NCBI GenBank assembly: GCA_038065555.1 | Contig: JBBTQS010000001.1 | Coordinates: forward strand, 363,751-427,750 | Direction: 5' to 3' | DNA length: 64,000 nucleotides | Source of the DNA: Patescibacteria group bacterium | Lineage (GTDB): Bacteria; Patescibacteriota; Patescibacteriia; Magasanikbacterales; JBBTQS01 | Shown here: piece by piece, positions 1 to 64,000 of the stretch | Numbering within the stretch: position 1 is the first letter of the stretch | Layout: every line of letters starts with the position of its first letter | The notes under the pieces: model-generated | Database searches by the model: none | What the model saw: the letters and a program-made list of their open reading frames with translations, nothing else | Told to the model about the DNA's origin: nothing | Program-made: the position numbers and the translations under genes

Positions 1-533
1 TAGAGATCGTACAACAACTGGTAGTACTCACCCTTGCGACCAAATACAACGGGCGCAAAAACCAGCACAGGTTCGAACGTGTCAGCCGCTCCTTCGCCAT
101 GTGTTGTTGCGATGACGCGCGACACGATTTCTTCCGGAGCCATCTTCGCAATAGGTCGCTCACACAGCACACAATGCGGCCGACCAATGCGCGCGTAGAG
201 CACGCGCAAGTAGTCATAGATCTCCGTGATGGTTGCAACGGTCGAGCGCGGATTCGCAGAATGCGCCTTTTGATCAATGGCGATTGCTGGCGAGAGTCCT
301 TCGATCTCATCCACATCTGGCTTCTCCATCACGCCGAGGAATTGTCGAGCATATGCTGACAATGATTCCACATACCGACGCTGCCCTTCGGCAAAAATAG
401 TATCAAAAGCAAGTGAAGACTTGCCCGAACCAGAGAGTCCCGTGAACACAACCATTTTGTTGCGTGGGATCTCGAGCGAGATGTTCTTCAGGTTGTGCTC
501 GCGCGCACCCTTGATGGTGATGAGTTCTTTCAT
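1..533 (-). CDS. uvrA: Excinuclease ABC subunit A (UvrA), N-terminal part; gene continues beyond the window start
   Basis: The minus-strand translation from the ATG at 533 reads [67 protein letters not shown]..., a canonical UvrA N-terminus with Walker A. The start overlaps the uvrB stop (ATGA). Confidence 0.9.
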
Positions 534-2635
534 ACGGTTGGTTCTACGATTGCTTCTTTTTGTTTTTTCTTCCTCGTGCGCTCATTCGCTGCTTGCAGCT
601 TCTCGAGTGACATGACTTCGTCACGCAATACTGCTGCGAGCTCGAACTGCAATTCCTTCGCCGCTTCCTTCATTTGCTTTTGCTTCTCGCGAATAATCGT
701 TGAGATCGGACGCGTATCACCGGAGAGCTCAATATCTAGCACGCGATTCCCTGTCTTACCCGACTTCAATGCACGCGCGCCTTCACGCTCACGCTTTTGT
801 GCATCTGGAACGATGCCGAACTCCTCGACGAGGTTACGGATCGACTTCTGAATTGTCTTCGGTGTAATGCCGTGCTCCTTGTTATACGCAAGTTGAATCT
901 CGCGACGACGATTGGTCTCGCGAATCGCACGATCAAGTGAACCTGTCATCTTGTCTGCATACAACACCACTTGGCCACCAACGTTACGTGCCGCACGACC
1001 AATCGTCTGGATGAGCGATGTCTCCGATCGCAAGAATCCTTCCTTGTCCGCGTCGAGAATCGCAACGAGCGATACTTCGGGCAAATCCAAACCTTCACGC
1101 AACAAGTTCACACCAACGAGCACCTCAAAAATTCCCTTGCGAAAATCCGAAAGAATCTCGATGCGCTCAATGGTCTTGATATCACTGTGCAGATAGCGCG
1201 CTGGCACCTTGCGATCCGCGAGATACTGCGCAAGATCCTCAGCCATCTTCTTGGTAAGTGTCGTTACAATCGTACGTTCGCCACGCGCACGTCGCTCGTC
1301 AATGCGCACAAGCACATCATCAACTTGTGATGGCTGTGTTGCAGAACCTGTCACTGGCGCAATGATGATTTCAGGATCTACAAGTCCTGTTGGACGGATG
1401 ATCTGTTGCACAACACGATCCGCATGCTCGATCTCATACTTGCCTGGTGTTGCGCTCACACAAATCGTCTGCGGCATCTTCGTCTCGAACTCATGGAACT
1501 GCATCGGACGATTATCGCGCGACGATGGCAAACGGAATCCATAATCAATGAGCGTGTCCTTACGTGCACGATCACCATTGAACATGCCACCAATCTGCGG
1601 AATCGTAACGTGCGATTCATCAATCACAAGCAACCAATCACGCTCTTTGTAGAAGAAGTAGTCGAGCAATGTATGCGGTGCAGAATCTGCTGGACGACCA
1701 TCGAAGTACCGTGAATAATTTTCGATCCCTTTGCAGTAACCGATTTGCTCTACCATTTCCATGTCGTAGTTGGTGCGACGCTTGAGACGCTCGGCTTCGA
1801 GCTCTTTGCCTTCCGCCCGCAACTGTTCGAGACGCACAGCGAGCTCTGCGCGAATCGACTCCACCGCGCCCTTACGCGAAGATTCTGCAACAACATAATG
1901 CTTCGCCGGGAAAATCCACAAATCCCCTGTCACCGCCTCACGTCGACGCTCAATAGGATCCATCCACTCGATTGCGATAACCGTGTTATCTGGGGAGAGT
2001 TCGAGAATGTACACTTTTTCCTCACTCGTCGACATGATCTCCAGTTGATTGCCGCGCAACTTGAACTGTCCGCGATCGAGCTCGCCACTCACCCGCTCGA
2101 AATGCATTCCAATAAGTCGCTCGAGCAATACTCCACGACCAAAATTGTCACCAACGCGCACGCGCAATCGCGTGTTCTCATATTGCATCGGCGAACCGAT
2201 GTTATAAATGCAAGAAACTGATGCAACAACAATGACATCTTCACGTGTGAGGATCGCCTGCGTCGCACTGTGGCGCAGACGGTCAATCTCCTCGTTGATC
2301 ATCGCTTCCTTCTCAATATAGGTATCTGTGTTAGGCAAATACGCCTCTGGTTGATAGTAGTCGTAGTACGATACGAAGTACTCCACCGCGTTATTCGGGA
2401 AAAACTCTCGAAACTCGCTACACAACTGCGCCGCAAGCGTCTTATTGTGCGCCAGAACCAATGTCGGACGCTGCACCTGCTGGATCACATTCGCCACGCT
2501 GAACGTCTTACCCGTAGCTGTTCCACCCAATAATGTCTGCAAATGCTCGCGTTTTTGTAGACCATCGACAAGACTGGCGATCGCTTTGGGCTGATCTCCT
2601 GCAGGCTGAAATGGTGAAGTAAGTTGAAATGCCAT
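530..2635 (-). CDS. uvrB: Excinuclease ABC subunit B (UvrB)
   Basis: The ORF translation contains [21 protein letters not shown] (Walker A) and helicase motifs ([13 protein letters not shown]). I trimmed the start to the ATG at 2633-2635 ([11 protein letters not shown]). Confidence 0.93.
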
Positions 2636-3141
2636 AGATATTGCAAATATGTTCCAAAAACGCACAAAACGGCCACTTTCGGGCCTTCTATAGCGACTTC
2701 TGTCTCAGATTCCATCCTAGCATGACCCACAAACCTTGACAATTTGCCCAAAAACTGCTAGTATTGGGCGCAACAGGAGGTAGTCCTATGGACATTCGAC
2801 AAAATAGGTGAGGTAGAGATCCCGGAAGATCTCCTCCGCCGCCCACTCTGTAGTACCACTCTCCGCACCTCGGTGCGGCGGCCACCAGGAGCTGGTTTCC
2901 TGAGATCTTGACCAAGGAGAAGGTGAATCCATGATCCCCGACGTGCACAAAGCACACGGCCTGACATACTGAAAAGTACGAAGGTTGGGGTAAAAAAACA
3001 ACAAAGCCGAGGCGACGAGCGAGTGCCAGGCGTCCACATAGGGCAAAATCTCGCACGGTGGCAATTCCGACCATCGGTGGCGCTAACGGCTAGCGCAACT
3101 CGGAAAATAGGCTCGACGCAAATCCAACTGCGGCGGGCCTT

Positions 3142-4146
3142 TTACTTTTTTTCACCCTCTTCTTCGATAGCATCTCCTAGTGTATCGGAGACTAGAGCGT
3201 ATGCCGCATCACGCATACTTGGGTATGAGGTCCCCATTTGCACCAAGGGCTGAATACTTGCCGGGGACCACGCATGCAACCGTTTGATAAATAGGTAGGT
3301 ACCATTACGTGCGTCCAAGTAGACTTGATTTTTTAATTCATGGAGCTGCACCCCTGGGTGGTGAGTAATATACTCCTCCATAACTGCCTCAAGAATACGG
3401 GTTGCTGGCCCAAGAGAGGTAATAGAAGTTATTGACTCACGAATAGGCGAATTCTCTGGTATTCCTTTTGCGTCACACCATTCATGACGAACCTGGCAAG
3501 CGATCAATTCCATCACCGCTTCGTGATATCCTTCAAGCCCCCGATCACGAAGCTTCCAGAAATCACCAAGCGCTTTCGCAGCAAATCGATTACCCTCGCG
3601 ACGTTGACGGAACTTCGCTTGCGAATTAAGGACCACACCCTCATGTTTCCCCTCAAGTGATTCAATCTGAAGCACTTGCTTTGCGGCAAGGTGACTGAGT
3701 TCATGCGATAACACCTGTAGTCGTTTCTCCTCATCCGCATACGGAGGGAAATACACATGACTATTCTGCACAAAAGCTTGATACGCATCATGCAACTCAG
3801 GAGTAGTCGCTACTCTTGCTTGGATGGTTGAAGGTTGCACTGGTACGAATTGATCCGCACGCGCAACAGGCTCATGCACCCCCAACTTAGACCAAAATGC
3901 TTGTGCAGCGATAAGCAGTTCTTGAATGGTTTGCAATTCTTCGCGGCTTGGCTCTCGATCAGCGTCTAGTACCGCTCTTTCGTTTGATGCAATTGCCTCT
4001 TGCGCAAATTGTGCTCGCTGTTCTGGAGTCCAAATCTGCTTCTTGTATGCAAGGTGCATTTCCTCAGGATCGCTCTCCTTCGGGAGAGGAGGGTGGGTCT
4101 GCGCAAATCGCACCTCTACATTGCGTCGTGATTCGTAGGAAGCCAT
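3142..4146 (-). CDS. Hypothetical protein with an HExxH (HELSH) putative zinc-metallopeptidase motif
   Basis: 334-aa ORF with good coding appearance. An HELSHLAAKQ motif resembles ImmA/IrrE or YgjP-like metallopeptidase signatures. No other recognisable domain. Confidence 0.6.
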   Translation of the reverse strand: MASYESRRNVEVRFAQTHPPLPKESDPEEMHLAYKKQIWTPEQRAQFAQEAIASNERAVLDADREPSREELQTIQELLIAAQAFWSKLGVHEPVARADQFVPVQPSTIQARVATTPELHDAYQAFVQNSHVYFPPYADEEKRLQVLSHELSHLAAKQVLQIESLEGKHEGVVLNSQAKFRQRREGNRFAAKALGDFWKLRDRGLEGYHEAVMELIACQVRHEWCDAKGIPENSPIRESITSITSLGPATRILEAVMEEYITHHPGVQLHELKNQVYLDARNGTYLFIKRLHAWSPASIQPLVQMGTSYPSMRDAAYALVSDTLGDAIEEEGEKK

Positions 4147-4191
4147 AGTGGCTTCATTCTACCACACCTTTCTGGTACACTGGACACGACT

Positions 4192-4833
4192 ATGCGACAA
4201 GACACTGGCACCAAAACAGGTTCATCTATTGAGTTCGCAACAGACGAACCAAAGGAGAAATCCAAACAAGCACTACGCAGTTGCGCCGAGCGATCCTGCG
4301 CAACAGGTGCGGGGTGCATTACGATTGTACTTATTGCCATCGCACTCCTCTTGCGGTTGTTCCTTGGTGGCGGAACCGAAGAAATCGTGGGCGTACCATC
4401 ACAGGTACCGCAGAACTTCCCTATCTTGGAGCGCGACAGCATGCACGGCTCAGAGCTCACAACCACACAACACAAATCCCGGCTCGTCCAAGCATCGCTC
4501 TGGTGGCCACGAATGCTCATGGCACTCAACGCAAATGGGTTTAGTGATGCAACACTGCGCACACAAGCAATTGAGAACACCATGCGGGATACCTTGCACG
4601 CATCACGTGATACCGTAACACTCACCTGGAAGAAGATCCCCCGAGATCGCACAGTGTGGTTGCAATCCTACCGCGATGCGCTGACCACTGCTGGGTACAC
4701 GATTCTCGCAACCACAGACACGACGATTGCCTTCTCTGCTGATCGTGTTACAGGCCTCCTCACCATTGTCGATTCAGAGTACACTGAGCATATTGATGAC
4801 GCCTCGCTCGTACTGCATATTTCACAGCCGTGA
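4192..4833 (+). CDS. Hypothetical membrane-anchored protein
   Basis: 213-aa ORF with one hydrophobic segment (ITIVLIAIALLLRLFLGG). The stop lies 1 nt before the murJ ATG. Confidence 0.55.
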   Translation: MRQDTGTKTGSSIEFATDEPKEKSKQALRSCAERSCATGAGCITIVLIAIALLLRLFLGGGTEEIVGVPSQVPQNFPILERDSMHGSELTTTQHKSRLVQASLWWPRMLMALNANGFSDATLRTQAIENTMRDTLHASRDTVTLTWKKIPRDRTVWLQSYRDALTTAGYTILATTDTTIAFSADRVTGLLTIVDSEYTEHIDDASLVLHISQP

Positions 4834-4834
4834 C

Positions 4835-6457
4835 ATGCTCTCCTTCTTGAATGGCAAATCCAAATCCATCACTGGCGCAGCAATGGTACTTGCCGCTGCG
4901 TCATTTCTGAGCCGCTTCATCGGAATTTTTCGTGAGCGCATCTTTGCATCACAGTTTGGCACTGGCGACTTGGTAGATGCGTATGTCGCTGCATTTCGAA
5001 TCCCAGACCTCCTCTATATGTTGCTGGTGATGGGAGCACTCTCTGCTGGATTCATCCCCGTCTTCACGAGTTTGTGGCAGAAGGACACAGAACGCGCATG
5101 GCGACTCGTCTCCACCGCACTCAATATTCTCGGAATAGTACTCATTATTGTGAGCGGCGTACTTATTGTCTTTGCGCCAGCAGTCACCGCAGTCATCGTT
5201 CCAGGATTCTCGCCAGAAAAGATGGAACTCACGACGCGACTCATGCGCGTTATTTTCATCAGCCCGATCATCCTGGGGCTGAGCGCCATTGTGAGCGGTG
5301 TGTTGCAGTCACTGCATTATTTTGTAATCTACGCACTCACGCCGATTCTCTACAACCTTGGTATTATTGCTGGTGCGGTATTTCTGGTGCCGTACTTCGG
5401 ACCAATGGGACTTGCGTACGGTGTACTCATCGGCGCACTCCTCCACTTGTGCATTCAGTTGCCGGCACTGTGGCGCGCAGGATTCCGCTGGCGCCACCAC
5501 ATTGATTGGCGCATGAAGGAGTTGCACCAAATCATCCGCATCATGGTCCCCCGCGCTATTGGACTTGGCGCAACACAATTCACAATCATCGCACTCACAT
5601 CATTTGCTTCCACCTTCTCTGTAGGCGCACTTGCGATCTTCCACTACGCGAACAATTTGCAGTCATTTCCTGTCGGGATCATTGGTATTTCGTTTGCCAT
5701 TGCGGCGTTCCCCACACTCTCAGCATTAGCTGCGAAGGGAGATATTGAATCGTTTGTGTCGCACGTGAGCGCGACGCTGCGTCAGGTTATTTTCTTCATG
5801 GTGTTGCTCACGGTGTACTTCCTGTTGTTGCGCGCACAGATCACTCGCGTAGTTCTGGGCACAGGCGCATTCGATTGGAACGCAACCATCGCGACTGGGG
5901 ACGCACTTGCTCTCTTCTCGCTCTCTCTGATTCCCCAAGCAATTCTGCCGCTGCTCCAACGCGCGTTCTACGCACTGCATGATGCACGCACACCACTCAC
6001 TGCTGCGATCACTGGGCTCATTGCGACCATCGGACTTGCATATGGACTGGCCAACCACACTACTCTCGGAATCGCTGGCATCGCCCTTGCATTCTCTCTT
6101 GGTGTCACTGTCCAAGTAATTGTGCTGTGGTGGTTATTGCGCCGCCAAGTGGGGTCATTGGGAGAGGCTGGGAGTCTGCGCGCAATCTATACTATGGTCG
6201 GCGCCGGCCTTGTTGCAGGTATTGCTGTCCAGGTGAGCAAGACGCTCGTGGGAATGGCCATCGGTACTGAGACGTTCTGGGCGGTGTTTACGCAACTCGT
6301 GGTACCTGCTACGATCGGGGCACTGGTGTACGGTGGAATCCTCTACGCATTCAAATCTCCTGAAATGGTGAGCTTCGTCGCTGCAATCCGCTCCCGACTG
6401 TTCAAGAACCCAGGACCGACCGAAGAGCTCACCAACACCACTAGCGCCAACGAATAA
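4835..6457 (+). CDS. murJ: Lipid II flippase MurJ (MviN family)
   Basis: MLSFLNGKSKSITGAAMVLAAASFLSRFIGIFRERIFASQFGTGDLVDAYVAAFRIPDLLY is a typical MurJ N-terminus. The protein is polytopic, about 540 aa. ATG at 4835. Confidence 0.88.
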   Translation: MLSFLNGKSKSITGAAMVLAAASFLSRFIGIFRERIFASQFGTGDLVDAYVAAFRIPDLLYMLLVMGALSAGFIPVFTSLWQKDTERAWRLVSTALNILGIVLIIVSGVLIVFAPAVTAVIVPGFSPEKMELTTRLMRVIFISPIILGLSAIVSGVLQSLHYFVIYALTPILYNLGIIAGAVFLVPYFGPMGLAYGVLIGALLHLCIQLPALWRAGFRWRHHIDWRMKELHQIIRIMVPRAIGLGATQFTIIALTSFASTFSVGALAIFHYANNLQSFPVGIIGISFAIAAFPTLSALAAKGDIESFVSHVSATLRQVIFFMVLLTVYFLLLRAQITRVVLGTGAFDWNATIATGDALALFSLSLIPQAILPLLQRAFYALHDARTPLTAAITGLIATIGLAYGLANHTTLGIAGIALAFSLGVTVQVIVLWWLLRRQVGSLGEAGSLRAIYTMVGAGLVAGIAVQVSKTLVGMAIGTETFWAVFTQLVVPATIGALVYGGILYAFKSPEMVSFVAAIRSRLFKNPGPTEELTNTTSANE

Positions 6458-6469
6458 TTGCCGTTCCAC

Positions 6470-8287
6470 ATGCTCGACCGCATTCGCAATTTTTGCATCA
6501 TTGCACATATTGATCATGGCAAGTCCACACTCGCGGACCGTCTTCTCGAATTGACGCACACGGTGTCTGCGCGCGAAATGAAATCACAGTTGCTCGACCA
6601 GATGGATATCGAGCGCGAGCGCGGCATCACCATCAAATTGCAGCCAGTGCGCATGAAGTACACGCATCCGACGCGCAAGGAAGAGTACACACTCAACCTC
6701 ATTGATACGCCAGGACATGTGGACTTCACGTACGAAGTGTCACGATCACTCGCTGCTGTAGAAGGCGCGCTCTTGCTCGTAGACTGCACCCAAGGAGTGC
6801 AGGCACAGACACTTGCCAACCTCTATCTCGCACTCGAGCAGAACCTCGAGATTATTCCTGTCCTCAACAAGATCGATCTTCCTGCTGCTGAAGTAGAAAA
6901 AACCCGCGAGGAAATCAAAGGACTCATTGGCTGCCGCGACGAAGACATTATTCTCGCAAGCGGCAAGACTGGTGCTGGTGTGGAAGAAATTCTCCAAGCA
7001 ATTGTCGAACGTGTCCCTCCACCAAAGGGAGCAGAGTCTTCCCCACTTCGCGCATTGATTTTTGACTCCTACTACGATGAATTCCGCGGTGTAGTCGCGT
7101 CTGTGCGTGTTATTGATGGTGCGATGGATTCGCGTGCGCCATTGCGATTCATTGGAACTGGCCGCGACACCCAGCCGCTCGATGTTGGCTATTTCACTCC
7201 CAAGTTCAAGGTGACAGACCGTATTGCCACAGGCGAGATCGGCATGCTCGTCACAGGACTCAAAGACCTCAAGACCTGTCGCGTCGGTGACACCATCACT
7301 CTCACGTCCACTCGTGACGGCGTATTGCAACTCGAAGGATACAAAGAAATCAAGCCGATGGTTTTTGCCGGCATCTTCCCGAAGGAAGGCGACGGCTATT
7401 CTGCGCTGCGTGATGCGATGGAGCGACTCGTGCTGTCTGATTCGTCGTTGCAATTCGAACCTGAGCATTCACGTGCCCTTGGCTATGGATTCCGCTGCGG
7501 ATTCTTGGGTCTGTTGCACCTAGAAATTGTGCAGGAGCGATTGCGCCGCGAGCACCATCTTGAAATCACTGCGACGATTCCTTCGGTTGCGTACCGCGTG
7601 TCCAAGAATGACGGCGAAATTATCACCATCAAGAGTCCGCAGGATTTGCCGGAGCAGAATCACATTCGCAGTATCGAAGAGCCTTGGATGAATGTAGATA
7701 TTGTCACCACGCATGACACGATCGGCAATGTCATGACACTCGTGCAGGAGAAGCACGGTGAATACATCACCACAGAATTCCTCGCCTCAGTCACTGGCCA
7801 ACGCCGCGTGATTCTTCACTATCGCATGCCGCTTGCTGCGATCCTTGTAGACTTCTACGACAAGCTCAAGTCTGTGAGCTCTGGATACGCATCGCTCAAC
7901 TACGAGTTCTTCGAAATGCGTCCGGCTGATATTATCCGCCTCGACATCATGATCGCAGATGAGCCTGTTGAAGCACTCGCAACACTTGTCTGGCGCGAAG
8001 AAGCGTTCCACCATGGTAAGATCATCGTAGAGAAGTTGAAGGGCACGCTGCCGCAGCAAATGTTCGTGATCAAGATTCAAGCAACGATTGGTGGCAAAGT
8101 CATTGCGAGCGAACGCATCTCAGCACTTCGCAAAGACGTAACTGCCAAGCTGTACGGCGGTGACGTAACTCGCAAGCGCAAGCTGCTCGAAAAGCAGAAA
8201 AAAGGTAAGAAAAAAATGATGGAAATGGGTGCGGGCAAAGTCGATATCCCTCCTGAGGCGTATCTGGCAGTGCTGCGTCGCTCTTAA
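6470..8287 (+). CDS. lepA: Elongation factor 4 (LepA)
   Basis: IRNFCIIAHIDHGKSTLADRLL, DTPGHVDF and NKID G-domain motifs, plus the LepA C-terminal domain. The ATG at 6470 is preferred over the in-frame TTG at 6458. Confidence 0.93.
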   Translation: MLDRIRNFCIIAHIDHGKSTLADRLLELTHTVSAREMKSQLLDQMDIERERGITIKLQPVRMKYTHPTRKEEYTLNLIDTPGHVDFTYEVSRSLAAVEGALLLVDCTQGVQAQTLANLYLALEQNLEIIPVLNKIDLPAAEVEKTREEIKGLIGCRDEDIILASGKTGAGVEEILQAIVERVPPPKGAESSPLRALIFDSYYDEFRGVVASVRVIDGAMDSRAPLRFIGTGRDTQPLDVGYFTPKFKVTDRIATGEIGMLVTGLKDLKTCRVGDTITLTSTRDGVLQLEGYKEIKPMVFAGIFPKEGDGYSALRDAMERLVLSDSSLQFEPEHSRALGYGFRCGFLGLLHLEIVQERLRREHHLEITATIPSVAYRVSKNDGEIITIKSPQDLPEQNHIRSIEEPWMNVDIVTTHDTIGNVMTLVQEKHGEYITTEFLASVTGQRRVILHYRMPLAAILVDFYDKLKSVSSGYASLNYEFFEMRPADIIRLDIMIADEPVEALATLVWREEAFHHGKIIVEKLKGTLPQQMFVIKIQATIGGKVIASERISALRKDVTAKLYGGDVTRKRKLLEKQKKGKKKMMEMGAGKVDIPPEAYLAVLRRS

Positions 8288-8298
8288 TACACTATTGT

Positions 8299-10086
8299 AT
8301 GCGCGTTCTTTCGTTGACACTCCCTGTGGCTCTGGCCGCATTTGCACTCACCACCGCAACAGCCTCTGCTGCACCGTCTGGAATCGAGCAGCGCATGGGC
8401 AACTACGATCACTCCTGCTCCAAGGCTTCAGCACTCGCAAAGCGTGTCGCAGGACATGTTGTCGTTGAGCCCGAAGCACAAGGTGCACTCTGGTATATTG
8501 ATCCAGTTCGCTGTGATCGATATCGTATCTACCGCCCAGAAGATGTAGCGAATCTCACTGCAGCAACAGGCGTCGGCGTGAGCAACGCGAATCTTGCGAG
8601 ACTCGCGCTCGGATTCGACACCAAGTCTGACGATCCGCTTCCTTTTGCCCATTTGCGCGCGGGGGACCCTGATGAAGACGGTGATGGCGTTCCTGACATG
8701 TTGGAGCAGGCACTGGGAACCAATCCCAAGAATACAGACACTGATGCAGACTCATACAACGACATGGTGGAGTTGCGTAATGCCTACGATCCACTACGGG
8801 CCAACGCGCTGCGACTCCCCGTCGACCTCGCATTCACGAAAAAACTCGCAGGCAGATTCATTCTCCAGACAGAAACTCGCGGCCACGTCTGGTACGTAAG
8901 TCCCCGTGACAACCGACGCTACTTCCTCGGCGGCAATGCAACGTCTATGCGTGTGCTCGCTGCGATTGCGCTGGGAGTGAAATCCAAAGATCTCGCAACC
9001 ATTCCAGAGAGCCGATCTGTCTACGGATTGCCGACCAAGTCCAATGGCAAAATCCCGTTTGTACTCACCACACCTCCTGGATTCAAAACAAGTTTGTTTG
9101 CGAGTGGTTTGCTTGCGCCGCGTGTCATGGTTTTTGCACCTGATGGCACCATGCTCGTGACTGATCTTGTGGACCGCACCGTTGTTGCACTGCCCGACGA
9201 CAACCGCGATGGTATCGCTGATCGTCGCGTGCTCGTGTTGAGCAACCTCCTCTTCCCTAATGGATTAGCGTTCCTCGATGGACGACTCTTTGTTGCACAA
9301 GAAGATGGGATTTATAGCTACGCATACGACAGCAAATCCTACCGCGCAAGTGGTGCCACAAAAATCATGGAGTTGCCAACAGGTGGTGAGCATCGCACTC
9401 GAAGTATATTTGTTGGTCCAGACAAGATGCTCTACGTCAGCATTGGATCTAGTTGCAATGTGTGTCGTGAGACTGATGGTAGATTTGCCACAATCTGGCG
9501 TATCTCCCCTGACGGGACGACCAAAACTCTCTTTGCCAAGGGTGTGCGCAATACAGTCTTCGGCGCATTTGATCCCGAAGGACGACTCTGGGGTAATGAT
9601 ATGGGGCGCGATGAAATGGGACACGATCTACCACCTGATGAAGTCAACATTATCCGAGAAGGCGGAACATTTGGCTGGCCCAACTGCTATGGCGACAATG
9701 TCCCTGATCCATCAATGGCAACTGCCACTGACTGTGCAGGACTTGATGCGCCTGCGCACATGTACGCGGCGCACGTAGCACCACTTGGCATGGTATTCGT
9801 AGATTCGAAGAAGTTCCCACCAGAATGGCAGGGCGATATTCTCAGCGCGCTGCATGGTTCGTGGGATCAAGAAAATCCTACGGGATATACCGTCGTTCGA
9901 CTGCATCGCCAAGGCACAACCATCATTGAGGAGGAAGTGGTGATCTCAGGATGGAAACGCCTCATCGAAGGCCAGAATCCTGCTCGCACCGCTCATGGTC
10001 GTCCAACAGGACTCGCATTTGGCCCTGACGGATCGCTCTTCATCAGCGACGACAAGTCAGGTATGATATATCGCGTAACCCGTTAG
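8299..10086 (+). CDS. Secreted PQQ-dependent sugar/sorbosone dehydrogenase-like beta-propeller protein with a duplicated N-terminal domain
   Basis: Signal peptide (MRVLSLTLPVALAAFALTTATASA). Two N-terminal repeats (WYIDPVRCDRYRIY and HVWYVSPRDNRRYF). An Asp-rich Ca-binding-like stretch (DPDEDGDGVPD...NTDTDADSYND). C-terminal GSDH-like motifs (GLAFLDGRLFV, TFGWPNCYG, GLAFGPDGSLFISD). Confidence 0.7.
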   Translation: MRVLSLTLPVALAAFALTTATASAAPSGIEQRMGNYDHSCSKASALAKRVAGHVVVEPEAQGALWYIDPVRCDRYRIYRPEDVANLTAATGVGVSNANLARLALGFDTKSDDPLPFAHLRAGDPDEDGDGVPDMLEQALGTNPKNTDTDADSYNDMVELRNAYDPLRANALRLPVDLAFTKKLAGRFILQTETRGHVWYVSPRDNRRYFLGGNATSMRVLAAIALGVKSKDLATIPESRSVYGLPTKSNGKIPFVLTTPPGFKTSLFASGLLAPRVMVFAPDGTMLVTDLVDRTVVALPDDNRDGIADRRVLVLSNLLFPNGLAFLDGRLFVAQEDGIYSYAYDSKSYRASGATKIMELPTGGEHRTRSIFVGPDKMLYVSIGSSCNVCRETDGRFATIWRISPDGTTKTLFAKGVRNTVFGAFDPEGRLWGNDMGRDEMGHDLPPDEVNIIREGGTFGWPNCYGDNVPDPSMATATDCAGLDAPAHMYAAHVAPLGMVFVDSKKFPPEWQGDILSALHGSWDQENPTGYTVVRLHRQGTTIIEEEVVISGWKRLIEGQNPARTAHGRPTGLAFGPDGSLFISDDKSGMIYRVTR

Positions 10087-10089
10087 TCT

Positions 10090-10191
10090 ATGCAAAAGAA
10101 AAAAGTGCTCAAAATTACCTGGGCCGTTGTGTGCGGTATCATGATCCTCTCTCTCCTTTTCCTTGAACTTGCGCCGATTTTCAGTTACTAA
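10090..10191 (+). CDS. Candidate small hydrophobic peptide (33 aa)
   Basis: ATG...TAA encoding MQKKKVLKITWAVVCGIMILSLLFLELAPIFSY, with a Lys-rich N-terminus followed by one TM helix. It sits in the gap between the dehydrogenase-like gene and recJ. No clear SD sequence. Confidence 0.3.
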   Translation: MQKKKVLKITWAVVCGIMILSLLFLELAPIFSY

Positions 10192-10210
10192 CGCGCTGTA
10201 ATTCAGGAGC

Positions 10211-11956
10211 ATGGAGAAAGTCTGGACAGTATCAACGCCTCCTGCGGCGACTGATACAACTGATGGATATCTCGCAACGCTGCACCCCTTGGTGCAGCAG
10301 TTGCTTCGTAGCCGAGGAATGCACACCGCTGAGTCAGCCGAGAAATTTCTCACACCGCGATACGACCGTGATGTGCACAATCCATTTCTCTTTCGTGACA
10401 TGCGCCGCGCAGTGGATCGCGTGTGGCTGGCTATCGCATCCCAAGATCTCATCATTGTGCATGGTGACTATGATGCTGATGGTGTGTGCGGTGCAGCTAT
10501 TCTCTGTACAACTCTGCGCGCATTGGGCGCCAATGTAGAGTCATTTCTCCCCCACCGCGAACACGACGGCTACGGACTCAACAAAAAAACAGTCGACACA
10601 CTCCACGAGCGCGGCGCGCGACTCATCATCACGTGTGACTGCGGAGTGAGCAATGGTGCCGAGATCGCACACGCCAATACCTACGGCATTGATGTCATTA
10701 TCACTGACCATCACCAGGTACCGCCGATTATTCCGGAAGCGTTTGCAATCCTGCATCCCAAGGTTGATGGCGAGACATACCCAGACCAGACACTCTCTGG
10801 TGGTGGTGTGGCATTCAAATTAGCGCAGGGGCTCCTTGCAGAACATCGCGCGCGCGGGAATCAGACTATTGCAGGAATGCCACACGAAGGATTCGAAAAA
10901 TGGCTTCTCGATCTTGTTGCAATCTCGAGTGTGGCAGACATGGTTCCGCTCCTGCATGAGACTCGCGCACTCACACGATTTGGTCTCGTCGTGCTCAACA
11001 AAACACGCCGCATCGGACTCCAAAAACTTCTCGAGACCACCGGACGCAAAGAGCGCACCATGGATACCACGACCATTGGATTCAAGATCGCACCGCGTAT
11101 CAATGCTGCCGGACGCATGGACCATGCAAGTGAAGCGCTCGCGCTGCTCATGAGCGAGACTGAAGAAGAAGCACAGCCCATAGCAGAGCGTATTCATAGC
11201 TACAACACCTTGCGCCAAAAGTTGACTGAGGAGCTGACAAAGCGCGGCCGAGAACTCGTACGAACTACGCACGACACGGAAAACGATCCGATTCTTTTTG
11301 TTCGAGGTGACGGTTGGTCCCCTGGAGTCATCGGTCTCATTGCTAGCCGACTCAAGGACGATTACAACAAGCCAGTCATTGTGTTAGGGCAAGCAGGCGA
11401 TTCCTACGTTGGATCAGGTCGGTCTGTGGAGACATTTCATATTACCAACGCACTCCATGAAGTTGCGCCGTACTTGTTGAAATTCGGCGGGCACCCACAA
11501 GCATGCGGATTTACACTCAAATCGCGCGACGTCTATGACGAATTTTGCGCAGCGCTGACCGAAGTTGCGAAGCGTCGACTCGTGGAGTCGCCGACAGCGC
11601 CACCGATTCTGGAGATCGATGCGGAGCTCAACCTCGACACGATCGATACACGACTCGTGCAGGTGCTGGAGCAGTTCGCGCCATTTGGCATTGGGAACAA
11701 CGAACCAACATTCGTTGCGCGTGGCGTGATTGTGGTAGAGTCACTGGGCATGGGTTCTACACAGAACCACACTCGCCTCACCCTCCAGCAATCTGACCGT
11801 GGCCGCCCTATGAAATTTGTGGCTTTTTTCTCCAAACTGTGGCAACGTGTGGAGCGAGGAATGCGTGTAGACGTCGTATTCCAGCTCGGCACCAACGAAT
11901 GGAACGGCCGGCAAGAAATTGAATGCAAAATAATTGATCTCAAGCCTCTCGTATGA
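10211..11956 (+). CDS. recJ: Single-stranded-DNA-specific exonuclease RecJ
   Basis: DHH motifs (IVHGDYDADGVCG, ITDHH) and a DHHA1 C-terminal region. AGGAG RBS 3 nt upstream of the ATG. Confidence 0.9.
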   Translation: MEKVWTVSTPPAATDTTDGYLATLHPLVQQLLRSRGMHTAESAEKFLTPRYDRDVHNPFLFRDMRRAVDRVWLAIASQDLIIVHGDYDADGVCGAAILCTTLRALGANVESFLPHREHDGYGLNKKTVDTLHERGARLIITCDCGVSNGAEIAHANTYGIDVIITDHHQVPPIIPEAFAILHPKVDGETYPDQTLSGGGVAFKLAQGLLAEHRARGNQTIAGMPHEGFEKWLLDLVAISSVADMVPLLHETRALTRFGLVVLNKTRRIGLQKLLETTGRKERTMDTTTIGFKIAPRINAAGRMDHASEALALLMSETEEEAQPIAERIHSYNTLRQKLTEELTKRGRELVRTTHDTENDPILFVRGDGWSPGVIGLIASRLKDDYNKPVIVLGQAGDSYVGSGRSVETFHITNALHEVAPYLLKFGGHPQACGFTLKSRDVYDEFCAALTEVAKRRLVESPTAPPILEIDAELNLDTIDTRLVQVLEQFAPFGIGNNEPTFVARGVIVVESLGMGSTQNHTRLTLQQSDRGRPMKFVAFFSKLWQRVERGMRVDVVFQLGTNEWNGRQEIECKIIDLKPLV

Positions 11957-12363
11957 AACTCATCAGCTACACCGACGGCGGCGCACGCAACAACCCAGGA
12001 CCAGCAGCCTCTGGCATAGTCATTCTCACAGAATCTGGCGACGTTGTTGCAGGATTTGGACGATGGTTGGGATCTCAGACCAACAACTACGCCGAATACA
12101 TGGCACTCGTCTTCGCACTCGAACGCGCACTTGAGCTTGGCGCAGACGAACTCGAATGTCGCATGGATTCCAAGTTAGTAGCAGAACAAATGTCAGGCAA
12201 CTGGCGCGTGAAGGATCCAGGATTGCAAGTGTTGTTTCTCAAGGCGATCAAACTCGTCAAAGAATTCAAAAAAGTGAAGTTCGTGCATGTGCGTCGCGAG
12301 TATAACAAGGAGGCTGACGCGTGGGTGAACAGAGCGTTGGACGTGCAGCACGACGTGTCGTAA
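11953..12363 (+). CDS. rnhA: Ribonuclease HI
   Basis: YTDGGARNNPGPAASGIV...NNYAEYMAL...DSKLV are RNase H catalytic-core motifs. The start overlaps the recJ stop (ATGA). Confidence 0.8.
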   Translation: MKLISYTDGGARNNPGPAASGIVILTESGDVVAGFGRWLGSQTNNYAEYMALVFALERALELGADELECRMDSKLVAEQMSGNWRVKDPGLQVLFLKAIKLVKEFKKVKFVHVRREYNKEADAWVNRALDVQHDVS

Positions 12364-12375
12364 CTACAACAAAAA

Positions 12376-12444
12376 GCAAAAGGAGTTCATTTTCAAGTCC
12401 TCCCCGTTAACTGAGGTCCGGGCTTGAAAATGAACTCCTTTTGC
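12376..12444. terminator. Bidirectional rho-independent terminator (22-bp perfect stem)
   Basis: GCAAAAGGAGTTCATTTTCAAG...CTTGAAAATGAACTCCTTTTGC with a 25-nt loop, T-runs on both sides. It lies between convergent rnhA (+) and the 12472-13050 gene (-). Confidence 0.7.
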
Positions 12445-12471
12445 TTTCTCTCGCAGCCACGCTACACCGCG

Positions 12472-13050
12472 CTACTCGTCGAAATCTTCTACGCCCATGC
12501 GTCGGCCTCCGCCGCCGCCTCGATTATTTTGGAGAACAATCATGGCTACGATTGGTGCGATGAGCCATACGAATCGGCCGATATCAGACAGAAATACTTG
12601 TTGTGTCATTGGCGCAAGGAGCGCAATGCTCGTGAGCGGTAGGAATGACAAGACGATGCTGATGAGCAGTCCAACGTGCAGTACGCTATAGATCGATACT
12701 TGGAGCCAATTGCCATTGCGTGGGTTGGCACGCGAAAGCGCGTCTGAGAGTGCACTGCGGGAAAGTAAGAAAAAGAAGATCACGAATGATCCAACGAACA
12801 CGGTGAATTTGGCGCCAAATCCTTGGACGTCTACTTGTGCTGTGATCGTGCGCAGAAATGGTGTATTCCCTACAATAGCCAGCGCCATGTAGAGCCCCAC
12901 CATGATCACGATGATACGGTCGCGCCCGAGCGACACACCGTACAAGAACGACGCAACAATGAAAAAAATCCAAATGAAAAGATCCCACGTTGGCGAGGTC
13001 CAGTTGATCGAATGAGCGAAATTGGTCACGCTTCCCAAGAAGCTGGACAT
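12472..13050 (-). CDS. Hypothetical polytopic membrane protein
   Basis: 192-aa ORF with four or more hydrophobic helices and a Gly/Arg-rich C-terminus (RGGGGGRRMGVEDFDE). Confidence 0.55.
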   Translation of the reverse strand: MSSFLGSVTNFAHSINWTSPTWDLFIWIFFIVASFLYGVSLGRDRIIVIMVGLYMALAIVGNTPFLRTITAQVDVQGFGAKFTVFVGSFVIFFFLLSRSALSDALSRANPRNGNWLQVSIYSVLHVGLLISIVLSFLPLTSIALLAPMTQQVFLSDIGRFVWLIAPIVAMIVLQNNRGGGGGRRMGVEDFDE

Positions 13051-13106
13051 AGTTGAGTAGATCGATTATACCATATGCAGTTACGCGGACCAACCTGCGT
13101 ACATGA

Positions 13107-13946
13107 TTGGAGGGATGCACCGTGCGATCTGAACACGTCGAGGCACTTCGTTCCTACATCGACAACCTCGGCAGACTAAGTTCTGTGCTGTCGAAGACTA
13201 TTGTTCTTTTGTTCTCCATTCTGCCGGTCGTGCTTACACACAATCTCATTCGTGAAGCACAGTCGATCGAATACGCGATTACGCAGACTACTCTCTACGC
13301 GTTTCTCATCGTGCTCGTGTGCAGAAAGACACGAGATGCATTTCTACACATCTACTGCCACGATAAGTACGTAACACCAGAGCTACTTGTGCAGGAAGTT
13401 GTGAAACAACTGCAAGCTGCACCATGCGCCGAAGAAGACAGACTGCGTAGTACACTGCTCATCCATCAACAATGGCGCAGCCTAGACACCGCACCTTCTG
13501 TCTGGCTGAGCTACGGCCACCGATTGATGTCTGGCGGGTTGATGTTAGCCTTGTTTGTAGCTCCACTTGTACGACCATTTGCTGCAAGTGCTCACCGCGT
13601 ACCATTTGGTGACCCTGCAGCTCCGTGGAGTTCCTACGTAGTAATTGGACTCATCTACGTCATAGCAATGCGCATCACATGGGTAACCACAGTCGTCACA
13701 ACACGCACACAGCGCGATGCGTGGGAAAAGGAGTCTGACAGGTCGATCCTATACACTCCACCCTATCAACTCTTAGACCGTACGCTCCCCACATCTCGCG
13801 TCGATCAATTGTGGATTCGGATCACGAGCAACGGAACAATATCCCTCTTCAACGAACGTCCCACCACAACTCGTGCATCTGGGGCAACCCGAAAAGGGCA
13901 TCTGCGCATCGTACGAACGAACACAGGCGACTCTGATTCGCCGTGA
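13107..13946 (+). CDS. Hypothetical membrane protein
   Basis: 279-aa ORF divergent from the previous gene, with several hydrophobic segments. No recognisable motif. Confidence 0.5.
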   Translation: MEGCTVRSEHVEALRSYIDNLGRLSSVLSKTIVLLFSILPVVLTHNLIREAQSIEYAITQTTLYAFLIVLVCRKTRDAFLHIYCHDKYVTPELLVQEVVKQLQAAPCAEEDRLRSTLLIHQQWRSLDTAPSVWLSYGHRLMSGGLMLALFVAPLVRPFAASAHRVPFGDPAAPWSSYVVIGLIYVIAMRITWVTTVVTTRTQRDAWEKESDRSILYTPPYQLLDRTLPTSRVDQLWIRITSNGTISLFNERPTTTRASGATRKGHLRIVRTNTGDSDSP

Positions 13947-14089
13947 TCCAACAACACTCCGACATACATCTGCCGCTTCTGGGAATTCCCTGAGCGGCAG
14001 CGCTGTTATTATGTGTCATATTGTAGCATTCATGACGATGTGTTAGGGTGCAAACGACTCTGACACAGCCGTCAGAATGAGGAGAATTC

Positions 14090-14695
14090 ATGGAAGACAC
14101 CGATCCTCAGATCGTTGCTGACCACCTCGTGGCAAGCAACAACTTCGGCAAGGCAACGTACGACAGGACGTTGCGCTACGCAGACGGATACGAAGAGGTA
14201 CACCAAGTCACATCGATCGGACCGTCTGTCACCATCTTCGGGATGGTGGAAGATGACCCCGACAGCGTGATCAAGGTGATCATCGTGAAGGAGTACAAGG
14301 AAGGAATCGGCCGTCGGCATCTCGCATGCCCTGGAGCACGCATCAGCACCATAGAAGATGCAATCGACGCCGCGACACGACGCCTGCTCCAAGAGACCGG
14401 GTACGCACCTCGCCCACCATCGCCGCACCACCCCGCAGCCATTCCACTGGGCAAAGGTCCGTACATGGCTCGCAGCGCAATCGACGAAGTCGACATCGTC
14501 ATTCTGCGCAACTGCCACAAAGTTGCAGAACCGCAGCTCCGGCCGAGAGAATCCGTCATGGTGTTCCATTACGACCTCGTGACGCTACTCAACCTCATAC
14601 GCTGCAACGAAATCTCTGACGTGCACGCAGGCAACGCAACGCTTCGCGCATTGCTACACCTCGGATGGTTCACACTGCAACTGCCGAGCAAGTGA
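14090..14695 (+). CDS. Nudix-family hydrolase-like protein
   Basis: The segment PGARISTIEDAIDAATRRLLQETGY fits a degenerate Nudix box (E-x7-RR-L-x-QE-x-GY). Confidence 0.5.
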   Translation: MEDTDPQIVADHLVASNNFGKATYDRTLRYADGYEEVHQVTSIGPSVTIFGMVEDDPDSVIKVIIVKEYKEGIGRRHLACPGARISTIEDAIDAATRRLLQETGYAPRPPSPHHPAAIPLGKGPYMARSAIDEVDIVILRNCHKVAEPQLRPRESVMVFHYDLVTLLNLIRCNEISDVHAGNATLRALLHLGWFTLQLPSK

Positions 14696-14732
14696 CGCCC
14701 TGCACACGCGTAACAGCAAACCGACAACACGA

Positions 14733-14760
14733 ACGCCCACATCCAGACGGAGGTGGGCGT
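14733..14760. terminator. Bidirectional terminator hairpin between the Nudix gene and dnaJ
   Basis: ACGCCCAC-(12 nt)-GTGGGCGT with T-rich flanks on both strands, between convergent genes. Confidence 0.55.
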
Positions 14761-14778
14761 CGTCATTTCTATATTGTC

Positions 14779-15846
14779 TTACGACTCTAATTCGCGTTCT
14801 AGCTCCTCGAGCAACTTGCGAGCTTTGCGACTCACGCGCTTGGGGACATTTACCTCTACTCGGACGAAGAGATCACCGCGCCCTGCAACACCTTTACCAC
14901 GAACACGGAACGTGGTGCCTGATTGTGTGGCGTCTGGGATTTTGAGCTTCACTTCTTCATCTACGATTTGGATCTGCGCTGTTGTGCCGTTGACGAGTGA
15001 CGAGAATGGGAGAAAGTACGTGACGTGGAGATCCATGCCATCACGTGTAATGCGCTCGTCGCGCTCGACGTGGATACGAACGTAGAGATCTCCTGCAGCA
15101 CCGTGCTGTGTCGATGCTTCGCCTTTGCCAGTGAACCTCATGGTGTCGCCATTATTGACGCCACCTGGAATCTTCACAGTAATCTCTGTCTCTTTGCGCT
15201 CGACACCTGTGCCGCGACAGGTGTGACACTTCTTCTCGGGAATGCGACCAGAACCATGACAATCAGTACACGTTGCTCGTGTTTGCATTGCACCGAGAAT
15301 CGTGCGCTGCACCTGTGTGATCTGACCAGAACCGCTACACGTCTTACATGTCACCACAGATGATCCTGGCTCAGCACCAGAACCACTACACGTGTCGCAT
15401 GACTCTCCTTTGCGCAATCGGATCACACGCTCGAGCCCACGAATAGACTCAGCAAATGTGAGCGTGACGTCCACTGCAATATCATCACCTCGCGCAGGTC
15501 CACGCTGACGACCGCCGCCGAAGAAATCACCAAAGCCACCAAACATCTCACCCAGATCTTCGAAGTTCACGTTAAATCCTCCAGGTCCTCCGCCGAAGCC
15601 ACCAAATCCCCCTGCACCACCTGGCGCCGAACCATCAAAAGCACCTGATCCAAACTGATCATATTGCGCCCGCTTCTGCTTGTCGGAGAGCACTTGGTAC
15701 GCTTCGTTGATTTCCTTGAACTTATCCTCAGAACCACCCTGCTTGTCGGGGTGGTACTGATGTGCGAGTCGGCGGTAGGCTTTTTTGAGCTCGTCTTCAG
15801 ACGCACTCTTGTCTACGCCGAGTGTTTTGTAGAAGTCTTTGCTCAT
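14779..15846 (-). CDS. dnaJ: Chaperone DnaJ
   Basis: J-domain (DFYKTLGV...HPDK), a G/F-rich region, and a CxxCxGxG zinc-finger repeat (CDTCSGSG, CKTCSGSG, CTDCHGSG, CHTCRGTG). Confidence 0.95.
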   Translation of the reverse strand: MSKDFYKTLGVDKSASEDELKKAYRRLAHQYHPDKQGGSEDKFKEINEAYQVLSDKQKRAQYDQFGSGAFDGSAPGGAGGFGGFGGGPGGFNVNFEDLGEMFGGFGDFFGGGRQRGPARGDDIAVDVTLTFAESIRGLERVIRLRKGESCDTCSGSGAEPGSSVVTCKTCSGSGQITQVQRTILGAMQTRATCTDCHGSGRIPEKKCHTCRGTGVERKETEITVKIPGGVNNGDTMRFTGKGEASTQHGAAGDLYVRIHVERDERITRDGMDLHVTYFLPFSSLVNGTTAQIQIVDEEVKLKIPDATQSGTTFRVRGKGVAGRGDLFVRVEVNVPKRVSRKARKLLEELERELES

Positions 15847-17784
15847 TTATTTCTGGTCGTTCACGACTTCACCTTCGATTGGACCTTCGTCCTTCTTTGG
15901 CTCGTTGGTGTTGCTTGATGCATCAGCTCCTGGTTGAGCTGCACCGGATTTTTGCTCGTGCTGATACATTGCGGCACCGACTTTTTGCGCTGCATCGGAG
16001 AGCGCGTCGCCTGCTGCCTTGATCTCTTCGAGATTGTCGCCGTCTTTGACGTTCTTCACGGCCTGGATCTTGTCGAGGACTGACTGGCGATCAGCTTCGA
16101 CGATCTCAATCTTCTTCTCTGCTGCTTCCTTGAGCATCTTCTCCGAAGTATAAATCAACGTGTCAGCAATGTTGCGAACTTCGATGAGCTCACGCTTCTT
16201 CTTGTCTGCTTCGGCATTGGTCTCGCCTTCGCGCTTCATGCGTTCGATTTCTTCCTTCGAGAGACCGCTGGATGCCTCAATGCGCACCGACTGCTCCTTG
16301 CCTGTTGCTTTGTCCTTCGCGCGCACCTGGAGAATTCCGTTGGCGTCGATGTCAAAGACTACTTCAACCTGTGGAGTGCCACGTGGTGCTGGTGGAATAC
16401 CATCGAGGATGAATTTGCCGAGTGTCTTGTTGTCTGCTGCCATTTCACGCTCACCTTGCACCACATGAATCTCTACTGATGGCTGACTATCTGCTGCGGT
16501 GGAGAATACCTGCGCTTTGCTCGTTGGAATCGTGGTATTGCGCTCGATGAGCTTGGTCATCACGCCGCCGAGTGTCTCGATGCCAAGAGAGAGTGGAGTG
16601 ACATCAAGGAGCAAAATATCCTTGCCCAAATCACCCTGCAACTGTCCTGCCTGAATCGCAGCACCAACTGCAACCACTTCATCTGGATTCACACCCATGT
16701 GCGGCTTCTTGCCGAAGAACTGCTCTACGATCTTTTGCACAAGCGGCATGCGAGTCATTCCACCAACGAGTACTACTTCATGGAGATCGCTATTGGTGAG
16801 TTTGGCATCTGCAAGCGCTTTGCGGCATGGCTCGAGTGATTTCTCTACAAGATCCTGCACAAGATCTTCGAGTTTTGCACGCGAGAGCTTCAATACCAAA
16901 TGCTTTGGACCTGACGCATCGCTCGTGATAAACGGCTGATTGATTTCGGACTCTTGTGATGTGGAGAGCTCGATCTTCGCCTTCTCCGCAGCTTCCTTGA
17001 TGCGCTGAAGTGCGAGTGGATCACGAGAGAGATCAATCCCTTGATCCTTCTTGAACTCTGTGAGAATCCACTCGATGATGCGCTGGTCGAAGTCATCACC
17101 ACCCAAGTGCGTATCACCGTTGGTTGCCTTGACTTCAACGGTGTTCTGATTGGACTCTGCGTCGTGCGCAACTTCAAGAATCGACACATCAAATGTACCA
17201 CCACCAAGGTCATACACTGCGATCTTCTGATCCTTCGTCTTGTCGAATCCGTATGCAAACGCTGCTGCTGTTGGCTCGTTGATAACGCGCAACACCTTGA
17301 GTCCGGCGATTTCGCCTGCATCCTTGGTTGCCTGGCGCTGTGTGTTGTCGAAATATGCTGGAACCGTGATTACTGCTTCGGTAATCTTCTCGCCGAGACG
17401 CTCTTCAGCATCTGCTTTGAGCTTCGCAAGAATCATTGCGGAGATTTCTTGTGGTGTGTACTCCTTGTCACCGAGCACTGCCTTCACGCCATCTCCAGCC
17501 TTCACGATCTTGTATGGCATGTTCTTGATTGCACGCTGCACTTCTACATCTTCGTATCGACGACCAATGAGACGCTTGATCGAGTAGAGTGTGTGCTCTG
17601 GGTTAGTCACAGACTGACGCTTCGCGAGCAATCCTACTTGGCGCTCCCCTGTCTTTGTGACAGCAACAACCGAAGGTGTGGTGCGCGCACCTTCGCGATT
17701 TTCAATAATTTTTGGGCTACCACCCTCCATGATCGCAACTGCGGAGTTGGTAGTACCGAGGTCAATACCGAGAATTTTTGCCAT
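15847..17784 (-). CDS. dnaK: Chaperone DnaK (Hsp70)
   Basis: [34 protein letters not shown] and the Hsp70 signatures, 645 aa. Confidence 0.97.
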
Positions 17785-17785
17785 A

Positions 17786-18214
17786 CTAGTTTTTCTTAAT
17801 TTCTACTTCGATTGTCTTAGTTTTTTTGTCGTCCATCTTGGGAGCAGTGATCTTGAGAACACCATTTTCGTATTCTGCTTTTACTGCTTCGGCGTCTACC
17901 TTGCCTGGCAAGTGGAGTGCGCGGCTGAATGATCCCGAACGAACTTCCTTGCGATAGTAGTTCTTCTCATCAACCTCGCGTTCGCGACGCGTCTCACCAC
18001 TGATGATGAGCATATCGCCCTCCACGCGAACTGACACATCCTTGGGCTCAATACCCGCAAGTGGAGTCTCGACGACCACCGCATCCTTCGTCTCATACAT
18101 ATCGACTGCTGGAATGAAGCTGCGTCCGCCAGCTGTTGCTGGCAAAAACGTGTTCATGAGTTCATCCATCTCCTGGAACGGATCAATGCGTGGCGACCAT
18201 TTGATAAGTGACAT
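17786..18214 (-). CDS. Small heat-shock protein (Hsp20, alpha-crystallin family)
   Basis: The ORF-track N-terminal extension runs into grpE, so I trimmed it to the ATG at 18212-18214 ([13 protein letters not shown]...). An alpha-crystallin-like domain ([40 protein letters not shown]...[10 protein letters not shown]) is present. Confidence 0.85.
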
Positions 18215-18231
18215 ATGAGATTGGTTAGGAA

Positions 18232-18720
18232 TTATGTGGTTTGCTTCACAACCATGACCTTGGCAACACGTACGACGGTCTCGCCAATGCGGTACCCAGG
18301 CTGCACGCACCGTGCGATCGTATCCTCTGCCGCACCTTCCTTGGGCTCGCTTCCAATGACTTCGTGGAGTCGAGTGTCGACAGCGCCTGTGCATGGAATC
18401 TCTTCGAGTCCCAATTCTCGCAACGCCGCAGCGAACTGATTCTTGATGTGCTCGATCCCTGTGATCCACTGCTGCACTTGCTCGGGAGACTCGCTCGGCG
18501 CATGCGCAAATGCCATCAGGAAATTATCATAGACTGGGAGAAACGTTGCAGCAGCAGTGTAGATACTACTCACGCGCATTTGCGAACGCTCGCGCAAGAG
18601 ATCTTTTTGGAGATTCTCGTAATCTGCAACTGCTCGCTTCCATTGTGCGAGATAGGACTCGCACTGATGCGGCACTGATTCTGCCGCAGCGTCATTTGAA
18701 ATGTCTTTGTGATCTTCCAT
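18232..18720 (-). CDS. grpE: Nucleotide exchange factor GrpE
   Basis: Trimmed to the ATG at 18718-18720 (MEDHKDIS...). The GrpE C-terminal region (RYQPGYRIGETVVRVAKVMVVK-like, beta-sheet domain) is present. Confidence 0.85.
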   Translation of the reverse strand: MEDHKDISNDAAAESVPHQCESYLAQWKRAVADYENLQKDLLRERSQMRVSSIYTAAATFLPVYDNFLMAFAHAPSESPEQVQQWITGIEHIKNQFAAALRELGLEEIPCTGAVDTRLHEVIGSEPKEGAAEDTIARCVQPGYRIGETVVRVAKVMVVKQTT

Positions 18721-18724
18721 AGTG

Positions 18725-19429
18725 TTATGCAATACAATGTGTTTCGAGATAGGTCTTGGCTGCACGCATGGCGCCGATGGATGTGTTGTAATCCATACGC
18801 ATCGGTCCGATGATTCCCATGAGACTCTTCGTGTTCCCTTCCCACGCAAATGGGACGAACATGATGGTGCACGAGTCACCAAACGGATTGCCTGGGCCAA
18901 TATGCATATGCATATCCTTGTCCCCGATGAGACGGTAGAGATCTGGCGCAATGTCATCAAATCGATCGAGCAACGCCGTAACATTTTGCACCGTGCCCAT
19001 TTCTGCAAATTCAGGTTGACTGAATAAGTGCGTGAGACCGGTGTAGTATGTCTGCTCTCGCGAGAGCACAAGGAACACAGCAGCATTGAGCGCTTCTGCC
19101 TGTTGCTTTGCAATATGTTTGATGGCGCGCGCGATATCTGTTACATCTGGCTGCTCAGACAATGCTGCAAAGAACGATTCAGGAACGGTTGGCTGCAGGA
19201 AATGCTCGACATACTTGCGGTATGCACGCGCAGTAGGAATGCGACCCGCACTCGTATGCGGCGAGATCACATAGCCTTCTTCTTCCAACTCCTTGAGGTC
19301 ATTGCGCACCGTTGCTGAGCTTACCGAAAGGTCGAGGAACGTAAGGAGCGCCTGGGAGCCAACTGGCTCAGCAGACGTAACGTACAAATCCACGATTCCT
19401 TTGAGTAATTCCTCTTTGCGGTCTGGCAT
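18725..19429 (-). CDS. hrcA: Heat-inducible transcription repressor HrcA
   Basis: VGSQALLTFLDLSVSSATVRNDLKELEEEGYVISPHTSAGRIPT is the HrcA winged-helix signature. The start is probably the ATG at 19429 rather than the TTG at 19444. Confidence 0.88.
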   Translation of the reverse strand: MPDRKEELLKGIVDLYVTSAEPVGSQALLTFLDLSVSSATVRNDLKELEEEGYVISPHTSAGRIPTARAYRKYVEHFLQPTVPESFFAALSEQPDVTDIARAIKHIAKQQAEALNAAVFLVLSREQTYYTGLTHLFSQPEFAEMGTVQNVTALLDRFDDIAPDLYRLIGDKDMHMHIGPGNPFGDSCTIMFVPFAWEGNTKSLMGIIGPMRMDYNTSIGAMRAAKTYLETHCIA

Positions 19430-19456
19430 AGGGCTTGCCCCCAATATAACGCAAGA

Positions 19457-19483
19457 TTAGCACTCATGTCAAGAGAGTGCTAA
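19457..19483 (-). promoter_or_regulatory. CIRCE operator (HrcA binding site) upstream of hrcA-grpE-hsp20-dnaK-dnaJ
   Basis: TTAGCACTC-ATGTCAAGA-GAGTGCTAA is a perfect match to the CIRCE consensus TTAGCACTC-N9-GAGTGCTAA, about 28 nt upstream of the hrcA ATG. Confidence 0.92.
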
Positions 19484-19503
19484 TCACTAAGAAATCCGCG
19501 GAT

Positions 19504-20307
19504 TTAGAAGAGAAAAAGCCAAGCAATCACCCCTGCCAATGCCAGGCGATACCAGATAAAAATCGAGAGACTCTGCTTTGCGAGCACGCGCATCAACCAC
19601 CGAATTACGGCGTACCCGACTACGAACGCGGTCGCGAGACCTACGAGCACTGGAGTAGCAAGGAGGGCTTGCGCTCCAGACTCCTGCGCCACCTGAACTG
19701 CCTTCAATGATCCCGCGCCGAGAAACGCTGGAATACCGAGCAAAAATGCAGTGCGCGCAGCCATGCGTGCGTCAGCTCCCATGCGGATCGCTGCAGCCAT
19801 CGTGATGCCCGAACGTGACACACCTGGGAATAGCGCCATTGCCTGCGCCAATCCAATCCACAACCATTGCTCCAGTCTCCACCGCTCCACTTTCCCGAAC
19901 CGCTGCGCGCGCAATCGCAGATGCGCCATAATGAGCGCGAGTGTTCCCACCGCACTTCCCACAAGCACCATCACCGGTGTACGTGTGAACTGTTCAATCA
20001 CATCATCGAAGAGCAATCCCACAATGACTACAGGAATCGTACCCAATATCATCCCCCACGCTGTGGTCGACTCCTGCGGATATTTGCGAGGATTGAAAAA
20101 CCCTCGAATAATTTCAAGGAGATCATTCCAAAAATACACAACAATGGCGAGCAGCGTACCAAGGTGCAACATGGCATCAAACGCCAACCCCATGTCACTC
20201 CACCCCAACACACGCGGAACCAAAATCAAATGCCCTGAGCTAGAGATTGGCAAAAACTCAGTGATTCCTTGAACAGCACCCAGGACTAACGCTTGTACTG
20301 CTTCCAT
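19504..20307 (-). CDS. uppP: Undecaprenyl-diphosphatase (UppP/BacA)
   Basis: GITEFLPISSSGHLIL and PGVSRSGITMAA are BacA signatures, 267 aa. Confidence 0.92.
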   Translation of the reverse strand: MEAVQALVLGAVQGITEFLPISSSGHLILVPRVLGWSDMGLAFDAMLHLGTLLAIVVYFWNDLLEIIRGFFNPRKYPQESTTAWGMILGTIPVVIVGLLFDDVIEQFTRTPVMVLVGSAVGTLALIMAHLRLRAQRFGKVERWRLEQWLWIGLAQAMALFPGVSRSGITMAAAIRMGADARMAARTAFLLGIPAFLGAGSLKAVQVAQESGAQALLATPVLVGLATAFVVGYAVIRWLMRVLAKQSLSIFIWYRLALAGVIAWLFLF

Positions 20308-20310
20308 ATT

Positions 20311-21573
20311 CTAGAGTTGACTCGTATCACGTCGCACGAGTGCTCCTGTGATCCACGCTGCAGTCACACGCACACGATTCCACCATCCTGAGAGCTGTTG
20401 CAAAAATACAATGCGACGAATGATCCACAAGAATCGACCAGAATACGTGCGATTGCCTATCTCACCTACAGCAAACCAATCACCAATTGGCATGATGTAC
20501 CCACGCTGCGTAAACGCAACAGATTCCATCGGAGATTGCTTGCGTCCCAGCACGCGCAAGAGATTGCGTGCAACAATAGGTGCAAGTGTTGCTGCTGCCT
20601 GCGCTGTTTGTGGAACAAATGGAACACCGTCCTCCTTGCCGTCTAGCGCCGCAGCATCACCCAACACAAATACATTTGAATGCCCTGGCAGGTGTAGTTG
20701 TGGTGTAATGCGAACCTGGCCTGCTGCTGTGAGGAATGTGTCAGCCAGCTTGCCCTTCATCACCGATTGCACGCCACTGCTCCAAATAGGAGTCTGCGTG
20801 AGAATGCGCTCGCCCGTTGTGAGCGTGACACTATCCTCATCAATAGCAGCTGCTCCGGTGTCGAGAAGGACTCGCACACCCAATTGTTGTAGTCGCCGAA
20901 GTGCTATAGCAGATGTTGCTTCACCAAATTGTGGCAACAATCGCGGTCCACGCTGTACCACAGTGATTCCAATTTCTTCGAGTCGAATCGATCCATATAA
21001 TCCACACAACTCATGCTGTGTGAGATCAGCGATCTGCCCTGCGAGCTCCACGCCAGTTGGGCCGCCACCAATAATGACGAATTGCAATTGTGCACGCCGC
21101 GCAGTAACACGCGTCTCTGTCGACGCCTTCTCGAATTGCTCGAGTAATCGATTGCGTAGCCGCACCGCATCGGTAAGTGTCTTGAGTGGGAATGCGTTTT
21201 TCTCTGCTCCAGGAACACCGAACCACTGCACTTTTGAGCCCAATGCTACAACGAGTACATCATACGAGAGCGTACGCTCTTCGCCATGCGCTGCATAGCT
21301 CACCTTCTTTTTTGCTGGATCCACAGCCGTCACTTCTGCTTGCAAGAAGGTATCTGAGGCGCACGAGCTCATAATTTCGCGCAGCGGCTGCACAATATGC
21401 GAGCGCTCGACGCTTCCTGTTGCCACCTCGTGCAACATCGGCGTGAAGGTGAAGAAATTGTTGCGATCAATAACAGTAATGCGCATCGCGGTATCATGTC
21501 GAGCATGATGCAACGCGCGATACACACCCACACCAGCAAATCCGCCACCAAGAATTACAATATGTTTTGCCAT
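20311..21573 (-). CDS. ndh: Type II NADH dehydrogenase (NDH-2) / FAD-dependent pyridine nucleotide-disulfide oxidoreductase
   Basis: MAKHIVILGGGFAGV (FAD GxGxxG) and a second dinucleotide fold (QFVIIGGGPTGVELAG). Trimmed to the ATG at 21573. Confidence 0.8.
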   Translation of the reverse strand: MAKHIVILGGGFAGVGVYRALHHARHDTAMRITVIDRNNFFTFTPMLHEVATGSVERSHIVQPLREIMSSCASDTFLQAEVTAVDPAKKKVSYAAHGEERTLSYDVLVVALGSKVQWFGVPGAEKNAFPLKTLTDAVRLRNRLLEQFEKASTETRVTARRAQLQFVIIGGGPTGVELAGQIADLTQHELCGLYGSIRLEEIGITVVQRGPRLLPQFGEATSAIALRRLQQLGVRVLLDTGAAAIDEDSVTLTTGERILTQTPIWSSGVQSVMKGKLADTFLTAAGQVRITPQLHLPGHSNVFVLGDAAALDGKEDGVPFVPQTAQAAATLAPIVARNLLRVLGRKQSPMESVAFTQRGYIMPIGDWFAVGEIGNRTYSGRFLWIIRRIVFLQQLSGWWNRVRVTAAWITGALVRRDTSQL

Positions 21574-21577
21574 AAGA

Positions 21578-22747
21578 CTACAAGCTGCGAGCAATACCAG
21601 CAATGGTCAACACCGCTGCAATGGCAAATACAAGTACGACAAGTGACACACTCCACGAACCAAATCGATGATACATACGCGCCCCACCACGCGAGTGCAA
21701 CGCACGCACATACGCAATACAAATAAGCACCGCATTCATGCTCCCAAATACCGCACCAGCCACACTCATCGCAAGGATGAAGTCACGCACTCCAACGCCA
21801 ATAATCGCAATAGGAATGCCAACAGTACACGCGACAGCAATCACCTTGCGATAATGCAAATCCCACTCCAGTGCGCGGCGCATCGCATACGCCATGGTGC
21901 ACAAGGCGCCCAACATAGCCGTAAGCGCAAACAAATTACCAAAAATATGCGCGATTGGCCCAAGATATAATCCAATGCCATGCGTAGCAACCGCGGGAGT
22001 TGCCGCACCCATCACACACACCATGGTCCATGCAAAAATCAAATAGAGCACGATGGAAATACTCGAAGCCCACAGGACAGACTTGCGCAAAATGCGCGGA
22101 TGACGTGGCACAATCTCTTCGGCCGTTGCAATGGACGAGAGTCCCATGAATGCAAAGAGAATCACGCCGTATGGCATGAAGAAATTACGCCACGACGCCT
22201 GCAGAACTGGCGTGTAATTAATATGCGGAACGCTGAGCAAGAGCAACAGGAAAATCGCGAGGAAAATCAATGTCACGAACACACCATCGAGGCGTGCCAG
22301 GACTCGCGCCCCGCGCACCACCACAAACGTCATGAGCAACCACGCAATCCCCATCCACAGTTGTGGCGAGCTGTACGGAATTACCTGATGAAAAAGAAGA
22401 TCTGCAGTCGTACCAATACCAAGCAAGTACGCAACCATGGCACATACACCTGTGGCCGCCATACTCCAACCCACAAGTCTTCCTGCAGAAGGTCCAACGT
22501 ACCGTCCAACTAATCCACCAATCTGCATTGGCTCTGGAGTGATGAGAACAAGCTCACACACCATGAGATGGAGCACCAACACAATGAGTCCCAACCCGAG
22601 GACATAGAGCAGGCCCGTCGTGAGACCAACTGCCGCGACAACGTATGGAATACCAAGGACACCAGCGCCGATAATAGCGCCAAGAATCACCATGGTACTT
22701 GCAAAAAATCGATGTGGTGGAGTTGAAGGGGCTGAAGGCACACGCAA
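21578..22747 (-). CDS. Amino-acid permease (aromatic amino acid / APC-like transporter)
   Basis: Polytopic, about 11 TM segments. ILGAIIGAGVLGIPY is typical of Trp/Tyr-permease-like transporters. The start is uncertain (MVILGA at about 22693 is an alternative). Confidence 0.65.
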   Translation of the reverse strand: MRVPSAPSTPPHRFFASTMVILGAIIGAGVLGIPYVVAAVGLTTGLLYVLGLGLIVLVLHLMVCELVLITPEPMQIGGLVGRYVGPSAGRLVGWSMAATGVCAMVAYLLGIGTTADLLFHQVIPYSSPQLWMGIAWLLMTFVVVRGARVLARLDGVFVTLIFLAIFLLLLLSVPHINYTPVLQASWRNFFMPYGVILFAFMGLSSIATAEEIVPRHPRILRKSVLWASSISIVLYLIFAWTMVCVMGAATPAVATHGIGLYLGPIAHIFGNLFALTAMLGALCTMAYAMRRALEWDLHYRKVIAVACTVGIPIAIIGVGVRDFILAMSVAGAVFGSMNAVLICIAYVRALHSRGGARMYHRFGSWSVSLVVLVFAIAAVLTIAGIARSL

Positions 22748-22753
22748 ACAAGG

Positions 22754-25297
22754 TTACACACCAATGAGAGATCCTTTGAAATCGCGATAGTAGAACTTGG
22801 AGTACTTATCGAGGCGACCGTTGATCGTAGACTTCGTCGAATAACTTGGTTTCTTGTCCACCTTCACTACAAACTTGTCCTGGAATCCATTGTCTGCAAA
22901 ACCATTGGAACCAAATGGATACAAATCGCCACTTTCTACATACCAACGAACGCCATTTGCCTCCACAACAACACCGTCTGGAACCACGCTGAACTCGCCA
23001 TACTCGCTACTGTTCACCGTGTACGCTGAGAAAAACGCATCTGGGAGATCGACTACGCGGCTGGCCCAATTCTTGCCGAAGTGTTTGATCGCTGCTGCCT
23101 CGCTCTTGAGCGGACGCAGCACACCACCTGGCGTTACAACATATACGCGTGGGATCGTAGGTGACTTCACCAAGTACGTTCCAGGGCGAACGAGCATTGG
23201 CATGCCCAATGGAATCTGCGACATCGTGTCCATTGAGACAACTTTTACGTTGTAGAAATTCGCAAACCAGGAATCGTACACCTTGAACATTGGAAATGCG
23301 TGACGCTTGCCATCAGATCCAAAGTAATAGACTGTCTGATCATGCGTTGTCTCCTTGTTGCTGTCATCTGGGAGCTTGATGAGATCTCCTGCGGACAACC
23401 CAGTGACATTGAGAATTGGATAGACCGAATTTGGATATCCAATGGTAATCACGTCGCTCACATAACTAGACTCAACAAGTGATGATGAGCGGAACTGCAC
23501 GTACACTGATCGCTGACCAGATCCACCAACAATGTTCCAAGCCACTGCTGTCTTGTATGGAATCCAGTTGGAGCCCTCCATAGAAGAATTGTTGCTAATG
23601 CGCATTTCTGCTGCATTGGTTGCCTTGATGGCGAGTGTCACAAGAGTACTGGTGGTGAAGTCATTGCCTTTATCAATCACTACACTCATTGACGATGGCT
23701 CCTTGGCAGCAGAGTCGAAAAGAATCGTGTCACATTCGGTTGTAGAAGTCTTCACCGAGTTACGAAATCGAACACACACCGTCTTTGTCCCCTTGCCTGA
23801 AGTGAGAGTCCATGTTTTGCTCGACGAGTAATCAATCCAGGTTGCGCTGCTGAGGTTGCTGCTGTTGGCAATTTGCATTTGCGTGGCGTTGCCTGCGTAC
23901 AAATCCAACGTAACAGACTGTGTCTTCGTGTAATTTGCCTGATTGTTGATGCGAACAGACGGATACGAAATATCACCTGGCGTCTGCGGTGTCGGTTCTG
24001 GTGTCTGCTGTTTTGGTTGCTCGGTTACTGGTGGGGTTGTTGTTACTGGCGCTGGTGTCGTCACCACAAGTGGCAACCCGATAAGTACTGGATACCGATC
24101 TGTGCTATTAGCAGAGATTGTACCAGCAACTACTCCATTTCCTGCGGAATCTTTGAGTACGCTATTAGGAGAGATTACAAACTTGAGCCTTGTACCAGCA
24201 TTCCCCGCTGACGCAGATTCTGCAAATCGAATGATCGCACGTGCGCCAAAGTTATCTGAAAAATTCGTGATGGACAAATAATTACCGCTTTGCTCCTCCA
24301 TCACACGGAAGATCACGAGCGCTTGGGACAATGTGAGTGTGCCGATGCCAACGTTCTCCGTAAAGGTAATCTCAGCCTGATCGTATGTACCATTGAGATT
24401 CGTGTCAGAAAGCACTGCAGATTTGACGCGTGGCACTGCGAGATCTTGAATCGCAGCGTCCGTGAACCCAGATGCGCTCACACCTTGCGCACTGCGCACG
24501 CTGCTGCCACTTCGCAATGAGAGTATTGGCTCTACACCATGACTGGTTGCGCTGTTGCCAGTCCCCTCATACCCATCTACCTCCAATGTCACATCACTTC
24601 CACTCACACCAACAACACGATTCAATCGAAGGCCAGTCCACGTTCCTGCATTCAATGTCCAATCAGACAAAACCTGAGCAGTTGTCGTACTAAGCGTCGT
24701 GTTGAATGTAACAATAATGCGATCTACCGAACCATCCCCTGCCGCAGGAACCATGTCGTACATTTTGATACCCACTACTCGAGGACCTGCTACTACCGTT
24801 TGTGTTGTTCCTGCCAGCACCAATGATCGAGAAACAATCACTCCAGTGCTTGCAGTCTTTGGCTGTACGAGAAGATGTGGTTGCTCTGTGGTTGGCGATC
24901 CAGTGTATCGAAGTGAGAGCCCGCTCACGGTGAGCAAACCACCTTCTCCACACGTAGGAAGACTGGTTGGCTCAAATGCAAAACCATCAGCATTCACTGT
25001 GACTGCACGAGTCGAAGCATCGCCACCAGACCAACTACCTGTGAACGTAAATGTTGCTTGACCAACAAATGATAATCCAGGAATCTGGTTACTCACACTG
25101 AGCTTGAAGCCTGATGCGATTTCATTTGCAGCCACGCACTGAATCGTGAGATCTCCGTACGAAACTGGCGACGATCCCACAGTCAATGAACCCGAATTCA
25201 CGCTCGTGGTTCTCACTGCAGCATCAGCTGGTGCTATCAAGAAGAGTGAGAACGCAACCGCACCAAGAAGTGAACCAACTGATGTGCGTTTGAACAT
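22754..25297 (-). CDS. Large secreted/cell-surface protein with two tandem ~85-aa repeats (hypothetical)
   Basis: Signal peptide (MFKRTSVGSLLGAVAFSLFLIAPADA), 847 aa, Thr/Ser-rich. Internal repeat units (...VTLDLYAGNATQMQIANSSNLSSATWIDY...KTVCVRFRN and ...VTLAIKATNAAEMRISNNSSMEGSNWIPY...RSVYVQFRS) plus a Pro/Thr linker. Confidence 0.65.
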   Translation of the reverse strand: MFKRTSVGSLLGAVAFSLFLIAPADAAVRTTSVNSGSLTVGSSPVSYGDLTIQCVAANEIASGFKLSVSNQIPGLSFVGQATFTFTGSWSGGDASTRAVTVNADGFAFEPTSLPTCGEGGLLTVSGLSLRYTGSPTTEQPHLLVQPKTASTGVIVSRSLVLAGTTQTVVAGPRVVGIKMYDMVPAAGDGSVDRIIVTFNTTLSTTTAQVLSDWTLNAGTWTGLRLNRVVGVSGSDVTLEVDGYEGTGNSATSHGVEPILSLRSGSSVRSAQGVSASGFTDAAIQDLAVPRVKSAVLSDTNLNGTYDQAEITFTENVGIGTLTLSQALVIFRVMEEQSGNYLSITNFSDNFGARAIIRFAESASAGNAGTRLKFVISPNSVLKDSAGNGVVAGTISANSTDRYPVLIGLPLVVTTPAPVTTTPPVTEQPKQQTPEPTPQTPGDISYPSVRINNQANYTKTQSVTLDLYAGNATQMQIANSSNLSSATWIDYSSSKTWTLTSGKGTKTVCVRFRNSVKTSTTECDTILFDSAAKEPSSMSVVIDKGNDFTTSTLVTLAIKATNAAEMRISNNSSMEGSNWIPYKTAVAWNIVGGSGQRSVYVQFRSSSLVESSYVSDVITIGYPNSVYPILNVTGLSAGDLIKLPDDSNKETTHDQTVYYFGSDGKRHAFPMFKVYDSWFANFYNVKVVSMDTMSQIPLGMPMLVRPGTYLVKSPTIPRVYVVTPGGVLRPLKSEAAAIKHFGKNWASRVVDLPDAFFSAYTVNSSEYGEFSVVPDGVVVEANGVRWYVESGDLYPFGSNGFADNGFQDKFVVKVDKKPSYSTKSTINGRLDKYSKFYYRDFKGSLIGV

Positions 25298-25333
25298 ACG
25301 AATTCGGGTTAGGTGCTATGGATTGGAAGTGTA

Positions 25334-26692
25334 CTAGTAGTTGAGACAGCGCGTAGCAGGAGACGATGTTCCTGCTGGGAACTGCAACGCCTTCGAAGAG
25401 ACAAATGACGAGAGAGTGCGCGTTGGTGAAATACAGAGCACATCATTCACAGATGCGTCCAACACGTCATACGTGACATAGAAGTCCTTCGTGCCAACCA
25501 ATTGGATAGGCGAAGTGAATGGCGAGCCAACCGTCAGCGTGTACAATCCGAGCTTGTCATCCATTCTCCATGTCTTGGCATTCAGCACTTTTTGGTACAC
25601 GAGATTGAAAGAACTAATGCTATCTTTGTAGATCTTGAGCTCACGATCACCCTGTGGGGCAAACGACGCATTCAAGTTCATTGGCAGACCCTTGAGATTT
25701 ACGACTGTTGACGAACTGCTATTGCTCACACGAAGAATTGCAATAGTCTTGTCATCCCCCATGTTCGCTGAGCCAGCTGGAGATGCGCTGCTCCAGACCA
25801 TGTTCACAGTAACAAGAGATTCTGCTGCGCTTTTCACCACTACCGCAGGCGATGGCACCTTGTTCCCTAGGTCCTTACCATCCACAATTACTTTCACGGT
25901 CTTACCAGCGTTGTCCACTACCTTGAGATCTGTCGCAAGTACGTACGGCGTGAAGGAACACCCTTCGAGAAGCTGCACGAGCTGCTGATTCGTCACTGCA
26001 GCCGATGCCATGAGTACGAGAGAGGACGACTTCCCTGCTTGCAATGTGTGTGTTCCTGTGAAATCCCACCAAACACCGTTTTGCTCTTTTGCAGTTGGGA
26101 GCTTGTTGCCAAACTGCACACCACCAGTCTCTGTCATTGCCATGAGTGAGAAGCTAACAAGCCCACAGGCATTTACTGTTGCAGGATTTTTTTCTGCCAA
26201 CTTAAGAGCAGCTCCATTGACTTTCTTTGCTTCTACGCGAATACCAATGCGCTTCAAGGTAATCGGCTGTTGGCCATAGTTGTTCAACCCAAATGCTGCA
26301 ACACGGTAGCCTCCGTTGGTTGCAACGACAAATGGCGTCTTCGAGAGATCAACAGGACCTCCGGCCATGTTCGACATGGTGAGGGCTGCTACTGGAATTC
26401 CGGATAGATCACGAGATGGCGTGGTCGTTGCTACTGTGCTTGTAGCATAACCACCTCGAGCGTTGCCATATGCCGCACGTACGTCACCATACGCTGCACG
26501 AGAATTCATGGGACGAAACTGTGCAAGATCGCGAACATTTCGTTCGCTCGAAACGCCTGCAGCTGCTGCTGCAACGCCGACAAGGGCCAAGAAGCCGACA
26601 AGCGTGCCTGCTCCCATGCGGCGCATGGAGTGTTCAGGAGTGTGCTTGTGTGCATGATTTCTCATACGTGAGTTGGGATGGTGAGATCGCAT
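25334..26692 (-). CDS. Secreted hypothetical protein
   Basis: 452-aa ORF. A hydrophobic signal-like segment (GAGTLVGFLALVGVAAAAAG) follows internal Met candidates (MRRMGAG), so the true start is probably about 20-25 codons inside the ORF. Confidence 0.55.
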   Translation of the reverse strand: MRSHHPNSRMRNHAHKHTPEHSMRRMGAGTLVGFLALVGVAAAAAGVSSERNVRDLAQFRPMNSRAAYGDVRAAYGNARGGYATSTVATTTPSRDLSGIPVAALTMSNMAGGPVDLSKTPFVVATNGGYRVAAFGLNNYGQQPITLKRIGIRVEAKKVNGAALKLAEKNPATVNACGLVSFSLMAMTETGGVQFGNKLPTAKEQNGVWWDFTGTHTLQAGKSSSLVLMASAAVTNQQLVQLLEGCSFTPYVLATDLKVVDNAGKTVKVIVDGKDLGNKVPSPAVVVKSAAESLVTVNMVWSSASPAGSANMGDDKTIAILRVSNSSSSTVVNLKGLPMNLNASFAPQGDRELKIYKDSISSFNLVYQKVLNAKTWRMDDKLGLYTLTVGSPFTSPIQLVGTKDFYVTYDVLDASVNDVLCISPTRTLSSFVSSKALQFPAGTSSPATRCLNY

Positions 26693-26719
26693 AAAAAGAA
26701 CGCGAGTGAATAATTGAGA

Positions 26720-27490
26720 CTAGAGAACACTGTCGAGAATCTGTTTGATCTGACTTGCTGGAAGCGCGCCAGAGAACGGAATCTTTTGGCCATCTGGAGT
26801 GAGCACGATCGTGTGCGGCGTACCCTGTACACCAGCGGCATCACCCGATGCTGCGTCTTCTGTAACCATTGCAGCCTTCGAACCACTGTCGAGACACTTG
26901 TTGAATGCCGCAACATTCACACCTACGTGCTGTGCGATCTTCGGCAATTCTGCCAAATCAAGACCATTATTAGCAGGAGTTACTTCAAAAACGCGATCGA
27001 TATACTTCCAGAACGCTGTGCTTCCACCGAGCTCTCCAGCACATTCTGCAGCCTCAGCTTCTTTTGGAGCCTTTGGGTGAATTGATGTGAGTGGATAGTG
27101 GCGATAGACCCACAATACGTTGTCCGCGTACTTCTTGTCTGCAAACACTTCACGCAATGAATTGTGGAACTGTTTGCAAAATGGGCACTCAAGATCTGAG
27201 TACTCAATCAATGTAATCTTCGCATTTTTGTTACCACGGACATAATCTCCGTCAGTAACAGGCGCTACGGTGATTTCTGCTGCTGGCTGTGTGCCAGGAT
27301 CAACCACAGATGGCGCTGCTGCGTGTTGTGCACCAGCATTGGAACTTGCTCCAACGCCACGCGTAAGTACTACTGCGAGCAAGATGAAAAAGCCAATCGT
27401 ACAAAGAACGAGAAAACCACCAACGAAGCCAAGCATGGCGCTTCGTTTGTCGAGACCCATCGGATTCTCCGGCATAAAAAAGGAAAACAT
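26720..27490 (-). CDS. DsbA-like thiol:disulfide oxidoreductase (membrane-anchored)
   Basis: N-terminal TM anchor and a thioredoxin-fold CPFC active site (YSDLECPFCKQFH). Confidence 0.8.
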   Translation of the reverse strand: MFSFFMPENPMGLDKRSAMLGFVGGFLVLCTIGFFILLAVVLTRGVGASSNAGAQHAAAPSVVDPGTQPAAEITVAPVTDGDYVRGNKNAKITLIEYSDLECPFCKQFHNSLREVFADKKYADNVLWVYRHYPLTSIHPKAPKEAEAAECAGELGGSTAFWKYIDRVFEVTPANNGLDLAELPKIAQHVGVNVAAFNKCLDSGSKAAMVTEDAASGDAAGVQGTPHTIVLTPDGQKIPFSGALPASQIKQILDSVL

Positions 27491-27545
27491 TAATGACGGG
27501 TACAGTATACAATACCAAGGGGGTAAGTTCCTAATGGGTTGTGGA

Positions 27546-28802
27546 TTACTCCTGACGAAGTGCTTCGATCGGACTCAAATTCGCGGCACGGCGAGCTGGA
27601 TACAAGCCGAATACCAATCCAATCACTGCCGAAAATCCTACGGCGATAAAAATAGAAGAAATTGAGACAGAATACACCCACGCAAGTCCGAACGACGTTG
27701 CTGCTGCGTAGATTCCATACGCCAACACCGCGCCTCCTGCTACACCAAGCAACCCACCGCCGACAGTAACAAGTACTGCCTCAGCAAGAAATTGAAAGAG
27801 AATGGTGCGTCGCGGAGCGCCGAGCGCCTTGCGCAGTCCGATTTCGAACGTGCGTTCAGCTACGGTCACATACATAATGTTCATAATACCCACACCACCT
27901 ACCACGAGCGAGATGCCAATGAGCGCCATCAGCAAAATCGTGATTCCACCTGTTACGGTCGTGAGGATTGAGGCTGCTTCGGCCGTAGTATTCACAGTAA
28001 AATCATCACGCGATGGATCTTCGATCGAGTGATTCTCACGCAAGAGTGATTGCAAGTCTTCCTTGGTTGTTGCAGCGTCATCTGCATCCTTCATTCGCGC
28101 AATAATCATCATGAAATAGTCAGTACCAAGCAACTTCTTTTGCATGGTTCGTGTAGGAATGATAATGACATCATCCATATCAATGAAGAACGCCGCACCA
28201 CGAGGCGCCGTAACACCAATCACACGAAACGGCTTGCCACGAATGGAAATAAGCGCGCCCACCGCATCCTGATCACCAAAAAGCTTTTCTTTTGCAGTAG
28301 AACCGAGCACGGCGACTTCTTGGATAGACAACTCTTCTTCACGTGTGAAAAATCGACCTTCGGTGAACTCGAGTCGATCAATATCCACCGAGCTATACCC
28401 GTAACCACTGAGCATTACTTTCTTGAGTTGTCCTTGATAACTCACGGCTTCTTGGCCATTCACGAGTCCGTAGGCCGCGAGAATATTCGGGTGCTTGCGC
28501 ACCGTCTCGAGATCTCGATCTTTGAGTGTTGTAATGACGATTCCAGATGCCTGTCCCCCGCCATTATCTGTCCCATTGGCACTTGTGCTCGGAATACGCG
28601 TCTCGATACTGAGCGTGTCACTCCCAAAGACGTCGAGCTGCCCCAACACCATACGCTCCAATCCCGCACCTGCGGCAAAAATAGTCACAACAGCACCAAC
28701 ACCAATACTCATCGCAAGCATCGTGAGAATACTTCGCGTGCGTTGGCGACGCAGAGAGTCGAATGCCTGGCGAATCAATGCAGTCCACAATCCATTATTC
28801 AT
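27546..28802 (-). CDS. ABC transporter permease (FtsX/MacB-like), copy 2
   Basis: N-terminal TM segment, a large periplasmic domain, and a C-terminal FtsX four-helix region. Paralogous to the upstream permease. Confidence 0.8.
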   Translation of the reverse strand: MNNGLWTALIRQAFDSLRRQRTRSILTMLAMSIGVGAVVTIFAAGAGLERMVLGQLDVFGSDTLSIETRIPSTSANGTDNGGGQASGIVITTLKDRDLETVRKHPNILAAYGLVNGQEAVSYQGQLKKVMLSGYGYSSVDIDRLEFTEGRFFTREEELSIQEVAVLGSTAKEKLFGDQDAVGALISIRGKPFRVIGVTAPRGAAFFIDMDDVIIIPTRTMQKKLLGTDYFMMIIARMKDADDAATTKEDLQSLLRENHSIEDPSRDDFTVNTTAEAASILTTVTGGITILLMALIGISLVVGGVGIMNIMYVTVAERTFEIGLRKALGAPRRTILFQFLAEAVLVTVGGGLLGVAGGAVLAYGIYAAATSFGLAWVYSVSISSIFIAVGFSAVIGLVFGLYPARRAANLSPIEALRQE

Positions 28803-30033
28803 ATCGGAGTGCTTCAATAGGATTGAGTTTGCTCGCGCGTCGCGCTGGAATGATGCCGAAGATCAGTCCGATCGCAATCGAAACCACACACCCGAGCACA
28901 ATAGACCCTGGTGTAATCACCGTGTCCCAAGAATATCCGAGATAGCGTGCAACAAATCCTACAGAAGCCGAGATAATCGCGCCTCCGATGATACCAATAA
29001 TACCACCCGTGAGTGTGATACACGCTGTCTCAACAAGGAACTGGAACGTAATCGTTCGCGACGTTGCACCAATCGCCTTACGCAATCCAATTTCTCTCGT
29101 ACGCTCCTGCACTGCAGCCAACATGATATTCATAATTCCAATTCCTCCGACGATCAGTGAGATTGCTGCGATGGCCGCAAGGAAAAATCGCAATGCATCA
29201 GTAATCGACGTGAGTGCATCCAGCGCCTGCGTCGTCGCACGCACCGAGAAATCATCCTCTTCAGGATCATCAATCCCATGGCGATCTCGCAAAATTGCCT
29301 CAATCTCGCCAATGGACGACTCCACTGTCTCTGCATCCCGGATCTTGATGCGCATGAAGTTGATATGATTCATGCCTAACAACAATTTTTGCGCAGTGGT
29401 CACCGGAACAAAAATTTGGTTATCCTGATTCTGGAACGTTACCGTTCCTCGCTCCTCTACCACGCCAATAATCTCAAAATTAGTTCGCTTGATCTTCAGT
29501 GTCTCACCGATAGGATCCTCATCAGGAAACAACTCCTTCGCCACTTCTGATCCCAACACGACCACACGCGCCATTGCGCGCTCCTCATCTTCTGTGAAAT
29601 AGCGCCCACGTTCAATCGTCACGTCCTCGACATTTGTATACGACGCAGACGTTCCCACAAATGAGGTGTCCTTCTCCACATCCCCAATACTCACCCGATC
29701 AATCCCCTTCACGTAGGATGACACAGCCTCAATAGGCTCATACCCCGAAGTTGCAATCGCGCGTGCGTCAGCATCAGTGAGCGTCGTGATCACAATGCCA
29801 AATGCTGATGCTGGTGGACCATCTTCCTCAGATTTGCCAGGCAACACGCCGACGAGATTACTCCCCATTCCTGTGATTTGATCCAGAATGAGACTCTGCG
29901 CACCTGCACCAACAGACATGATGACGATTACTGACAAGACGCCAATAATGATACCCATCATCGTGAGGAAGGACCGCATTTTGTTGCGGGTCAACATCTG
30001 CCACACATTCTTGACGTACTCAAGAATTGGCAT
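28795..30033 (-). CDS. ABC transporter permease (FtsX/MacB-like), copy 1
   Basis: Same architecture as copy 2 (MPILEYVKNVWQMLTRNKMRSFLTMMGIIIGVLSV...). Start trimmed to the ATG at 30033. Confidence 0.8.
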   Translation of the reverse strand: MPILEYVKNVWQMLTRNKMRSFLTMMGIIIGVLSVIVIMSVGAGAQSLILDQITGMGSNLVGVLPGKSEEDGPPASAFGIVITTLTDADARAIATSGYEPIEAVSSYVKGIDRVSIGDVEKDTSFVGTSASYTNVEDVTIERGRYFTEDEERAMARVVVLGSEVAKELFPDEDPIGETLKIKRTNFEIIGVVEERGTVTFQNQDNQIFVPVTTAQKLLLGMNHINFMRIKIRDAETVESSIGEIEAILRDRHGIDDPEEDDFSVRATTQALDALTSITDALRFFLAAIAAISLIVGGIGIMNIMLAAVQERTREIGLRKAIGATSRTITFQFLVETACITLTGGIIGIIGGAIISASVGFVARYLGYSWDTVITPGSIVLGCVVSIAIGLIFGIIPARRASKLNPIEALRYE

Positions 30034-30034
30034 A

Positions 30035-30763
30035 TTATTTCTTGAGCTCAGACGTCGCGTGCGCAATGATACGATTCTTCACCTGTTCATCATTGGTGAT
30101 AACGCCATCGCGAATGGTGAGGATGCGCTTCGCGTGCTCCGCAGTATGACGTTCGTGGGTCACGAGAATGATGGTGTGACCTGATGCGTTGAGATCTTGG
30201 ACGATTTTCATCACTTGCAGACCCGAGCGAGAATCGAGGTTACCTGTTGGCTCGTCAGCGAAGATCACTTCTGGATTATTAATGAGCGCTCGAGCGATTG
30301 CCACACGCTGCTTCTCACCACCAGAGAGTTTGCTCGGCGTGTTACCCAATCGATGGGACAAACCTACAGAGTCGAGCATTGCTGCAGCACGACGCTCACG
30401 ATCCTTGGCGCTCACGTTGGCGTAGAGCAGTGGCATCGCCACATTCTCAAGCGCGGTTGCACGTGGCAACAGATTAAATGCCTGGAACACGAAGCCAACC
30501 TTGCGATTGCGCATGGCTGCAAGCTGATCTTCTTCTAATTTGCTCACATCATCACCTTCGAAGAGATACTGACCGGAGCTCGGCGTATCGAGAAATCCGA
30601 GAATGTGCATGAGTGTGGACTTGCCCGACCCCGACGGTCCCATGATCGACACAAAATCGCCTTTTTGGATCGTGAAATTCACACCATGCAACACCGGCGT
30701 CTCAACCTCTTCATTTACATATACTTTTGCGAGGTCTCGTACTTCGATGAGCGGATGTTGCAT
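30035..30763 (-). CDS. ABC transporter ATP-binding protein (MacB/LolD-like)
   Basis: Walker A (GPSGSGKST), ABC signature ([15 protein letters not shown]), Walker B ([11 protein letters not shown]). Confidence 0.93.
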
Positions 30764-30768
30764 AGAGA

Positions 30769-32520
30769 TTACTTTTTGACCGAGAGGATTACTTCTTGGC
30801 CTTCAGTCAGTCCTGTGATGATTTCGGTGCGACCTTCATCTGCGCGCATGCCTACCTTGATAGTAACTTCCTTTTCTACGCCATTTTCCAGAACACGGAC
30901 GTATTTGTCGTTGGTCTCATTGTCGCGAGTGCGCACAGCACGTGTTGGAATGGAGAGCGCGTCCTCACGTGTCTCTGTTGTAATATCTACATTCGCAGTC
31001 ATGCCTGGCTTGATCGGCTCATCAGTATCAGCAATGCGTACACGGACTTGGTAATACACAACGTCCTGTACTTCTGTAGATCCTGGATCAATAGCAATGA
31101 CGGTTCCAGTGAGCACCTTCTCAGAACCAAATGCGTCGAGCGTAATACGCGCCTTGTCATTGAGAGCCAACTTGGACACATCTGTCTCAGGAATATCTAC
31201 AGAAATCTCATAGTGAGGCGAGAGGAGCTGCACCATCACATCACTGCTGCTCACAAATTCTCCGCGCTTCTTCGCAATCTTCGTCACTACACCGTCAATT
31301 GGTGCGATAATAATTGCCTTATCGCGCGTGGCAACTGCCTGGCTCACTGCTGCGCGAAACGCTGCGACGTCCACTGCGCGAGGGGGTACAGTCTTTGCCA
31401 GGTAGTTAGCCTTTGCTTGGGCATAGGCAGCACCACGAATGGCACTATTAGCCTCTGCTGTTGCTCCTGCTTCAATGAGATCGCGCTCAGCTCTACCCAG
31501 GGCAATCTGGTAGTTAGCAAGCGCGTTACGACTATCTTCAATTGCCTGTTGTGCACTGATTACTGCTGTGTACTTCGTCGTCACCGCTGTGCGGCTCGCC
31601 TCAAGTGTGCTCTTCTTCGCGTCTAATGTGGTCTGCGTGAGCGACCCAACAGGGCGCATTGCTTTCACAAGCTCAATAACGGCGTCCATTAGGGTATTAC
31701 TGGAGAGCAACGCGGTCTGAGACACTGTAAAACCCACATCGATCGACGCATGCGTGCTCGCGGTGGTGAGTGGCAAGACTGCGGTGCGCGCTGATTGCAC
31801 CTGAGCCTTCGCTTGTGCATACGCTGCAATAGCTCGCGTCTGCTTCGCAGGTTCTGTAATCTCGACATTTAACTTAAAACTCTCATTCGCAAACGTGTTG
31901 TCTACGGCTAGAATATTATCTGCTTGCGTGAGTGTATCACTGAGTGTTCCCAACGTGGATTGTAATGTTGCTACTGCGGCATCATACTTCTGTTCCACAA
32001 CCGCACTATTATCCCCACCTTCTGCCAACTTCAAATTATTACGCGCAGTCTCTACAGCTGCCACTGCTGCGGCAATGGCTGCATTTCCATCATTTTGCGT
32101 CTGTTCCCAGCTTGCATTTGCAGAATCCAACGCCGCTTTGTAATACTGCCGGTCTTGTTCCGTTGCTCCGGCGAGCTTCTGATTGAGATTGGCTGCTGCT
32201 TGCGCAACTGCAGCGTTGAGTTCGCCCAAACGAAGTGCCGCAAGACGCTGGCCAGCCTTCACGGTTTGTCCTTCTTTCACCAACACTTCATTAACCGTTC
32301 CTGGCATTTCGAACCGAAGCGCGAGATCGTCTACTGAGGCAATTTTGCCCACAGCGCTCACCGTCTGCTGGAGCTCGCCACGTACCACAGGGGTCGTGTC
32401 GTACTGCACAGGCGCGTTCTTGGAGCTATACGAGCTATACCCAATACCGCCCACGACAAGAACTGCCGCAAGCGCGAGGTAGAATTTGGTACTTTTGAGA
32501 AATGTCCATGTCATAGTCAT
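30769..32520 (-). CDS. Periplasmic adaptor / membrane-fusion protein (HlyD/MacA-like) with a long coiled-coil
   Basis: N-terminal TM anchor, a beta-barrel/lipoyl-like start (VSAVGKIASVDDLALRFEMPGTVNEVLVKEGQTVKAGQRLAAL), and about 300 aa of Ala/Gln-rich coiled coil. First gene of the ABC exporter operon. Confidence 0.75.
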   Translation of the reverse strand: MTMTWTFLKSTKFYLALAAVLVVGGIGYSSYSSKNAPVQYDTTPVVRGELQQTVSAVGKIASVDDLALRFEMPGTVNEVLVKEGQTVKAGQRLAALRLGELNAAVAQAAANLNQKLAGATEQDRQYYKAALDSANASWEQTQNDGNAAIAAAVAAVETARNNLKLAEGGDNSAVVEQKYDAAVATLQSTLGTLSDTLTQADNILAVDNTFANESFKLNVEITEPAKQTRAIAAYAQAKAQVQSARTAVLPLTTASTHASIDVGFTVSQTALLSSNTLMDAVIELVKAMRPVGSLTQTTLDAKKSTLEASRTAVTTKYTAVISAQQAIEDSRNALANYQIALGRAERDLIEAGATAEANSAIRGAAYAQAKANYLAKTVPPRAVDVAAFRAAVSQAVATRDKAIIIAPIDGVVTKIAKKRGEFVSSSDVMVQLLSPHYEISVDIPETDVSKLALNDKARITLDAFGSEKVLTGTVIAIDPGSTEVQDVVYYQVRVRIADTDEPIKPGMTANVDITTETREDALSIPTRAVRTRDNETNDKYVRVLENGVEKEVTIKVGMRADEGRTEIITGLTEGQEVILSVKK

Positions 32521-32534
32521 AGGATAGTATCCTA
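32520..32534. promoter_or_regulatory. 15-bp perfect palindrome TAGGATAGTATCCTA at the adaptor start codon (possible operator)
   Basis: 7-bp arms around a central G. It overlaps the ATG of the 30769-32520 gene in the divergent intergenic region. Confidence 0.25.
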
Positions 32535-32600
32535 GCGTATTTTACTGGATTTGACAATGGGTGTCGATTCATCGAAAGTGAAGACACAGGAGGTGCAATC

Positions 32601-32993
32601 ATGCACACAGTCAATGGAGAAATCGGTAGATGGTTCGCACTTTCCGCTCTTGCACTCATTGCATGCACGGGACTGTGCGCACTGACCAACATCAGTGCAT
32701 CCGGAATTCCCCAGTTCTACCCACGTTCCAACACGGAATACCTCCTCATCGGCGGGATCAGTTGCGTACTATCAGTCCTCATCCACTGGAACGCGCCATC
32801 GTGGAAATCAGTCCTCGGCTCGAACCTCGGATTCATCGCCGCATGGCTACTCATGACCTGGGTTGTGCCCTGGTTGCAGCTGAACGACATCACGCTCATG
32901 CTCGTGTGCATGAGCAACGCCGCAGTTGTTGCCTGGATTGTATTCCTCTCCAAGCGCGCCTACATCTCATTCGTCCTGCGCATTCGCGTGTAA
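32601..32993 (+). CDS. Hypothetical small membrane protein
   Basis: 130 aa with four hydrophobic helices. AGGAGG RBS 6 nt upstream of the ATG. TTGACA at about 32551. Confidence 0.55.
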   Translation: MHTVNGEIGRWFALSALALIACTGLCALTNISASGIPQFYPRSNTEYLLIGGISCVLSVLIHWNAPSWKSVLGSNLGFIAAWLLMTWVVPWLQLNDITLMLVCMSNAAVVAWIVFLSKRAYISFVLRIRV

Positions 32994-33119
32994 CACGCAA
33001 TGCGCACCACCCGAGAACCATCGTCCAACTGTGACGATGGTTCGCTCGTTTTGTCCCAAAATAGTAACAACCCGAACACGTGTATACGTATTCGGGTTGT
33101 CTGGTGTGCTCGAGCACGT

Positions 33120-33755
33120 TCAGAACGTCGCTTGCACAGCATGTTCTGCCACGAACTTGAAAAATGGTTGGAAGAAATCGTTGTGCATGCGCCGTGCGAA
33201 CTCTTCCGCCTCCCCGATCGTTGCGAACTCGCCCATGTGCAGCGCGTACATGATGCAGATGGCCTCGTTGACCATCGCATCTTGCCCTGCGAAGCTGTAG
33301 ATGTTCCCAGACTTGGCGCCGCGGATCGCACCCGCATAATTGTCCGATGCATCGCGACTTGCGACGCGCGTCGGATTCTGGACCAGAAACTCCGCAAGAG
33401 CGCGGGCCTGGTGCTTGTTGGCCACGTGACGCTCTGCCGGCACCGTATTGGCGCTCGGGAAATAAATCACCGACAGCTCCGTCCCTCCACTCCTATTCTT
33501 GATGTGGAACGCACCACAGCACATCAGTGGATCGAACATGCTCTGGAACTGCGTGGAGTTGACGCCGAACATGCATGCGACCTGCAGTATCTTGCTCGCA
33601 GGAAGCGCCAACTTCTCCGAGAGTTCAGTATCATCGTCATCGAATTGGTACTCTGGTCGATCCATCGAATCCACCTCACTGTTACATGGATTGAGAACAC
33701 GCAACACCCCTATGTTACGTAGCGGAATCGAATCATATTCGTTGCCGAACGTCAA
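33120..33755 (-). CDS. Hypothetical protein (no recognisable motif)
   Basis: 211-aa ORF (probable start MDRPEYQFDDDD near 33665). GC appears higher than the flanking genes. No signal peptide. Confidence 0.5.
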   Translation of the reverse strand: MTFGNEYDSIPLRNIGVLRVLNPCNSEVDSMDRPEYQFDDDDTELSEKLALPASKILQVACMFGVNSTQFQSMFDPLMCCGAFHIKNRSGGTELSVIYFPSANTVPAERHVANKHQARALAEFLVQNPTRVASRDASDNYAGAIRGAKSGNIYSFAGQDAMVNEAICIMYALHMGEFATIGEAEEFARRMHNDFFQPFFKFVAEHAVQATF

Positions 33756-33761
33756 GAATAT

Positions 33762-34400
33762 CTACGCGCGACTCGCCTGCAGTACAAGAATGGGATGCGT
33801 GCCCATCTCGACAGCATCGAACACCACAGCAGTTTGCACCCCCGTAAACCCTGCCGTCACTGCTGCACACGCAAGTGTCTCCTGCGCCACGTGATGAAAA
33901 AATATTTTGTGACCCATGCTCCCATCAGCTGCAGTCAGCCATTCATCGCGGACTTCCTCCTCGTCCGCACCAAGGCTTGTGATAATACTGATCACACCAC
34001 CCGGCTTGAGCGCGCGATACCACCCACTCAGTGTACGCGCAACATCCGCCTTCGGAATATGAATAATAGAAAATGAGGACCAGACTGCATCGAACGTCGC
34101 GTCGGCAAAATCTACCGCTCGAATATCCATCGACAGCACAGTCGCCTCTGGCGCTGCTTGGCGTGCCAACGTCAGCATCGTGTCTGAGAAATCAACACCC
34201 GTTACATTGTACCCATGTTGCACGAACCAGCGCGTTGCGCGACCAGCACCACACCCAACGTCGAGCACAGCAGCACCTGCCGGGAGCCGCGCCGCGAATT
34301 GCTCGAACTGCTGGAGCAGGAATAGAGTGTCACCGTAGCGCGCAGCGTACGAGGCGCCGACAGCGTTGTAGGTAGATTGGACGAACTCAGACTCCTTCAT
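33762..34400 (-). CDS. Class I SAM-dependent methyltransferase
   Basis: Motif I LDVGCGAGR and motif post-I (GYNVTGVDFS). 212 aa. It overlaps the next gene by 4 nt. Confidence 0.85.
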   Translation of the reverse strand: MKESEFVQSTYNAVGASYAARYGDTLFLLQQFEQFAARLPAGAAVLDVGCGAGRATRWFVQHGYNVTGVDFSDTMLTLARQAAPEATVLSMDIRAVDFADATFDAVWSSFSIIHIPKADVARTLSGWYRALKPGGVISIITSLGADEEEVRDEWLTAADGSMGHKIFFHHVAQETLACAAVTAGFTGVQTAVVFDAVEMGTHPILVLQASRA

Positions 34401-35353
34401 GTTCGTGGGAGTGTCTTTTCAAATCGTAGAATCTCATTACGCATACGATTTGCATCCCACGCCTTTCGTTTGTTCAACATATAATCGTCCATAATGCGGA
34501 AGAAATCCAACACTATTTTCACAGCGTAGATGCGCTCGAGGTGTTGTGCGTCTACCGCACGTCCGTAATACGTCTTCAAAAAGAGTTGCTGTTGCATCTT
34601 CGTAAGCCGCGAGTCTGCAAAAAAATTACCAATGTCCACTTCAGGAATATCAGATCCACCACCCTCCCAATCAATAAGCCTAATCTTGTCACCAGCCACC
34701 AACATATTCTCCTTCTTCAAATCCGCGTGCACGAGACTGAAAGACGTGATTCCATCAAAACAATGCAGCCCACTGAAGTACAAGCCCAGTGATTTCCTCA
34801 CCCGATTGAATGGTTCAACCACAAGCTCAATACCAGGTAGATCCGTATACTTTTCAATCTGCTTATCCGCACCGTTCGCATACAGATCAAAAATATCGCA
34901 AGTATATGGCAGCGCGTCCTTGGGTGGAAATGTGTCTCCAGAACGCCTGAATGTAATGGCATGCAACTTCTTCAGAGTCTTTGCTACAGAAATAATATGC
35001 GTATCTGCAAATCGCCGCACAGGCTCCCCTTCTACATAATCCACAATAGTGAAGTGTTGCCCTAGGGGATTTTTTGTGCTCAGATAGTACACCTTTGGTG
35101 CAATACTAAGGTGCTCAATTTTCTTGAGGATTTGGAACTCCTGCTTCTTGATCCCCCAATCATTTTTCAGCGAATAGAAGTTCACCCGCGCAACATATTT
35201 CTTTTTTCCACCCGTGATCAAATACAGATGCGTTCCTCCACCACTCTTGAAGTACGTGACGGAAAAGTCCTTGCGCAACGTCACACCTGCGATGCGCTTC
35301 GATGCCAACAACTTCGAAAGATACGCGATGGTCTGTTGATGTACTGTCTCCAT
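34397..35353 (-). CDS. Phosphotransferase-family kinase (APH/ChoK-like)
   Basis: Brenner motif LVHADLKKENMLV and IRLIDWEGGG (DFG-like), 318 aa. Noticeably AT-richer than its neighbours. Confidence 0.75.
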   Translation of the reverse strand: METVHQQTIAYLSKLLASKRIAGVTLRKDFSVTYFKSGGGTHLYLITGGKKKYVARVNFYSLKNDWGIKKQEFQILKKIEHLSIAPKVYYLSTKNPLGQHFTIVDYVEGEPVRRFADTHIISVAKTLKKLHAITFRRSGDTFPPKDALPYTCDIFDLYANGADKQIEKYTDLPGIELVVEPFNRVRKSLGLYFSGLHCFDGITSFSLVHADLKKENMLVAGDKIRLIDWEGGGSDIPEVDIGNFFADSRLTKMQQQLFLKTYYGRAVDAQHLERIYAVKIVLDFFRIMDDYMLNKRKAWDANRMRNEILRFEKTLPRT

Positions 35354-35402
35354 ACGATTTTACACAAGAATACCACTTCGATAGCCACGCGCAAAGAACA
35401 AC

Positions 35403-35421
35403 AACCGCCTTTGAAGCGGTT
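35403..35421 (-). terminator. Terminator-like hairpin downstream of tRNA-Trp
   Basis: AACCGC-CTTTGAA-GCGGTT followed by a T-rich run on the minus strand. Confidence 0.4.
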
Positions 35422-35434
35422 GCTGTTCTTTGTT

Positions 35435-35508
35435 TGGCAGGGGCGGTAGGAATCGAACCTACGCAGAAGGTTTTGGAGACCTTTGTACTACCATTATACG
35501 ACGCCCCC
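35435..35508 (-). tRNA. tRNA-Trp (anticodon CCA)
   Basis: The reverse complement folds as a cloverleaf GGGGGCG...GGTCTCCAAAACC...GGTTCGATTCC...CGCCCCTGCCA. The anticodon loop is CTCCAAA. 3' CCA is encoded. Confidence 0.85.
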
Positions 35509-35548
35509 AGTACTTGAGATCGACTCAAGTATACCAGAATACCACAAC

Positions 35549-35564
35549 GCCGGCAGATGCCGGC
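35549..35564 (-). terminator. GC hairpin downstream of rpmG
   Basis: GCCGGC-AGAT-GCCGGC just past the rpmG stop. Confidence 0.4.
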
Positions 35565-35572
35565 GAGCGGAA

Positions 35573-35728
35573 CTACTTTGTTTCCTTGTGTGGGGTGTGC
35601 TTCACGCAAAACTTGCAGTGCTTATTTGTAAGCATGCGAGCCTTGATGATCTTCTTGTTCTTGTGGGTGTCATGCGTCACGCGGCTGCATGCGCTGCACT
35701 CAAGGTGAATCAAATTGTCTTGTGACAT
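35573..35728 (-). CDS. rpmG: 50S ribosomal protein L33
   Basis: 51-aa ORF below the ORF-track size cutoff. MSQDNLIHLECSACSRVTHDTHKNKKIIKARMLTNKHCKFCVKHTPHKETK carries the CxxC...CxxC zinc ribbon and the Lys-rich L33 pattern. It sits inside the tRNA cluster. Confidence 0.8.
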   Translation of the reverse strand: MSQDNLIHLECSACSRVTHDTHKNKKIIKARMLTNKHCKFCVKHTPHKETK

Positions 35729-35763
35729 ATGTCAGTAATTAACTGGTCTTTCAATACTCTCGG

Positions 35764-35836
35764 AGCCATCTCCGGGGTTCGAACCCGGGACCTACGGTTT
35801 ACAAAACCGTTGCTCTACCAGCTGAGCTAAGATGGC
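35764..35836 (-). tRNA. tRNA-Thr (anticodon UGU)
   Basis: The reverse complement reads GCCATCTTAGCTCAGCTGGTAGAGCAACGGTTTTGTAAACCGTAGGTCCCGGGTTCGAACCCCGGAGATGGCT. Anticodon loop TTTGTAA. CCA is not encoded. Confidence 0.85.
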
Positions 35837-35840
35837 GCTG

Positions 35841-35922
35841 TGGGCAGGGGGGGATTCGAACCCACGAAGGCGTAGCCAGCAGATTTACAGTCTGCCCCGG
35901 TTGACCACTTCGGTACCTGCCC
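35841..35922 (-). tRNA. tRNA-Tyr (anticodon GUA), long variable arm
   Basis: The reverse complement reads GGGCAGGTACCGAAGTGGTCAACCGGGGCAGACTGTAAATCTGC...GGGTTCGAATCCCCCCCTGCCCA. Anticodon loop CTGTAAA. Confidence 0.8.
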
Positions 35923-36003
35923 ATGGAAGTAACGGCGGTATTGTATGCAATTGTCGTATTTTTGTCAAAAGGACCAACTTCCTCAAATTTCCTTAAAAAA
36001 AGC

Positions 36004-36039
36004 TCACCCCACCACCGACGTCTGTCAGTGATGGGGTGT
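36004..36039 (-). terminator. Rho-independent terminator of the S1-S2 small-gene pair
   Basis: TCACCCCA-(20 nt)-TGGGGTGT followed by TTTTTTAAGG on the minus strand, 30 nt past the S2 stop. Confidence 0.6.
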
Positions 36040-36069
36040 AGCAGTGCCGGACGTCGTACGTCCGTACTG

Positions 36070-36366
36070 TCAGTCGCCCGATCGCTTCATACGATCGAAC
36101 GAGTCTGGGTCGTTGTTCCAGGCCTCGAGTGTCTCCTCGAAGGCCCACTGCGTATTGGACCGAAGCGTCGCGAGGTCTCCCTCACAGACGAACCAGTACA
36201 ATCGCCTCTTCGTATGCGGCCCGCCGCCCTCATAGTCCGGCGTGGTGCTGCTCAACGCCAGTGTCATGATATCCCGCATCTTGCCGGGGAAATCTTTGCG
36301 TTGGAGGTGGAGCACCCGAGGTGGGCACTCCTCGGAGCTGCCAGCTGGTCTTGCTTCGAGATACAT
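36070..36366 (-). CDS. Small hypothetical protein S2 (~98 aa), paralog of S1
   Basis: Start trimmed to the ATG at 36366 (MYLEARPAGSSEECPP...). AGGAGG RBS 6 nt upstream. Shares MYL-RP-SS-CP...DFP...YW-VC...WN-P-SF with the adjacent gene. Confidence 0.65.
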   Translation of the reverse strand: MYLEARPAGSSEECPPRVLHLQRKDFPGKMRDIMTLALSSTTPDYEGGGPHTKRRLYWFVCEGDLATLRSNTQWAFEETLEAWNNDPDSFDRMKRSGD

Positions 36367-36368
36367 GG

Positions 36369-36662
36369 TCAGCCTCCTGTCGCCTTCTTGAACGACTCGG
36401 GCTTCGCGTTCCAGCGCTTGAGCTGGGAACGAAGCGCTCGCTCCGTGCAGTCCCAGACGCGTCGCGGCTCGTAGTCGCACACGTACCAGTACATCTGGTC
36501 GCTGGGGCTGGCATCTGGATCCGAGTCGGGACTCGAGGAACTCCCCATGACCTCCTGGATCAGCCCCTCGAGATCGTCATTCGGGAAATCCGACGATTCG
36601 AGAACGATGACCATCGCAGGGCAGTCCGCGGAGCTGTTGGGCGGTCGATTATCGAGATACAT
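36369..36662 (-). CDS. Small hypothetical protein S1 (~97 aa), paralog of S2
   Basis: Start trimmed to the ATG at 36662 (MYLDNRPPNSSADCPAMV...). GAGGAG RBS 6 nt upstream. Acidic, Ser-rich linker. Confidence 0.65.
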   Translation of the reverse strand: MYLDNRPPNSSADCPAMVIVLESSDFPNDDLEGLIQEVMGSSSSPDSDPDASPSDQMYWYVCDYEPRRVWDCTERALRSQLKRWNAKPESFKKATGG

Positions 36663-36794
36663 GAGATGCTCCTCATTTGAACAGAACGAATTCCACATCA
36701 CTCGGGACCCCGAGCTGCGGAAAACAAATATGTATACCACATTTTTAGGCTTTTGTCAAGATGTGCATTGAAAAACAGAAAAATTACAAAAGAA

Positions 36795-36822
36795 AACACC
36801 CCACTCTCTCGAATGGGGTGTT
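36795..36822 (-). terminator. Terminator hairpin ACACCCCA...TGGGGTGT downstream of P2
   Basis: 8-bp stem, 10-nt loop, followed on the minus strand by TTTTCTTTTGTAATTTTTCTGTTTTTC. Confidence 0.6.
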
Positions 36823-36903
36823 CTGTTAGTCGTGCGACGGCAATCCGCCACATGGACGCTGGAGCGTCCGCCATCGAAGTCCGCTCATTGGATACTCCTC
36901 CTG

Positions 36904-37656
36904 TTAGACGGTGAAGGGATGAATGATGGGAAGCTCTTGCGTTCGCAGCGGCTGGTACATCCGATCCTTGCGCGACGCAGGGCTCTCGGATTGCACGTAG
37001 ATTGCGTTCGGGTACACTCGTTCGAGCGTTGCGCCCTCGAACGCATATGCTGCGACCTGTCGTTGCGCCGCCTCACGCGTTCCGCCAGGGAACAGGATGT
37101 CAGGGAACGCTCGCAGGTGTTGATCTTCTTGATGCACGTGCAGTGCTTGTGCTGACTCACTCGCCCACCGCACTGCGTGCGCGTGAGTCACGTGAAGTGC
37201 CGCACGAGATTCGATCGAACTCCACGTCGCAACATCCCAGTTCTCAGGAATCTGTTTGCGTCCCTCCTCGATCATCAGCTCACAGGCTGTTGTACTCTCA
37301 CTCTGATCACAGCTCCAGCCCCACGTGCGAACCGGCTCACAATCAGGGAGCACCACCAGCATCTGTGCATCGACATGATCACGAATGCGCTGAAGCAACG
37401 ATTGCATCTGTCCGTACTTGCGACTGCGCAGGAAATACGTTTCGAACAGATCGAGTCGCAGTTCCTCTTTGTCCTTGTACGTTCCCAGGCAGGAGAATGC
37501 GATGAACTGCAGCGGTTGGTTCGCATGCAATGCTGCGAGCACTCGCGCAGGCGCGTAGAATGATTCTTGCTCACAGGCCTCGAACAGTTCGAGCACTCGT
37601 TGTGCACTCGTACTGAGCGCACGCCTGAGCTGTCGTTCTTCCTTTGTTGATGCCAC
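36904..37656 (-). CDS. Hypothetical protein P2 (250 aa), paralog of P1
   Basis: Shares PLQFIAFSC, LLQRIRDHVDAQMLVVLPDCEP and a C-terminal RMYQPL block with the upstream gene. No known motif recognised. Confidence 0.6.
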   Translation of the reverse strand: MASTKEERQLRRALSTSAQRVLELFEACEQESFYAPARVLAALHANQPLQFIAFSCLGTYKDKEELRLDLFETYFLRSRKYGQMQSLLQRIRDHVDAQMLVVLPDCEPVRTWGWSCDQSESTTACELMIEEGRKQIPENWDVATWSSIESRAALHVTHAHAVRWASESAQALHVHQEDQHLRAFPDILFPGGTREAAQRQVAAYAFEGATLERVYPNAIYVQSESPASRKDRMYQPLRTQELPIIHPFTV

Positions 37657-37734
37657 GTGCCACCTCCTCGGTGCGAGATCAGCTGTGAAGCGTCCTGACC
37701 TTCAGGACGCTCGTGCAGCTGACCGCTGCACACG

Positions 37735-38592
37735 TCATTGATATCCTCCGTTATCAACGCCGTAGAAATACACAATCGGCAACTGCGCATCATACTGCTG
37801 TGCAATCAGCGGTTGATACATCGTTGATCGCAGGACTGACGGATTCTCATTCTGGATGAGAATCATTGGCATGAGCGACTTGTACATCCACCGCGCCTGC
37901 AACGCATACTCTACGAATTTGCGACGAATCCAATCGCGCAAGACTGTCTCGTCAGGCGCCGTGAGTCCATCGAAATATTTGCCCACAGTGAACTGTGTTC
38001 GCAGTGCACGCAACTCCCATTCGCGATCAGTCTCACTCCCCACTCCCCGCGCCAACTCCTGATCGAACTCTTGCTCGAACGTCTGTGCACGCAACTGATT
38101 CTGTTCCTGCTCCCAGACATACCAACTCACCACACGCGCACGGAGCGCTGGATATGTTGCTGCAACCCATGCTTCCAACGCATCGCGATACTGTGCCCAT
38201 CGCGCTGCGAACTGCTCGACTACCGACGCGCGATCAGCCTGGGACAACTCCTGGAACTGCTGCCGATAGATGTAGTACGGATCTGTATTACCAATCATGA
38301 TCACGACTTCGACTGGATACACCTCGCGTAGCGCCTGCACAATCCTCGTGAGCCGCGGCAAATCTGCTTCCAGATTGTTGCCCGCAGTATCAGTGCGCAC
38401 GTACATCCACGGCGTGTCGCTGTACATCTCTCGCGCAGTGATCGTTGAACACGTGAACGTCACGAACCGCAGTGGTACACCCGCTTCCACAGCACGCTCT
38501 ACTGCCTGTTGAACCGCGGCGCGATACGTATCCTCTGCGGCGTCATACACCGCAAGTTTTTCCATGATGTCTCGAATGATTTGTTTTTGCAT
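37735..38592 (-). CDS. Hypothetical protein P1 (285 aa), paralog of P2
   Basis: Start trimmed to the ATG at 38592 (MQKQIIRDIMEKL...). The longer ORF-track start would read through the upstream terminator tail. Carries PLRFVTFTC, VVIMIGNTDPYYIY and TMYQPL. Confidence 0.6.
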   Translation of the reverse strand: MQKQIIRDIMEKLAVYDAAEDTYRAAVQQAVERAVEAGVPLRFVTFTCSTITAREMYSDTPWMYVRTDTAGNNLEADLPRLTRIVQALREVYPVEVVIMIGNTDPYYIYRQQFQELSQADRASVVEQFAARWAQYRDALEAWVAATYPALRARVVSWYVWEQEQNQLRAQTFEQEFDQELARGVGSETDREWELRALRTQFTVGKYFDGLTAPDETVLRDWIRRKFVEYALQARWMYKSLMPMILIQNENPSVLRSTMYQPLIAQQYDAQLPIVYFYGVDNGGYQ

Positions 38593-38614
38593 ACTGTAAT
38601 GAAGAGAAAAAAGA

Positions 38615-38642
38615 AACACCCCTCTCTTTCGAGAGGGGTGTT
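38615..38642 (-). terminator. Perfect 12-bp hairpin AACACCCCTCTC-TTTC-GAGAGGGGTGTT upstream of P1
   Basis: Followed on the minus strand by TTTCTTTTTTCTCTTC. Near-identical in style to the hairpins at 36795-36822 and 36004-36039. It could terminate an unannotated transcript from the 38643-38787 gap. Confidence 0.5.
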
Positions 38643-38787
38643 GGCGAAATGATGGTCGGAAATCCTACGCATCAAAGCACACCTCTGTCGAAAGAGAAGC
38701 GTGTGGATGCGGAGCATGAATTGCAAGTGTAGCGCGCAAGATTTGATTCATACATACCCACCGTAGCGAATCTCAAAAAATCTGTCA

Positions 38788-38816
38788 AATGAATGAGGTC
38801 CTGTCACAGCTGAGCT
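38788..38816 (-). terminator. Terminator hairpin after the 766-aa gene
   Basis: GTCCTGT-(15 nt)-ACAGGAC 20 nt past the stop, followed by a T-rich stretch (CATTTGACAGATTTTTTGAG). Confidence 0.5.
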
Positions 38817-38835
38817 GCAACAGGACCTTCGTTGT

Positions 38836-41136
38836 TCACGCCTTCTGCGCTGGGGCAGACTGAGCGTGTGCCGTGAGTCGCGCAGCGACCTCCTCTTGGA
38901 GGAGGCGTCGCTGCGTCTCATCAGGTGCCACCGTAGCGATCTGATCGAGTGCTGCCTTGAAGATTCTCGCAACTTCACGCTGACGATGCAGACACTGTTC
39001 GAGCTCCTGAATGCGTTGCGCTCGTATCTGCTGTTCCTCGATTCGATACCGAAGCTCCGTTTCCTCCTTCTCGTAATCTGCCCGAACTTGCACGAGCTCT
39101 GCTTGGATCGACTCCTCCGAAATAACATAGTACGAGGGCGTCACCGGGGGCTCCTCGTCTTGCACGTCATCTTCCGGAACTCGTTCGCGCCTGACGCATC
39201 TGAATAGGCTCGGCGCTTCGCTGTCGATACCCTCTCGCTCTCCTGGAATGTAGTATCGATCGAGATTCAGCAACCCCTCCTCGTCCACCAGCTTGCGCAG
39301 GAAGTATTCCACGAAGTCCTCCGAACCATCCCAGCCGAGAACAGCACGAACTTCATCGATGTGCCCAGTGCTCAATGCGAAGTAGTCTCTGTCCTTTGCA
39401 TTCTCTGTCGCACGTACGAGCACCTCCTCGAGTTGATCGAGAGCCACACCCTCCTTACGTAGACGACCGATGATCACAGCAGCATGACTCGCGCCAGCGT
39501 TCTGATCTGTTTCCATTGCGAGGAACGCGTACCATCGGGACGTATCATTGAACTTCAGTCGACGCTGATTACTCTCTTCAGAGTACCTCGTCGACGTCAC
39601 ATCTGCGAGACCGTCTTTGATGAGAAGCGACGCGAATTCTGCTGCTGTGACATGGAGCATGAGCCCCGCATTGAACCACGCCGCATCTTCGATCTCCTGG
39701 ACCTTGAAACCGCTGCGCCCATAGAACTCCTTGACGACATCGGTGTAGGCCGCCCGACACGCATCGATCTGCGCCTGCGTGAGATTGTCTGCTTTGGATG
39801 TTTGAGAACCAGTTGCCATGCTGACCTCCGTTGTGCCGCCCGTCGATGCGCAGCGGCAATGCAGCGTCCTGATTTCGCCATCGCTTGGCGATCGCTCAGG
39901 ACGAACTTCGAGCAGCGACCCAGCAGGTGTCACTGCGAACTGTTCGAGGAACCGTTCCACGAACAGTTGATGCTGACGGTGTTGAGACCAGTTGAGCGCA
40001 GTGCGCAGCACACCTGCTACACTCGCCGTGACCTCGAACCACCCAGACTCATCAGTGGGAATGGTGCGCAATGCAGTTGTGAGGGCTTCACGGAGTGTGA
40101 GATCCTCCGAGACTTCCTCGACAGCACTGATACACCTCTCTTCGCCCCAGATTTTGCCCAGTCGCATTGCGATACGGTCTGCAGTGCGGTCATGAGCAAC
40201 CAACCGGAGCTCGCGCTTGTCGCTCTTCTTGTCAACAGTCGCGTGCGTGAGATCCTCGAGATGCGCATCGCGCACCAACGCATCAATCACATCCGCTGCA
40301 GTATTGGGTTTGCCGTGCCCAGTATTAGCTGCGAACCACGGCACACGCTTCACCCGTTCGAGCGTGAACGAACTTGCGCCGTAGAAAGCACTCACGAGCG
40401 CCTCGTGTGCGGCTTGCGCGGTTCCTGGTGACAACCCCTGGGAGACAGTCGGGGCACGCACCACAGATACTTCGCTCTTCCGAAATCGTCCACCGCATTC
40501 CTTGGGAAGGCGATCGAGATCGAACGCGAACTCACCTGGGATCGTGCTTCCCTTCGCTCGTGGTGGTTTGTCGATACGCAGTGCGCTATGCTTGCGCGCG
40601 AGTGCAATCGCAGCGAGCGCAAGACCCTTGTCCGAGACAACTTCAATCGCGCGAGCAAGAGTGAACTCTTTCTCTGACACTGCACCTACCAGCATCTTCA
40701 GGTTGACCACAGTGATATCCGCGTCAGCAGATTCCGTGACTGTTCTTTTATGCGCCTGAAGAGGCATCGGTACAGATTCGGTGCTGCGCCCGTGCAGCTT
40801 GTTCGCGAACCTGTATGACACGTGCTCGTCACCTGCAGAGAGTCCTCCACGAACCAGATGCAGTAATCCAGCTTCGTGGTAGTGAGCCAGTCGCTGACCC
40901 CAACTCTTTGCCGTGCCGTCTGAAAGGATTGGCGCAATTGATGCACCTGAAAAGACCAATCCACTGGACAGTTCTCGGGAGAGCCGCAGGAAATGCGGTT
41001 CATTGCTGAGATCTTCATTCACTGTAGCCTCCAGAAACGGTGATTGTTGTGGTTGCGAGTACCCACTCGCTTGCGCGATCCTACCAATCTTTGCATGACG
41101 GGTCAATGTGTCAGCGTTGATCGTCGAACCCACCAT
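38836..41136 (-). CDS. Large hypothetical protein (766 aa) with three internal repeats and a C-terminal coiled-coil; possibly phage antirepressor/BRO-N-like
   Basis: Repeated blocks: EKEFTLARAIEVVSDKGLALAAIALA, then AFYGASSFTLERVKRVPWFAANTG, then EFYGRSGFKVQEIEDAAWFNAGLM. The C-terminal approximately 100 aa are heptad-rich (ELVQVRADYEKEETELRYRIEEQQIRAQRIQELEQCLHRQ). GC looks higher than the core genes. Confidence 0.6.
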   Translation of the reverse strand: MVGSTINADTLTRHAKIGRIAQASGYSQPQQSPFLEATVNEDLSNEPHFLRLSRELSSGLVFSGASIAPILSDGTAKSWGQRLAHYHEAGLLHLVRGGLSAGDEHVSYRFANKLHGRSTESVPMPLQAHKRTVTESADADITVVNLKMLVGAVSEKEFTLARAIEVVSDKGLALAAIALARKHSALRIDKPPRAKGSTIPGEFAFDLDRLPKECGGRFRKSEVSVVRAPTVSQGLSPGTAQAAHEALVSAFYGASSFTLERVKRVPWFAANTGHGKPNTAADVIDALVRDAHLEDLTHATVDKKSDKRELRLVAHDRTADRIAMRLGKIWGEERCISAVEEVSEDLTLREALTTALRTIPTDESGWFEVTASVAGVLRTALNWSQHRQHQLFVERFLEQFAVTPAGSLLEVRPERSPSDGEIRTLHCRCASTGGTTEVSMATGSQTSKADNLTQAQIDACRAAYTDVVKEFYGRSGFKVQEIEDAAWFNAGLMLHVTAAEFASLLIKDGLADVTSTRYSEESNQRRLKFNDTSRWYAFLAMETDQNAGASHAAVIIGRLRKEGVALDQLEEVLVRATENAKDRDYFALSTGHIDEVRAVLGWDGSEDFVEYFLRKLVDEEGLLNLDRYYIPGEREGIDSEAPSLFRCVRRERVPEDDVQDEEPPVTPSYYVISEESIQAELVQVRADYEKEETELRYRIEEQQIRAQRIQELEQCLHRQREVARIFKAALDQIATVAPDETQRRLLQEEVAARLTAHAQSAPAQKA

Positions 41137-41771
41137 CCGAACAACGTCACACCAACTCCCGCTGCCAGTAATCCGCCCACAGACGTCGCAACTAATGCAG
41201 CAGGACTACGCAACACCACTAACGCCGACCCTCCAAAGCAAAAGAACGCGGTCGGCAACACACCTACTGCGTTTTGGATAACAAAAAATTTCAAAAATCC
41301 GATCGGAGTGAGTCCTGCGGCGTAAGCTACGACCTCAGGCAATGACGCGAGACACACTCGTGCTACAACAAACCCTTTCGTTGTTGTAAGCACCGCTCGC
41401 ACCTTCGCAACCACACCCATTTCATTCTTCACCATGCGCTCAACAGAGGCTCGGCCAAGTCTGCGACTGATCAGAAATGCAATAGCGCTCCCCAGCGCAT
41501 CGCCAAGAAGCAACAATACGAATCCAACATTGAATCCAAATAGCGCACCAGCAAGTGGATAGAGTGGCCCACCTGAGATTGGCGCGAATACAAGAGTACT
41601 CGCCTTCGCAAGCACAAATACTGCAGGCGCCCAGATGCCAGCACGAATGATCCACGCCTGTAACGTTGCATACTCTACGAACCACACAACACCAAAAATC
41701 ACCAACAGCATGAGCACTACGCCCACGCTATTTTTGAACCCATCTTTGTACGCTTGTAGTCCGACACGCAT
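41103..41771 (-). CDS. DedA/TVP38 (VTT-domain) family membrane protein
   Basis: The ORF-track N-terminus (ADVAQLVERIHGKDEVTSSILV) is simply the translation of the tRNA-Thr gene, so I trimmed to the ATG at 41771. The remainder is polytopic with DedA-like G-rich helices (FAPISGGPLYPLAGALFGF). Confidence 0.6.
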   Translation of the reverse strand: MRVGLQAYKDGFKNSVGVVLMLLVIFGVVWFVEYATLQAWIIRAGIWAPAVFVLAKASTLVFAPISGGPLYPLAGALFGFNVGFVLLLLGDALGSAIAFLISRRLGRASVERMVKNEMGVVAKVRAVLTTTKGFVVARVCLASLPEVVAYAAGLTPIGFLKFFVIQNAVGVLPTAFFCFGGSALVVLRSPAALVATSVGGLLAAGVGVTLFGWWVRRSTLTH

Positions 41772-41804
41772 ATATTCGATGATACCAGTTGTGTCGTAAA
41801 CAAA

Positions 41805-41831
41805 GAACAGTTCCGCAATGCGGAACTGTTC
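41805..41831 (-). terminator. Terminator of tRNA-Thr(GGU)
   Basis: GAACAGTTCCGC-AAT-GCGGAACTGTTC is a perfect 12-bp stem followed by TTTGTTT on the minus strand. Confidence 0.6.
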
Positions 41832-41839
41832 TTTTGAGC

Positions 41840-41915
41840 TGGAGCCGACGACCAGGATTGAACTGGTGACCTCATCCTTACCATGGATGCGCTCTACCAA
41901 CTGAGCTACGTCGGC
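41840..41915 (-). tRNA. tRNA-Thr (anticodon GGU), CCA encoded
   Basis: The reverse complement reads GCCGACGTAGCTCAGTTGGTAGAGCGCATCCATGGTAAGGATGAGGTCACCAGTTCAATCCTGGTCGTCGGCTCCA. Anticodon loop ATGGTAA. Confidence 0.85.
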
Positions 41916-41975
41916 GTGGTGGGACTTTTCTAATGCGCCTACACCATACCAGAGAGTTTCTCCGAACACAAGTCC

Positions 41976-42884
41976 CTAGCGCATCCCCTGAACCGTGTTC
42001 TTGAGACCAGGTAATTTCTGGTTCTCTGGGTTCACTTCTTGGAGCTCTGCGAGCTTCTCACGAGCGAGCGCACGATCATTGTGCGAGATAGCGAAATGAA
42101 TAATTTCGTCGAGGATTGCTGGGTTCTTTGGTTCCAACGCATACGCCGACAACAGCGCCTTCTTCGCCTGCTCTTCACGGTCACTCATCTCTTCGTACAC
42201 AGCTGCAAGATCCAACCAACGCTTGGTGACGTCCTTCTTGATTTTGATGGCACGCTCGTACCATGTTGCGGCCTCTTCCCAACGCTTCTCCGCCTTTGCT
42301 ACACGTCCGAGATACGCTGGAGCAATGTCATCGTTCTTGTCGAGCTTCATCAAGAACTTGAACGTCTCCTTCGCATCCACATAGCGCTCCTGCTCGAAGT
42401 ACACTTTGCCAAGTCCTCGATATGCGCGAACACTCTTGGGCTCGAAGTTGATTGCTGCAATGTATTTTTCTTCGGCATGGATGAGATCATCATCATGGCG
42501 CAGCTCATCACCCTCTTCGATGAGGTGATTGAGCTGTCGTGCACGCTCACGAGGCGAGAGCGACTGCGCACGCTCCTGCATGGTTCGACCATACTCGGCG
42601 CGATACTTGTCTGCAACTCTGTCCACGTGTGTGCGGAACTTGCTCTGCACCTGACCAAAATATTTTTCAAATGTATTTGTAACGATGCCGATACCACTTT
42701 GCAGCGGCTTGAAGGCGAGATCGAACTTCTTCTCGAGAATTTTGTCTTTTTTCTTGCGCGCTTGCTCCTCCGGGAGTCCGTCTACATCGAGCACTCGTAG
42801 CTGTGGGAATTTGCGAATAATAATCGCGATAATAATCGCAAGTCCGAGCACAATGAGCACGAGTGGAAGAAAGCTAAACAGCAT
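41976..42884 (-). CDS. TPR-repeat protein with an N-terminal membrane anchor
   Basis: N-terminal TM (LPLVLIVLGLAIIIAIII). The C-terminal half holds TPR-like Ala/Tyr/Glu-rich helices (AYRGLGKVYFEQERYVDAKETF..., AYLGRVAKAEKRWEEAATWYERAIKI). Confidence 0.65.
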   Translation of the reverse strand: MLFSFLPLVLIVLGLAIIIAIIIRKFPQLRVLDVDGLPEEQARKKKDKILEKKFDLAFKPLQSGIGIVTNTFEKYFGQVQSKFRTHVDRVADKYRAEYGRTMQERAQSLSPRERARQLNHLIEEGDELRHDDDLIHAEEKYIAAINFEPKSVRAYRGLGKVYFEQERYVDAKETFKFLMKLDKNDDIAPAYLGRVAKAEKRWEEAATWYERAIKIKKDVTKRWLDLAAVYEEMSDREEQAKKALLSAYALEPKNPAILDEIIHFAISHNDRALAREKLAELQEVNPENQKLPGLKNTVQGMR

Positions 42885-42895
42885 AGCGTCGCGAA

Positions 42896-43615
42896 TTACG
42901 ACGAGCGCAACACATCAAGAATCGGGAACAGTGTGGTCGTCTTGGTGCTCGCACCGCCAATGAGGAAACCGCTAATAAGTGGTTGGGTTGCAAATGCGCC
43001 GACAGTCTCTGCAGTTACGGAACCGCCATAGAGAATTGCCGTGCGCTCACCCATGATGCTCTTCACATATTCGCACATTTGCGTCACGTCTTCAACCGTA
43101 GCAGCTTCGCCTGTGCCAATAGCCCACACCGGTTCGTAGGCAATGAAGAATTCATCTGGATCAGCAATGTCTTCGAGACCTCGCAATTGCTCGCGCACTA
43201 CTGCAGCCGCATCTCCTGCATCTCGTTGCTGACGCGTCTCTCCGATACAAATCACCGGTATCAAACCAACTTCAAGCGCGGTCGTTGCCTGTGCGATGAA
43301 GTGTGACGCTGGCATTGGCGCTGCTGCACGCTGCTCTGAGTGTCCCACAAGCACGTACTGACATCCCAACGTATGCAAATTCTCTGGATCGAGCTGTCCG
43401 GTGTACGCACCATGACGATGGACACTGGAAGTCTGCGCCCCCATCTCGACACTCGTCCCTTCAATCACGTGCGCAACAGACGCAAGGAGCTCTGCAGACG
43501 GTAGGAGCACAATTCCCTTTGCCGAACCAGCGTACTCCACAATCTCAGCCGCCAGTGTCTGGGTCTCACCAACACCGAGATACGTCTTCCAATTGCAGAA
43601 TACTTTTTTGTGCAT
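42896..43615 (-). CDS. tpiA: Triosephosphate isomerase
   Basis: NWK, VGHSE(Q)R, AYEPVWAIGTG and YGGSV motifs. Confidence 0.93.
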   Translation of the reverse strand: MHKKVFCNWKTYLGVGETQTLAAEIVEYAGSAKGIVLLPSAELLASVAHVIEGTSVEMGAQTSSVHRHGAYTGQLDPENLHTLGCQYVLVGHSEQRAAAPMPASHFIAQATTALEVGLIPVICIGETRQQRDAGDAAAVVREQLRGLEDIADPDEFFIAYEPVWAIGTGEAATVEDVTQMCEYVKSIMGERTAILYGGSVTAETVGAFATQPLISGFLIGGASTKTTTLFPILDVLRSS

Positions 43616-43626
43616 ACGTATGGTGA

Positions 43627-44901
43627 TTATTCAGCGAGAAATGATTCAAATCGTTCTGGAGTCTCGAATGGCCCAATGACCGCGAGCTTTGCCTTAGTGA
43701 AATCGAATACCTCTGCAGCAACCTTCTGAATATCTTCGCGGGTTACCGCTTCGTACTCGGAGAGCTTCTCTTCTGGTGTGCGAACTTTGCCCACGAGTAA
43801 CTGTTGCTCTAGGAACATCTGCGCGACAGTGGAGCTGTCTTCGAGCGCGAGAATCATGCTGCCGCGGACATTACCCTTGGCATACGCAAGTTCCTTGGCA
43901 GTTACTCCTTTCTTCGCTACTTTGCGCAATTCATCTACGATCACGCGCAATGCTTCATCAATGCGCTCAGTGTGTAGACCTGCGTGAATGTAGGTGTTGC
44001 CGCAATCGCGATACGTCTCAATATCCGTGCGAACACGATACGCAAGTCCACGCTTCTCACGCACTTCTACAAAAAGTCTCGAACTCATGGATCCGCCCAT
44101 GATACTCTGCAAGAGTGCGAGTGCTGGCACGCGTGGATCACCCTTCTTGTACGCAGGGAATCCCAGAGCGATGTGCACTTGATCTGTTTGTTTGAATTTG
44201 AGATGTACGCGCTCCTTGGACGCTGCAGGTACACTCTTCTTGAATGCTGGCATCACACCCTTCTTGCGTCCTTTGCCGAAGAGGCTTGCAATTGCTGCGG
44301 ACTGCTTGTCTGTGTAGTTACCTGCAACAGCCACCACCATTTTGTCATGGTGGTAGAATCGGTCGCGATACGTCACCATATCTTTGCGCGTGAGCGCGTT
44401 GATGATCTCAGGTGTTCCGCCGATGCGATACCCGAGTGGCGATCCTTCGTGCATGATGATTTCGAATTCTTCCTGAACGGTACGCGTCGGCGTATCCTCG
44501 TACATGCGCAGCTCCTCATTGATTACACCTTTTTCACGTTCGAATTCCTTCGTATCGAAAAGACTGTGGAAGAGCATGTCTTCGAGCAAGTCTGCAGCGA
44601 GCAACAATTTGTTGGAGTCGATCTTGATGTAATAGACGGTCCACTCTTTGCTCGTGAACGCATTCCACTCAGCGCCAACGCCATCAATCTCTTCCGTAAT
44701 ATCCTTGCTCGTCGGACGACGCTTGGTTCCTTTGAACATCAAATGCTCAATGAAGTGAGAAATACCATTGATACGCTCTTCTTCGTAGCGCGATCCGACA
44801 GGAAATCCAACAATAATTGTTGCCGACGCCGTGTGATCCTGCGGCACGGTAATATACGTCGCACCATTTGCGAGTTTCTTCTTCTGGAATACGGTTTTCA
44901 T
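43627..44901 (-). CDS. M16-family zinc peptidase (insulinase/pitrilysin-like)
   Basis: Inverted zinc motif HFIEHLMFKGT...E. 424 aa, with both M16 half-domains. Confidence 0.85.
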   Translation of the reverse strand: MKTVFQKKKLANGATYITVPQDHTASATIIVGFPVGSRYEEERINGISHFIEHLMFKGTKRRPTSKDITEEIDGVGAEWNAFTSKEWTVYYIKIDSNKLLLAADLLEDMLFHSLFDTKEFEREKGVINEELRMYEDTPTRTVQEEFEIIMHEGSPLGYRIGGTPEIINALTRKDMVTYRDRFYHHDKMVVAVAGNYTDKQSAAIASLFGKGRKKGVMPAFKKSVPAASKERVHLKFKQTDQVHIALGFPAYKKGDPRVPALALLQSIMGGSMSSRLFVEVREKRGLAYRVRTDIETYRDCGNTYIHAGLHTERIDEALRVIVDELRKVAKKGVTAKELAYAKGNVRGSMILALEDSSTVAQMFLEQQLLVGKVRTPEEKLSEYEAVTREDIQKVAAEVFDFTKAKLAVIGPFETPERFESFLAE

Positions 44902-44913
44902 ACTGGTATGGGA

Positions 44914-46311
44914 TTAAACGCGCCCGCGCAAATACGCGACGAGCTCTGCAATTGCCACGCGCTCCTGTGTCATGGTATCGCGATCACGAACCGTCACTGC
45001 ATTGTCATTGAGCGTATCGAAATCCACGGTGACACAAAACGGCGTTCCGATCTCGTCCTGACGGCGATAACGCTTACCAATCGACTGTGTCTCGTCATAC
45101 GTTGTGACCCAGTGCTCGCGCAACAATGCCACAACCTCAGATGCTGGTCCTGCCAATTCATCCTTCTTCGAGAGTGGCAAAACTGCAACGGTGTATGGAG
45201 CCACACGCGCTGCGAGACGCAACACGGTGCGGCCTTCGTCATCACCTTCCTTTGGAGCTTCCTGCTCGTACGCATCGAGAAGCGTTGCAAGCATCACACG
45301 ATCTGCACCAAACGACGGTTCGATCACGTGCGGCATGAACTTGCGCTGCGGATTCGTCGGATCTGTCGCACGCAAATCTTCGCCACTCCACTCACTGTGT
45401 TGCGTAAGGTCAAAATCTGTTCGATACGCTGCAGCAGCACACAATTCTCCCCAACCCCACGGGAAGTTGTATTCTACATCTGTTGTGCCGCGCGAATAGT
45501 GCGACAACTCGTCAGCTTCGTGATCTCGGAAACGCAACTTTTCCTCTTTGATTCCAAGTGTGACTGTGAGGAACGCCCACGTATCGCGCTTCCACTGCTC
45601 GAAGAGCTCTTTCCAATCACTTGCTTCTGGATCGAAGAAATATTCAATTTCCATTTGCTCGAATTCACGCGTGCGGAACGTGAAATTTCCTGGTGTAATC
45701 TCGTTACGAAATGCCTTACCAATTTGTGCAATACCAAAAGGCATCTTCGGGCGATGCGTCTGCATTACATTCTTGAAGTTCACAAAAATTCCTTGCGCTG
45801 TTTCTGGACGCAAGTACACCACACTTCCTTCTCCTTCAATAACACCTTGGTGCGTCTTGAACATGAGGTTGAACCGCTTTGCCTCAGTCCAATCACATTT
45901 TTTGCACGATGGGCAGGCAATCTTCTCCGCCATGAGACGAGGCTGTACCTCTTCGAGCTTGATCACAGCCACTACTTCTACACCCAGTCGCTCCTCGAGC
46001 AACTTGTCGCCACGAAATCGCTGCTTGCATGCTTTGCAGTCTACGAGTGGATCAGTGAATGAGCCTACATGACCTGATGCTTCCCACACACGTGGGTTCA
46101 TCAGAATTCCAGCATCGAGTCCAACCATGTCAGCACGACGATGGACAAAGGTCTGCCACCAAAGACGCTTGATGTTGTTCTTCATCTCCACACCAAGTGG
46201 ACCGTAATCCCAGCTATTGGCAAGTCCTCCGTAAATCGCACTTCCTGGATAGACAAATCCGCGCGCCTTGGCGAGTGTTGTCACCTGCTCCATGAGCGTC
46301 TGCTGTTCCAT
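44914..46311 (-). CDS. glyQS: Glycine--tRNA ligase (homodimeric GlyQS type)
   Basis: Class II aaRS motifs and the GlyRS N-terminus (YPGSAIYGGLANSWDYGPLGVEMKNN...WEASGHV). The anticodon-binding C-terminus is present. Confidence 0.9.
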   Translation of the reverse strand: MEQQTLMEQVTTLAKARGFVYPGSAIYGGLANSWDYGPLGVEMKNNIKRLWWQTFVHRRADMVGLDAGILMNPRVWEASGHVGSFTDPLVDCKACKQRFRGDKLLEERLGVEVVAVIKLEEVQPRLMAEKIACPSCKKCDWTEAKRFNLMFKTHQGVIEGEGSVVYLRPETAQGIFVNFKNVMQTHRPKMPFGIAQIGKAFRNEITPGNFTFRTREFEQMEIEYFFDPEASDWKELFEQWKRDTWAFLTVTLGIKEEKLRFRDHEADELSHYSRGTTDVEYNFPWGWGELCAAAAYRTDFDLTQHSEWSGEDLRATDPTNPQRKFMPHVIEPSFGADRVMLATLLDAYEQEAPKEGDDEGRTVLRLAARVAPYTVAVLPLSKKDELAGPASEVVALLREHWVTTYDETQSIGKRYRRQDEIGTPFCVTVDFDTLNDNAVTVRDRDTMTQERVAIAELVAYLRGRV

Positions 46312-46324
46312 ACAATTGCGCTTA

Positions 46325-46876
46325 CTAGATCTTCATGATTTCTGCTTCCTTCTCTGCGCCCAAAATTTCAATTTTTTCGTTCGTTGATTTGGTCAGCTCG
46401 TCGAGCTTGTCCATGTCGTGGAACTTCTGGTCCTCGGTCATGGTTCCAGCCTTCTCATCAGCGTTGATAGAAGTGCGGCATTCTTCGCGATGCTGTCGCA
46501 CGCGAATCTTCGCTCCCTCCAGACGCGTCTTGAGGTTCTTCACCAACTCCTTGCGAGTCTCCTCGGTGAGTGATGGAATCGGCAACCGAACCACCACACC
46601 ATCACTGCTCGGATTGAGTCCAATGTTGGCCGCGATGATCGCCTTTTCGATCGCTGGCAATACCGTACGATCCCATGGCGCGATCTGAATCAGACGAGGA
46701 TCTGGCGTGGTGATTGTTGCCACGTTCTTGATTGGCTGACGTGCACCGTATGCCTCAATCTGAATATCCTCAACAAGCATAGGATTAGCACGTCCTGTTC
46801 GCAGACTTGCTACTTCTTGTTTGAGATGTGCAATGGTTTCGTCACACGCATTTCGCATTGCTTCCAGATGCTGCAT
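46325..46876 (-). CDS. frr: Ribosome recycling factor
   Basis: RTGRANP...IEAYG...LIQIAPWDRTVLPAIEKAI...SDGVVVRLPIPSLTEE matches RRF, 183 aa. Confidence 0.93.
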   Translation of the reverse strand: MQHLEAMRNACDETIAHLKQEVASLRTGRANPMLVEDIQIEAYGARQPIKNVATITTPDPRLIQIAPWDRTVLPAIEKAIIAANIGLNPSSDGVVVRLPIPSLTEETRKELVKNLKTRLEGAKIRVRQHREECRTSINADEKAGTMTEDQKFHDMDKLDELTKSTNEKIEILGAEKEAEIMKI

Positions 46877-46892
46877 ATATCACGTTGTTACA

Positions 46893-47975
46893 CTATTTGA
46901 CAGTAATGTTTCGCGCTCCCAAGTACACCACGTTGGAGTCTCCTTTGTCAATAAGGAGAGCGCTGACTGCTTTTGTTGTTGGGATCGCTTTTTTCTGCCA
47001 ATTCTGACCGGCGTCTGTTGAGCGATAGAACCCGGTGAGTGTTCCATAATAGATCTCATCTGGTTTTGTCGGATTAATCGCGACAGAGAAGATAAGTTCT
47101 GTTCCAGGCGCGTTGATAAGCGGCAACTCTTCCCACGTCGCACCATTATCCGTTGTACGAGAGAGACCGCGCTTGCTCGCAACGATAAGCACTTCACCAT
47201 CTGCACTAAATGCCGCCGTGCTGTGGATCTTTGCATCATTCTTCTTGAGCTTGAAGACCGGCGTGATATCAGACCATGTGTCACCAGCATCATCGCTGCG
47301 GAATAATCCACTGCGGCTGCCTGCCATGAATAGTATGTTGTGATTATTCGGGTGTACAAAGATGTCTTGTACTGTATCGTTGTTCAATCGACGCTTCACA
47401 TTCCAGGAATCTCCACCATCAACTGACTTCATGAGTGCACCGGAGCGTGTACCTGCGTAGAGTACATTCGTATCTGTTGGATCAATAGCAAGACTGCGGA
47501 AAATATCAGGTTGATTACTCTTCACTGCTTCGTTCTTAGTGTACTTCGCTTTCCATGTACGACCACAGTCTTCGGTCTTTTGGATCGCATTCTCTACCGC
47601 TGCGTACACTTCACACGACTCCTTGGGATTCACCGCAAGCGCGAGAACTGCAGCATTCTGCATTACCGCACTTGTTGGACGGATCCAAGATACGCCTGCA
47701 TTCTCAGTCACCCACAACCCCTTGTTCGTACCTGCGTACATTACTTCGTGGTTGACGGGATCCTGTACCAAAAAGCGAATGTCTGCGAACGTGTGCAGTG
47801 ATTCTTTTGTGCCTGACGTCGTGAGCACTGCGGACGCTGTGCCCCACGTCTCACCGCTGTTTGCACTACGGAATACGCCATAGTCATTACCTGTTGGTTT
47901 TTTTTCATCACCACACCCGAGTCCAACGAGTGCGAGTGTCGCGACGAGCGCGACCGTCTTCAATGATCGATGCAT
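46893..47975 (-). CDS. BNR/Asp-box repeat beta-propeller lipoprotein (Ycf48/sialidase-like)
   Basis: Seven S-x-D-x-G-x-T-W repeats (SANSGETWG, TENAGVSWI, TEDCGRTWK, SVDGGDSWN, SDDAGDTWS, TTDNGATWE, STDAGQNWQ). Lipobox-like LVGLGCG after the signal. Start approximately 47975 (MHRSLKT). Confidence 0.75.
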   Translation of the reverse strand: MHRSLKTVALVATLALVGLGCGDEKKPTGNDYGVFRSANSGETWGTASAVLTTSGTKESLHTFADIRFLVQDPVNHEVMYAGTNKGLWVTENAGVSWIRPTSAVMQNAAVLALAVNPKESCEVYAAVENAIQKTEDCGRTWKAKYTKNEAVKSNQPDIFRSLAIDPTDTNVLYAGTRSGALMKSVDGGDSWNVKRRLNNDTVQDIFVHPNNHNILFMAGSRSGLFRSDDAGDTWSDITPVFKLKKNDAKIHSTAAFSADGEVLIVASKRGLSRTTDNGATWEELPLINAPGTELIFSVAINPTKPDEIYYGTLTGFYRSTDAGQNWQKKAIPTTKAVSALLIDKGDSNVVYLGARNITVK

Positions 47976-47976
47976 A

Positions 47977-48759
47977 TTAGATTCCATACAGAGCGAAGAA
48001 TAATGTTTCAAAAAGTAATTTGGGGTGAATATTGCGCGAGATATCGTGCCGCGCTCGGCTAATTGCCCTTGCCGCCTTCACGACTCGCATTGCATCTCCC
48101 CCGCTGCCCACGCGGCTGCGCAGTAACTCGCGCGTATACACATGCCACCAGTACAGGAGCTGCGCGAGCATGCGCCGCTGCACTGCGTGATCTGCTTTCT
48201 TGTCCTTCTCGCCGAACAACGGCTCGAGAAGTTGGCGAGCTTCATGCATCGGGCGCAATCGCACCGCGTCGAAGAGCTCGCGATGTTCGATGTACGCAGG
48301 ATGCGTTGCAACCGCCGTCGCATCAACATGCACGCGATACACGCTCACACGCGATGCAATCGTGGGAAGCACCGCATCCCATGCATCAGACATAAGCAAA
48401 AAATATGAATGTGCTGGCGGCTCCTCCAATACCTTGAGCAACGCATTAGCAGCACCCTGACTCATATGATGCGCATCTGTCACCACAATCCAACGAGGAT
48501 GCGCGGCGTCAGCAGTCGTCATCAAGAATTCTTTGCACGCGCGAATTTGTTCGATAGTAATATCCTTGCCCGATGGTGCAACGTGCATCTCGTATCCAAC
48601 CGAAGATGCGCCTCCATACACTGTTGTGAGAAATGTTCGGCTCAGTCCCGACAAATCCGCAGCACTACATCCCGCAAGCGCAATAGCATGCGGCAAAGCA
48701 CGCGTCTCCCAGAGGCGCGTCAGGAGCCCCACAATGTGATGGGACGCTGCATGATACAT
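47977..48759 (-). CDS. holB: DNA polymerase III delta-prime subunit (HolB)-like AAA+ protein
   Basis: Trimmed to the ATG at 48759 (MYHAASHHIVG...). HAIALAG, the Walker B region (IVVTDAHHMSQGAANALLKVLEEPP) and the SRC-like ASR motif (TIASRV) are present. Confidence 0.8.
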   Translation of the reverse strand: MYHAASHHIVGLLTRLWETRALPHAIALAGCSAADLSGLSRTFLTTVYGGASSVGYEMHVAPSGKDITIEQIRACKEFLMTTADAAHPRWIVVTDAHHMSQGAANALLKVLEEPPAHSYFLLMSDAWDAVLPTIASRVSVYRVHVDATAVATHPAYIEHRELFDAVRLRPMHEARQLLEPLFGEKDKKADHAVQRRMLAQLLYWWHVYTRELLRSRVGSGGDAMRVVKAARAISRARHDISRNIHPKLLFETLFFALYGI

Positions 48760-48767
48760 AGTCAAGG

Positions 48768-50003
48768 CTATTTTAGCACAGGTTCTGCTGTGGGAGAAGG
48801 CGTGACACGCAACACCGTCGTGCCAACCACACCCATGAAAATCGCCACTCCCACCGCACCAAACGCGCCATACCGAACAACCAGAGCTCCGGCAACAAGT
48901 GTCATGACAATATCGACGATATTCTTCACCATATTGAAGTTCGACAACACACTGGCGCGATGAAACGACGCGACAGTGCGATTGAGCTGCAAGATAAAAA
49001 GTGGTTCGCGCAGTGTCTGAGATAGCAGCGTAATGAAGGACAGCGCACCAAGCAACCACAGATTATCGGTGAAGAACATGAGCAACATACTCACAATCGG
49101 CACCCAGAACATATTGTTGGCCAATCGCACGAACCCAAACCGCGCTTCCCATCGATACGTAACTCGGCGCAAGAAATACGCCAATCCGTGGTACACGAGA
49201 TAAAAAAGTCCCAACGCAAACACCGTCCACCCCACATTACTCAAAATCGGCTGGTAGACGCGCCAAAAAATAAGCACACTCACAAATCCCAATCCTTTGT
49301 TCGCTGCAACACGCATCAACCACGGCTGCGTGCGCACAAACCGGATACTACTGAGAATAATATTTACTTCGCGTTCCTCCTCCGACTGATACCGATTCGG
49401 CTCCTCAATGAACCACAACAGCCCCAATCCAACGGCAGTAATCGCCGCATCGATCACCAACACCAACGTGAACTGCCAATCCAACATGTTCGTAGCCAAC
49501 AGCGCACCCAAAAAAGGAATAATCCCTTTGAGCACGTTGCGCGATGCGTAATACTGCGAATTATGCCGAACTGCGTCCTTCTCCTCCCCCAATTCCTTGA
49601 GCGTATCGTAGAGAAGCGCCTCATCAGCGCCTGACAAAAAGGCATACGCAATTGCAGCCAAAACCTGCGAAACAACAAACCACTCAAACTCATGCGCAAA
49701 CGCTTGCACAAGCGTCGCCACAATATAAAACCCAAATCCAACACCCAGACTGCGCACACGTCCCATGCGATCCGCCACATATCCCGTTGGAATTTCTGCG
49801 AGAAATCCTGCGACAGACCACACGACCGTGAGGATCATCACTTCTTGCAACGTAATCCCGCGTGCAAGATAAAACAGTGTCAAAATAGCATTGAGTGCCT
49901 TGGTCTCAAAGAGCGCACGCGCCCAAAACAACAACTTCATGTTGCGACGCAGTCGCTGTGTACGCAGCTCACCAGGAGCCGTCGCGTGGCGCCCCCACAT
50001 CAT
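48768..50003 (-). CDS. MFS transporter
   Basis: Twelve hydrophobic segments. GYVADRMGRVRS sits in the loop 2-3 position typical of MFS transporters. The start is uncertain (MKLLFW about 21 codons in). Confidence 0.75.
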   Translation of the reverse strand: MMWGRHATAPGELRTQRLRRNMKLLFWARALFETKALNAILTLFYLARGITLQEVMILTVVWSVAGFLAEIPTGYVADRMGRVRSLGVGFGFYIVATLVQAFAHEFEWFVVSQVLAAIAYAFLSGADEALLYDTLKELGEEKDAVRHNSQYYASRNVLKGIIPFLGALLATNMLDWQFTLVLVIDAAITAVGLGLLWFIEEPNRYQSEEEREVNIILSSIRFVRTQPWLMRVAANKGLGFVSVLIFWRVYQPILSNVGWTVFALGLFYLVYHGLAYFLRRVTYRWEARFGFVRLANNMFWVPIVSMLLMFFTDNLWLLGALSFITLLSQTLREPLFILQLNRTVASFHRASVLSNFNMVKNIVDIVMTLVAGALVVRYGAFGAVGVAIFMGVVGTTVLRVTPSPTAEPVLK

Positions 50004-51121
50004 AGAGATCCCATGAGCTCAGTAGCGATGCGCTGCGCAGTACGCTCCCAAGTATATTCCTTTACTTGCTCACTATCGCGCAGAGCGGCTTCGCGTACAT
50101 CTGCACTCGTACTCAACGCTTTCTCGAGCATCAACACCAAGTCCTCTGTCGTTCCATCAGTAATGAATGTTGCTTCGCCTGCGATTTCCTCTGTAGCGCT
50201 CCCTGCACGAACAATAACTGGTGTTGCACACGCACGAGCCTCAAGTACAGGAATTCCAAATCCCTCATACTTTGTCGCAAAGGAAAAAACACTCGCCCCA
50301 GCATACAACTGCGGCAAATCTGCCGCAGGGACAAATCCCAACGCTCGAATACGCGTTGCCATCGGCGACGCGTCAATAGCTGCGCGGACCGATTCATATC
50401 CATACCCAGGCTTGCCAGCGAGCACGAGCAAGTGCGGATCATCCTGATGCGTTCGCAAATACTGTTCAAATGCACGGATGAGTTGCGTTACGCCTTTTTT
50501 TTCTTCCAGCCGTCCCACGAAAAGAATGTAAGGTGATCCAATCGTGTATCGAGTGAGCGTGTCTGCAACAGCGCGCTGCTCAATTGCAGTATTGAACTGA
50601 TTGTGGTCGTACGCCTCAGGAATCACCACGATCTTCGCGCGAATCTGCGTGTATCCATTTTCAATATCACGACGCGTTGCCTCTGATGGCACAATAACCA
50701 CATCAGCATCACGCAACGCACACCGAGTCATGCGATTGGCATACCATCGCTCAAAAGACGAATAGCATTCTGGATTATGCAAGAATGCGACATCATGAAT
50801 GACAGTCACCGTGCGCTTGCCCCGCACCAGCGGTAACACATGCGCCGGAACAAAGAGCACGTCCGGCTTGTGCAACACCATTTCGAGAGTCAATCGAATA
50901 CTTGTCCACGCACGCATTCCAGGCATAGACAGCGGCCTCGCACTCCATGATGCAGGTAACGGTGTTGCGTCAGGTGCCTGCTCGTCCCCGCGCAGGTAGA
51001 GTCGTACTTCTACAGACTCCGGAATCGCAACCTTGAGCGCTTCAATAACAGAAAAAGCGAACTGCTCTACCCCGGTTCGCTGACTCGTAGTTGCGCGTGA
51101 TCCATCAATACCGATCACCAT
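50000..51121 (-). CDS. Glycosyltransferase family 4 (GT-B, RfaG-like)
   Basis: Trimmed to the ATG at 51121 (MVIGIDGSRA...). The C-terminal EX7E region (FSFATKYEGFGIPVLEARACATPVIV) is present. Confidence 0.85.
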   Translation of the reverse strand: MVIGIDGSRATTSQRTGVEQFAFSVIEALKVAIPESVEVRLYLRGDEQAPDATPLPASWSARPLSMPGMRAWTSIRLTLEMVLHKPDVLFVPAHVLPLVRGKRTVTVIHDVAFLHNPECYSSFERWYANRMTRCALRDADVVIVPSEATRRDIENGYTQIRAKIVVIPEAYDHNQFNTAIEQRAVADTLTRYTIGSPYILFVGRLEEKKGVTQLIRAFEQYLRTHQDDPHLLVLAGKPGYGYESVRAAIDASPMATRIRALGFVPAADLPQLYAGASVFSFATKYEGFGIPVLEARACATPVIVRAGSATEEIAGEATFITDGTTEDLVLMLEKALSTSADVREAALRDSEQVKEYTWERTAQRIATELMGSL

Positions 51122-51122
51122 A

Positions 51123-52130
51123 CTATCGAGTCGCAAGAATACTACGCTTGTAACTATCGAGGTTCTCCAGTGCAATACCTGTCCCCTTTGCCACACACAA
51201 CAGCGGCTCATCAGCCATGTACGTTGGAACACCTGTTGCCTGTGCGATGAGTTCATCGAGATTGCGCAGCTGACTCGTACCACCGGAGAGAATCATTCCT
51301 TTGTCCATGACATCCGCAGAAAGCTCTGGTGGCGTCTCATGCAGCACATCTTTGATCGCTTGAATCAACCCAGCGAGCTCATGCTGGATCGCATCTGTGA
51401 CATCATTACTCGTCACACTGATCGTTCGTGGCAATCCGCTGACCATATCGCGCCCACGAACATCCATCGCCAATTTCTTGTCCATGTACATCGCAGAACC
51501 AACCTGAATCTTGATGTCTTCTGCCGTGCGTTCGCCGATAGCAAGTCCATATTTGCGACGGGTGTGCTCGGCAATAGCTGCGTCGAGCTTGTTACCACCA
51601 ATACGAACGCTGCCGCTACTCACAATGCCGCCCAGCGATATCACGGCGATCTCGGCGGTTCCGCCGCCAATGTCGACAATCATATGTCCTGAGGCAGAGC
51701 CAATAGGCACGTCAGCGCCAATTGCTGCCACGATTGGTTCTTTGATGATATACGCAGCACGCGCGCCCGCAGCTATGGTTGCGTCGATCACGGCGCGGCG
51801 TTCGGTTGAAGTAATACCTCCAGGCACCGCAACCATCACTTCAGGGCGGAAGAGTCGCACGCCGCCAAGCGCCTTATTAATGAAATAGCGAAGCATCGCT
51901 TCGGTGGTACGATAGTTAGCAATCACACCGTCTTTGAGTGGTCGCTCAGCAATAATCGTGTCTGGTGTTCGACCAATCATGTCCTTTGCCTCTTTTCCTA
52001 CCGCGAGGACCATGCGATCTGCCTTCGAAATCGCAACAACAGACGGTTCATTGATAATAATGCCGCGTTTTGGGACGTAAACCAGCACGTTGGTGGTGCC
52101 CAGATCAATACCGACTTTTTTGGTGAACAT
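51123..52130 (-). CDS. mreB: Rod-shape determining protein MreB (actin homolog)
   Basis: [30 protein letters not shown] and the actin-fold motifs, 335 aa. Confidence 0.93.
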   Translation of the reverse strand: MFTKKVGIDLGTTNVLVYVPKRGIIINEPSVVAISKADRMVLAVGKEAKDMIGRTPDTIIAERPLKDGVIANYRTTEAMLRYFINKALGGVRLFRPEVMVAVPGGITSTERRAVIDATIAAGARAAYIIKEPIVAAIGADVPIGSASGHMIVDIGGGTAEIAVISLGGIVSSGSVRIGGNKLDAAIAEHTRRKYGLAIGERTAEDIKIQVGSAMYMDKKLAMDVRGRDMVSGLPRTISVTSNDVTDAIQHELAGLIQAIKDVLHETPPELSADVMDKGMILSGGTSQLRNLDELIAQATGVPTYMADEPLLCVAKGTGIALENLDSYKRSILATR

Positions 52131-52195
52131 AAAAAGGGAGAGCCTGTGTACAGGCTCTCGTATAGTAGCTTCGCAACACTCCCCGCGTCAATCAA

Positions 52196-53593
52196 TTACT
52201 TATTTCGCAGCTGAAAAGACGCATCGCTCGTCAGGATCGCATCAATAACTGCGTCTCCCATGAACTGGAGCTGCAATGGCATGGCTGGTGTGCCCGATTG
52301 CTTCTGCACATGTAATTCGTATGTACGATCTGCCAGGCGCTGACGCACCGCCGCCGGAAGTTGATATTCCAACTCAATCGTATGCGTTGCACCAGGCTCA
52401 ACCACAAAGAAAAATCCAACTACAGGGCGATTGTACTCACGCCCAACAAAGAAATCTCCTACTGCAGGATCCTTTTCGCGAATCATTGCACCTTCGCCCC
52501 GAAGAAATTCCGTTCCCGCAGGGAGGTACACTCGCGAGTACGATCGATACCGCGTTGTGCGCCAATCAAATGCTCCACGATTCTTGTACGTGATACGCAA
52601 TGTTGCTCGACCGTCAGGTGTAACCGAATATGCAACACTGCGCGCCATCACACGATCAGTCTTGAGACTCGCAAAGTTCGCGTCTACGAGAAGCCATCCA
52701 TCATCCCCCTCGCCCAGCTGCGCCACCTCGCCACCCCATTGCTGACTCAGAACCGTACGCTGCACACCAGCATCGGTTGCATAGAGCTGCACATCCTTGA
52801 TGTCGAGCCCTTCGAAGAAAATACGCGCCATCTTGGGCCACAGCACCGTGAAATTGTTTTTTACTCGATCGAACATGATTGCCATTACGTGCTGAACGAA
52901 TTCTTTGCGATTCTCGTACGAATCCCCACGCGCCGCATACCCATATTCCACTTCCCATTGGAGCTGCTCTACGAATGTATCCGGATCCAGTCGCACTCCA
53001 TCAGCCGTGATCGGCCCCAACACGCGCATGACACGCGCTACAAATTCCGCATTGATCGCAATCACACCATCAAATGGCTCTGTATCCCCTGACTCCTGCG
53101 CGTACCGCTCCATGAGCAGCTTCGCCGATGATGGGAAGTCCGGGAGCCAATTCGAATCTCGGAAAAAGAATTTGGGCTGTGCGAGATAATTGCGCAGTGG
53201 CGGTGGAGATTGTGGAATCTTCGATTGATCTGCGCGCGCATCGAGCTTCTCTGTACCTTCCACGAACCACGAAGTTACACTCGCATCATCCATCTCGATG
53301 ATGGCGTAATTACCCACGAACCCACCCGTCGGCCGCAGCTCAGTGTTGTTCTGGAAAAGCACCAAAAAACGTTTGGGACTGTCCATCCCAAGAAAATAAG
53401 GAAATACTTCTTTCGCAGTATCAACTACCGCTGGCCCATAGGCCTGCTGGAGTTCCTGCGTTACTTGCTGATATGAACGTAGCTGCGGTGCAACATATCG
53501 GTAGTACGCGCCAATCACACCGATCGAAAGTGCGAGTACAATCCAAATCACCACCCACAACCACACCCTCCTGCGGTGTGTCATACGCGACAA
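52196..53593 (-). CDS. DUF4012-family membrane-anchored protein
   Basis: N-terminal TM (VWLWVVIWIVLALSIGVIGAYY) and FQNNTELRPTGGFVGNYAI, which I recall as the DUF4012 signature. 465 aa. Confidence 0.6.
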   Translation of the reverse strand: MSRMTHRRRVWLWVVIWIVLALSIGVIGAYYRYVAPQLRSYQQVTQELQQAYGPAVVDTAKEVFPYFLGMDSPKRFLVLFQNNTELRPTGGFVGNYAIIEMDDASVTSWFVEGTEKLDARADQSKIPQSPPPLRNYLAQPKFFFRDSNWLPDFPSSAKLLMERYAQESGDTEPFDGVIAINAEFVARVMRVLGPITADGVRLDPDTFVEQLQWEVEYGYAARGDSYENRKEFVQHVMAIMFDRVKNNFTVLWPKMARIFFEGLDIKDVQLYATDAGVQRTVLSQQWGGEVAQLGEGDDGWLLVDANFASLKTDRVMARSVAYSVTPDGRATLRITYKNRGAFDWRTTRYRSYSRVYLPAGTEFLRGEGAMIREKDPAVGDFFVGREYNRPVVGFFFVVEPGATHTIELEYQLPAAVRQRLADRTYELHVQKQSGTPAMPLQLQFMGDAVIDAILTSDASFQLRNK

Positions 53594-53597
53594 AAAA

Positions 53598-55094
53598 CTA
53601 TGCTGTAATTATCTTACGCTTTTTTGCCGAAACATTGAAGCCGAGATAGCGTCCGAGCATCAATCGCGTCTGCGCATCAATCGCAGGCAGCGAGCTCATG
53701 AAAATGAGAGAGATCGGCAGCAACAGCCACTGCAACACCATGATCAGAAATGTATACGAACGCACCGAGCTCGGACGTGGCGGCAAGAGCAATAGACTGT
53801 ACGTCATCGAGAATACAAGTCCAAGCATTGCACCACCCATGAGCCACTCGAGAATATGCGGCGTATTCTGGAAGAGCACAGTCGAGCGCACTTCATCCCC
53901 TGCAACAAGCAATGGAAGACGACCAAATACGAGCAGAATAATCGCCGTCATACCCCACGAGAATTTGCCTTCAATCATGTTGAACATGTAGTACCACTTG
54001 CGCTTCCACGAAATACCAGGATGCTTGGGCAAATTCCAGAGCATGAACGGAATATGCTCGGTTCCCCACGCCCAACGACGCTGCTGCTTGTAGAGATTCT
54101 TGCACGAACGCCAGAATGTTTCGTCACGAACGGTATCCATGGACACTGGCAAGAAGATCGGATACGTACGGTAGTCTCCATCGTATTTGAGCACGCACTG
54201 CCAATAAATACGCGAGTCCTCGCTCACAATACGCTTCTCCCAGAATCCAACGTCCACCAGCGCTCGAAACGACATGCTGTGTGACGAGAATGTCACCATG
54301 CGATCCACACGAGGCAACTCGGTGAGCAACCAGAATGTGGTACCAAAAGCCATGATACGCAACACCGCCGGCGACTCCCACATGTTGTTGTTATAGAGTG
54401 CAAACGGCTGATACGATGCGCGCGTCGGATTCGGCACACTCAAATACGTATAGGACAACGCACTAAAATAGTGCGGATGGACAATCGTATCAATATCAAA
54501 AGCACTCACGATAACACGGTCGTAGTTATACCCAATCGCATCAATATATTCTTTGACCTTCTGCCCAGCGTAATGGATGTTACTCCCCTTTCCTGGAATT
54601 TCGTCTGGCAAATCCGACGGATGAATCGTGACGAGGAAGTCAAAGAATTTGTCGCCGTATTCTTCCTTGAGCGCATAGCAAAATGCCCCAAAGTGATCGA
54701 GCTTGCGCTCCTCTCCTGCGAGTACCACGAGCATTTGCTTCGCTGGCAATGACGATTTGAGGAGCCCTTCGAGCGTGGTACGCACGACTGCTTCATCCTC
54801 ATCGTACACTGGCAGAAAAATCGCATGGACATATTCGCGCCACTGCGGCTTCTCCTCCTGCAATTTCGCAAACCAATCTGTGCGTAGCGCTCGTCGATAT
54901 TCGCGCAGCGACAAGGTCAAGAAAAAAGAGAAGTACACCACTCGGTGTACCCAATAAATATCATAGACAATCACGAAATAGATCATCCACAACGGCGCAA
55001 AGAACGACAACAAAATACCGCCGACAATGGAGAACCAAATCAGCGCTCCAGGGAGAATTTCGTACAATCGGTATTTGGTGTAATCAGACAACAT
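53598..55094 (-). CDS. Processive family-2 glycosyltransferase (cellulose/chitin-synthase-like, QxxRW)
   Basis: Multi-TM protein with a D,D,D,QxxRW architecture (QQRRWAWG). 498 aa. Confidence 0.8.
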   Translation of the reverse strand: MLSDYTKYRLYEILPGALIWFSIVGGILLSFFAPLWMIYFVIVYDIYWVHRVVYFSFFLTLSLREYRRALRTDWFAKLQEEKPQWREYVHAIFLPVYDEDEAVVRTTLEGLLKSSLPAKQMLVVLAGEERKLDHFGAFCYALKEEYGDKFFDFLVTIHPSDLPDEIPGKGSNIHYAGQKVKEYIDAIGYNYDRVIVSAFDIDTIVHPHYFSALSYTYLSVPNPTRASYQPFALYNNNMWESPAVLRIMAFGTTFWLLTELPRVDRMVTFSSHSMSFRALVDVGFWEKRIVSEDSRIYWQCVLKYDGDYRTYPIFLPVSMDTVRDETFWRSCKNLYKQQRRWAWGTEHIPFMLWNLPKHPGISWKRKWYYMFNMIEGKFSWGMTAIILLVFGRLPLLVAGDEVRSTVLFQNTPHILEWLMGGAMLGLVFSMTYSLLLLPPRPSSVRSYTFLIMVLQWLLLPISLIFMSSLPAIDAQTRLMLGRYLGFNVSAKKRKIITA

Positions 55095-55497
55095 GCGATT
55101 TGGGTATGCGGATATTGGGTTCGGCGGAATATTCTGCTGTTACGCTTGCTGTTGCTGGCACACCAGCAAAAAGCGCTTCAGCCTGTGCCCATGAGAAGTC
55201 ATCACTCAATTGCGCAGGAGCAACGGCAACTGCAGGAACATTCCATCCCGCAGCCAGACCATTGGCCGCCGTGACACTGATACGCGTTGCCATGAATGAC
55301 CCTACGCCAGTCGCGACGATAGTACCACGAATACCTTTTGTGTCCAGTTGGTGCGACTGAATCGCGCGATCCACCACCGCAACCGCTTCTTGCGCTCGCA
55401 CGGGCTCACGAACCGCTGTTGTACCGTTTTGCGCTATCACAAGAACGCGAGTTTGCCCCTCCATTGAGCAATCCAATGCCAAGTACCATGTGTTCAT
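55084..55497 (-). CDS. tsaB: tRNA t6A biosynthesis protein TsaB (YeaZ), short form
   Basis: LALDCS...GVGSFMATRISVTAANGLA matches the TsaB N-terminal ASKHA core (GPGSFTGLRIG consensus). Only about 137 aa. Confidence 0.7.
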   Translation of the reverse strand: MNTWYLALDCSMEGQTRVLVIAQNGTTAVREPVRAQEAVAVVDRAIQSHQLDTKGIRGTIVATGVGSFMATRISVTAANGLAAGWNVPAVAVAPAQLSDDFSWAQAEALFAGVPATASVTAEYSAEPNIRIPKSHVV

Positions 55498-55503
55498 ACA
55501 AGA

Positions 55504-56100
55504 TTATTTGACGCCGCCGAGAATGAGAATGTGCGGTGCCTCAAAAAGTGAAAAAAGAAATCGATCTACCACCTGCTGCCGCTCATGATATTCCTGCGAA
55601 GTGAAGTGCGTATAGCGAATCGGTCCGCCGAGATCATCTTCGTATTTCTTGATCGCACGACCGAGCCGCTTGGGATCCATGTCACCCACACACAGCATAT
55701 CTGTAGGAGCCTCAGACTCACGGACAAACTGACCCGTGAGCAACAACACTTGCATCTCCGGAAATGTCTTGAGCAAATCGTCCGTGAACTGCCGCTGCCC
55801 CACAGACTCAGACTTCAACAGCAGCGCACGCAACTCGTCGTAATAGAGTGATCGTTCGCACAGGCGATACCACACGCGGCGATTCGCTCCCGCGTCCTCA
55901 AGTGAGGTGAGCGTAACGTTGGGCGTGACGATTTCGATGATGCCTGCATCAACAAGATGTGCGAGCTCGCGCCGCACGGCATTGATCTGACTCTTCACCT
56001 CGCGCGCCATTTCACGAACAAAGTACGCAGTCTCAGGATGCGTGAAAAAGAGGCGTAGGAGGCGTAATCGAGTCTTTGAACCAAAAAGGTGTTCAAGCAT
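55504..56100 (-). CDS. Winged-helix transcriptional regulator (ArsR/MarR-like HTH) with a C-terminal domain
   Basis: Trimmed to the ATG at 56100 (MLEHLFGSKTRLRLLRLFFTHPETAYFVREMAREVKSQINAVRRELAHLVDAGII). The upstream extension lacks support. Confidence 0.65.
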   Translation of the reverse strand: MLEHLFGSKTRLRLLRLFFTHPETAYFVREMAREVKSQINAVRRELAHLVDAGIIEIVTPNVTLTSLEDAGANRRVWYRLCERSLYYDELRALLLKSESVGQRQFTDDLLKTFPEMQVLLLTGQFVRESEAPTDMLCVGDMDPKRLGRAIKKYEDDLGGPIRYTHFTSQEYHERQQVVDRFLFSLFEAPHILILGGVK

Positions 56101-56103
56101 AAC

Positions 56104-56132
56104 TTCCTGTACAGACACGGATCTAGTATAAT
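56104..56132 (+). promoter_or_regulatory. Sigma70-like promoter for the 56159 gene in the divergent intergenic region
   Basis: TTCCTG-17 nt-TATAAT. The -10 is a perfect TATAAT at 56127-56132, about 27 nt before the ATG at 56159. Confidence 0.35.
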
Positions 56133-56158
56133 GGCTGCAAGTGTTAAACGTCAAAACC

Positions 56159-58453
56159 ATGCGTGCATTTCTGTCCCATATTGGAGTCCACGAGTTCTTC
56201 GTGGAAGGCAAAGACCCGGACGCTTCCCAAGTCATCGTACACATCACCGAACCAGCCAACGAATCCGAGTACCGCCGTGGATACATCTTCATGATTGCGC
56301 AAGCAGATCACGCGCCCATGAAGACAATCGAAACCATCAACGCCTGGGTACAAGAAGTCGAAACTGGATTCTACGAAGAGCCACTGCATCGTGACTCAGC
56401 CGCAGCCCACTTCGAGCATCTCCTCGAACGCGTGAATCGCAAGAGCGCGGCATTGTTGCGAGATCTCAAGAGCAGAGATGCTTCTTTGAGTCTCGTGATT
56501 GGTATGGTCAATGAACAAACCCTGGCGTTTGCTCTTCGCGGCGTACCTGTTGGATTTGTGGCGTACAAGGACAAGAAGACCAACGCCGTCAATACCATCG
56601 ACATTACTTCCGAGAATACCGAACCACACTCTGACACACAGTTGTTCGGTTCAATTATTAACGGCGCACTCCACGCCGGCGACTCCGTGTTCTTCGGCAC
56701 CCCCGAAATCGCCGAGCAACTCGAGCTCTCCGAGATCACTTCAGTACTCGAGCAAAAAACACCGATCAAAGGTGCAGCGCATTTCCAGAACGCACTCGAC
56801 CGTATTGCCGGCGCTGCGTCCTACGGTGGTGTATTCTTGGAACGCGTTCCAGAACACGCATCGATTGAGACTTCGGAGTACGAATCTCCAAGCAAAAAAT
56901 CTTCGAGCAAACGCGACTCCATCTCCTCTCTCATCGACTCGCAACAAGCAACTGAAGAAACGCTCGCGCCATCGCTCTTTGCCAACATGCGCAAACGGCT
57001 CGAAGCGCGACTGCAGAACTCCCGCGCAACAGATGAGGACGCAGAGGAAGATGATGAGCCATCAGCTTCCATCACCGCTGGTACACGCCATCGCGAACGC
57101 ATTGCCGCGATGCGCGAAGGCCGCAGCACGTCAGGTGGCGCATATCTCCACTCGATCGGCAGCGCAATTGCTCGTGGTGTGCGCGTCGCCTTTCCAACCA
57201 TCATTCGCTGGAGCCGCGCACTCATTGTATTTGTGATCATGGCAGTGGAGACGTTGTTCTTCGTGACCACAAATATGGGTGGCCGTCGCCGTGAATTCAT
57301 TGAATACTGGAAAAGAAATTCGAGCGAGCAATGGGAGCGCACGAGCAGCTGGTTCGGCTCACTCTCCTGGCCACACAAGATCGCGACTGTTGTTGTGGGA
57401 CTCAGTGCCATCGCCTTTGTGATCGGCATCGGCGTTGTACAATGGAACCGCTCGTCCGCAGCTGATGCGCAAGTATACGCTGACACGATTGTTCGCATCG
57501 AGTCACTCATCTCCTCAGCCGAATCATCCCTCATCTACAATGAGGAAACCCGCGCTCGCGTCACCATGACTGAGGCTCGTACAGCAATCGAATCACTCCC
57601 CAACAAATCTATCGACGAAGAGAACGCGCGCGTTCGCCTCTCGAGCAAACTCGCAGGTCTCGAGGAACGCATCCGCCGTGCCACACACGTGTCACCAACA
57701 GAACTCGTAGCTACAGCTGCGTCTGGCATCAACCCAACATCACTGCTTGTCACCAACAACTTACTCATCGTAGCTGATCCTGCGAAGAAATTGCTCGTTC
57801 TCGAACGCGGCTCCCAGAAGATTTCTACCGAGAATGATGTCCCTGCGCTCAATGACTTCATTGGACGCGCAACTCCAGAGGGTCTCACCTTCTTCATCAG
57901 CCGCGGCGAATCAATCCAGTGGAAGAATCAGGCAGACGATGCAAAAGTAGCAACTACAATCCCAGGTTCTGGCATGTTCGACGCAGCCATCTACAACGAT
58001 CGACTCTACTCGCTCGTTCCAAGTGACAAAATGATTTATCGCCATGGCCGCTACCAAGAGGGATTCGGCACTGGTACTGCATGGGCAAAAGGAAATCCTG
58101 ATTTGAGCAATGCCGTGAGTATGGCCATTGATGGCAATGTGTGGACACTCGACAAAACCGGCAAGATCCGCATGTTCGAGCGCGGTGAAGAAAAGCCAAT
58201 CACCCTGAGCCCTGTAGACCCTGCAGTAACCAACGCGACGCAACTCGTCACATTCCTCAACTCCAAGTGGCTCTACACACTCGAGCCAACGACAAAGCGT
58301 CTCATCGTCCACGAGAAAACAGGCGCGTACACGGTGCAATACATTCTGGACAACACCTCTGACATTCGCGCGATGGCGATTGATGAGGCGAAGAAGATGG
58401 CGTTTGTGCTTGATGGTGCTTCGGTGAAGCAGTTTCCGCTCACTCATTTCTAG
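56159..58453 (+). CDS. Large hypothetical membrane protein (~765 aa): cytoplasmic N-domain, 2 TM helices, extracytoplasmic C-domain
   Basis: ATG at 56159 preferred over the GTG at 56141. Approximate domains from my residue count of the translation: a cytoplasmic region of about 330 aa with an acidic linker, two TM helices (ALIVFVIMAVETLFFV, IATVVVGLSAIAFVIGIGVV), and a roughly 350-aa C-terminal domain with a beta-rich, propeller-like composition. Confidence 0.6.
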   Translation: MRAFLSHIGVHEFFVEGKDPDASQVIVHITEPANESEYRRGYIFMIAQADHAPMKTIETINAWVQEVETGFYEEPLHRDSAAAHFEHLLERVNRKSAALLRDLKSRDASLSLVIGMVNEQTLAFALRGVPVGFVAYKDKKTNAVNTIDITSENTEPHSDTQLFGSIINGALHAGDSVFFGTPEIAEQLELSEITSVLEQKTPIKGAAHFQNALDRIAGAASYGGVFLERVPEHASIETSEYESPSKKSSSKRDSISSLIDSQQATEETLAPSLFANMRKRLEARLQNSRATDEDAEEDDEPSASITAGTRHRERIAAMREGRSTSGGAYLHSIGSAIARGVRVAFPTIIRWSRALIVFVIMAVETLFFVTTNMGGRRREFIEYWKRNSSEQWERTSSWFGSLSWPHKIATVVVGLSAIAFVIGIGVVQWNRSSAADAQVYADTIVRIESLISSAESSLIYNEETRARVTMTEARTAIESLPNKSIDEENARVRLSSKLAGLEERIRRATHVSPTELVATAASGINPTSLLVTNNLLIVADPAKKLLVLERGSQKISTENDVPALNDFIGRATPEGLTFFISRGESIQWKNQADDAKVATTIPGSGMFDAAIYNDRLYSLVPSDKMIYRHGRYQEGFGTGTAWAKGNPDLSNAVSMAIDGNVWTLDKTGKIRMFERGEEKPITLSPVDPAVTNATQLVTFLNSKWLYTLEPTTKRLIVHEKTGAYTVQYILDNTSDIRAMAIDEAKKMAFVLDGASVKQFPLTHF

Positions 58454-58458
58454 GCGCG

Positions 58459-58630
58459 CAAAAACAACGATAGCTTTGCATCCCTTTCGGGCACGACGTC
58501 AATTCCACTAACCGTGGAATTGCGTCTCGAACTCGGACTGTCGGACAACGTGTCATGCCTAACGGCGATTACGACTGGCCGACCGTCCTCCGTTAGTCCC
58601 TCAAGGAATGCAAAGCTATCGTTGTTTTTG
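58459..58630 (+). repeat. Structured ~172-nt element, copy A (candidate ncRNA or MITE-like element)
   Basis: 22-bp perfect outer stem (CAAAAACAACGATAGCTTTGCA / TGCAAAGCTATCGTTGTTTTTG). Inside it: CCCTTTCGGG, the hairpin CAATTCCAC-TAACC-GTGGAATTG, and GGACTGTCGG...CCGACCGTCC. Homologous to copy B, in the opposite orientation. Confidence 0.6.
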
Positions 58631-58671
58631 TACACACATCACTGTATGAGCGAACACTCCCTCAAAACACA

Positions 58672-58692
58672 CCACCCTCAGAGTTCGTCTGA
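58672..58692 (-). terminator. Terminator hairpin of the 58720-59361 gene
   Basis: CCCTCAGA-GTTCG-TCTGAGGG 28 nt past the stop, followed by TGGTGTGTTTTGAGGG on the minus strand. Confidence 0.45.
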
Positions 58693-58719
58693 GGGTGCGG
58701 TTTGCGATGATGCTACTGA

Positions 58720-59361
58720 CTACTCGCCAGGCAGCAGACCATCGGGGTTGTTGTTGATGTAGAGGTACGAGTAAGGCAGCTGCCGATCCGGGAACCGCGG
58801 AGCCGCCCTGAGCATATCATATGCCCGGGCGAGGAAGATGGAGGCTCCCCCACTTTCCCCTTGCACCTCAGCACACGAACCCGGAGCTCCACTTGCGATG
58901 ATCATATGCTCACGCTTGCGATTGCGCGCGAGTGTGAGCAGCGTCTGGAGTGGACTCGCACTCACAAGATTCAGATTCCGCGCCACTGCATCGTGCACCT
59001 CGAAATCTGCGAACACGAGCACAGGACGAAAGAACAGTGTTACTCCCGCAGGAAGAGAGAGATCGCAGAATCCCAGCTCTTTTTTCACGAACTCATCCAC
59101 TCTCCCAGCCGCATCGTGAATCAATACTTCTTGACCCGTCGAACCAGACACGGTCACAGGCTGCAGATGACACACCATAGCCTCGTCGTGTTCGGTAATC
59201 ACGTTGCATGTGATCATCTGCCGACCCAGCCGCCGTGCGAGCAGTGGATCATCCACTACACCCTGAACCACTGCCTCTTGTTCTTCGAGCGCAAGCCCTG
59301 GAAACGCCGCCAACACCCCACGCGGAAGTGCAGACTGAAATCCTCGATGCTCAATATCCAT
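58720..59361 (-). CDS. Hypothetical protein flanked by the two structured-element copies
   Basis: Probable start MDIEHRGFQSALPRG (ATG at about 59361). About 213 aa. No motif recognised. GC looks slightly higher than the core. Confidence 0.5.
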   Translation of the reverse strand: MDIEHRGFQSALPRGVLAAFPGLALEEQEAVVQGVVDDPLLARRLGRQMITCNVITEHDEAMVCHLQPVTVSGSTGQEVLIHDAAGRVDEFVKKELGFCDLSLPAGVTLFFRPVLVFADFEVHDAVARNLNLVSASPLQTLLTLARNRKREHMIIASGAPGSCAEVQGESGGASIFLARAYDMLRAAPRFPDRQLPYSYLYINNNPDGLLPGE

Positions 59362-59440
59362 GTGAACACCTCCTCGCCCCGAGCTTCGCACACACACAAA
59401 GGCTTGTCAACGCAGGTCATTTACTTGCGCGCACGTACAC

Positions 59441-59614
59441 CGTCGCATTGCGAGGAGTGTGCGTTCCTTGAGGGACTCACGGAGGTCAGCCGGTCGGCCG
59501 TATTCGCCGTGAGGCGGTACGCGTTATCCGGCTGACCGAGTGCGAGACGGCCATTCCCGGTTAGGGAATGGCACGTTGTGCCCGAAAGGGATGCACACTC
59601 CTCGCAATGCGACG
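59441..59614 (-). repeat. Structured ~174-nt element, copy B (inverted relative to copy A)
   Basis: 22-bp perfect outer stem (CGTCGCATTGCGAGGAGTGTGC / GCACACTCCTCGCAATGCGACG). The reverse complement aligns with copy A across CCCTTTCGGGCAC, GCCATTCCC-TAACC-GGGAATGGC, CGTCTCG, GGTCAGCCGG...CCGGCTGACC and TCCGT.AGTCCCTCAAGGAA. Confidence 0.6.
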
Positions 59615-59633
59615 ATAACGCACGCGCAAAGCA

Positions 59634-59660
59634 AAAGACCCGCCACGAGGACGAGTCTTT
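59634..59660 (-). terminator. Weak terminator hairpin after rplL
   Basis: AAAGAC-(15 nt)-GTCTTT followed by TGCTTTGCGCG on the minus strand. Confidence 0.3.
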
Positions 59661-59679
59661 GTGCGAAGTGTGCGACTGA

Positions 59680-60081
59680 TTACTTGAGAGTAACCTTTCC
59701 GCCTGCTTCTTCGATCTGCTTCTTCATTGCCTCTGCGTCTTCCTTCTTGAGGCCTTCCTTTACTACCTTTGGCGCTGCGTCTACGAGATCCTTTGCGTCC
59801 TTGAGGCCGAGACCTGTGAGTTCGCGAACGATCTTGATAACAGCGATCTTGTTAGCACCAGCTTCTGTGAGCTCAACGTTGAATTCCGTCTTCTCTTCTG
59901 CTGGTGTTGCAGCTGCTGCGCCTGCCATTGGCATCATTGCCATTGGAGCTGCAGCCGATACGCCGAACGTTTCTTCGAGAACCTTTACAAGCTCCGAAAG
60001 ATCAAGTACGGACATCGATTCGATGGACTTCACGAGAGAAGCGAACTTCTCTGGTACCACCACGTTCTTTTCTTCTGACAT
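59680..60081 (-). CDS. rplL: 50S ribosomal protein L7/L12
   Basis: [41 protein letters not shown] with an Ala-rich hinge and a C-terminal [14 protein letters not shown]...[10 protein letters not shown]. Confidence 0.95.
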
Positions 60082-60092
60082 AGGGGTTTGAT

Positions 60093-60617
60093 TTAGACTT
60101 TTGCGTCTTTAATAGCTGAAAGCACCTGTACGAAATTGCGTGGAACACCAGCGAGTACACGGACGAATCCGGTGATTGGCGCCTGGAGTGTACCAACGAG
60201 CTGTCCGAGCAACTGTTCGCGGCTTGGGAGCGACGCGAGACTCTTCACTTCCGCTGCGGAAATAAATCGTCCCTCGAGAATACCGCCGAGGATCGTGAAA
60301 GATTCATGACCCTTTGCAAAGTCTTGGAAGACCTTGGCAGCGCTAACCTCATCTTGTGTCGCAAGTCCTACCGTGAGTGTACCGCGTACTGACTCGAGAT
60401 CCACCGCTGGCTGATTCGCTTCTTTCAAAGCGATTCCTACAAGCGACTTCTTCGAAACATGACACGTTACACCAGTTGCGCGAGCTTCTGTACGGAGTTT
60501 GCTCGCCTCTTTAATCGAGACGTTCACCATGGAAGCGAATACCGCTGCCTTGGATCCGCGAAGGTGGGCCACCAAGTGACTGACACTTTCCTGCTTTTGC
60601 GCGCGAGTTTTTGGCAT
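60093..60617 (-). CDS. rplJ: 50S ribosomal protein L10
   Basis: [30 protein letters not shown]... is the L10 fold. It lies directly upstream of rplL. ATG at 60617. Confidence 0.9.
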
Positions 60618-60799
60618 AAAAAACAAAAACCGTGACTAATGCCACAGTCCATGAGCTACCATCTCTGGCAACTCCCGACTCTTCGACCGCTGAACTACTC
60701 CTAAAAAGAGAGTCCAAGCCTCGGCAGGGTTTATGGCGTGAGCCAACCTGCTGTCTGTGGCGATGGGGCAAGGATACACTGGCTCCTGAAACCTGTCAA
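60618..60799 (-). promoter_or_regulatory. rplJ 5' leader (candidate L10 autoregulatory leader) with a sigma70-like promoter
   Basis: About 150-nt untranslated leader. Minus-strand TTGACA (60799-60794), 17 nt, TATCCT (60776-60771). The leader contains several GC hairpins. Confidence 0.35.
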
Positions 60800-60908
60800 G
60801 AATTACAGCAAACCCCATCCGTAGACCTTAGGTAGTAGTGTATCCTTGCTAAATCAAAACGAGCTCGGACCTTGTTGGTTCGAGCTCGCCCACCGTTCCG
60901 GTGTGTTT

Positions 60909-61871
60909 CTAGTTGGCCTTGCTGCTCTCGTATTCCTCGAGCATCTGCTCATGCTTCTTCCGCCGACGCTCGTTGCGCACGGTGTTGAAGTGAGCAGCGA
61001 TTTTCAGGATGGCTGCGCCTTCGTCCCGAAGCTGCACCTCGCGAGACCCAGGCTTGTGTTCACCGTAGAGAAGCGCGATGGCATGTCCAGGCTGTGGCAC
61101 CGACTGGGAATATGCACGAGGCTGGTGTCGGTGACCCGAAGGCATCTTGACCTCGTACACCGTCTGGCGCATGCGACCCCAGGAGTCGGTGAGTCGATCC
61201 CCGTCAGTGATCACGGTGAGTAGAGACTCTTTCACCATGGCTTCGTAGAGCTCGATCGCGAGCGAGCCCACGATCAAGTCCGACGCCCGCCAGCAGCGAT
61301 TTTCGGGCCGCTGACACTCCGTGATGAAGTCCTGCTTCTCCGCGAAATGCCCCTCCTGAATCGTAGCATTGAGCACACCGCGATGCGCCTTCTGAAGTTC
61401 ATCCCACGCGCGTCGGAAATCTCCTCGGACGATGAACCGACGCGTTTGGTGGGCCCAGTATTCGTCAGCGAGAGAGATGTCGGTCTTGCAGTAGAGCGGA
61501 TGCTCGGGGTGCGTGACCAGGTCTGCGTGATGTGCCAGGAGATGCGCGAGGACCTCGTGTCCCCGTAGAAGTTTCAGGAGTCGACGTGGACTGAGTTCAT
61601 TCTCATCCCACCACAAGGCGGGCATCTGTACCATTGCGGAGAAGAAGCATTTCTGTTGATTTGCACGAGCGAAGTGATCCTGAACCTCGACGATCAGCGC
61701 CTCACCGAACTCGAGATGGCAGCACCGACGCAGAAGTGCGCCAGCACTCATACCCTCTTCAGCCAGCTTGCAGATGATGCGCTTTGCCACCTTGAGGCTC
61801 CGCACCTGCTGAATACCCTCCACGTCATCACGGACGAAGCAGAGCAAAGACAGAAATTGATCTTGATCCAC
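60909..61871 (-). CDS. Hypothetical cytoplasmic protein (320 aa)
   Basis: Long ORF with even codon usage and high apparent GC. His-rich (HLLAHHADLVTHPEHP). No motif recognised. It sits where rplA/rplK would be expected. Confidence 0.5.
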   Translation of the reverse strand: MDQDQFLSLLCFVRDDVEGIQQVRSLKVAKRIICKLAEEGMSAGALLRRCCHLEFGEALIVEVQDHFARANQQKCFFSAMVQMPALWWDENELSPRRLLKLLRGHEVLAHLLAHHADLVTHPEHPLYCKTDISLADEYWAHQTRRFIVRGDFRRAWDELQKAHRGVLNATIQEGHFAEKQDFITECQRPENRCWRASDLIVGSLAIELYEAMVKESLLTVITDGDRLTDSWGRMRQTVYEVKMPSGHRHQPRAYSQSVPQPGHAIALLYGEHKPGSREVQLRDEGAAILKIAAHFNTVRNERRRKKHEQMLEEYESSKAN

Positions 61872-61989
61872 GAGAAGCCTCCTGTCCCAAATGGGGACAC
61901 TGTGAGTCTTTAGCCAACGACATTGTCAGCTGCTGCGCAAAATACACCAAAAGCTGGTTTTTGTCAACCTCTCCTGGCTCAATTCGCAC

Positions 61990-62811
61990 TCACGACTTAT
62001 AAAAATAGAACAAAATATCCTGAAACTTCCCTTGCTGCGCGAGCGGCATTGCGTTGGTGTGGAGGCGGTAGCCGAAGCCTGCGGTTTCCCATTGAGTGAG
62101 GAATGGGGCGAGGGCTGCGGGCTGCTGGTTGATTTGGTGGTGATATTCGAGAATGGCTTGGTCGAGATTCGTGAGGACGTTGTCTCGCGTGAGTGCGCCG
62201 ATGGCTGTGACCTCTCCGCCTTCGATGTCCATTTTGAGCAGCGACACGTTGGTCCCCAGCTCGCGTACGAATTTCGCGAGATCCACTGCTGGAACTTGCA
62301 CTGCATCGTACGCTACACGCCCTTCCACAGTACTTGTCACGAGCGAGCCAGCTGCGCGCGGATCGGTATAGAACGTCATGGTGCCGTCCGCTGCTGCGAC
62401 TGCCGCATGATGCACATGGACGTTGTGCAGAGTATTGCTCTCGATATTTTTGCGAAGTGTGATCACAGTCTGTGGATCTGCTTCGAACGCGTGAATCGTT
62501 GCTTGCGGGTACAGCCAGGAGAAATACAGCGTTGCCATGCCGATGTTGGCGCCCGCATCAATAATGAGCGGCGTCTGCGACGTCGCGCGGAAAAAATATT
62601 CATTATGCACAAAGATCTCGCGGAACAAATACCAAACATTTGCGAACGAATGCGTGTGTACAGTGAATCCAAGGATCAGCGCCTTGTCCGATGGGCGCGT
62701 GATCCACAGTTTCCAGTATGCCCCAAGAACATCCATCTTTTTTGCACGCGAAAGCGGGCTCTTTGCGAGCAGCGCCATGTCGCGAATCATTTGGTAGATC
62801 CCGCTCAACAT
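61990..62811 (-). CDS. FkbM-family SAM-dependent methyltransferase
   Basis: Trimmed to the ATG at 62811 to avoid a 131-nt overlap with the upstream gene. Motif I (IIDAGANIGMATLYF) and FkbM-like FEADPQTVITLRKNIESN. Confidence 0.75.
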   Translation of the reverse strand: MLSGIYQMIRDMALLAKSPLSRAKKMDVLGAYWKLWITRPSDKALILGFTVHTHSFANVWYLFREIFVHNEYFFRATSQTPLIIDAGANIGMATLYFSWLYPQATIHAFEADPQTVITLRKNIESNTLHNVHVHHAAVAAADGTMTFYTDPRAAGSLVTSTVEGRVAYDAVQVPAVDLAKFVRELGTNVSLLKMDIEGGEVTAIGALTRDNVLTNLDQAILEYHHQINQQPAALAPFLTQWETAGFGYRLHTNAMPLAQQGKFQDILFYFYKS

Positions 62812-62812
62812 A

Positions 62813-63505
62813 TTACGGACGGATCCACGTGCCGTGGAATGCCTTGCCACTGACCAGTCCTGGTAATTCCGCAAGGCGTTCACCTGAGAGAACCGCAACG
62901 CTAATCTTGTGCTTGCGCGCGAACTTGGTTGCAATCGGATCAAATGGCGTGTGCATTCCTGGCGTCCACTTCTCCCCTACGATTTCTTGCATTTGCTTCC
63001 ACGTGAGCGTGAGATGACGTTGCGCATCTGGAAACTGTTTCGGATCCTTGTCATACACATACTCGACGTTGCTGAGGTTCACCGCACACGTTGCCTTGTA
63101 CGCACGTGCGAGCTGCACTGCAACGAGATCCGAGGAATTACCAGGCTGATGGCCGCCAGCAATAACTACTTTTCCTTTTGGCAACTTTTTTGCGAGTGGA
63201 TTGGAGATGATCTCAGGCGCTGCAAGATCTCGCAACACACTCCAGATATATCGAGCGTTCGCGTGGGATGCGCCGATCCCTGCCCAATCCAATATTTCGT
63301 TGTCCTTGATTCCAAGTGCTCGCACGCGGTCCTGATACATGCGCGCTGGCGCACCGCCGCCAGTTACGATGACAAAACGTGTACCACCCTTCACCATGCG
63401 CGTAATGAGCGCACGGAACTGCTTTACGAACGCCACCCCATCCCCTTCTGCAGGAGCAATGAGTGATCCGCCCAGTGACATCACAATCGTCTGATTTTTC
63501 GCCAT
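62813..63505 (-). CDS. pyrH: UMP kinase-like amino-acid-kinase-family protein (archaeal-type PyrH)
   Basis: IVMSLGGSLIAP..., FVIVTGGGAPAR and VVIAGGHQPGNSSD are amino acid kinase fold motifs. At 230 aa the size fits archaeal-type UMP kinase. Isopentenyl-phosphate kinase is not excluded. Confidence 0.6.
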   Translation of the reverse strand: MAKNQTIVMSLGGSLIAPAEGDGVAFVKQFRALITRMVKGGTRFVIVTGGGAPARMYQDRVRALGIKDNEILDWAGIGASHANARYIWSVLRDLAAPEIISNPLAKKLPKGKVVIAGGHQPGNSSDLVAVQLARAYKATCAVNLSNVEYVYDKDPKQFPDAQRHLTLTWKQMQEIVGEKWTPGMHTPFDPIATKFARKHKISVAVLSGERLAELPGLVSGKAFHGTWIRP

Positions 63506-63509
63506 AGTA

Positions 63510-64000
63510 TTACAAGGTTAAGCGTGTTCCTTTGCGCGTGACCAACCCGTCGCGCACTAACGACTCTATAATAGCATGGAGCCGTGGAGTGTCGAGCATG
63601 AGGCGCTTCCCCACCTCCACCACAGTCACTGCAGATTCCGCGCGCAGGATCGTCATAATTTTGCCACGATACCATCGATTGGACCCTGCGAATACTCCTT
63701 GCGAACTCTTTGTGACATTACGTTTCACTCGTGTGCCTGCTTCGAACTGCGGTCGTGCCTTGCAGATATCTCGCAGCGGACACACAGCACACTTGGGCGC
63801 GACTGCGACGCAAATTGTTGCACCAATATCCATGAGCGCTTGGTTGAACCGATAGTGACCATCGCGAACTGTGCTGAGCTGCGCGCTGATGCGTGCGAGT
63901 TGTGCAACCACGCGTGTCTCCATTGCCTGATTGCCCGCACTCGCCGCACGCTGCGGCTGACCGAAGAACACGCGCTGCACCACACGACGATGATTCGTGT
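63510..64000 (-). CDS. HhH-GPD DNA glycosylase (endonuclease III / MutY-like), C-terminal part; gene continues past the window end
   Basis: FNQALMDIGATIC and the [4Fe-4S] loop C-x6-C-x2-C-x5-C (CVAVAPKCAVCPLRDIC), followed by an extra C-terminal domain of about 90 aa. Confidence 0.75.
   Translation of the reverse strand, partial: TNHRRVVQRVFFGQPQRAASAGNQAMETRVVAQLARISAQLSTVRDGHYRFNQALMDIGATICVAVAPKCAVCPLRDICKARPQFEAGTRVKRNVTKSSQGVFAGSNRWYRGKIMTILRAESAVTVVEVGKRLMLDTPRLHAIIESLVRDGLVTRKGTRLTL

Follow-up and report, generated by a model that had tools for sequence, protein, structure and literature searches.

A candidate structured non-coding RNA gene divergent from uvrB in a narrow clade of Patescibacteria

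The 64,000-nt stretch of DNA analysed here (the window) belongs to the genome of a groundwater member of the Patescibacteria (CPR) and contains a gene-free gap at positions 2636-3141, flanked by uvrB and by a gene for a 334-aa protein, both on the minus strand. The features of the gap and its edges are as follows.

2635-2633, minus strand: ATG start codon of uvrB, in whose product the Pfam UvrB domains were found
2655-2690, minus strand: block of 36 conserved nt in the predicted 5' leader of uvrB, reading UAGAAGGCCCGAAAGUGGCCGUUUUGUGCGUUUUUG
2714-2742, minus strand: predicted uvrB promoter, TTGTCA (2742-2737), 17-nt spacer ending in TGC, TAGGAT (2719-2714)
2736-2764, plus strand: predicted RNA promoter, TTGACA (2736-2741), 17-nt spacer ending in TGC (extended -10), TAGTAT (2759-2764)
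2771-3152, plus strand: predicted ncRNA transcript of ~380 nt, bounded by the inferred start and by the last residue of the terminator U-run
2775-2781, plus strand: Shine-Dalgarno-like AGGAGGT near the predicted 5' end
2788-2811, plus strand: mini-ORF of seven codons (MDIRQNR), from ATG at 2788 to TGA at 2811, six nt after AGGAGGT
2816-2833, plus strand: hairpin H1, GAGAUC, loop CCGGAA, GAUCUC
2858-2881, plus strand: conserved ACUCU, hairpin H2 (CCGCAC-CUCG-GUGCGG, 2863-2878) and CGG
3005-3105, plus strand: 3' domain, 101 nt long and conserved (84-87% identity of the window to L003 or L083)
3019-3054, plus strand: putative GCGAG..CUCGC stem within the 3' domain
3080-3096, plus strand: hairpin H3, GCGCUA-ACGGC-UAGCGC, within the 3' domain
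3110-3152, plus strand: predicted intrinsic terminator, stem GGCUCGaCGC..GCGgCGGGCC (3110-3139) followed by UUUUACUUUUUUU (3140-3152)
3142-3144, minus strand: stop codon of the 334-aa gene, which is convergent to the predicted RNA

A first inspection of the sequence (hereafter the sequence-only reading) had described this gap as the longest non-coding stretch of the window. This appears to be so, as a tiling of the window with open reading frames (ORFs) left no other gap of more than 390 nt; the tiling was greedy and crude, and placed a spurious antisense ORF over the gap itself. The 334-aa neighbour shows a weak match to eCIS_core in its HExxH region (E = 0.044) and matched nothing in the PDB. 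We looked for a phage or plasmid origin of the locus and obtained no match; repeats, tandem arrays and TIGR-like arrays were likewise sought there and not found.

Our comparisons are based on a homologous set of five distinct sequences (the window, L002, L096, L003 and L083) that represent two species-level lineages. All five keep the promoter, the 5' AGGAGG with its mini-ORF, three hairpins, a terminator of differing sequence and the 3' domain. Within the clade, a UvrB-based scan of genome contigs recovered only L003, and a UvrB search of 5.8 billion proteins yielded only five clusters that were at least 68% identical. A DNA-pattern scan of metagenomes revealed no further lineage, its matches being a duplicate of L003 and three chance matches in GC-rich coding DNA. 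Transcripts of 190-560 nt are predicted at the same place in other lineages, but they cannot be aligned with one another and each has its own terminator; the similarity of the predicted RNA to those of L084, L086 and L089 was at chance level by nhmmer, blastn and shared k-mers.

Two promoters are predicted to leave the gap in opposite directions. In a consensus scan, the one assigned to the RNA agrees with the sigma70 consensus at 10 of 12 positions, in addition to the TG of an extended -10 element, and the one assigned to uvrB at nine of 12 positions plus TG; four promoter-like sites were observed in the region, compared with 0.8 expected from shuffled sequences. The sequence-only reading had proposed a sigma70-like promoter on the plus strand, and a near-consensus site does exist, with its hexamers at 2736-2741 and 2759-2764; the positions given at the time (2738-2743 and 2761-2766) were wrong by 2 nt. 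Judging from this promoter, the RNA would start at about position 2771. L002, L096, L003 and L083 all retain the RNA promoter's -35 box, its 17-nt spacing and its TGnTAnnnT, with a different sequence in the spacer. The uvrB promoter on the minus strand was absent from the details of the earlier reading, which thus overlooked that the -35 boxes of the two promoters overlap on opposite strands with an offset of 1 nt. This back-to-back TTGACA/TTGTCA pair, with spacers of 17-18 nt on each side, is found at seven of seven loci from five lineages. The layout of the RNA promoter recurs in L084, L086 and L089, and relatives whose UvrB is 69-74% identical have the same promoter pair with overlapping -35 boxes, followed by unrelated terminated transcripts. 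Upstream of uvrB in L094, whose UvrB is 68% identical, no outward TTGACA-type promoter was found. The arrangement resembles other divergent bacterial promoters in that two outward sigma70-type promoters occupy one short control region, here upstream of uvrB. However, in the widespread symmetric divergent promoters of the literature it is the -10 region that is common to both directions, whereas the element in common here is the -35 box and the predicted starts lie ~64 nt apart.

On the uvrB side of the promoter pair, the 36-nt block at 2655-2690, overlooked in the earlier reading, is 100% identical in all five sequences, whereas the flanking leader is ~65% identical. It comprises a short hairpin with a GAAA loop followed by a U-rich run and ends ~20 nt before the uvrB ATG; this block is assigned to uvrB and not to the RNA. 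The uvrB leader of L086 has an analogous hairpin and U-run of different sequence. Pairing between the predicted RNA and the conserved uvrB leader was no better than with shuffled leaders. The half-match to a Cheo-type box that had been pointed out beside uvrB is present in so far as GTTC stands at 2651-2654, but these letters belong to a stretch of 10 nt that is missing from the sister lineage through a deletion; a Cheo/LexA-type box adjoining uvrB was rejected for this lack of conservation among the homologues.

At the other end of the gap, the predicted terminator (-17.2 kcal/mol by RNAfold) shares positions with the stop codon of the 334-aa gene, which is convergent to the RNA. It was overlooked in the sequence-only reading and was also missed by our simple terminator scan, probably owing to its 8-10-nt loop and its bulges. 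A hairpin and U-run of different sequence occupy the same place in L003, L083, L084, L086 (where there are two) and L089; across the loci, the energies of the terminator hairpins range from -15 to -26 kcal/mol and each is followed by a U-run. The bounds of the transcript are thus those predicted from the conserved promoter and the terminator.

Within these bounds, frameshifting indels of 1-2 nt separate strains as well as species, even inside conserved blocks, and no conserved or common ORF was found on either strand among the homologous sequences. These two observations show the predicted RNA to be non-coding, in agreement with the earlier statement that the gap encodes no convincing protein. 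The four hairpins quoted in the sequence-only reading are all present (2816-2833, ~2863-2878, 2942-2958 and 3071-3080). Compensatory changes are seen in H1, H2 and H3. H1 becomes GGGGCC-CCGCAU-GGCCCC in L083 and GGGGC..GCCCC in L003, so that both sides are altered and yet paired in three of its six pairs. In H2, whose loop is variable, pair 4, C-G in the window, is U-A in L096 and the intermediate C.A in L002; pair 6, also C-G in the window, is U.G in L003 and U-A in L083. H3 contributes one compensatory pair, an exchange of A-U for G-C. The six covarying pairs over H1-H3 (three, two and one, respectively) come from five sequences in two lineages only and represent few independent events.

The 3' domain stands out by its conservation. 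Its 84-87% identity compares with 51% at the third codon positions of uvrB, 37-49% in the rest of the RNA and 56% nucleotide identity in the neighbouring 334-aa gene in the same comparison, and the differences that do occur in it are concentrated in loops. This pattern shows strong purifying selection on the domain. Folded alone, it is no better than shuffled sequences (z = -0.7). The folding energy of the whole RNA is modestly better than that of shuffles (z = -2.0 for the plus strand and -1.4 for the minus strand), and wobble pairs fail to discriminate between the strands. The plus strand is richer in A than in T across 2801-3100, where the AT skew reaches +0.37. An A-rich tract at 2987-3008 is complementary to the U-tail of the terminator and is not conserved in L003 or L083.

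The gap most likely encodes, as we hold with moderate confidence, a structured ncRNA of ~380 nt with its own promoter and terminator, forming a new and narrow family. The candidate ncRNA of the sequence-only reading is thereby upheld: promoter and terminator are kept, the hairpins have changed in a compensatory manner, the 3' domain is constrained and indels shift the reading frame. When 811 kb of loci were searched with a covariance model of the 3' domain, all matches came from this one clade; the RNA family is most likely new and, on present sequences, restricted to one genus-level clade of Patescibacteria. We propose that it is a stand-alone RNA gene on the plus strand, transcribed away from uvrB by a strong sigma70-type promoter, and that transcription would stop at the hairpin and U-run, which would also serve as the end of the convergent 334-aa gene. 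The RNA appears to be modular, with the AGGAGG and tiny ORF at its 5' end, H1 and H2 with lineage-specific hairpin insertions between them, a variable middle part and, immediately ahead of the terminator, the 3' domain. It could act in trans via this last domain, since a conserved block of 100 nt is more typical of protein binding or of a folded core than of a short pairing seed. Stand-alone genes for sRNAs and mid-size ncRNAs resemble it in being intergenic, non-coding, modular and narrow in range, with their own sigma70 promoter and terminator. The predicted RNA differs from them by its length, as ~380 nt exceeds most base-pairing sRNAs, by a conserved domain of 100 nt in place of a short seed, by a putative 5' ribosome-binding site with a mini-ORF and by belonging to no Rfam family. 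Descriptions of ncRNAs from the small and densely packed genomes of CPR/Patescibacteria are few, and our search of the literature found no described CPR RNA of this kind. A locus of ~500 nt devoted to a conserved and apparently strongly transcribed RNA is a reasonable target for metatranscriptomes, and the RNA is a candidate new narrow family for RNA family databases.

The 5' end of the predicted RNA invites comparison with STAB-SD elements, Shine-Dalgarno-like sequences near the 5' end of transcripts that protect them in bacteria containing RNase J. CAGGAGG is invariant in all five sequences, and a start codon follows ~6-8 nt past the GGAGG core in each (AUG, AUG, UUG, AUG). The likeness lies in a perfect AGGAGG ~5 nt from the predicted 5' end, invariant and followed by an unconserved peptide; the difference is that the predicted RNA has a start codon and an ORF of 4-9 codons after the element. 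By analogy, the ribosome-binding site and mini-ORF, together with the 3' hairpin, may serve mainly to stabilize the RNA.

The promoter pair raises the alternative that transcription itself matters, with promoter competition or supercoiling setting uvrB expression and the RNA being largely a terminated by-product. The occurrence of the pair at every one of the seven loci, in front of transcripts that cannot be aligned between lineages and are each terminated, is what would be expected, and the different transcripts of relatives at the same place may indicate that being transcribed counts for more than the product. On the other hand, a by-product leaves unexplained why a 101-nt block located 235 nt past the start is 84-87% conserved while neutral sites are saturated, it does not account for the compensatory changes in H1-H3, and L094 lacks the outward promoter. 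As an account of the locus in its own right we find this explanation unlikely; it is compatible with an ncRNA gene, and both can hold. A promoter pair that drives different terminated transcripts in each lineage gives in any case a hint, open to testing, that the control of uvrB and divergent transcription are connected in this clade.

A second alternative, which we rate as slightly less probable again, is a cis-regulatory leader, in which the 3' domain would sense a ligand or protein and relieved termination would allow antisense read-through into the 334-aa HExxH gene. The ancestral arrangement would have been read-through into a p206/p213-murJ-lepA operon. Terminating riboswitches are laid out in this way, with a conserved domain ahead of a terminator of poor conservation. 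In L084, moreover, the 334-aa gene is missing and the terminator of the non-homologous transcript ends ~20 nt before the ATG of a co-directional 206-aa gene, which is followed by murJ and lepA and leaves no space for a separate promoter. In the window and its homologues, however, no co-directional gene lies past the terminator, and inspection of the sequences gave no anti-terminator pairing that is conserved among them, as the one candidate, GCGACGAGC/GCUCGACGC, pairs in the window lineage only. The ~235 nt of variable sequence and the mini-ORF ahead of the domain would also be unusual for a riboswitch, and no Rfam riboswitch or leader model matched. Equally tentative is a broader proposal in which the 3' domain would be a novel folded RNA module of this Patescibacteria clade, serving as a sensor or as a core that binds protein; it would act either within an RNP or by controlling termination and, through it, antisense read-through into the HExxH gene. 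If this were true, the domain and the promoter pair would together couple an RNA-based switch to the expression of uvrB in bacteria in which no DNA-damage regulator was identified here.

The predicted RNA could also be read as an mRNA for very small peptides, specified by the mini-ORF and perhaps by a second ORF of 13 codons at 2932-2973. This would fit the presence of a perfect AGGAGG and a start codon in all five sequences despite the turnover of the sequence around them. The putative peptides, however, are only 4-9 residues long and unrelated to one another (MDIRQNR, MDFRQNRLR, (L)KPY and MLLR), the 13-codon ORF has no counterpart in L003 or L083 and no longer has a stop codon in L002, and the 3' domain 200 nt downstream would be left unexplained. 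We therefore regard a peptide-coding role as very unlikely.

The sequence-only reading had also raised, speculatively, the possibility of an RNase P RNA, and a strongly diverged or reduced form of that RNA is, in our opinion, highly improbable. The general resemblance lies in a stand-alone gene of ~350-400 nt and, in the window, in GGAGGUAGUCC, which is similar to the 5' strand of P4. The P4-like motifs on which the suggestion was built do exist in the window (GGAGGTAGTCC at 2776-2786 and GTCCACATAGGGC at 3032-3044), but the closest homologues have not kept them: the candidate 5' strand GGAGGUAGUCC is replaced by GGAGGUGGCUC in L003 and GGAGGCACGAC in L083, and the candidate 3' strand GUCCACAUAGGGC by GACAAACAUAGGCA in L002 and GACAACAUAGGGC in L083, the changes being uncompensated. 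A GAGGAAAGUCC-like 5' strand is thus not kept among the homologues, in which only the Shine-Dalgarno-like CAGGAGG is invariant. By inspection, AG(U)CCUAU at 2783-2790 can pair, with a bulged U, with AUAGGCU at 3106-3112 as an alternative P4 3' strand, but this hand-built P4 pairing works in the window lineage only and was rejected, L002, L003 and L083 conserving neither the motifs nor the pairing. The succession CGAGCGAG..GCCAGG..AUAGGG loosely resembles the junction between P5 and P15 in E. coli M1 RNA. There would be no space for P1-P3, as the conserved promoter sets the predicted start only ~5 nt before the P4-like motif. An essential RNA would, moreover, be expected in relatives with 69-74% UvrB identity and not in one small clade only.

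The covariance-model scan that had been proposed as a check of the sequence-only reading matched no family in the gap, and the alignment of uvrB upstream regions, proposed with it, showed the gap to be conserved in a small clade. At the Rfam gathering threshold nothing relevant was found in the window or at the uvrB loci of 15 relatives. At E<=10, a search depth of ~10 bits, stretches of 801, 246 and 121 nt gave no RNase P, 6S, tmRNA or SRP RNA, only chance matches of 9-17 bits, and nothing relevant was found at four relatives' loci at E<=10 or across the 64-kb window at E<=5; in particular, no RNase P match was found elsewhere in the window at E<=5 or adjoining uvrB in relatives. Diverged RNase P RNAs that score under the Rfam thresholds and are without several helices do exist in CPR genomes (PMC8172020). 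Compared with RF00010, RF00011 and these diverged forms, the predicted RNA differs in having no covariance-model match, no P1-P3, no conserved P4 and no trace past one clade. A false lead is thereby removed, as the predicted RNA is very probably not the RNase P RNA of this organism. A 6S-like or Ms1-like RNA with RNA polymerase as its partner is no more probable. Such an assignment would suit a stand-alone RNA that looks abundant and has a strong promoter, the sequences of 6S RNAs being poorly conserved, but neither the 6S nor the Ms1 model matched, the predicted RNA is about twice the usual 6S length (~180 nt), and its predicted folds are multi-branched, with several hairpins and unpaired 5' and 3' ends instead of a long rod with a central bubble. 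A tmRNA and an SRP RNA fared no better: ARAGORN reported nothing in 2000-4000, no Rfam tmRNA or SRP model matched, and H1 is a plain 6-bp stem that lacks conserved internal loops. Matches to the AsrC model in the Rfam scans fall within lepA.

Our comparisons point to a genuine candidate ncRNA gene from a new, clade-restricted family, in the gap between uvrB and the gene of a 334-aa protein (2636-3141). The sequence-only reading had proposed a generic non-coding RNA here, and that call is supported by promoter and terminator conservation, the non-coding character of the interval, hairpin covariation and a constrained 3' domain. The sequence features it quoted were found. Its promoter is present, but lies 2 nt lower than it had been placed, and the plus-strand intrinsic terminator at 3110-3152 had been overlooked. 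The claim that this is the longest gap of the window is plausible, as greedy ORF tiling shows no other gap above 390 nt; the next-largest stretches free of long ORFs in this crude tiling (368-390 nt) lie at 19114-19503, 48396-48767 and 43616-43983.

Features of the interval and its flanks (window positions)
Boundary at 2635, minus strand: uvrB ORF (Pfam UvrB, UvrB_inter, Helicase_C, UVR)
2655-2690, minus strand: conserved block of 36 nt in the predicted uvrB leader, 100% identical in five homologous loci, with flanks at ~65%
2736-2741 and 2759-2764, plus strand: RNA promoter, TTGACA and TAGTAT around a 17-nt spacer ending TG-C (10/12 plus extended -10 in the promoter scan)
3110-3152, plus strand: intrinsic terminator, stem 3110-3139 and U-run UUUUACUUUUUUU 3140-3152, fold energy -17.2 kcal/mol
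3142-4146, minus strand: gene of the 334-aa protein, with an HExxH motif (SHELSH)

Promoter and terminator delimit a predicted transcript of ~380 nt, whose strand follows from the way the promoter and the U-runs point; four promoter-like sites were observed in the region against 0.8 expected. Complementarity of 73% links an A-rich tract (2987-3008) with the region of the terminator U-tail (3136-3157), and the two bracket the 3' domain. This pairing is probably incidental, since the tract is not kept in either sister-lineage sequence, L003 or L083.

The UvrB of the window is identical to NCBI MEK7647761.1 (‘Patescibacteria group bacterium’), and the same sequence is present in a groundwater metagenome (ENA ERZ1292633, Hain_H41_02um); its closest relatives belong to Patescibacteria/CPR MAGs labelled Magasanikbacteria or Uhrbacteria. 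An exact UvrB look-up retrieved a second strain (L002) and a cluster listing a third (L096), while genome and protein searches yielded the sister lineage (L003, identical to L090, and L083; UvrB 92-93% identical). L002 matches the window at 97.2% identity across 5.6 kb and at 95.3% within the gap, where several indels of 1-2 nt occur. When the window is set against L083, 51% of the third codon positions of uvrB agree, which means that neutral sites have reached saturation. The gene of the 334-aa protein evolves very fast, with 56% nucleotide identity to L083 and 47.5% at the protein level, versus 92-93% for UvrB. Across the homologues, the -35 box, the 17-nt spacing and a TGnTAnnnT -10 are kept, together with a 5' CAGGAGG, a UAGG..AGGU motif, the hairpin H1, an ACUCU-H2-CGG unit and GAAGGU. 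The 101-nt 3' domain (3005-3105) is 84-87% identical and the middle of the RNA 37%, with lineage-specific hairpin insertions. The terminators are unrelated in sequence, yet all of them fold and all are followed by a U-run.

Compared with shuffled sequences, the whole transcript gains only modestly in folding energy, with z = -2.0 for the plus and -1.4 for the minus strand. Covariation, drawn from five distinct sequences in two lineages only, affects all three hairpins. In H1 (2816-2833), GAGAUC/GAUCUC becomes GGGGCC/GGCCCC, with both sides changed in three pairs. In H2 (2863-2878), one C-G pair is U-A in L096 through a C.A intermediate in L002, and another is U.G in L003 and U-A in L083; H3 (3080-3096) shows an A-U to G-C change. 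Wobble pairs favour neither strand. Within the 3' domain differences cluster in loops; taken alone, it folds no better than shuffles. In our preferred reading, the RNA is probably produced as a discrete, stable molecule of ~380 nt which would act in trans via its 3' domain, its ends possibly protected by the 5' Shine-Dalgarno sequence with its mini-ORF and by the terminator hairpin. RNA duplex prediction with the uvrB leader block (2655-2690) performed no better than with shuffled leaders and yielded no target.

The RNA family is narrow and clade-restricted. A search of 5.8 billion proteins returned only five UvrB clusters at least 68% identical, an exact-pattern scan of JGI metagenome contigs recovered, as the sole lineage, the L003 species again, and in 811 kb of sequence around Patescibacteria uvrB genes the covariance model built on the 3' domain detected known copies only. 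Phage and plasmid collections contained no similar sequence.

The control region of uvrB has a wider distribution. Gene-free gaps of ~480-700 nt also lie upstream of uvrB in the more distant relatives L084/L085 (UvrB 74% identical), L086-L088 (69%) and L089 (69%). Each carries an outward TTGACA-17-TAnnnT promoter and, on the opposite strand at a 1-nt offset, a uvrB-facing TTGTCA-17/18-TAnnnT, with the geometry seen in the window. This back-to-back arrangement, seen upstream of uvrB in the window (2714-2764), L003, L083, L084, L086 and L089, is conserved in five lineages. No TTGACA-type outward promoter was found upstream of uvrB in L094 (UvrB 68%), and other Patescibacteria with UvrB 55-63% identical mostly have none. 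The outward transcripts are ~470 nt long in L084 and ~560 nt in L089, whereas L086 has two units, of ~190 and ~130 nt. All of them close with hairpin and U-run terminators, and none shows detectable homology to the RNA of the window or to any of the others, or a match in Rfam.

Outward transcripts in two relatives
L084, 3520-4000, reverse: transcript with a 12-bp terminator ~20 nt before the ATG of a co-directional 206-aa gene
L086, 3428-4000, reverse: tandem promoter-to-terminator units of ~190 and ~130 nt, then a third TTGACA promoter for the next gene

The bidirectional promoter with its shared -35 is present where the RNAs differ, so it is both more ancient and more widely distributed than the window RNA; the overlapping pair is the most generalisable by-product of our analysis. 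Its retention in relatives with unrelated outward transcripts motivates another view, in which divergent transcription itself influences uvrB through promoter coupling, an explanation that we consider unlikely though worth keeping in mind. On the uvrB strand, the 2655-2690 block folds into a short hairpin with a GAAA loop, continues into GUUUUGUGCGUUUUUG and ends ~20 nt before the ATG, with no obvious Shine-Dalgarno sequence ahead of uvrB. The block may represent an attenuator, a protein site or an element that acts in translation; L086 has an analogous hairpin and U-run of other sequence. Downstream come uvrA and uvrC, co-directional neighbours of uvrB in the clade (window 530-2635 and downstream; L001, L083), with a 4-nt uvrB/uvrA overlap in L001.

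The position of its terminator makes the L084 transcript look like a leader and suggests a leader or attenuator role; murJ and lepA follow the 206-aa gene. In the window, a sensor-plus-terminator leader could similarly govern antisense read-through into the 334-aa gene, which we regard as slightly less probable again than an effect of divergent transcription. The 334-aa protein matches no Pfam family, its sole match being weak and eCIS_core/DUF4157-like (E = 0.044), and neither L084 nor the more distant relatives inspected have its gene. The two L086 units resemble small regulatory RNAs, and their loops or linkers contain the CU-rich, anti-SD-like motifs ACUCUCUCUCC (twice) and CCCUCCCC.

That the window transcript is the mRNA of a mini-peptide is very improbable. 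The sole coding-like feature that recurs is a perfect AGGAGG with an AUG or UUG ~6-8 nt past the GGAGG core, opening an ORF of 4-9 codons; the encoded peptides are unrelated among homologues, which argues against a peptide mRNA. Rather than a peptide gene, we infer an element that binds ribosomes and is retained in its own right; it could serve as a 5'-end stabiliser or small regulatory ORF. Three minus-strand ORFs of 92-128 aa in the gap are not conserved; they owe their presence to the scarcity of T on the plus strand, where the AT skew reaches +0.37. Conserved blocks contain 1-nt and 2-nt indels, and translations shift frame between lineages on both strands, which bears out the earlier view that no protein is encoded here.

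A 6S-like RNA, also suggested from the sequence, is scarcely credible, with no Rfam match at the gathering threshold or at E<=10. The covariance-model sweep for RNase P, 6S, SRP and tmRNA matched nothing at Rfam 15 gathering thresholds, nor at E<=10 over the 801-nt region and its 246- and 121-nt sub-stretches, where chance matches of 9-17 bits were reported. ARAGORN found no tmRNA, no RNase P match adjoins uvrB in any relative examined, and at E<=5 the rest of the 64-kb window contains no match to any of the four families. As CPR RNase P RNAs can score under Rfam cut-offs, having been retrieved with RF00010 once the threshold was set at 5 bits (Lui et al., PMC8172020), the RNase P lead was also tested by comparison. 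The P4-like motif GGAGGUAGUCC reads GGAGGUGGCUC in L003 and GGAGGCACGAC in L083, and the sequence proposed as P4 3' strand, GUCCACAUAGGGC, changes with no compensating substitution. In the window, AUAGGCU at 3106-3112 would be a better partner (7 bp, bulged U), yet it lacks a counterpart in L003 and L083. The conserved promoter puts the predicted start ~5 nt ahead of the P4-like motif, so that P1-P3 cannot be present; a diverged RNase P RNA is thus hardly tenable, and these sequence comparisons effectively refute it. Elsewhere in the window, a ribosomal protein L10 leader (RF00557) matches at 60614-60778 on the minus strand with 40.1 bits against a gathering score of 44 (E = 0.005), and is probably genuine and slightly diverged.

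What the first reader, a model, noticed from the sequence alone, without database searches (positions are those of the whole stretch)
35923..41839. tRNA-bounded accessory segment with uncharacterised paralogous gene pairs and shared look-alike terminators
The stretch between tRNA-Tyr/tRNA-Thr(UGU)/rpmG/tRNA-Trp on one side and tRNA-Thr(GGU) on the other contains, on the minus strand: a 766-aa repeat plus coiled-coil protein, P1 and P2 (285 and 250 aa, paralogs), S1 and S2 (about 97 aa each, paralogs with strong AGGAGG/GAGGAG ribosome-binding sites), and a DedA-like membrane protein. None of the first five matches a family I can name. By eye the segment is more GC-rich (about 56-60%) than the housekeeping genes (about 45-53%). 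Tandem duplication of two different gene families in a tRNA-flanked, compositionally distinct block is the typical appearance of a genomic island or degraded prophage that carries a defence or conflict system. No integrase is visible.
Basis: partly seen in the sequence, partly recalled or inferred. Interest (0 to 1): 0.8.

Follow-up and report, generated by a model that had tools for sequence, protein, structure and literature searches.

The report
Histidine-switched synthetase-like operon, variable neighbours
The tRNA-flanked block is not a prophage or defence island: it is a strain-variable spot holding a three-gene operon, found throughout the tiny CPR/Patescibacteria and apparently switched on by histidine shortage, whose two enzymes look like the core of tyrosyl-tRNA synthetase and have no known function.

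Summary
The described features are real. Four tRNAs bound a 5.9-kb minus-strand block with DedA, a 728/766-aa repeat protein, paralogs P1/P2 and S1/S2, and three look-alike terminators. The GC excess is small, about 3 points.

The island/prophage/defence reading is not supported: there is no integrase, att repeat, phage homolog or defence homolog. The block is a mosaic.

Its core is P1-P2 plus an overlooked 20-codon gene (pep, 36826-36888). This cassette occurs across CPR/Patescibacteria. P1 models with pLDDT 92 like the catalytic core of TyrRS, isonitrile synthases and cyclodipeptide synthases. It matches no sequence family and has no HIGH or KMSKS motif.

Elsewhere the cassette follows a HisR/YerC repressor gene, follows a T-box with a His codon, or shares an operon with hisS. 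In 19 of 23 loci a short ORF with consecutive His codons plus a terminator lies just upstream. The window carries the same device (leader ORF 38665-38751; hairpins 38607-38703), so one 'look-alike terminator' is probably an attenuator.

P1-P2-pep is therefore a histidine-limitation operon of unknown chemistry. Around it, DedA, the big winged-helix protein and the S genes diverge or come and go between near-identical strains: a tRNA-bounded recombination hot spot.

The parts
41840..41915 (-). tRNA-Thr(GGU); upstream edge of the variable region
   Evidence: ARAGORN and Rfam. Identity to strain L001 drops from 0.97-0.99 to 0.70-0.78 just past this gene.
41802..41834 (.). Perfect 33-nt palindrome (16-nt arms, 1-nt loop) between tRNA-Thr(GGU) and DedA; role unknown (terminator or operator)
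   Evidence: the repeat finder I5; conserved in L001 and L002.
41103..41771 (-). DedA/VTT-family membrane protein (222 aa). A divergent allele compared with the near-identical strain.
   Evidence: PF09335, E 1.7e-10. 79% aa identity and dS about 1.0 vs L001, while the flanks are 100% identical.
38836..41022 (-). BIG: 728-aa lineage-specific protein (766 aa if read from ATG 41136). About six winged-helix-like modules, an internal duplication and a C-terminal coiled coil. Fast-evolving and absent from L007.
38796..38828 (-). 15-bp hairpin just after the BIG stop codon, without a T-run
38760..38788 (-). Promoter-like TTGACA-17-TACGGT upstream of the leader (inferred). Conserved in L007, which lacks BIG.
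   Evidence: Alignment; coordinates. Not reported by the consensus scan, because the -10 hexamer is weak.
38665..38751 (-). Leader ORF MNQILRATLAIHAPHPHASLSTEVCFDA*, with three His codons in six (38701-38718). Probably a relic of the His-rich C-terminal tail of a lost yerC/hisR gene.
   Evidence: L007 has MKQFVLAIHVPHHTPSLSKEVCLDA* with an in-frame 9-nt indel. 'VPHHTP' is shared with the YerC tails of L020 and L017.
38678..38703 (-). Hairpin U. Its 5' arm starts at the last His codon, and its 3' arm is complementary to the 5' arm of terminator T(a), which makes it a candidate antiterminator partner.
   Evidence: Inverted repeat I1, 26 nt, 85% complementary. The spacer folds with z = -6.0.
38607..38642 (-). 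T(a): 12-bp GC-rich hairpin plus U-run ending 15 nt before the P1 start codon (ATG at 38592).
   Evidence: Identical in L007. Equivalent terminators precede P1 in about 21 of 23 loci.
37735..38592 (-). P1: 285-aa member of a CPR-wide family with the fold of the class-Ic aaRS catalytic core / isonitrile synthase / cyclodipeptide synthase. No HIGH or KMSKS motif.
36904..37656 (-). P2: 250-aa shorter, acidic paralog of P1. It is the next gene after P1 in 20 of the 29 GTDB species-representative loci, as it is here.
   Evidence: dN/dS 0.07.
36826..36888 (-). pep: overlooked 20-codon gene MSGLRWRTLQRPCGGLPSHD* behind a strong Shine-Dalgarno sequence (AGGAGG). Conserved micropeptide with motif GG[LMI][PA]xH.
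   Evidence: Present directly after P2 in 21-22 of about 24 P2-type loci, with 0 hits on 421 kb of reverse-strand control. Window vs L007: 6 synonymous and 1 nonsynonymous codon changes, read from the sequences.
36787..36824 (-). T(b): operon terminator 1 nt after the pep stop codon; 83% identical to T(a)
36731..36759 (-). Promoter-like TTGACA-17-TATACA for the S genes (inferred)
   Evidence: Sequence; coordinates.
36369..36662 (-). S2: 97-aa acidic lineage-specific protein, hypervariable between strains
   Evidence: Only 2 hits in 5.8e9 proteins. 55% identical to the L001 allele, dS 1.3.
36070..36366 (-). S1: 98-aa paralog of S2. Absent from L001, the only S gene in L007, and a 3' remnant in L040/L042.
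35995..36038 (-). T(c): longer CACCCC...GGGGTG terminator after S1
35840..35922 (-). tRNA-Tyr(GUA) with its own TTGACA-17-TACAAT promoter at 35940-35968; downstream edge of the variable region

Best explanation
The segment is a mosaic with two kinds of content.

(1) The core is a conserved operon: leader, P1, P2, pep.
- P1 and P2 are ancient paralogs with the Rossmann fold of the class-Ic aminoacyl-tRNA-synthetase catalytic core. Isonitrile synthases and cyclodipeptide synthases share this fold. P1 and P2 probably work as a heteromer. pep is a conserved micropeptide of about 20 aa.
- The operon belongs to the histidine-limitation response of CPR bacteria.
- Proposed control in this genome (inferred): transcription starts about 190 nt upstream of P1. 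A ribosome translating the His-rich leader ORF either stalls at the His codons or runs to the stop codon.
- When His-tRNA is scarce, the stalled ribosome covers the 5' arm of hairpin U. This frees the 3' arm of U to pair with the 5' arm of T(a), and transcription continues into P1.
- When His-tRNA is plentiful, the ribosome reaches the stop codon, T(a) forms, and transcription ends 15 nt before the P1 start codon.
- Other CPR lineages reach the same goal with a HisR/YerC repressor, with a T-box carrying a His specifier, or by co-transcription with hisS.
- The chemistry of P1-P2-pep is unknown. My best guess (inferred) is that the pair binds histidine or a histidyl moiety in the pocket that binds the amino acid in TyrRS and CDPS. 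It would act without ATP activation, supporting histidine supply or histidyl-tRNA formation, with pep as cofactor, carrier or substrate.

(2) The operon is embedded among lineage-specific, fast-evolving genes: a DedA allele, the multi-winged-helix BIG protein, and the small acidic S1/S2 proteins.
- These genes are swapped, duplicated or lost between close strains, so the tRNA-bounded interval is a recombination hot spot.
- It is not an integrated mobile element.
For: Family and fold (shown):
- The P1 family has 98 hits spanning Parcubacteria, Microgenomates and WWE3 labels.
- Conserved residues lie at the C-terminal ends of the strands.

Paralog partner (shown):
- P2 follows P1 in 20 loci. A longer P1-like protein (P3) precedes P1 in 7 loci. 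The remaining 2 of the 29 loci are cut by a contig or flank end and could not be scored.

Histidine link (shown, four independent lines):
- The upstream neighbour in about 14 loci is YerC/YecD (TIGR02531, 65-96 bits against a cut-off of 42). Its best PDB match is E. eligens HisR 3g1c, E 7e-29, versus E about 2e-3 for E. coli TrpR. HisR is a histidine-dependent repressor (PMC9413887).
- In-frame consecutive His codons sit in an ORF that ends 30-130 nt before P1 in 19 of 23 loci. Shuffles give a mean of 1.3 and a maximum of 6. A terminator follows in about 21 of 23 loci. Loci without yerC keep a short HH ORF.
- T-box leaders lie upstream of P3-P1: L037 64 bits, E 8e-14, with CAC at the specifier position; L036 E 5e-4; L031 E 0.014.
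- hisS lies immediately downstream of P1 in L029, L030, L034, L036 and L037, and immediately upstream, overlapping P1, in L009/L010.

Window device (shown as sequence; function inferred):
- Leader ORF with 3 His codons, the U/T(a) complementarity, and the terminator ending 15 nt before the ATG.
- The layout is conserved in L007. Identity is 0.84 over the core 115 nt, against 0.74 for the P1 coding sequence.
- At minimum-free-energy level, the fold switches from antiterminator to terminator with ribosome position in 6 of 19 loci.

pep (shown).

Mosaic and hot spot (shown).

No sign of a mobile element (shown).
Against: - No experiment supports any of this. The promoter and the translation of the leader ORF are inferred.
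- In the window the His codons are not consecutive (H-A-P-H-P-H), and the -10 hexamer is weak.
- Minimum-free-energy folding of the window leader does not show a clean switch. T(a) is much more stable than the U3':T(a)5' pairing, and an alternative long-range U:T duplex exists. Thirteen of 19 loci keep the terminator in both constrained states, so a kinetic argument is needed.
- All three T-box matches are below Rfam's gathering score of 93 bits.
- The His-rich tails could also serve the YerC protein itself.
- Some loci are closely related (L013/L014, L016/L019, L017/L020), so the number of independent lineages is below 23.
- The window P1 is acidic (pI 4.9), while the family median is 9.1.
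- Residue equivalences to TyrRS, CDPS and IsnA could not be checked by superposition. They rest on topology.
- A heteromer of P1 and P2 is inferred from adjacency only.
- If P1-P2 consumed His or His-tRNA, as a CDPS or IsnA would, induction by histidine shortage would be paradoxical.
Confidence: 0.7

Rival explanations
1. One reading: the whole interval is a genomic island or degraded prophage integrated at tRNA-Thr(GGU). It carries a defence or conflict system made of duplicated gene pairs.
For: - The interval is tRNA-bounded and its content varies among relatives.
- BIG and the S genes are near-orphans. They evolve fast, with dN/dS 0.3-0.5 against <=0.1 for neighbouring genes.
- GC is slightly raised.
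- The S alleles are shuffled between strains, as expected under diversifying selection.
Against: - There is no integrase, no att repeat, no PADLOC or PHROG match and no viral relatives.
- Codon bias is ordinary.
- P1-P2 is CPR-wide, under purifying selection, and linked to histidine and hisS.
- The same two tRNA species flank the cassette in a distant Doudnabacteria genome (L020).
- DedA is present at this position in all four relatives.
Confidence: 0.08
2. P1-P2-pep is a peptide-based biosynthetic cassette, RiPP-like or scaffold-peptide-like. The two synthetase-fold enzymes would modify or extend the micropeptide at its conserved GG-x-P-x-H end. The product would be a small histidine-related molecule made when histidine is short. 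One possibility is a peptide-linked histidyl mimic that inhibits the host's HisRS and so derepresses host histidine synthesis.
For: - A tiny, strongly conserved, efficiently translated ORF lies directly after the two enzymes in 21-22 of about 24 loci.
- The invariant features are Gly-Gly and a near-C-terminal His.
- The enzyme fold is shared with families that act on amino acids or aminoacyl-tRNAs to make natural products (PMC3105412; PMC12945691).
- The cassette is regulated by histidine shortage.
- From general knowledge, CPR bacteria depend on hosts for amino acids.
Against: - No protease, transporter or other tailoring gene is conserved next to the cassette.
- Microgenomates-type loci have P3-P1 but no pep.
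- The tail after the His varies from 0 to 6 or more residues.
- No HIGH or KMSKS motif is present, so adenylation is unlikely.
- The literature searched describes no synthetase-fold RiPP enzyme of this kind.
Confidence: 0.2
3. The His-codon ORFs and hairpins are not an attenuator. On this view the His-rich tail is a functional part of the YerC protein, and the hairpin simply terminates yerC (or BIG in the window). P1-P2 would be controlled only by the repressor or by its own promoter, and the T-boxes would be there for hisS rather than for P3-P1.
For: - In about half of the loci the HH codons lie inside yerC itself.
- Most constrained folds keep the terminator whatever the ribosome position.
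- T-boxes classically control aaRS genes, and hisS is in those operons.
Against: - The terminator ends only about 4-30 nt before the P1 start codon, which leaves no room for a separate promoter. P1 must therefore be transcribed through it.
- Loci that lost yerC keep a short HH ORF at the same distance from P1: window, L007, L013-L016, L019, L021, L026, L038, and L035 upstream of P3.
- L008 has both yerC and a separate HH leader ORF.
- In the T-box operons P3-P1 lie between the T-box and hisS, so they are co-regulated whatever the T-box's main target.
Confidence: 0.15
4. P1 and P2 are simply divergent cyclodipeptide synthases, or divergent isonitrile synthases. They would make a secondary metabolite such as a His-containing diketopiperazine.
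For: - An invariant Cys-Ser follows the first strand, where CDPSs carry the catalytic Ser (PMC3105412).
- A bona fide CDPS from a Parcubacterium is in the PDB (7qau), and CDPSs that accept histidine are known (PMC7613923 abstract).
Against: - None of the 63 family members matches the Pfam CDPS, DIT1_PvcA or tRNA-synt_1b models, even at E<=10.
- TM-scores are only 0.3-0.45, and TyrRS scores as well as either family.
- The obligate paralog pair and pep have no counterpart in CDPS or IsnA systems. No IsnB/PvcB-type oxygenase is nearby.
- Near-universal spread in CPR, linkage to hisS, and induction by histidine shortage fit primary metabolism better than a pathway that consumes His-tRNA.
Confidence: 0.1

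Closest known systems
Cyclodipeptide synthases (CDPS, Pfam PF16715; e.g. AlbC, Rv2275)
   Same: - A single Rossmann domain of 220-290 aa resembling the class-Ic aaRS catalytic core, without an anticodon-binding domain and without HIGH or KMSKS.
- A conserved nucleophile candidate (Cys48-Ser49) follows the first strand.
- A conserved Tyr...Gln/Glu lies in the helix before the last strand, where CDPSs have Tyr178...Glu182. This equivalence is topological only.
   Different: - No sequence-profile match in 63 members.
- P1 always occurs with a paralog (P2 or P3), and usually with a micropeptide gene.
- It is CPR-wide rather than sporadic.
- It is regulated by histidine shortage and linked to hisS, which is odd for an enzyme that consumes aminoacyl-tRNA.
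- The Tyr-Gln spacing is i+3, not i+4.
Isonitrile synthases IsnA/PvcA/DIT1 (Pfam PF05141; PDB 3e59, 9dh4)
   Same: - Similar size, about 300 aa.
- Binds an aromatic amino acid. The family condenses L-Trp or L-Tyr nitrogen with a carbon of ribulose-5-phosphate (PMC7949033 abstract).
   Different: - No profile match and 11-15% identity.
- No partner Fe/2-oxoglutarate oxygenase gene nearby.
- The paralog pair, pep and histidine regulation are unknown for this family.
Tyrosyl-/tryptophanyl-tRNA synthetase catalytic domain (class Ic)
   Same: - Class Ic enzymes are obligate dimers, and a P1-P2 heteromer would mimic that (inference).
- Asp after strand 2, plus Tyr and Gln in the helix before the last strand, recall the alpha-ammonium-binding triad of TyrRS (my own knowledge; not tested by superposition).
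   Different: - No invariant histidine at all, so no HIGH motif, and no KMSKS motif.
- No anticodon-binding domain.
- No Pfam tRNA-synt_1b match.
Leader-peptide transcription attenuators of amino-acid operons (his and trp operons; Rfam His_leader RF00514; candidate His attenuators of the Bacillus cereus group, PMC9413887)
   Same: A short ORF enriched in codons of the sensed amino acid, followed by mutually exclusive antiterminator and terminator hairpins directly upstream of the regulated genes.
   Different: - Only 2-3 His codons.
- In about half of the loci the 'leader peptide' is the C-terminal tail of the HisR-type repressor gene itself.
- It controls an uncharacterised synthetase-like operon, not his biosynthesis.
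- No Rfam match.
HisR/YerC repressors and His-specific T-box leaders
   Same: These are the devices found upstream of the cassette in other CPR lineages: TIGR02531 above its cut-off, and T-box matches with a CAC specifier.
   Different: - Neither is present in this window, where only the relic leader ORF remains.
- The T-box matches are below Rfam's gathering score, and two have a very short stem I.
aaRS paralogs recruited to other jobs (HisZ, GluQRS/YadB, AsnA, MshC, amino acid:carrier-protein ligases)
   Different: Those paralogs keep recognisable sequence similarity to a specific synthetase and its ATP motifs. P1 and P2 do not.

Membership tests
Class I aminoacyl-tRNA synthetase (TyrRS/TrpRS) | Rossmann-fold catalytic domain | tested here: met
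   [not shown]
Class I aminoacyl-tRNA synthetase (TyrRS/TrpRS) | HIGH and KMSKS ATP-binding signature motifs | tested here: not met
   No histidine is among the invariant or nearly invariant columns of 63 sequences. The position after strand 1 is F-T-C-S, and the position after the last strand is Q-N-E-K-P-S.
Class I aminoacyl-tRNA synthetase (TyrRS/TrpRS) | Anticodon-binding domain and a match to the sequence profile | tested here: not met
No tRNA-synt_1b hit in 63 members at E<=10.
Cyclodipeptide synthase (PF16715) | Match to the family profile | tested here: not met
   0 of 63 members at E<=10. The PDB profile search finds no CDPS.
Cyclodipeptide synthase (PF16715) | Catalytic Ser in the loop after the first strand, and Tyr-x3-Glu-x-Pro in the helix before the last strand (PMC3105412) | tested here: inconclusive
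   Invariant Cys48-Ser49 follow strand 41-47. Tyr229/Gln232 (P1) and Tyr204/Glu207 (P2) lie in the helix before the last strand, and Glu249-x-Pro251 follows it. No structural superposition was available.
Cyclodipeptide synthase (PF16715) | Use of two aminoacyl-tRNAs to form a diketopiperazine | not testable with these tools
   Needs biochemistry.
Isonitrile synthase IsnA/PvcA/DIT1 (PF05141) | Match to the family profile | tested here: not met
   0 of 63 members.
Isonitrile synthase IsnA/PvcA/DIT1 (PF05141) | Fold similarity | tested here: met
   [not shown]
Isonitrile synthase IsnA/PvcA/DIT1 (PF05141) | Adjacent IsnB/PvcB-type Fe/2-oxoglutarate oxygenase | tested here: not met
   No such Pfam family appears among the called neighbours in six contexts.
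Leader-peptide transcription attenuator (his/trp type) | Short ORF enriched in codons of the sensed amino acid upstream of the regulated gene | tested here: met
   Window: 3 His in 6 codons of a 28-codon ORF. Family-wide: consecutive HH in 19 of 23 loci against 1.3 in shuffles.
Leader-peptide transcription attenuator (his/trp type) | Intrinsic terminator between the leader ORF and the structural gene | tested here: met
   T(a) at 38607-38642, a 12-bp stem plus U-run ending 15 nt before the ATG. About 21 of 23 loci have an equivalent.
Leader-peptide transcription attenuator (his/trp type) | Alternative antiterminator pairing governed by ribosome position | tested here: inconclusive
   U and T(a) are complementary (I1). 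A clean minimum-free-energy switch appears in 6 of 19 loci; the window is ambiguous.
Leader-peptide transcription attenuator (his/trp type) | Histidine-dependent read-through in vivo | not testable with these tools
   Needs reporter assays or term-seq.
T-box leader (RF00230), in related loci | Match to the covariance model, and the specifier codon | tested here: inconclusive
   L037: 64.2 bits, E 8e-14, with CAC at the specifier position. L036: 25.8 bits. L031: 20.6 bits. All are below the gathering score of 93 bits.
HisR/YerC (TIGR02531), in related loci | Score above the curated cut-off | tested here: met
   65-96 bits against a cut-off of 42.2; PDB 3g1c, E 7e-29. The custom yerC profile finds no homolog in the 64-kb window.
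Genomic island / prophage at a tRNA | Integrase or recombinase gene | tested here: not met
   No such ORF lies in 35.9-41.9 kb. All ORFs of the interval are accounted for, and the family searches were negative.
Genomic island / prophage at a tRNA | Direct repeat of the tRNA 3' end (att) | tested here: not met
   The 22-nt and 32-nt probes, with up to 3 mismatches, match only the tRNA itself in the 64-kb window.
Genomic island / prophage at a tRNA | Atypical composition | tested here: inconclusive
   About +3 GC points, roughly 1 SD, with normal codon bias.
Genomic island / prophage at a tRNA | Presence/absence polymorphism among relatives | tested here: met
   BIG is absent in L007, P1-P2 are absent in L040, and S1 is absent in L001. 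The pattern is gene by gene, not one block.
Known anti-phage defence systems (PADLOC) | Match to any component model | tested here: not met
   0 hits for all five proteins at E<=1.
DedA/VTT membrane proteins | VTT domain above the Pfam gathering score | tested here: met
   41.8 bits against a cut-off of 33.9.

The most novel reading that the evidence does not exclude
P1-P2 (or P3-P1), together with the micropeptide, form a previously unrecognised histidine-related pathway that is near-universal in CPR bacteria. A heteromeric, ATP-motif-free relative of the class-Ic synthetase core would be switched on by uncharged tRNA-His or low histidine.

Two roles are conceivable:
- It supports histidyl-tRNA formation or histidine salvage in organisms that cannot make histidine.
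- It builds a peptide-linked histidine analogue that manipulates the host's histidine supply.

In addition, the C-terminal tail of the HisR repressor gene would double as the leader peptide of an attenuator, a regulatory arrangement not described so far.
Probability: 0.3. Interest if true: 0.9.

Novelty: new variant of a known kind. Interest (0 to 1): 0.72.

Why it matters
CPR/Patescibacteria make up a large share of bacterial diversity. They have tiny genomes, and many of their conserved genes have no assigned function.

- **A testable context for an unknown gene set.** This three-gene set is conserved across CPR and matches no Pfam, NCBIfam, PHROGs or PADLOC model. Three different histidine-sensing devices and hisS linkage now place it in histidine or tRNA-His physiology. 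An anonymous 'hypothetical protein' pair becomes a directly testable question about how amino-acid auxotrophic symbionts cope with histidine shortage.
- **A fourth branch of a small fold group.** TyrRS/TrpRS, cyclodipeptide synthases and isonitrile synthases share this fold. P1-P2 would add a fourth branch, the first that works as a paralog pair with a micropeptide.
- **A possible new regulatory arrangement.** The tail of a repressor gene may act as the leader peptide of an attenuator.
- **A practical annotation point.** A micro-ORF and a leader ORF were missed by gene callers, and a 'terminator' between two genes is more likely a regulatory switch.

Tried and rejected
- **Defence or phage origin.** PADLOC, PHROGs and IMG/VR scans for BIG, S and P1 were all negative.
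- **att site.** There is no repeat of the tRNA-Thr(GGU) 3' end.
- **Deletion or insertion of P1-P2 by recombination between T(a) and T(b).** I considered this because L040 has a single hairpin where P1-P2 would be. It is not specifically supported. Both flanks of the L040 hairpin resemble T(b), and the whole leader-P1-P2-pep module is simply missing from just after the BIG stop to about 58 nt after the P2 stop.
- **The hairpin as a genome-wide REP-like or integron attC-like element.** It occurs only three times in the 64-kb window. In JGI metagenomes it was found only at the same locus type, plus one unrelated hit. Stems of 28-32 nt with U-runs are ordinary terminators, and there is no IntI.
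- **Rfam.** Only tRNAs are found in the window interval at E<=0.1, so there is no His_leader or T-box match in the window.
- **PDB sequence searches.** Profiles of P1, S and BIG gave nothing significant.
- **afdb50 fold library.** It was unavailable.
- **BIG fold search.** It gave only generic winged-helix matches, so no function is proposed beyond nucleic-acid or protein binding.
- **Queuosine idea.** The cassette often lies next to GUN-anticodon tRNAs: Tyr, Asp and His. This was noted but not pursued, because Ser and Glu tRNAs also occur and three of the tRNA-Tyr genes are on the opposite strand.
- **pep as a TnaC-like arrest peptide.** The Trp is not conserved and the downstream genes differ between loci, so this is not favoured.
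- **Literature.** Searches found no prior description of this family, of CPR His leaders, or of synthetase-fold RiPP enzymes. The library is incomplete, so this is not proof of novelty.

Full report
**1. What is there**

ARAGORN and Rfam confirm four minus-strand tRNAs: Trp 35435-35508, Thr(UGU) 35762-35836, Tyr 35840-35922 and Thr(GGU) 41840-41915. rpmG lies at 35573-35728. Between tRNA-Thr(GGU) and tRNA-Tyr, all on the minus strand, lie these genes:

- a DedA/VTT protein at about 41103-41771 (PF09335, E 1.7e-10);
- a large ORF, 766 aa from ATG 41136, but 728 aa from GTG 41022 behind a GGAGG Shine-Dalgarno sequence, which is where all homologs start;
- P1, 37735-38592;
- P2, 36904-37656;
- S2, 36369-36662;
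- S1, 36070-36366.

S1 and S2 are paralogs (E 4e-14). P1 and P2 are paralogs: BLASTP E 3e-6 on the C-terminus, and profile-profile probability 97%, E 4.7e-11, over 197 columns. The large protein has an internal duplication (E 2e-9). None of these five proteins matches Pfam, NCBIfam, PADLOC or PHROGs.

The look-alike terminators are real. They are confined to this segment within the 64-kb window.

The GC excess is real but small:

| Measure | Segment | Rest of window |
|---|---|---|
| GC in 1-kb windows | 0.544-0.573 | mostly 0.49-0.55 |
| Gene GC | 0.53-0.57 | 0.526 +/- 0.027 |

Codon bias is ordinary.

**2. Island test**

- The 3' end of tRNA-Thr(GGU) has no second copy in the window.
- There is no integrase.
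- BIG, S and P1 have no relatives in IMG/VR viral contigs.

Four syntenic relatives were recovered, all sharing the flanks GlyRS-M16-TIM-TPR-tRNA-Thr(GGU)-DedA ... tRNA-Tyr:

| Genome | Relatedness to the window | Content of the interval |
|---|---|---|
| window | - | BIG, P1, P2, S2, S1 |
| L001 | flanking proteins 99-100% identical | BIG, P1, P2, one S2-type gene |
| L007 | flanking proteins 89-94% identical | P1, P2, one S1-type gene; no BIG |
| L040 | similar distance to L007 | BIG, one S2-type gene, a 3' remnant of S1; no P1-P2 |

Against L001, nucleotide identity is 0.95-1.00 in the flanks and in P1-P2. It falls to 0.70-0.78 in DedA, to 0.81-0.91 in the last third of BIG, and to 0.58 or nothing in the S region.

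| Gene | Comparison with L001 |
|---|---|
| DedA | 79% aa identity, dS about 1 |
| S2 | 55% aa identity, dS 1.3 |
| BIG | dN/dS 0.43 |
| P1 | dN/dS 0.10 |
| P2 | dN/dS 0.07 |

So the interval is a tRNA-bounded hot spot of allele replacement and gene gain or loss. The changes are piecemeal, there is no sign of a mobile element, and P1-P2 behave like conserved housekeeping genes.

**3. P1 and P2 are an ancient CPR cassette**

P1 has 98 homologs of about 285 aa at 36-98% identity. They come from genomes labelled Magasanik-, Nomura-, Doudna-, Sung-, Ames-, Woese-, Davies-, Komeili- and Uhrbacteria, Paceibacterota, WWE3 and others.

In 29 GTDB species-representative loci:

- P2 is the next gene downstream in 20;
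- a longer P1-like protein (P3) is the previous gene in 7, the Microgenomates/WWE3 type;
- the remaining 2 are cut by a contig or flank end and could not be scored.

In a Doudnabacteria genome (L020) the order is tRNA-Thr(GGU), yerC, P1, P2, tRNA-Tyr. These are the same two tRNA species that bound the window's segment.

**4. Fold**

With a 63-sequence alignment, AlphaFold2 gives pLDDT 92.2 and pTM 0.90. The model is a parallel sheet. The invariant residues sit at the C-terminal ends of the strands:

- F46-T47-C48-S49;
- G101-N102-T103-D104;
- Q247-N248-E249-x-P251;
- M258-Y259-Q260-P261.

| Search | Hit | Score |
|---|---|---|
| Foldseek | isonitrile synthase PIsnA 9dh4 | E 1e-5 |

None of the 63 members matches the Pfam models for these families, even at E<=10. 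No histidine is invariant, so there is no HIGH motif, and there is no KMSKS motif.

By topology, Cys48-Ser49 sit where CDPSs have their catalytic Ser. Tyr229/Gln232 in P1, and Tyr204/Glu207 in P2, sit in the helix where TyrRS has Tyr...Gln and CDPSs have Tyr...Glu (PMC3105412). This equivalence is inferred and was not checked by superposition.

P1 proteins are mostly basic (median pI 9.1) and P2 proteins are acidic. The window's P1 is atypically acidic.

**5. The histidine connection**

Four independent observations point to histidine.

(a) *A HisR-type repressor gene upstream.* In about 14 loci the gene just upstream of P1 (or of P3) is a ~100-aa protein of the Trp repressor family. It scores 65-96 bits on the YerC/YecD model (cut-off 42). 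It matches the E. eligens HisR structure at E 7e-29, against E about 2e-3 for E. coli TrpR. YerC/HisR is a repressor that needs L-histidine to bind DNA and that controls his genes (PMC9413887).

(b) *His codons and a terminator upstream of P1.* An ORF containing two or three consecutive His codons ends 30-130 nt before P1 in 19 of 23 non-redundant loci. Shuffled controls give a mean of 1.3 and a maximum of 6.

- The ORF is either the tail of yerC or a short free-standing ORF.
- yerC tails include VHHHADS, LHHHFSS, VHHHTPP, VPHHTPP and NHHHTGN.
- Short ORFs include MPHHPT..., MHHPV..., ...IHHPS..., ...LHHHAEP..., ...THHST..., ...LHHIS... and ...LHHTS....
- A terminator hairpin with a U-run then follows 4-30 nt before the P1 start codon in about 21 of 23 loci. 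It often has the form CCCTTCTC...GAGAAGGG.
- That spacing leaves no room for a separate promoter, so P1 must be transcribed through the terminator.

(c) *T-box leaders.* In WWE3 locus L037 a T-box leader (64 bits, E 8e-14) lies directly upstream of P3, with CAC (His) at the specifier position. L036 and L031 have weaker T-box matches with a short stem I whose loop reads GU-CAC-GA. In those two loci the T-box is followed by tRNA-His and then P3. All three matches are below Rfam's gathering score.

(d) *hisS in the same operon.* hisS lies directly downstream of P1 in L029, L030, L034, L036 and L037. It lies directly upstream, with its stop overlapping the P1 start, in L009/L010.

**6. The device in the window**

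The window has no yerC. The 245-nt spacer between BIG and P1 folds far better than shuffles (z = -6.0). It contains the following elements (coordinates):

- a promoter-like TTGACA-17-TACGGT at 38760-38788;
- a 28-codon ORF, MNQILRATLAIHAPHPHASLSTEVCFDA*, at 38665-38751, with His codons at 38701-38718;
- hairpin U at 38678-38703;
- terminator T(a) at 38607-38642.

The arms of U and T(a) are 85% complementary over 26 nt.

L007 has the same layout directly after DedA. Its ORF, MKQFVLAIHVPHHTPSLSKEVCLDA*, differs by an in-frame 9-nt indel. The core 115 nt are 84% identical, against 74% for the P1 coding sequence. The motif VPHHTP is shared with the YerC tails of L020 and L017, so the leader ORF looks like a relic of a lost yerC.

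Proposed logic (inferred):

- A ribosome stalled at the His codons covers the 5' arm of U. The 3' arm of U is then free to pair with the 5' arm of T(a), and transcription reads through.
- A ribosome that reaches the stop codon allows T(a) to form, and transcription terminates.

Crude constrained folding reproduces such a switch in 6 of 19 loci. It is ambiguous for the window. The model therefore rests on comparative evidence rather than on thermodynamics.

T(b) at 36787-36824 is the operon terminator, and T(c) at 35995-36038 ends the S genes. The resemblance between T(a) and T(b) is specific to this lineage.

**7. An overlooked gene**

Directly after P2, behind AGGAGG, lies a 20-codon ORF at 36826-36888: MSGLRWRTLQRPCGGLPSHD*.

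- The motif GG[LMI][PA]xH is found at this position in 21-22 of about 24 P2-type loci.
- It is found nowhere on 421 kb of reverse-strand control.
- Between the window and L007 the ORF differs by six synonymous codon changes and one nonsynonymous change, read from the sequences. It is therefore translated and under constraint.
- It is absent from P3-type loci.

The operon is thus leader, P1, P2, pep.

**8. The other genes**

*S1/S2.* They are acidic proteins of about 100 aa restricted to this lineage. They have their own promoter-like site and strong Shine-Dalgarno sequences. Alleles are shuffled between strains: the S gene of L001 is closer to that of L040 than to the window's S2.

The functions of BIG and S remain unknown. 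A role in some conflict or host interaction is possible but has no positive evidence.

**9. Interpretation and limits**

Shown:

- the anatomy of the interval;
- the paralogies;
- the fold class;
- the CPR-wide distribution of the cassette;
- its association with HisR, His-codon ORFs plus terminators, His T-boxes and hisS;
- the micropeptide gene;
- the strain-level mosaic.

Inferred:

- the attenuation mechanism;
- a P1-P2 heteromer;
- binding of histidine or a histidyl moiety;
- any role of pep.

Because every sensing device turns expression on when histidine or charged tRNA-His is scarce, a role in supplying histidine or histidyl-tRNA fits better than a role that consumes them. This argues against a plain CDPS or isonitrile synthase. 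From general knowledge, CPR bacteria mostly lack amino-acid biosynthesis.

I found no description of this family in the searchable literature. That library is incomplete.

Noticed in passing
window 41802-41834: A perfect 33-nt palindrome (16-nt arms, 1-nt loop) lies immediately after tRNA-Thr(GGU) and before DedA. It is conserved in L001 and L002. It could be a bidirectional terminator or an operator.
   Followed up: no
window 41103-41771 vs L001 6766-7461: The DedA alleles of two otherwise near-identical strains differ by 21% at protein level (dS about 1). Divergence begins right at the tRNA-Thr(GGU) gene, which implies import of a foreign allele by recombination.
   Followed up: partly
L016, L019 (tRNA-Asp GUC); window, L007, L040, L017, L020, L039 (tRNA-Tyr GUA); L031, L034, L036 (tRNA-His GUG): The tRNA genes next to the P1 cassette are mostly those with GUN anticodons, the queuosine-modified set. 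tRNA-Ser(CGA) (L008, L009) and tRNA-Glu (L025) also occur. This may be coincidence or a hint of a tRNA-related function.
   Followed up: no
window 37735-38592 (P1): The window's P1 is acidic (pI 4.9, net charge -8), whereas the family is typically basic (median pI 9.1, net charge +7).
   Followed up: no
L039 6867-7664; L024 2-775: In L039, P2 is split into two ORFs. In L024, P1 is split into two ORFs. These may be pseudogenes or assembly errors.
   Followed up: no
L040 10612-10878 and L042 795-1061: A remnant of the S1 3' end (...ATLESWNEDPDSFNLMRR) persists after the S2-type gene. This suggests that the two-gene S2-S1 state is ancestral and that S1 was later degraded.
   Followed up: partly
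L004 18724-20870: A tyrosine integrase and a large serine recombinase lie about 8 kb downstream of the P1-P2 cassette in this distant genome. They are separated from it by unrelated genes and have no counterpart in the window.
   Followed up: no
L031 4540-4885, L036 4465-4773: A reduced T-box-like leader lies directly upstream of a tRNA-His gene, which is followed by P3-P1. A T-box preceding a tRNA gene would be an unusual arrangement.
   Followed up: partly
window 60909-61871: This gene has GC 0.58 and GC3 0.69, higher than anything in the flagged segment. GC at this level is therefore not exceptional in this genome.
   Followed up: no
window 38796-38828: A 15-bp perfect hairpin lies right after the BIG stop codon, without a U-run. 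It is present in L001 and missing, together with BIG, in L007.
   Followed up: no

Follow-up and report, generated by a model that had tools for sequence, protein, structure and literature searches.

A tandem pair of small acidic paralogues in a Patescibacteria genome represents a very rare protein family with a provisionally new predicted fold

Type II toxin–antitoxin and immunity pairs are encoded by small, adjacent, co-transcribed genes with overlapping translation signals and a promoter and terminator of their own; such pairs need non-homologous partners, of which one is toxic and the other neutralises it, and their pairing is conserved across genomes. DNA-mimic and anti-restriction proteins, such as Ocr, ArdA and Ugi, are under 100–120 aa in size, net negative, orphan-like and rapidly evolving; they have a strongly acidic surface resembling the phosphates of DNA, and they bind and inhibit DNA-binding proteins. 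Orphan small proteins are also abundant in Patescibacteria. Two small adjacent genes, S1 and S2, are found in a 64,000-nucleotide stretch of DNA from a Patescibacteria group bacterium (hereafter, the window). The original prediction described them as tandem paralogues with canonical Shine–Dalgarno (SD) sequences and a terminator of their own, located next to a tRNA cluster, and suggested an immunity/antitoxin-like pair, a small regulatory pair or a new small-protein family. The analysis revealed that S1 and S2 are old, asymmetrically diverged tandem paralogues, and that the family of acidic, soluble proteins to which they belong is very rare.

Both genes lie on the minus strand and are separated by a gap of 2 nt. 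S1 is identical to GenBank entry MEK7647792.1 (hypothetical protein AAB384_02010). The features of the locus, listed in the direction of transcription, are as follows.

36793..36824, minus strand, intrinsic terminator of the P1 unit (14-pair stem, then a T-rich tail)
36731..36759, minus strand, S1–S2 promoter as read from the sequence (−35 TTGACA at 36759–36754, 17-nt spacer, −10 TATACA at 36736–36731)
36682..36728, minus strand, S1 5' leader, conserved 47 nt (hairpin CUCGG-GGUC-CCGAG at 36714–36701)
36674–36669, minus strand, SD sequence of S1 (GAGGAG), 6 nt 5' of the ATG
36652..36663, minus strand, 12-nt direct repeat CATGTATCTCGA, copy 1, at the start of S1
36662–36369, minus strand, S1 (97 aa, pI 4.4; ATG at 36662, TGA stop at 36371–36369)
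36378–36373, minus strand, SD sequence of S2 (AGGAGG), 6 nt 5' of the ATG, within the last codons of S1
36356..36367, minus strand, 12-nt direct repeat CATGTATCTCGA, copy 2, at the start of S2
36366–36070, minus strand, S2 (98 aa, pI 5.4; ATG at 36366, TGA stop at 36072–36070)
35995..36038, minus strand, intrinsic terminator of S1–S2 (15-pair stem at 36038–36005 with nine G–C pairs, then a T-run)

Both SD sequences were found as predicted, and the predicted terminator, its stem together with the T-run, was recovered by the scan; it is kept in three of the loci used for comparison (numbered with L below), namely L001, L002 and L003. The S1–S2 promoter was read from the sequence and from alignment with L003–L006, and is absent from the promoter-scan output because the last base of its −10 hexamer is A. 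TTGACA with a 17-nt spacer is seen again 5' of the homologues in L003, L004, L005 and L006. The terminator of the P1 unit, which aligns with L003 in a region of about 57–62% identity, insulates S1–S2 from the preceding genes P1 and P2. Given its own promoter, a leader of about 60 nt, two SD sequences and flanking terminators, S1–S2 is a self-contained bicistronic unit, and its expression signals are strong. The location of the S2 SD sequence inside the 3' end of S1, along with the 2-nt gap, suggests that the two genes are translationally coupled. A separate consensus promoter (TTGACA-17-TACAAT) lies 3' of the pair and is followed by tRNA-Tyr, tRNA-Thr, rpmG and tRNA-Trp, so that the three tRNA genes are found directly downstream of the pair, as anticipated. 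This cluster is ordinary: rpmG (35573–35728, minus strand; ribosomal protein L33, 51 aa; NCBIfam TIGR01023, E = 1.2e-11) lies between tRNA-Thr(TGT) and tRNA-Trp, and L003 has about 90 nt extra between tRNA-Tyr and tRNA-Thr.

Some pipelines call a 58-aa gene upstream of S1 (window 36698–36874, minus strand; L009 2657–2833; L010 2789–2965). This call, probably a spurious one, takes in both the P1 terminator and the S1 promoter. An N-terminally extended version of S1, starting from an upstream GTG, was rejected, given that the frame is not kept in L003 and most family members begin with MYxD.

The S1 leader is identical to that of L001 and L003 (about 9925–9975 in L003) at 46 of its 47 nt, in contrast to 55–65% identity in the coding sequence, where synonymous sites are saturated. 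The sole change between the window and these two loci falls in the hairpin loop. The leader has a folding z of −2.4 and contains no conserved reading frame. No match to the leader was found in Rfam, and a permissive scan gave sub-threshold, terminator-like matches only. The leader is not conserved 5' of the distant homologues. The 47-nt leader may be a regulatory or mRNA-stabilising element.

In a BLASTP comparison, S1 and S2 share 33% identity over 97 residues (56% positives; E = 5e-17), and the motifs MYL[DE]xRPxxSSxxCP, DFP, YW[YF]VC and WNxxP[ED]SF, on which the prediction of tandem paralogy was based, are all present in the alignment. When 5.8 billion protein clusters were searched by word index, three proteins only were returned: S1, a near-identical variant of S2 (P0002), and a 58%-identical orthologue of S1 (P0003). 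A four-sequence profile, scanned exhaustively with HMMER against 1.84 billion representatives at a threshold E of 1e-3 or better, yielded 14 matches, which comprised the two queries, seven small proteins and five giant repeat proteins. The seven small homologues are 77–99 aa in length (E 1.3e-9 to 6.3e-4), and their detection argues against the possibility, raised with the prediction, that the pair might be spurious ORFs. Over their full length, the small homologues have a common skeleton, MYxDxxPPxxPxxCPxxVLVLExxDFP ... YWxV ... TExALRxxLxxWN. S1 fits this skeleton (about 80–100 aa in the family) throughout, and S2, the most divergent member of the family, keeps MY, RP, CP, DFP, YWxV, T..A and WN and differs in that D4 is E, PP is PA and TE is TQ. 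An hmmsearch with the A4 profile gave E-values of 3.8e-37 for S1 and 2.5e-32 for S2, both of which are members of that profile by construction. In most members, the MYxD N-terminus sits exactly at the annotated start. The pI is 4.1–5.4 in nine of the ten members and 7.9 in the remaining one, and the acidic loop rich in Asp, Ser and Pro (alignment columns 40–57) varies in length. Neither a signal peptide nor a membrane segment was found in the family.

The five giant adhesin-type repeat proteins (P0005, P0009, P0010, P0011 and P0014) were rejected as compositional matches. Like the S family, these proteins have a Ser/Thr/Asp-rich stretch followed by [SY]WxV, with summed HMMER E-values of 4e-9 to 3e-4; unlike in the S family, the matches look multiplied by the repeats rather than due to homology. 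The rejection is based on an hhalign probability of 0.7% for P0010, the one repeat protein compared in this way, and on the Ser/Thr/Asp-rich composition of the matching stretch; the sequences of P0005 and P0010 were read.

With four sequences, the AlphaFold2 prediction had a pLDDT of 49.6, and with ten sequences S1 was predicted with a pLDDT of 90.4 and a pTM of 0.77 (84.8–90.4 across the five models). This model shows a compact alpha/beta domain. Its first half consists of strand b1 (residues 2–5), a Pro-rich loop, b2 (17–21), the DFP loop, helix a1 (31–41) and b3 (43–45), and the second half of the variable acidic loop, a b4–b5 hairpin (56–72), helix a2 (74–86) and a short C-terminal helix. 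Foldseek found no neighbour of this model among PDB structures (best E, 2.1) or BFVD viral structures (best E, 1.1), and a sequence-profile search of PDB chains gave no match (best E, 0.89). When all ten members were compared with family collections, no family was found in Pfam-A (best E, 0.05), NCBIfam (best E, 0.11) or PHROGs (best E, 0.23), each of these values coming from one member, and PADLOC returned zero matches. A likeness at noise level was seen to a beta-alpha-beta segment of the Rossmann-like pre-ATP-grasp N-domain (RimK, LysX, ArgX). Thus, the suggestion of a new small-protein family is borne out: the genes are real and have distant homologues, and no known family or solved fold was matched. 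Provisionally, the S family may also represent a new fold, as predicted from ten sequences and compared with PDB and BFVD, and its novelty would then lie at the level of both protein family and predicted fold.

The distribution of the S family is rare and patchy. To date, it is represented in a few Patescibacteria only, with groundwater as the known habitat (that of the window organism). Ten contigs contain S1, and the tandem pair is unchanged in all three independent assemblies viewed among them (L008–L010), two of whose ENA records are named for Hainich groundwater well H41. A degenerate-pattern metagenome scan detected L007 only, which is the same organism as L003. No member of the family was found in IMG/VR or GenBank plasmids, and a tblastn search of GenBank phages gave one noise match. 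A third S paralogue was found neither in the window nor at any of the compared loci. YchF encoded at L004 is 70–74% identical to that of its nearest named relatives, Candidatus Magasanikbacteria. A synteny-guided search of the YchF neighbourhoods of relatives at 76–80% identity revealed no S gene, diverged ones included. In a Magasanikbacteria-like relative (L011/L012, 8152–9080), a bAvd accessory gene adjoins a reverse transcriptase, an arrangement that resembles a diversity-generating retroelement and is unrelated to the S family.

Comparison of loci allowed the history of the pair to be followed. L003 and L007 represent one organism and L001 a close relative, and their locus is syntenic with the window, with the order tRNA-Thr(GGT), a 749-aa protein, the S locus, tRNA-Tyr/Thr, rpmG, tRNA-Trp, a phosphotransferase and a methyltransferase. 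L003 (CAZVGV010000014.1) is titled 'uncultured Gammaproteobacteria bacterium', yet it is gene-for-gene syntenic with the Patescibacteria window, and the bin is probably mislabelled or contaminated. In L003, L007 and L001, S1 is intact and follows the gene for the 749-aa homologue directly, P1 and P2 being absent (compared with L003 9785–10000). By contrast, S2 in L003/L007 has been reduced by an internal deletion to a 36-codon remnant (L003 10306–10416) with a GTG start, which retains only the C-terminal ESWNEDPDSFNLM block (WNEDPDSF). In the L001 remnant (about 885–996), a G-run is shorter by one G, which shifts the frame. This S2 remnant of L003 and L001 is a pseudogene in the process of decay.

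The opposite loss is seen in L002, a close strain (dS about 0.07–0.10), in which the S1 leader continues straight into the S2 coding sequence. Both copies of CATGTATCTCGA begin at the base before the start codon of their gene, and S1 has been removed in L002 exactly between these repeats, as read from one short Logan contig. L004, L005 and L006 each have a single S homologue behind its own perfect TTGACA −35 box, with unrelated neighbours (an LTD/PKD protein and YchF; an unknown protein and an H+-pyrophosphatase; and ScpA/ScpB, respectively). No partner gene accompanies the family consistently across the loci compared. Either copy can thus be lost alone. The comparative loci indicate that the duplication had taken place before the window and L003 lineages separated, and that the S protein works as a single-gene function. 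A tree built to date the duplication resolved one grouping only, that of S1 with P0003 at 94% bootstrap.

Substitution rates were estimated from the same comparisons, and several of the dN/dS values rest on few substitutions. S1 compared with its orthologues in L001 and L003 (58% identity) has a dN/dS of 0.27–0.28, with saturated synonymous sites, and S2 compared with the L002 copy (P0002) has a dN/dS of 0.37. For P1, the same pair of strains gives 0.054, so that the values of the S genes are six to seven times that of P1. The dN/dS of 0.27–0.37 in comparisons of the window with relatives, together with the distant homologues, indicates that S1 and S2 are real protein-coding genes that evolve fast. 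Between the near-identical strains L001 (582–884) and L003 (10001–10303), S1 has ten non-synonymous and two synonymous changes (dN/dS 1.55), which may reflect either relaxed constraint and decay or positive selection. Two of the L003 substitutions, E74V and R75G, hit the conserved TE motif and look more like decay than adaptation.

The surroundings of the S locus were also compared. The region from tRNA-Thr(GGT) at 41840 to tRNA-Tyr at 35922 forms an islet of about 6 kb that contains orphan genes only and differs in content between lineages. One of these orphans, a 766-aa protein with a coiled-coil C-terminus (38836–41136, minus strand), lies 5' of the S locus in both lineages (as the 749-aa homologue in L003) and matched none of Pfam, NCBIfam, PHROGs and PADLOC. 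P1 (250 aa) and P2 (294 aa), located at 36904–38619 on the minus strand, are weak paralogues (E = 3e-6 across 61 residues at the C-terminus), and neither matched any family. No mobile-element, phage or defence genes were found near the S locus.

Taken as a whole, it is moderately probable that S1 and S2 are real, old paralogues of a rare new family whose product would be a dispensable small binding or regulatory protein; the structural and evolutionary part of this reading is by far the firmer. That the S gene is non-essential and accessory is suggested by its patchy occurrence, its fast evolution and the decay seen in one lineage. The S protein would be cytoplasmic and would bind another macromolecule, acting as a small regulator or adaptor; this more specific role, which is drawn from negative evidence and general properties, is put forward tentatively. 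The conserved polar residues D4, E22, D25, T73–E74, R78 and N85 form a candidate interface, the variable acidic loop might tune specificity, and the two paralogues would be at least partly redundant or would differ in specificity. The conserved acidic residues could equally be compatible with a metal or catalytic site.

Among the other explanations, the one given most weight, albeit considered unlikely, is that the S protein is a fast-evolving conflict factor, i.e., an acidic DNA mimic, an anti-restriction or anti-defence protein, or a factor by which an episymbiont interacts with its host, with the loop and copy number changing under an arms race. The acidic pI, the Asp/Ser/Pro-rich loop of variable length, the rare and patchy distribution and the variation in copy number between close strains are all in line with this explanation, as are the location within a tRNA-bounded islet of orphan genes (~6 kb) with lineage-variable content and a dN/dS that is six to seven times that of P1 and, on small counts, above 1 for L001/L003. 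However, relaxed constraint accounts equally well for the substitution rates, one member is non-acidic (pI 7.9), and the absence of a signal peptide leaves secretion unexplained. In addition, there are no mobile, phage or defence genes nearby, neither the family nor its neighbours matched PADLOC or PHROGs, and the family is absent from IMG/VR, GenBank phages and plasmids. A bolder version, in which a new fold serves as a copy-number-variable conflict or interaction factor and the pair provides two specificities behind a conserved, regulated leader, is slightly less probable still. As for catalysis, the S protein is considered unlikely to act as an enzyme, or to form one half of a two-component module. 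Use of the acidic cluster or the Cys–Pro motif, be it by a small enzyme or in metal or redox binding, is a doubtful reading, given that Cys14 is replaced in P0008 and P0012, Cys62 is clade-specific, and fast evolution and dispensability are unusual for enzymes.

Three further explanations concern the pair itself. That S1/S2 and P1/P2 belong to one co-duplicated functional module might be supposed from their adjacency, their common strand in the window and the fact that both are duplicated orphan families. However, a terminator and a separate promoter intervene, the S locus of L003/L007/L001 follows the 749-aa homologue directly, and the neighbours of the other homologues (L004, L005 and L006) are unrelated to P1/P2. 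The co-occurrence with P1/P2-like genes that had been proposed as a check was found neither at the L003/L007/L001 locus nor, in the form of a P-like neighbour, beside any other homologue, and such a module is highly improbable. Even less credence is given to a two-gene toxin–antitoxin or immunity module, which would agree with small adjacent co-transcribed genes, apparently coupled translation and a promoter and terminator of their own. S1 and S2 are paralogous and share the same predicted fold, unlike toxin/antitoxin pairs; all of the homologues outside the clade are solo, monocistronic genes; L002 keeps S2 without S1, while L003/L007/L001 have one functional copy, S1; and no toxin, antitoxin or defence profile was matched. 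With genes that are mutually paralogous, solo homologues outside and each copy lost alone somewhere, the immunity/antitoxin-like part of the original prediction is not supported. The chance that S1/S2 are spurious ORFs from which no protein is made is close to negligible: the absence of a known domain and of a protein accession for S2 in the look-up would fit, but it is contradicted by the paralogy, which is significant, the distant homologues, a dN/dS below 1 between the window and its relatives, consensus SD sites, the high-confidence predicted fold and MYxD at the annotated start in most members.

If the prediction holds, the S family offers an alpha/beta domain that is compact, at about 90 residues, and without a solved relative, represented by only about ten sequence clusters in 1.84 billion; both a fold and a family would be added to the many proteins of Patescibacteria that are still to be explored. 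A very small soluble protein that occurs naturally in one copy, in two copies and in decayed form is a tractable case, and it would help to address the role of lineage-specific small proteins in organisms with minimal genomes. The novelty is that of a protein family and a predicted fold, not of a demonstrated new biological system. Its significance is modest, since orphan families are common in Patescibacteria; practical weight is limited, and no long-standing question can be tested through the S locus alone.

Compared with the systems described above, the S family differs from DNA mimics in that no similarity of sequence or structure was found in PDB or BFVD and its genes are not located on a phage, plasmid or mobile element. 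It resembles Ocr, ArdA and Ugi in size, in net negative charge apart from the one non-acidic member, in orphan-like sequence and in fast evolution. The likeness of S1/S2 to type II toxin–antitoxin and immunity pairs is one of layout, i.e., small adjacent co-transcribed genes, overlapping translation signals and an own promoter and terminator. In contrast to the partners of such pairs, S1 and S2 are mutual paralogues (E = 5e-17), no toxin or antitoxin family was matched by sequence or by fold, and, instead of a pairing conserved across genomes, S homologues occur solo in L004, L005 and L006 and as one copy in L002.
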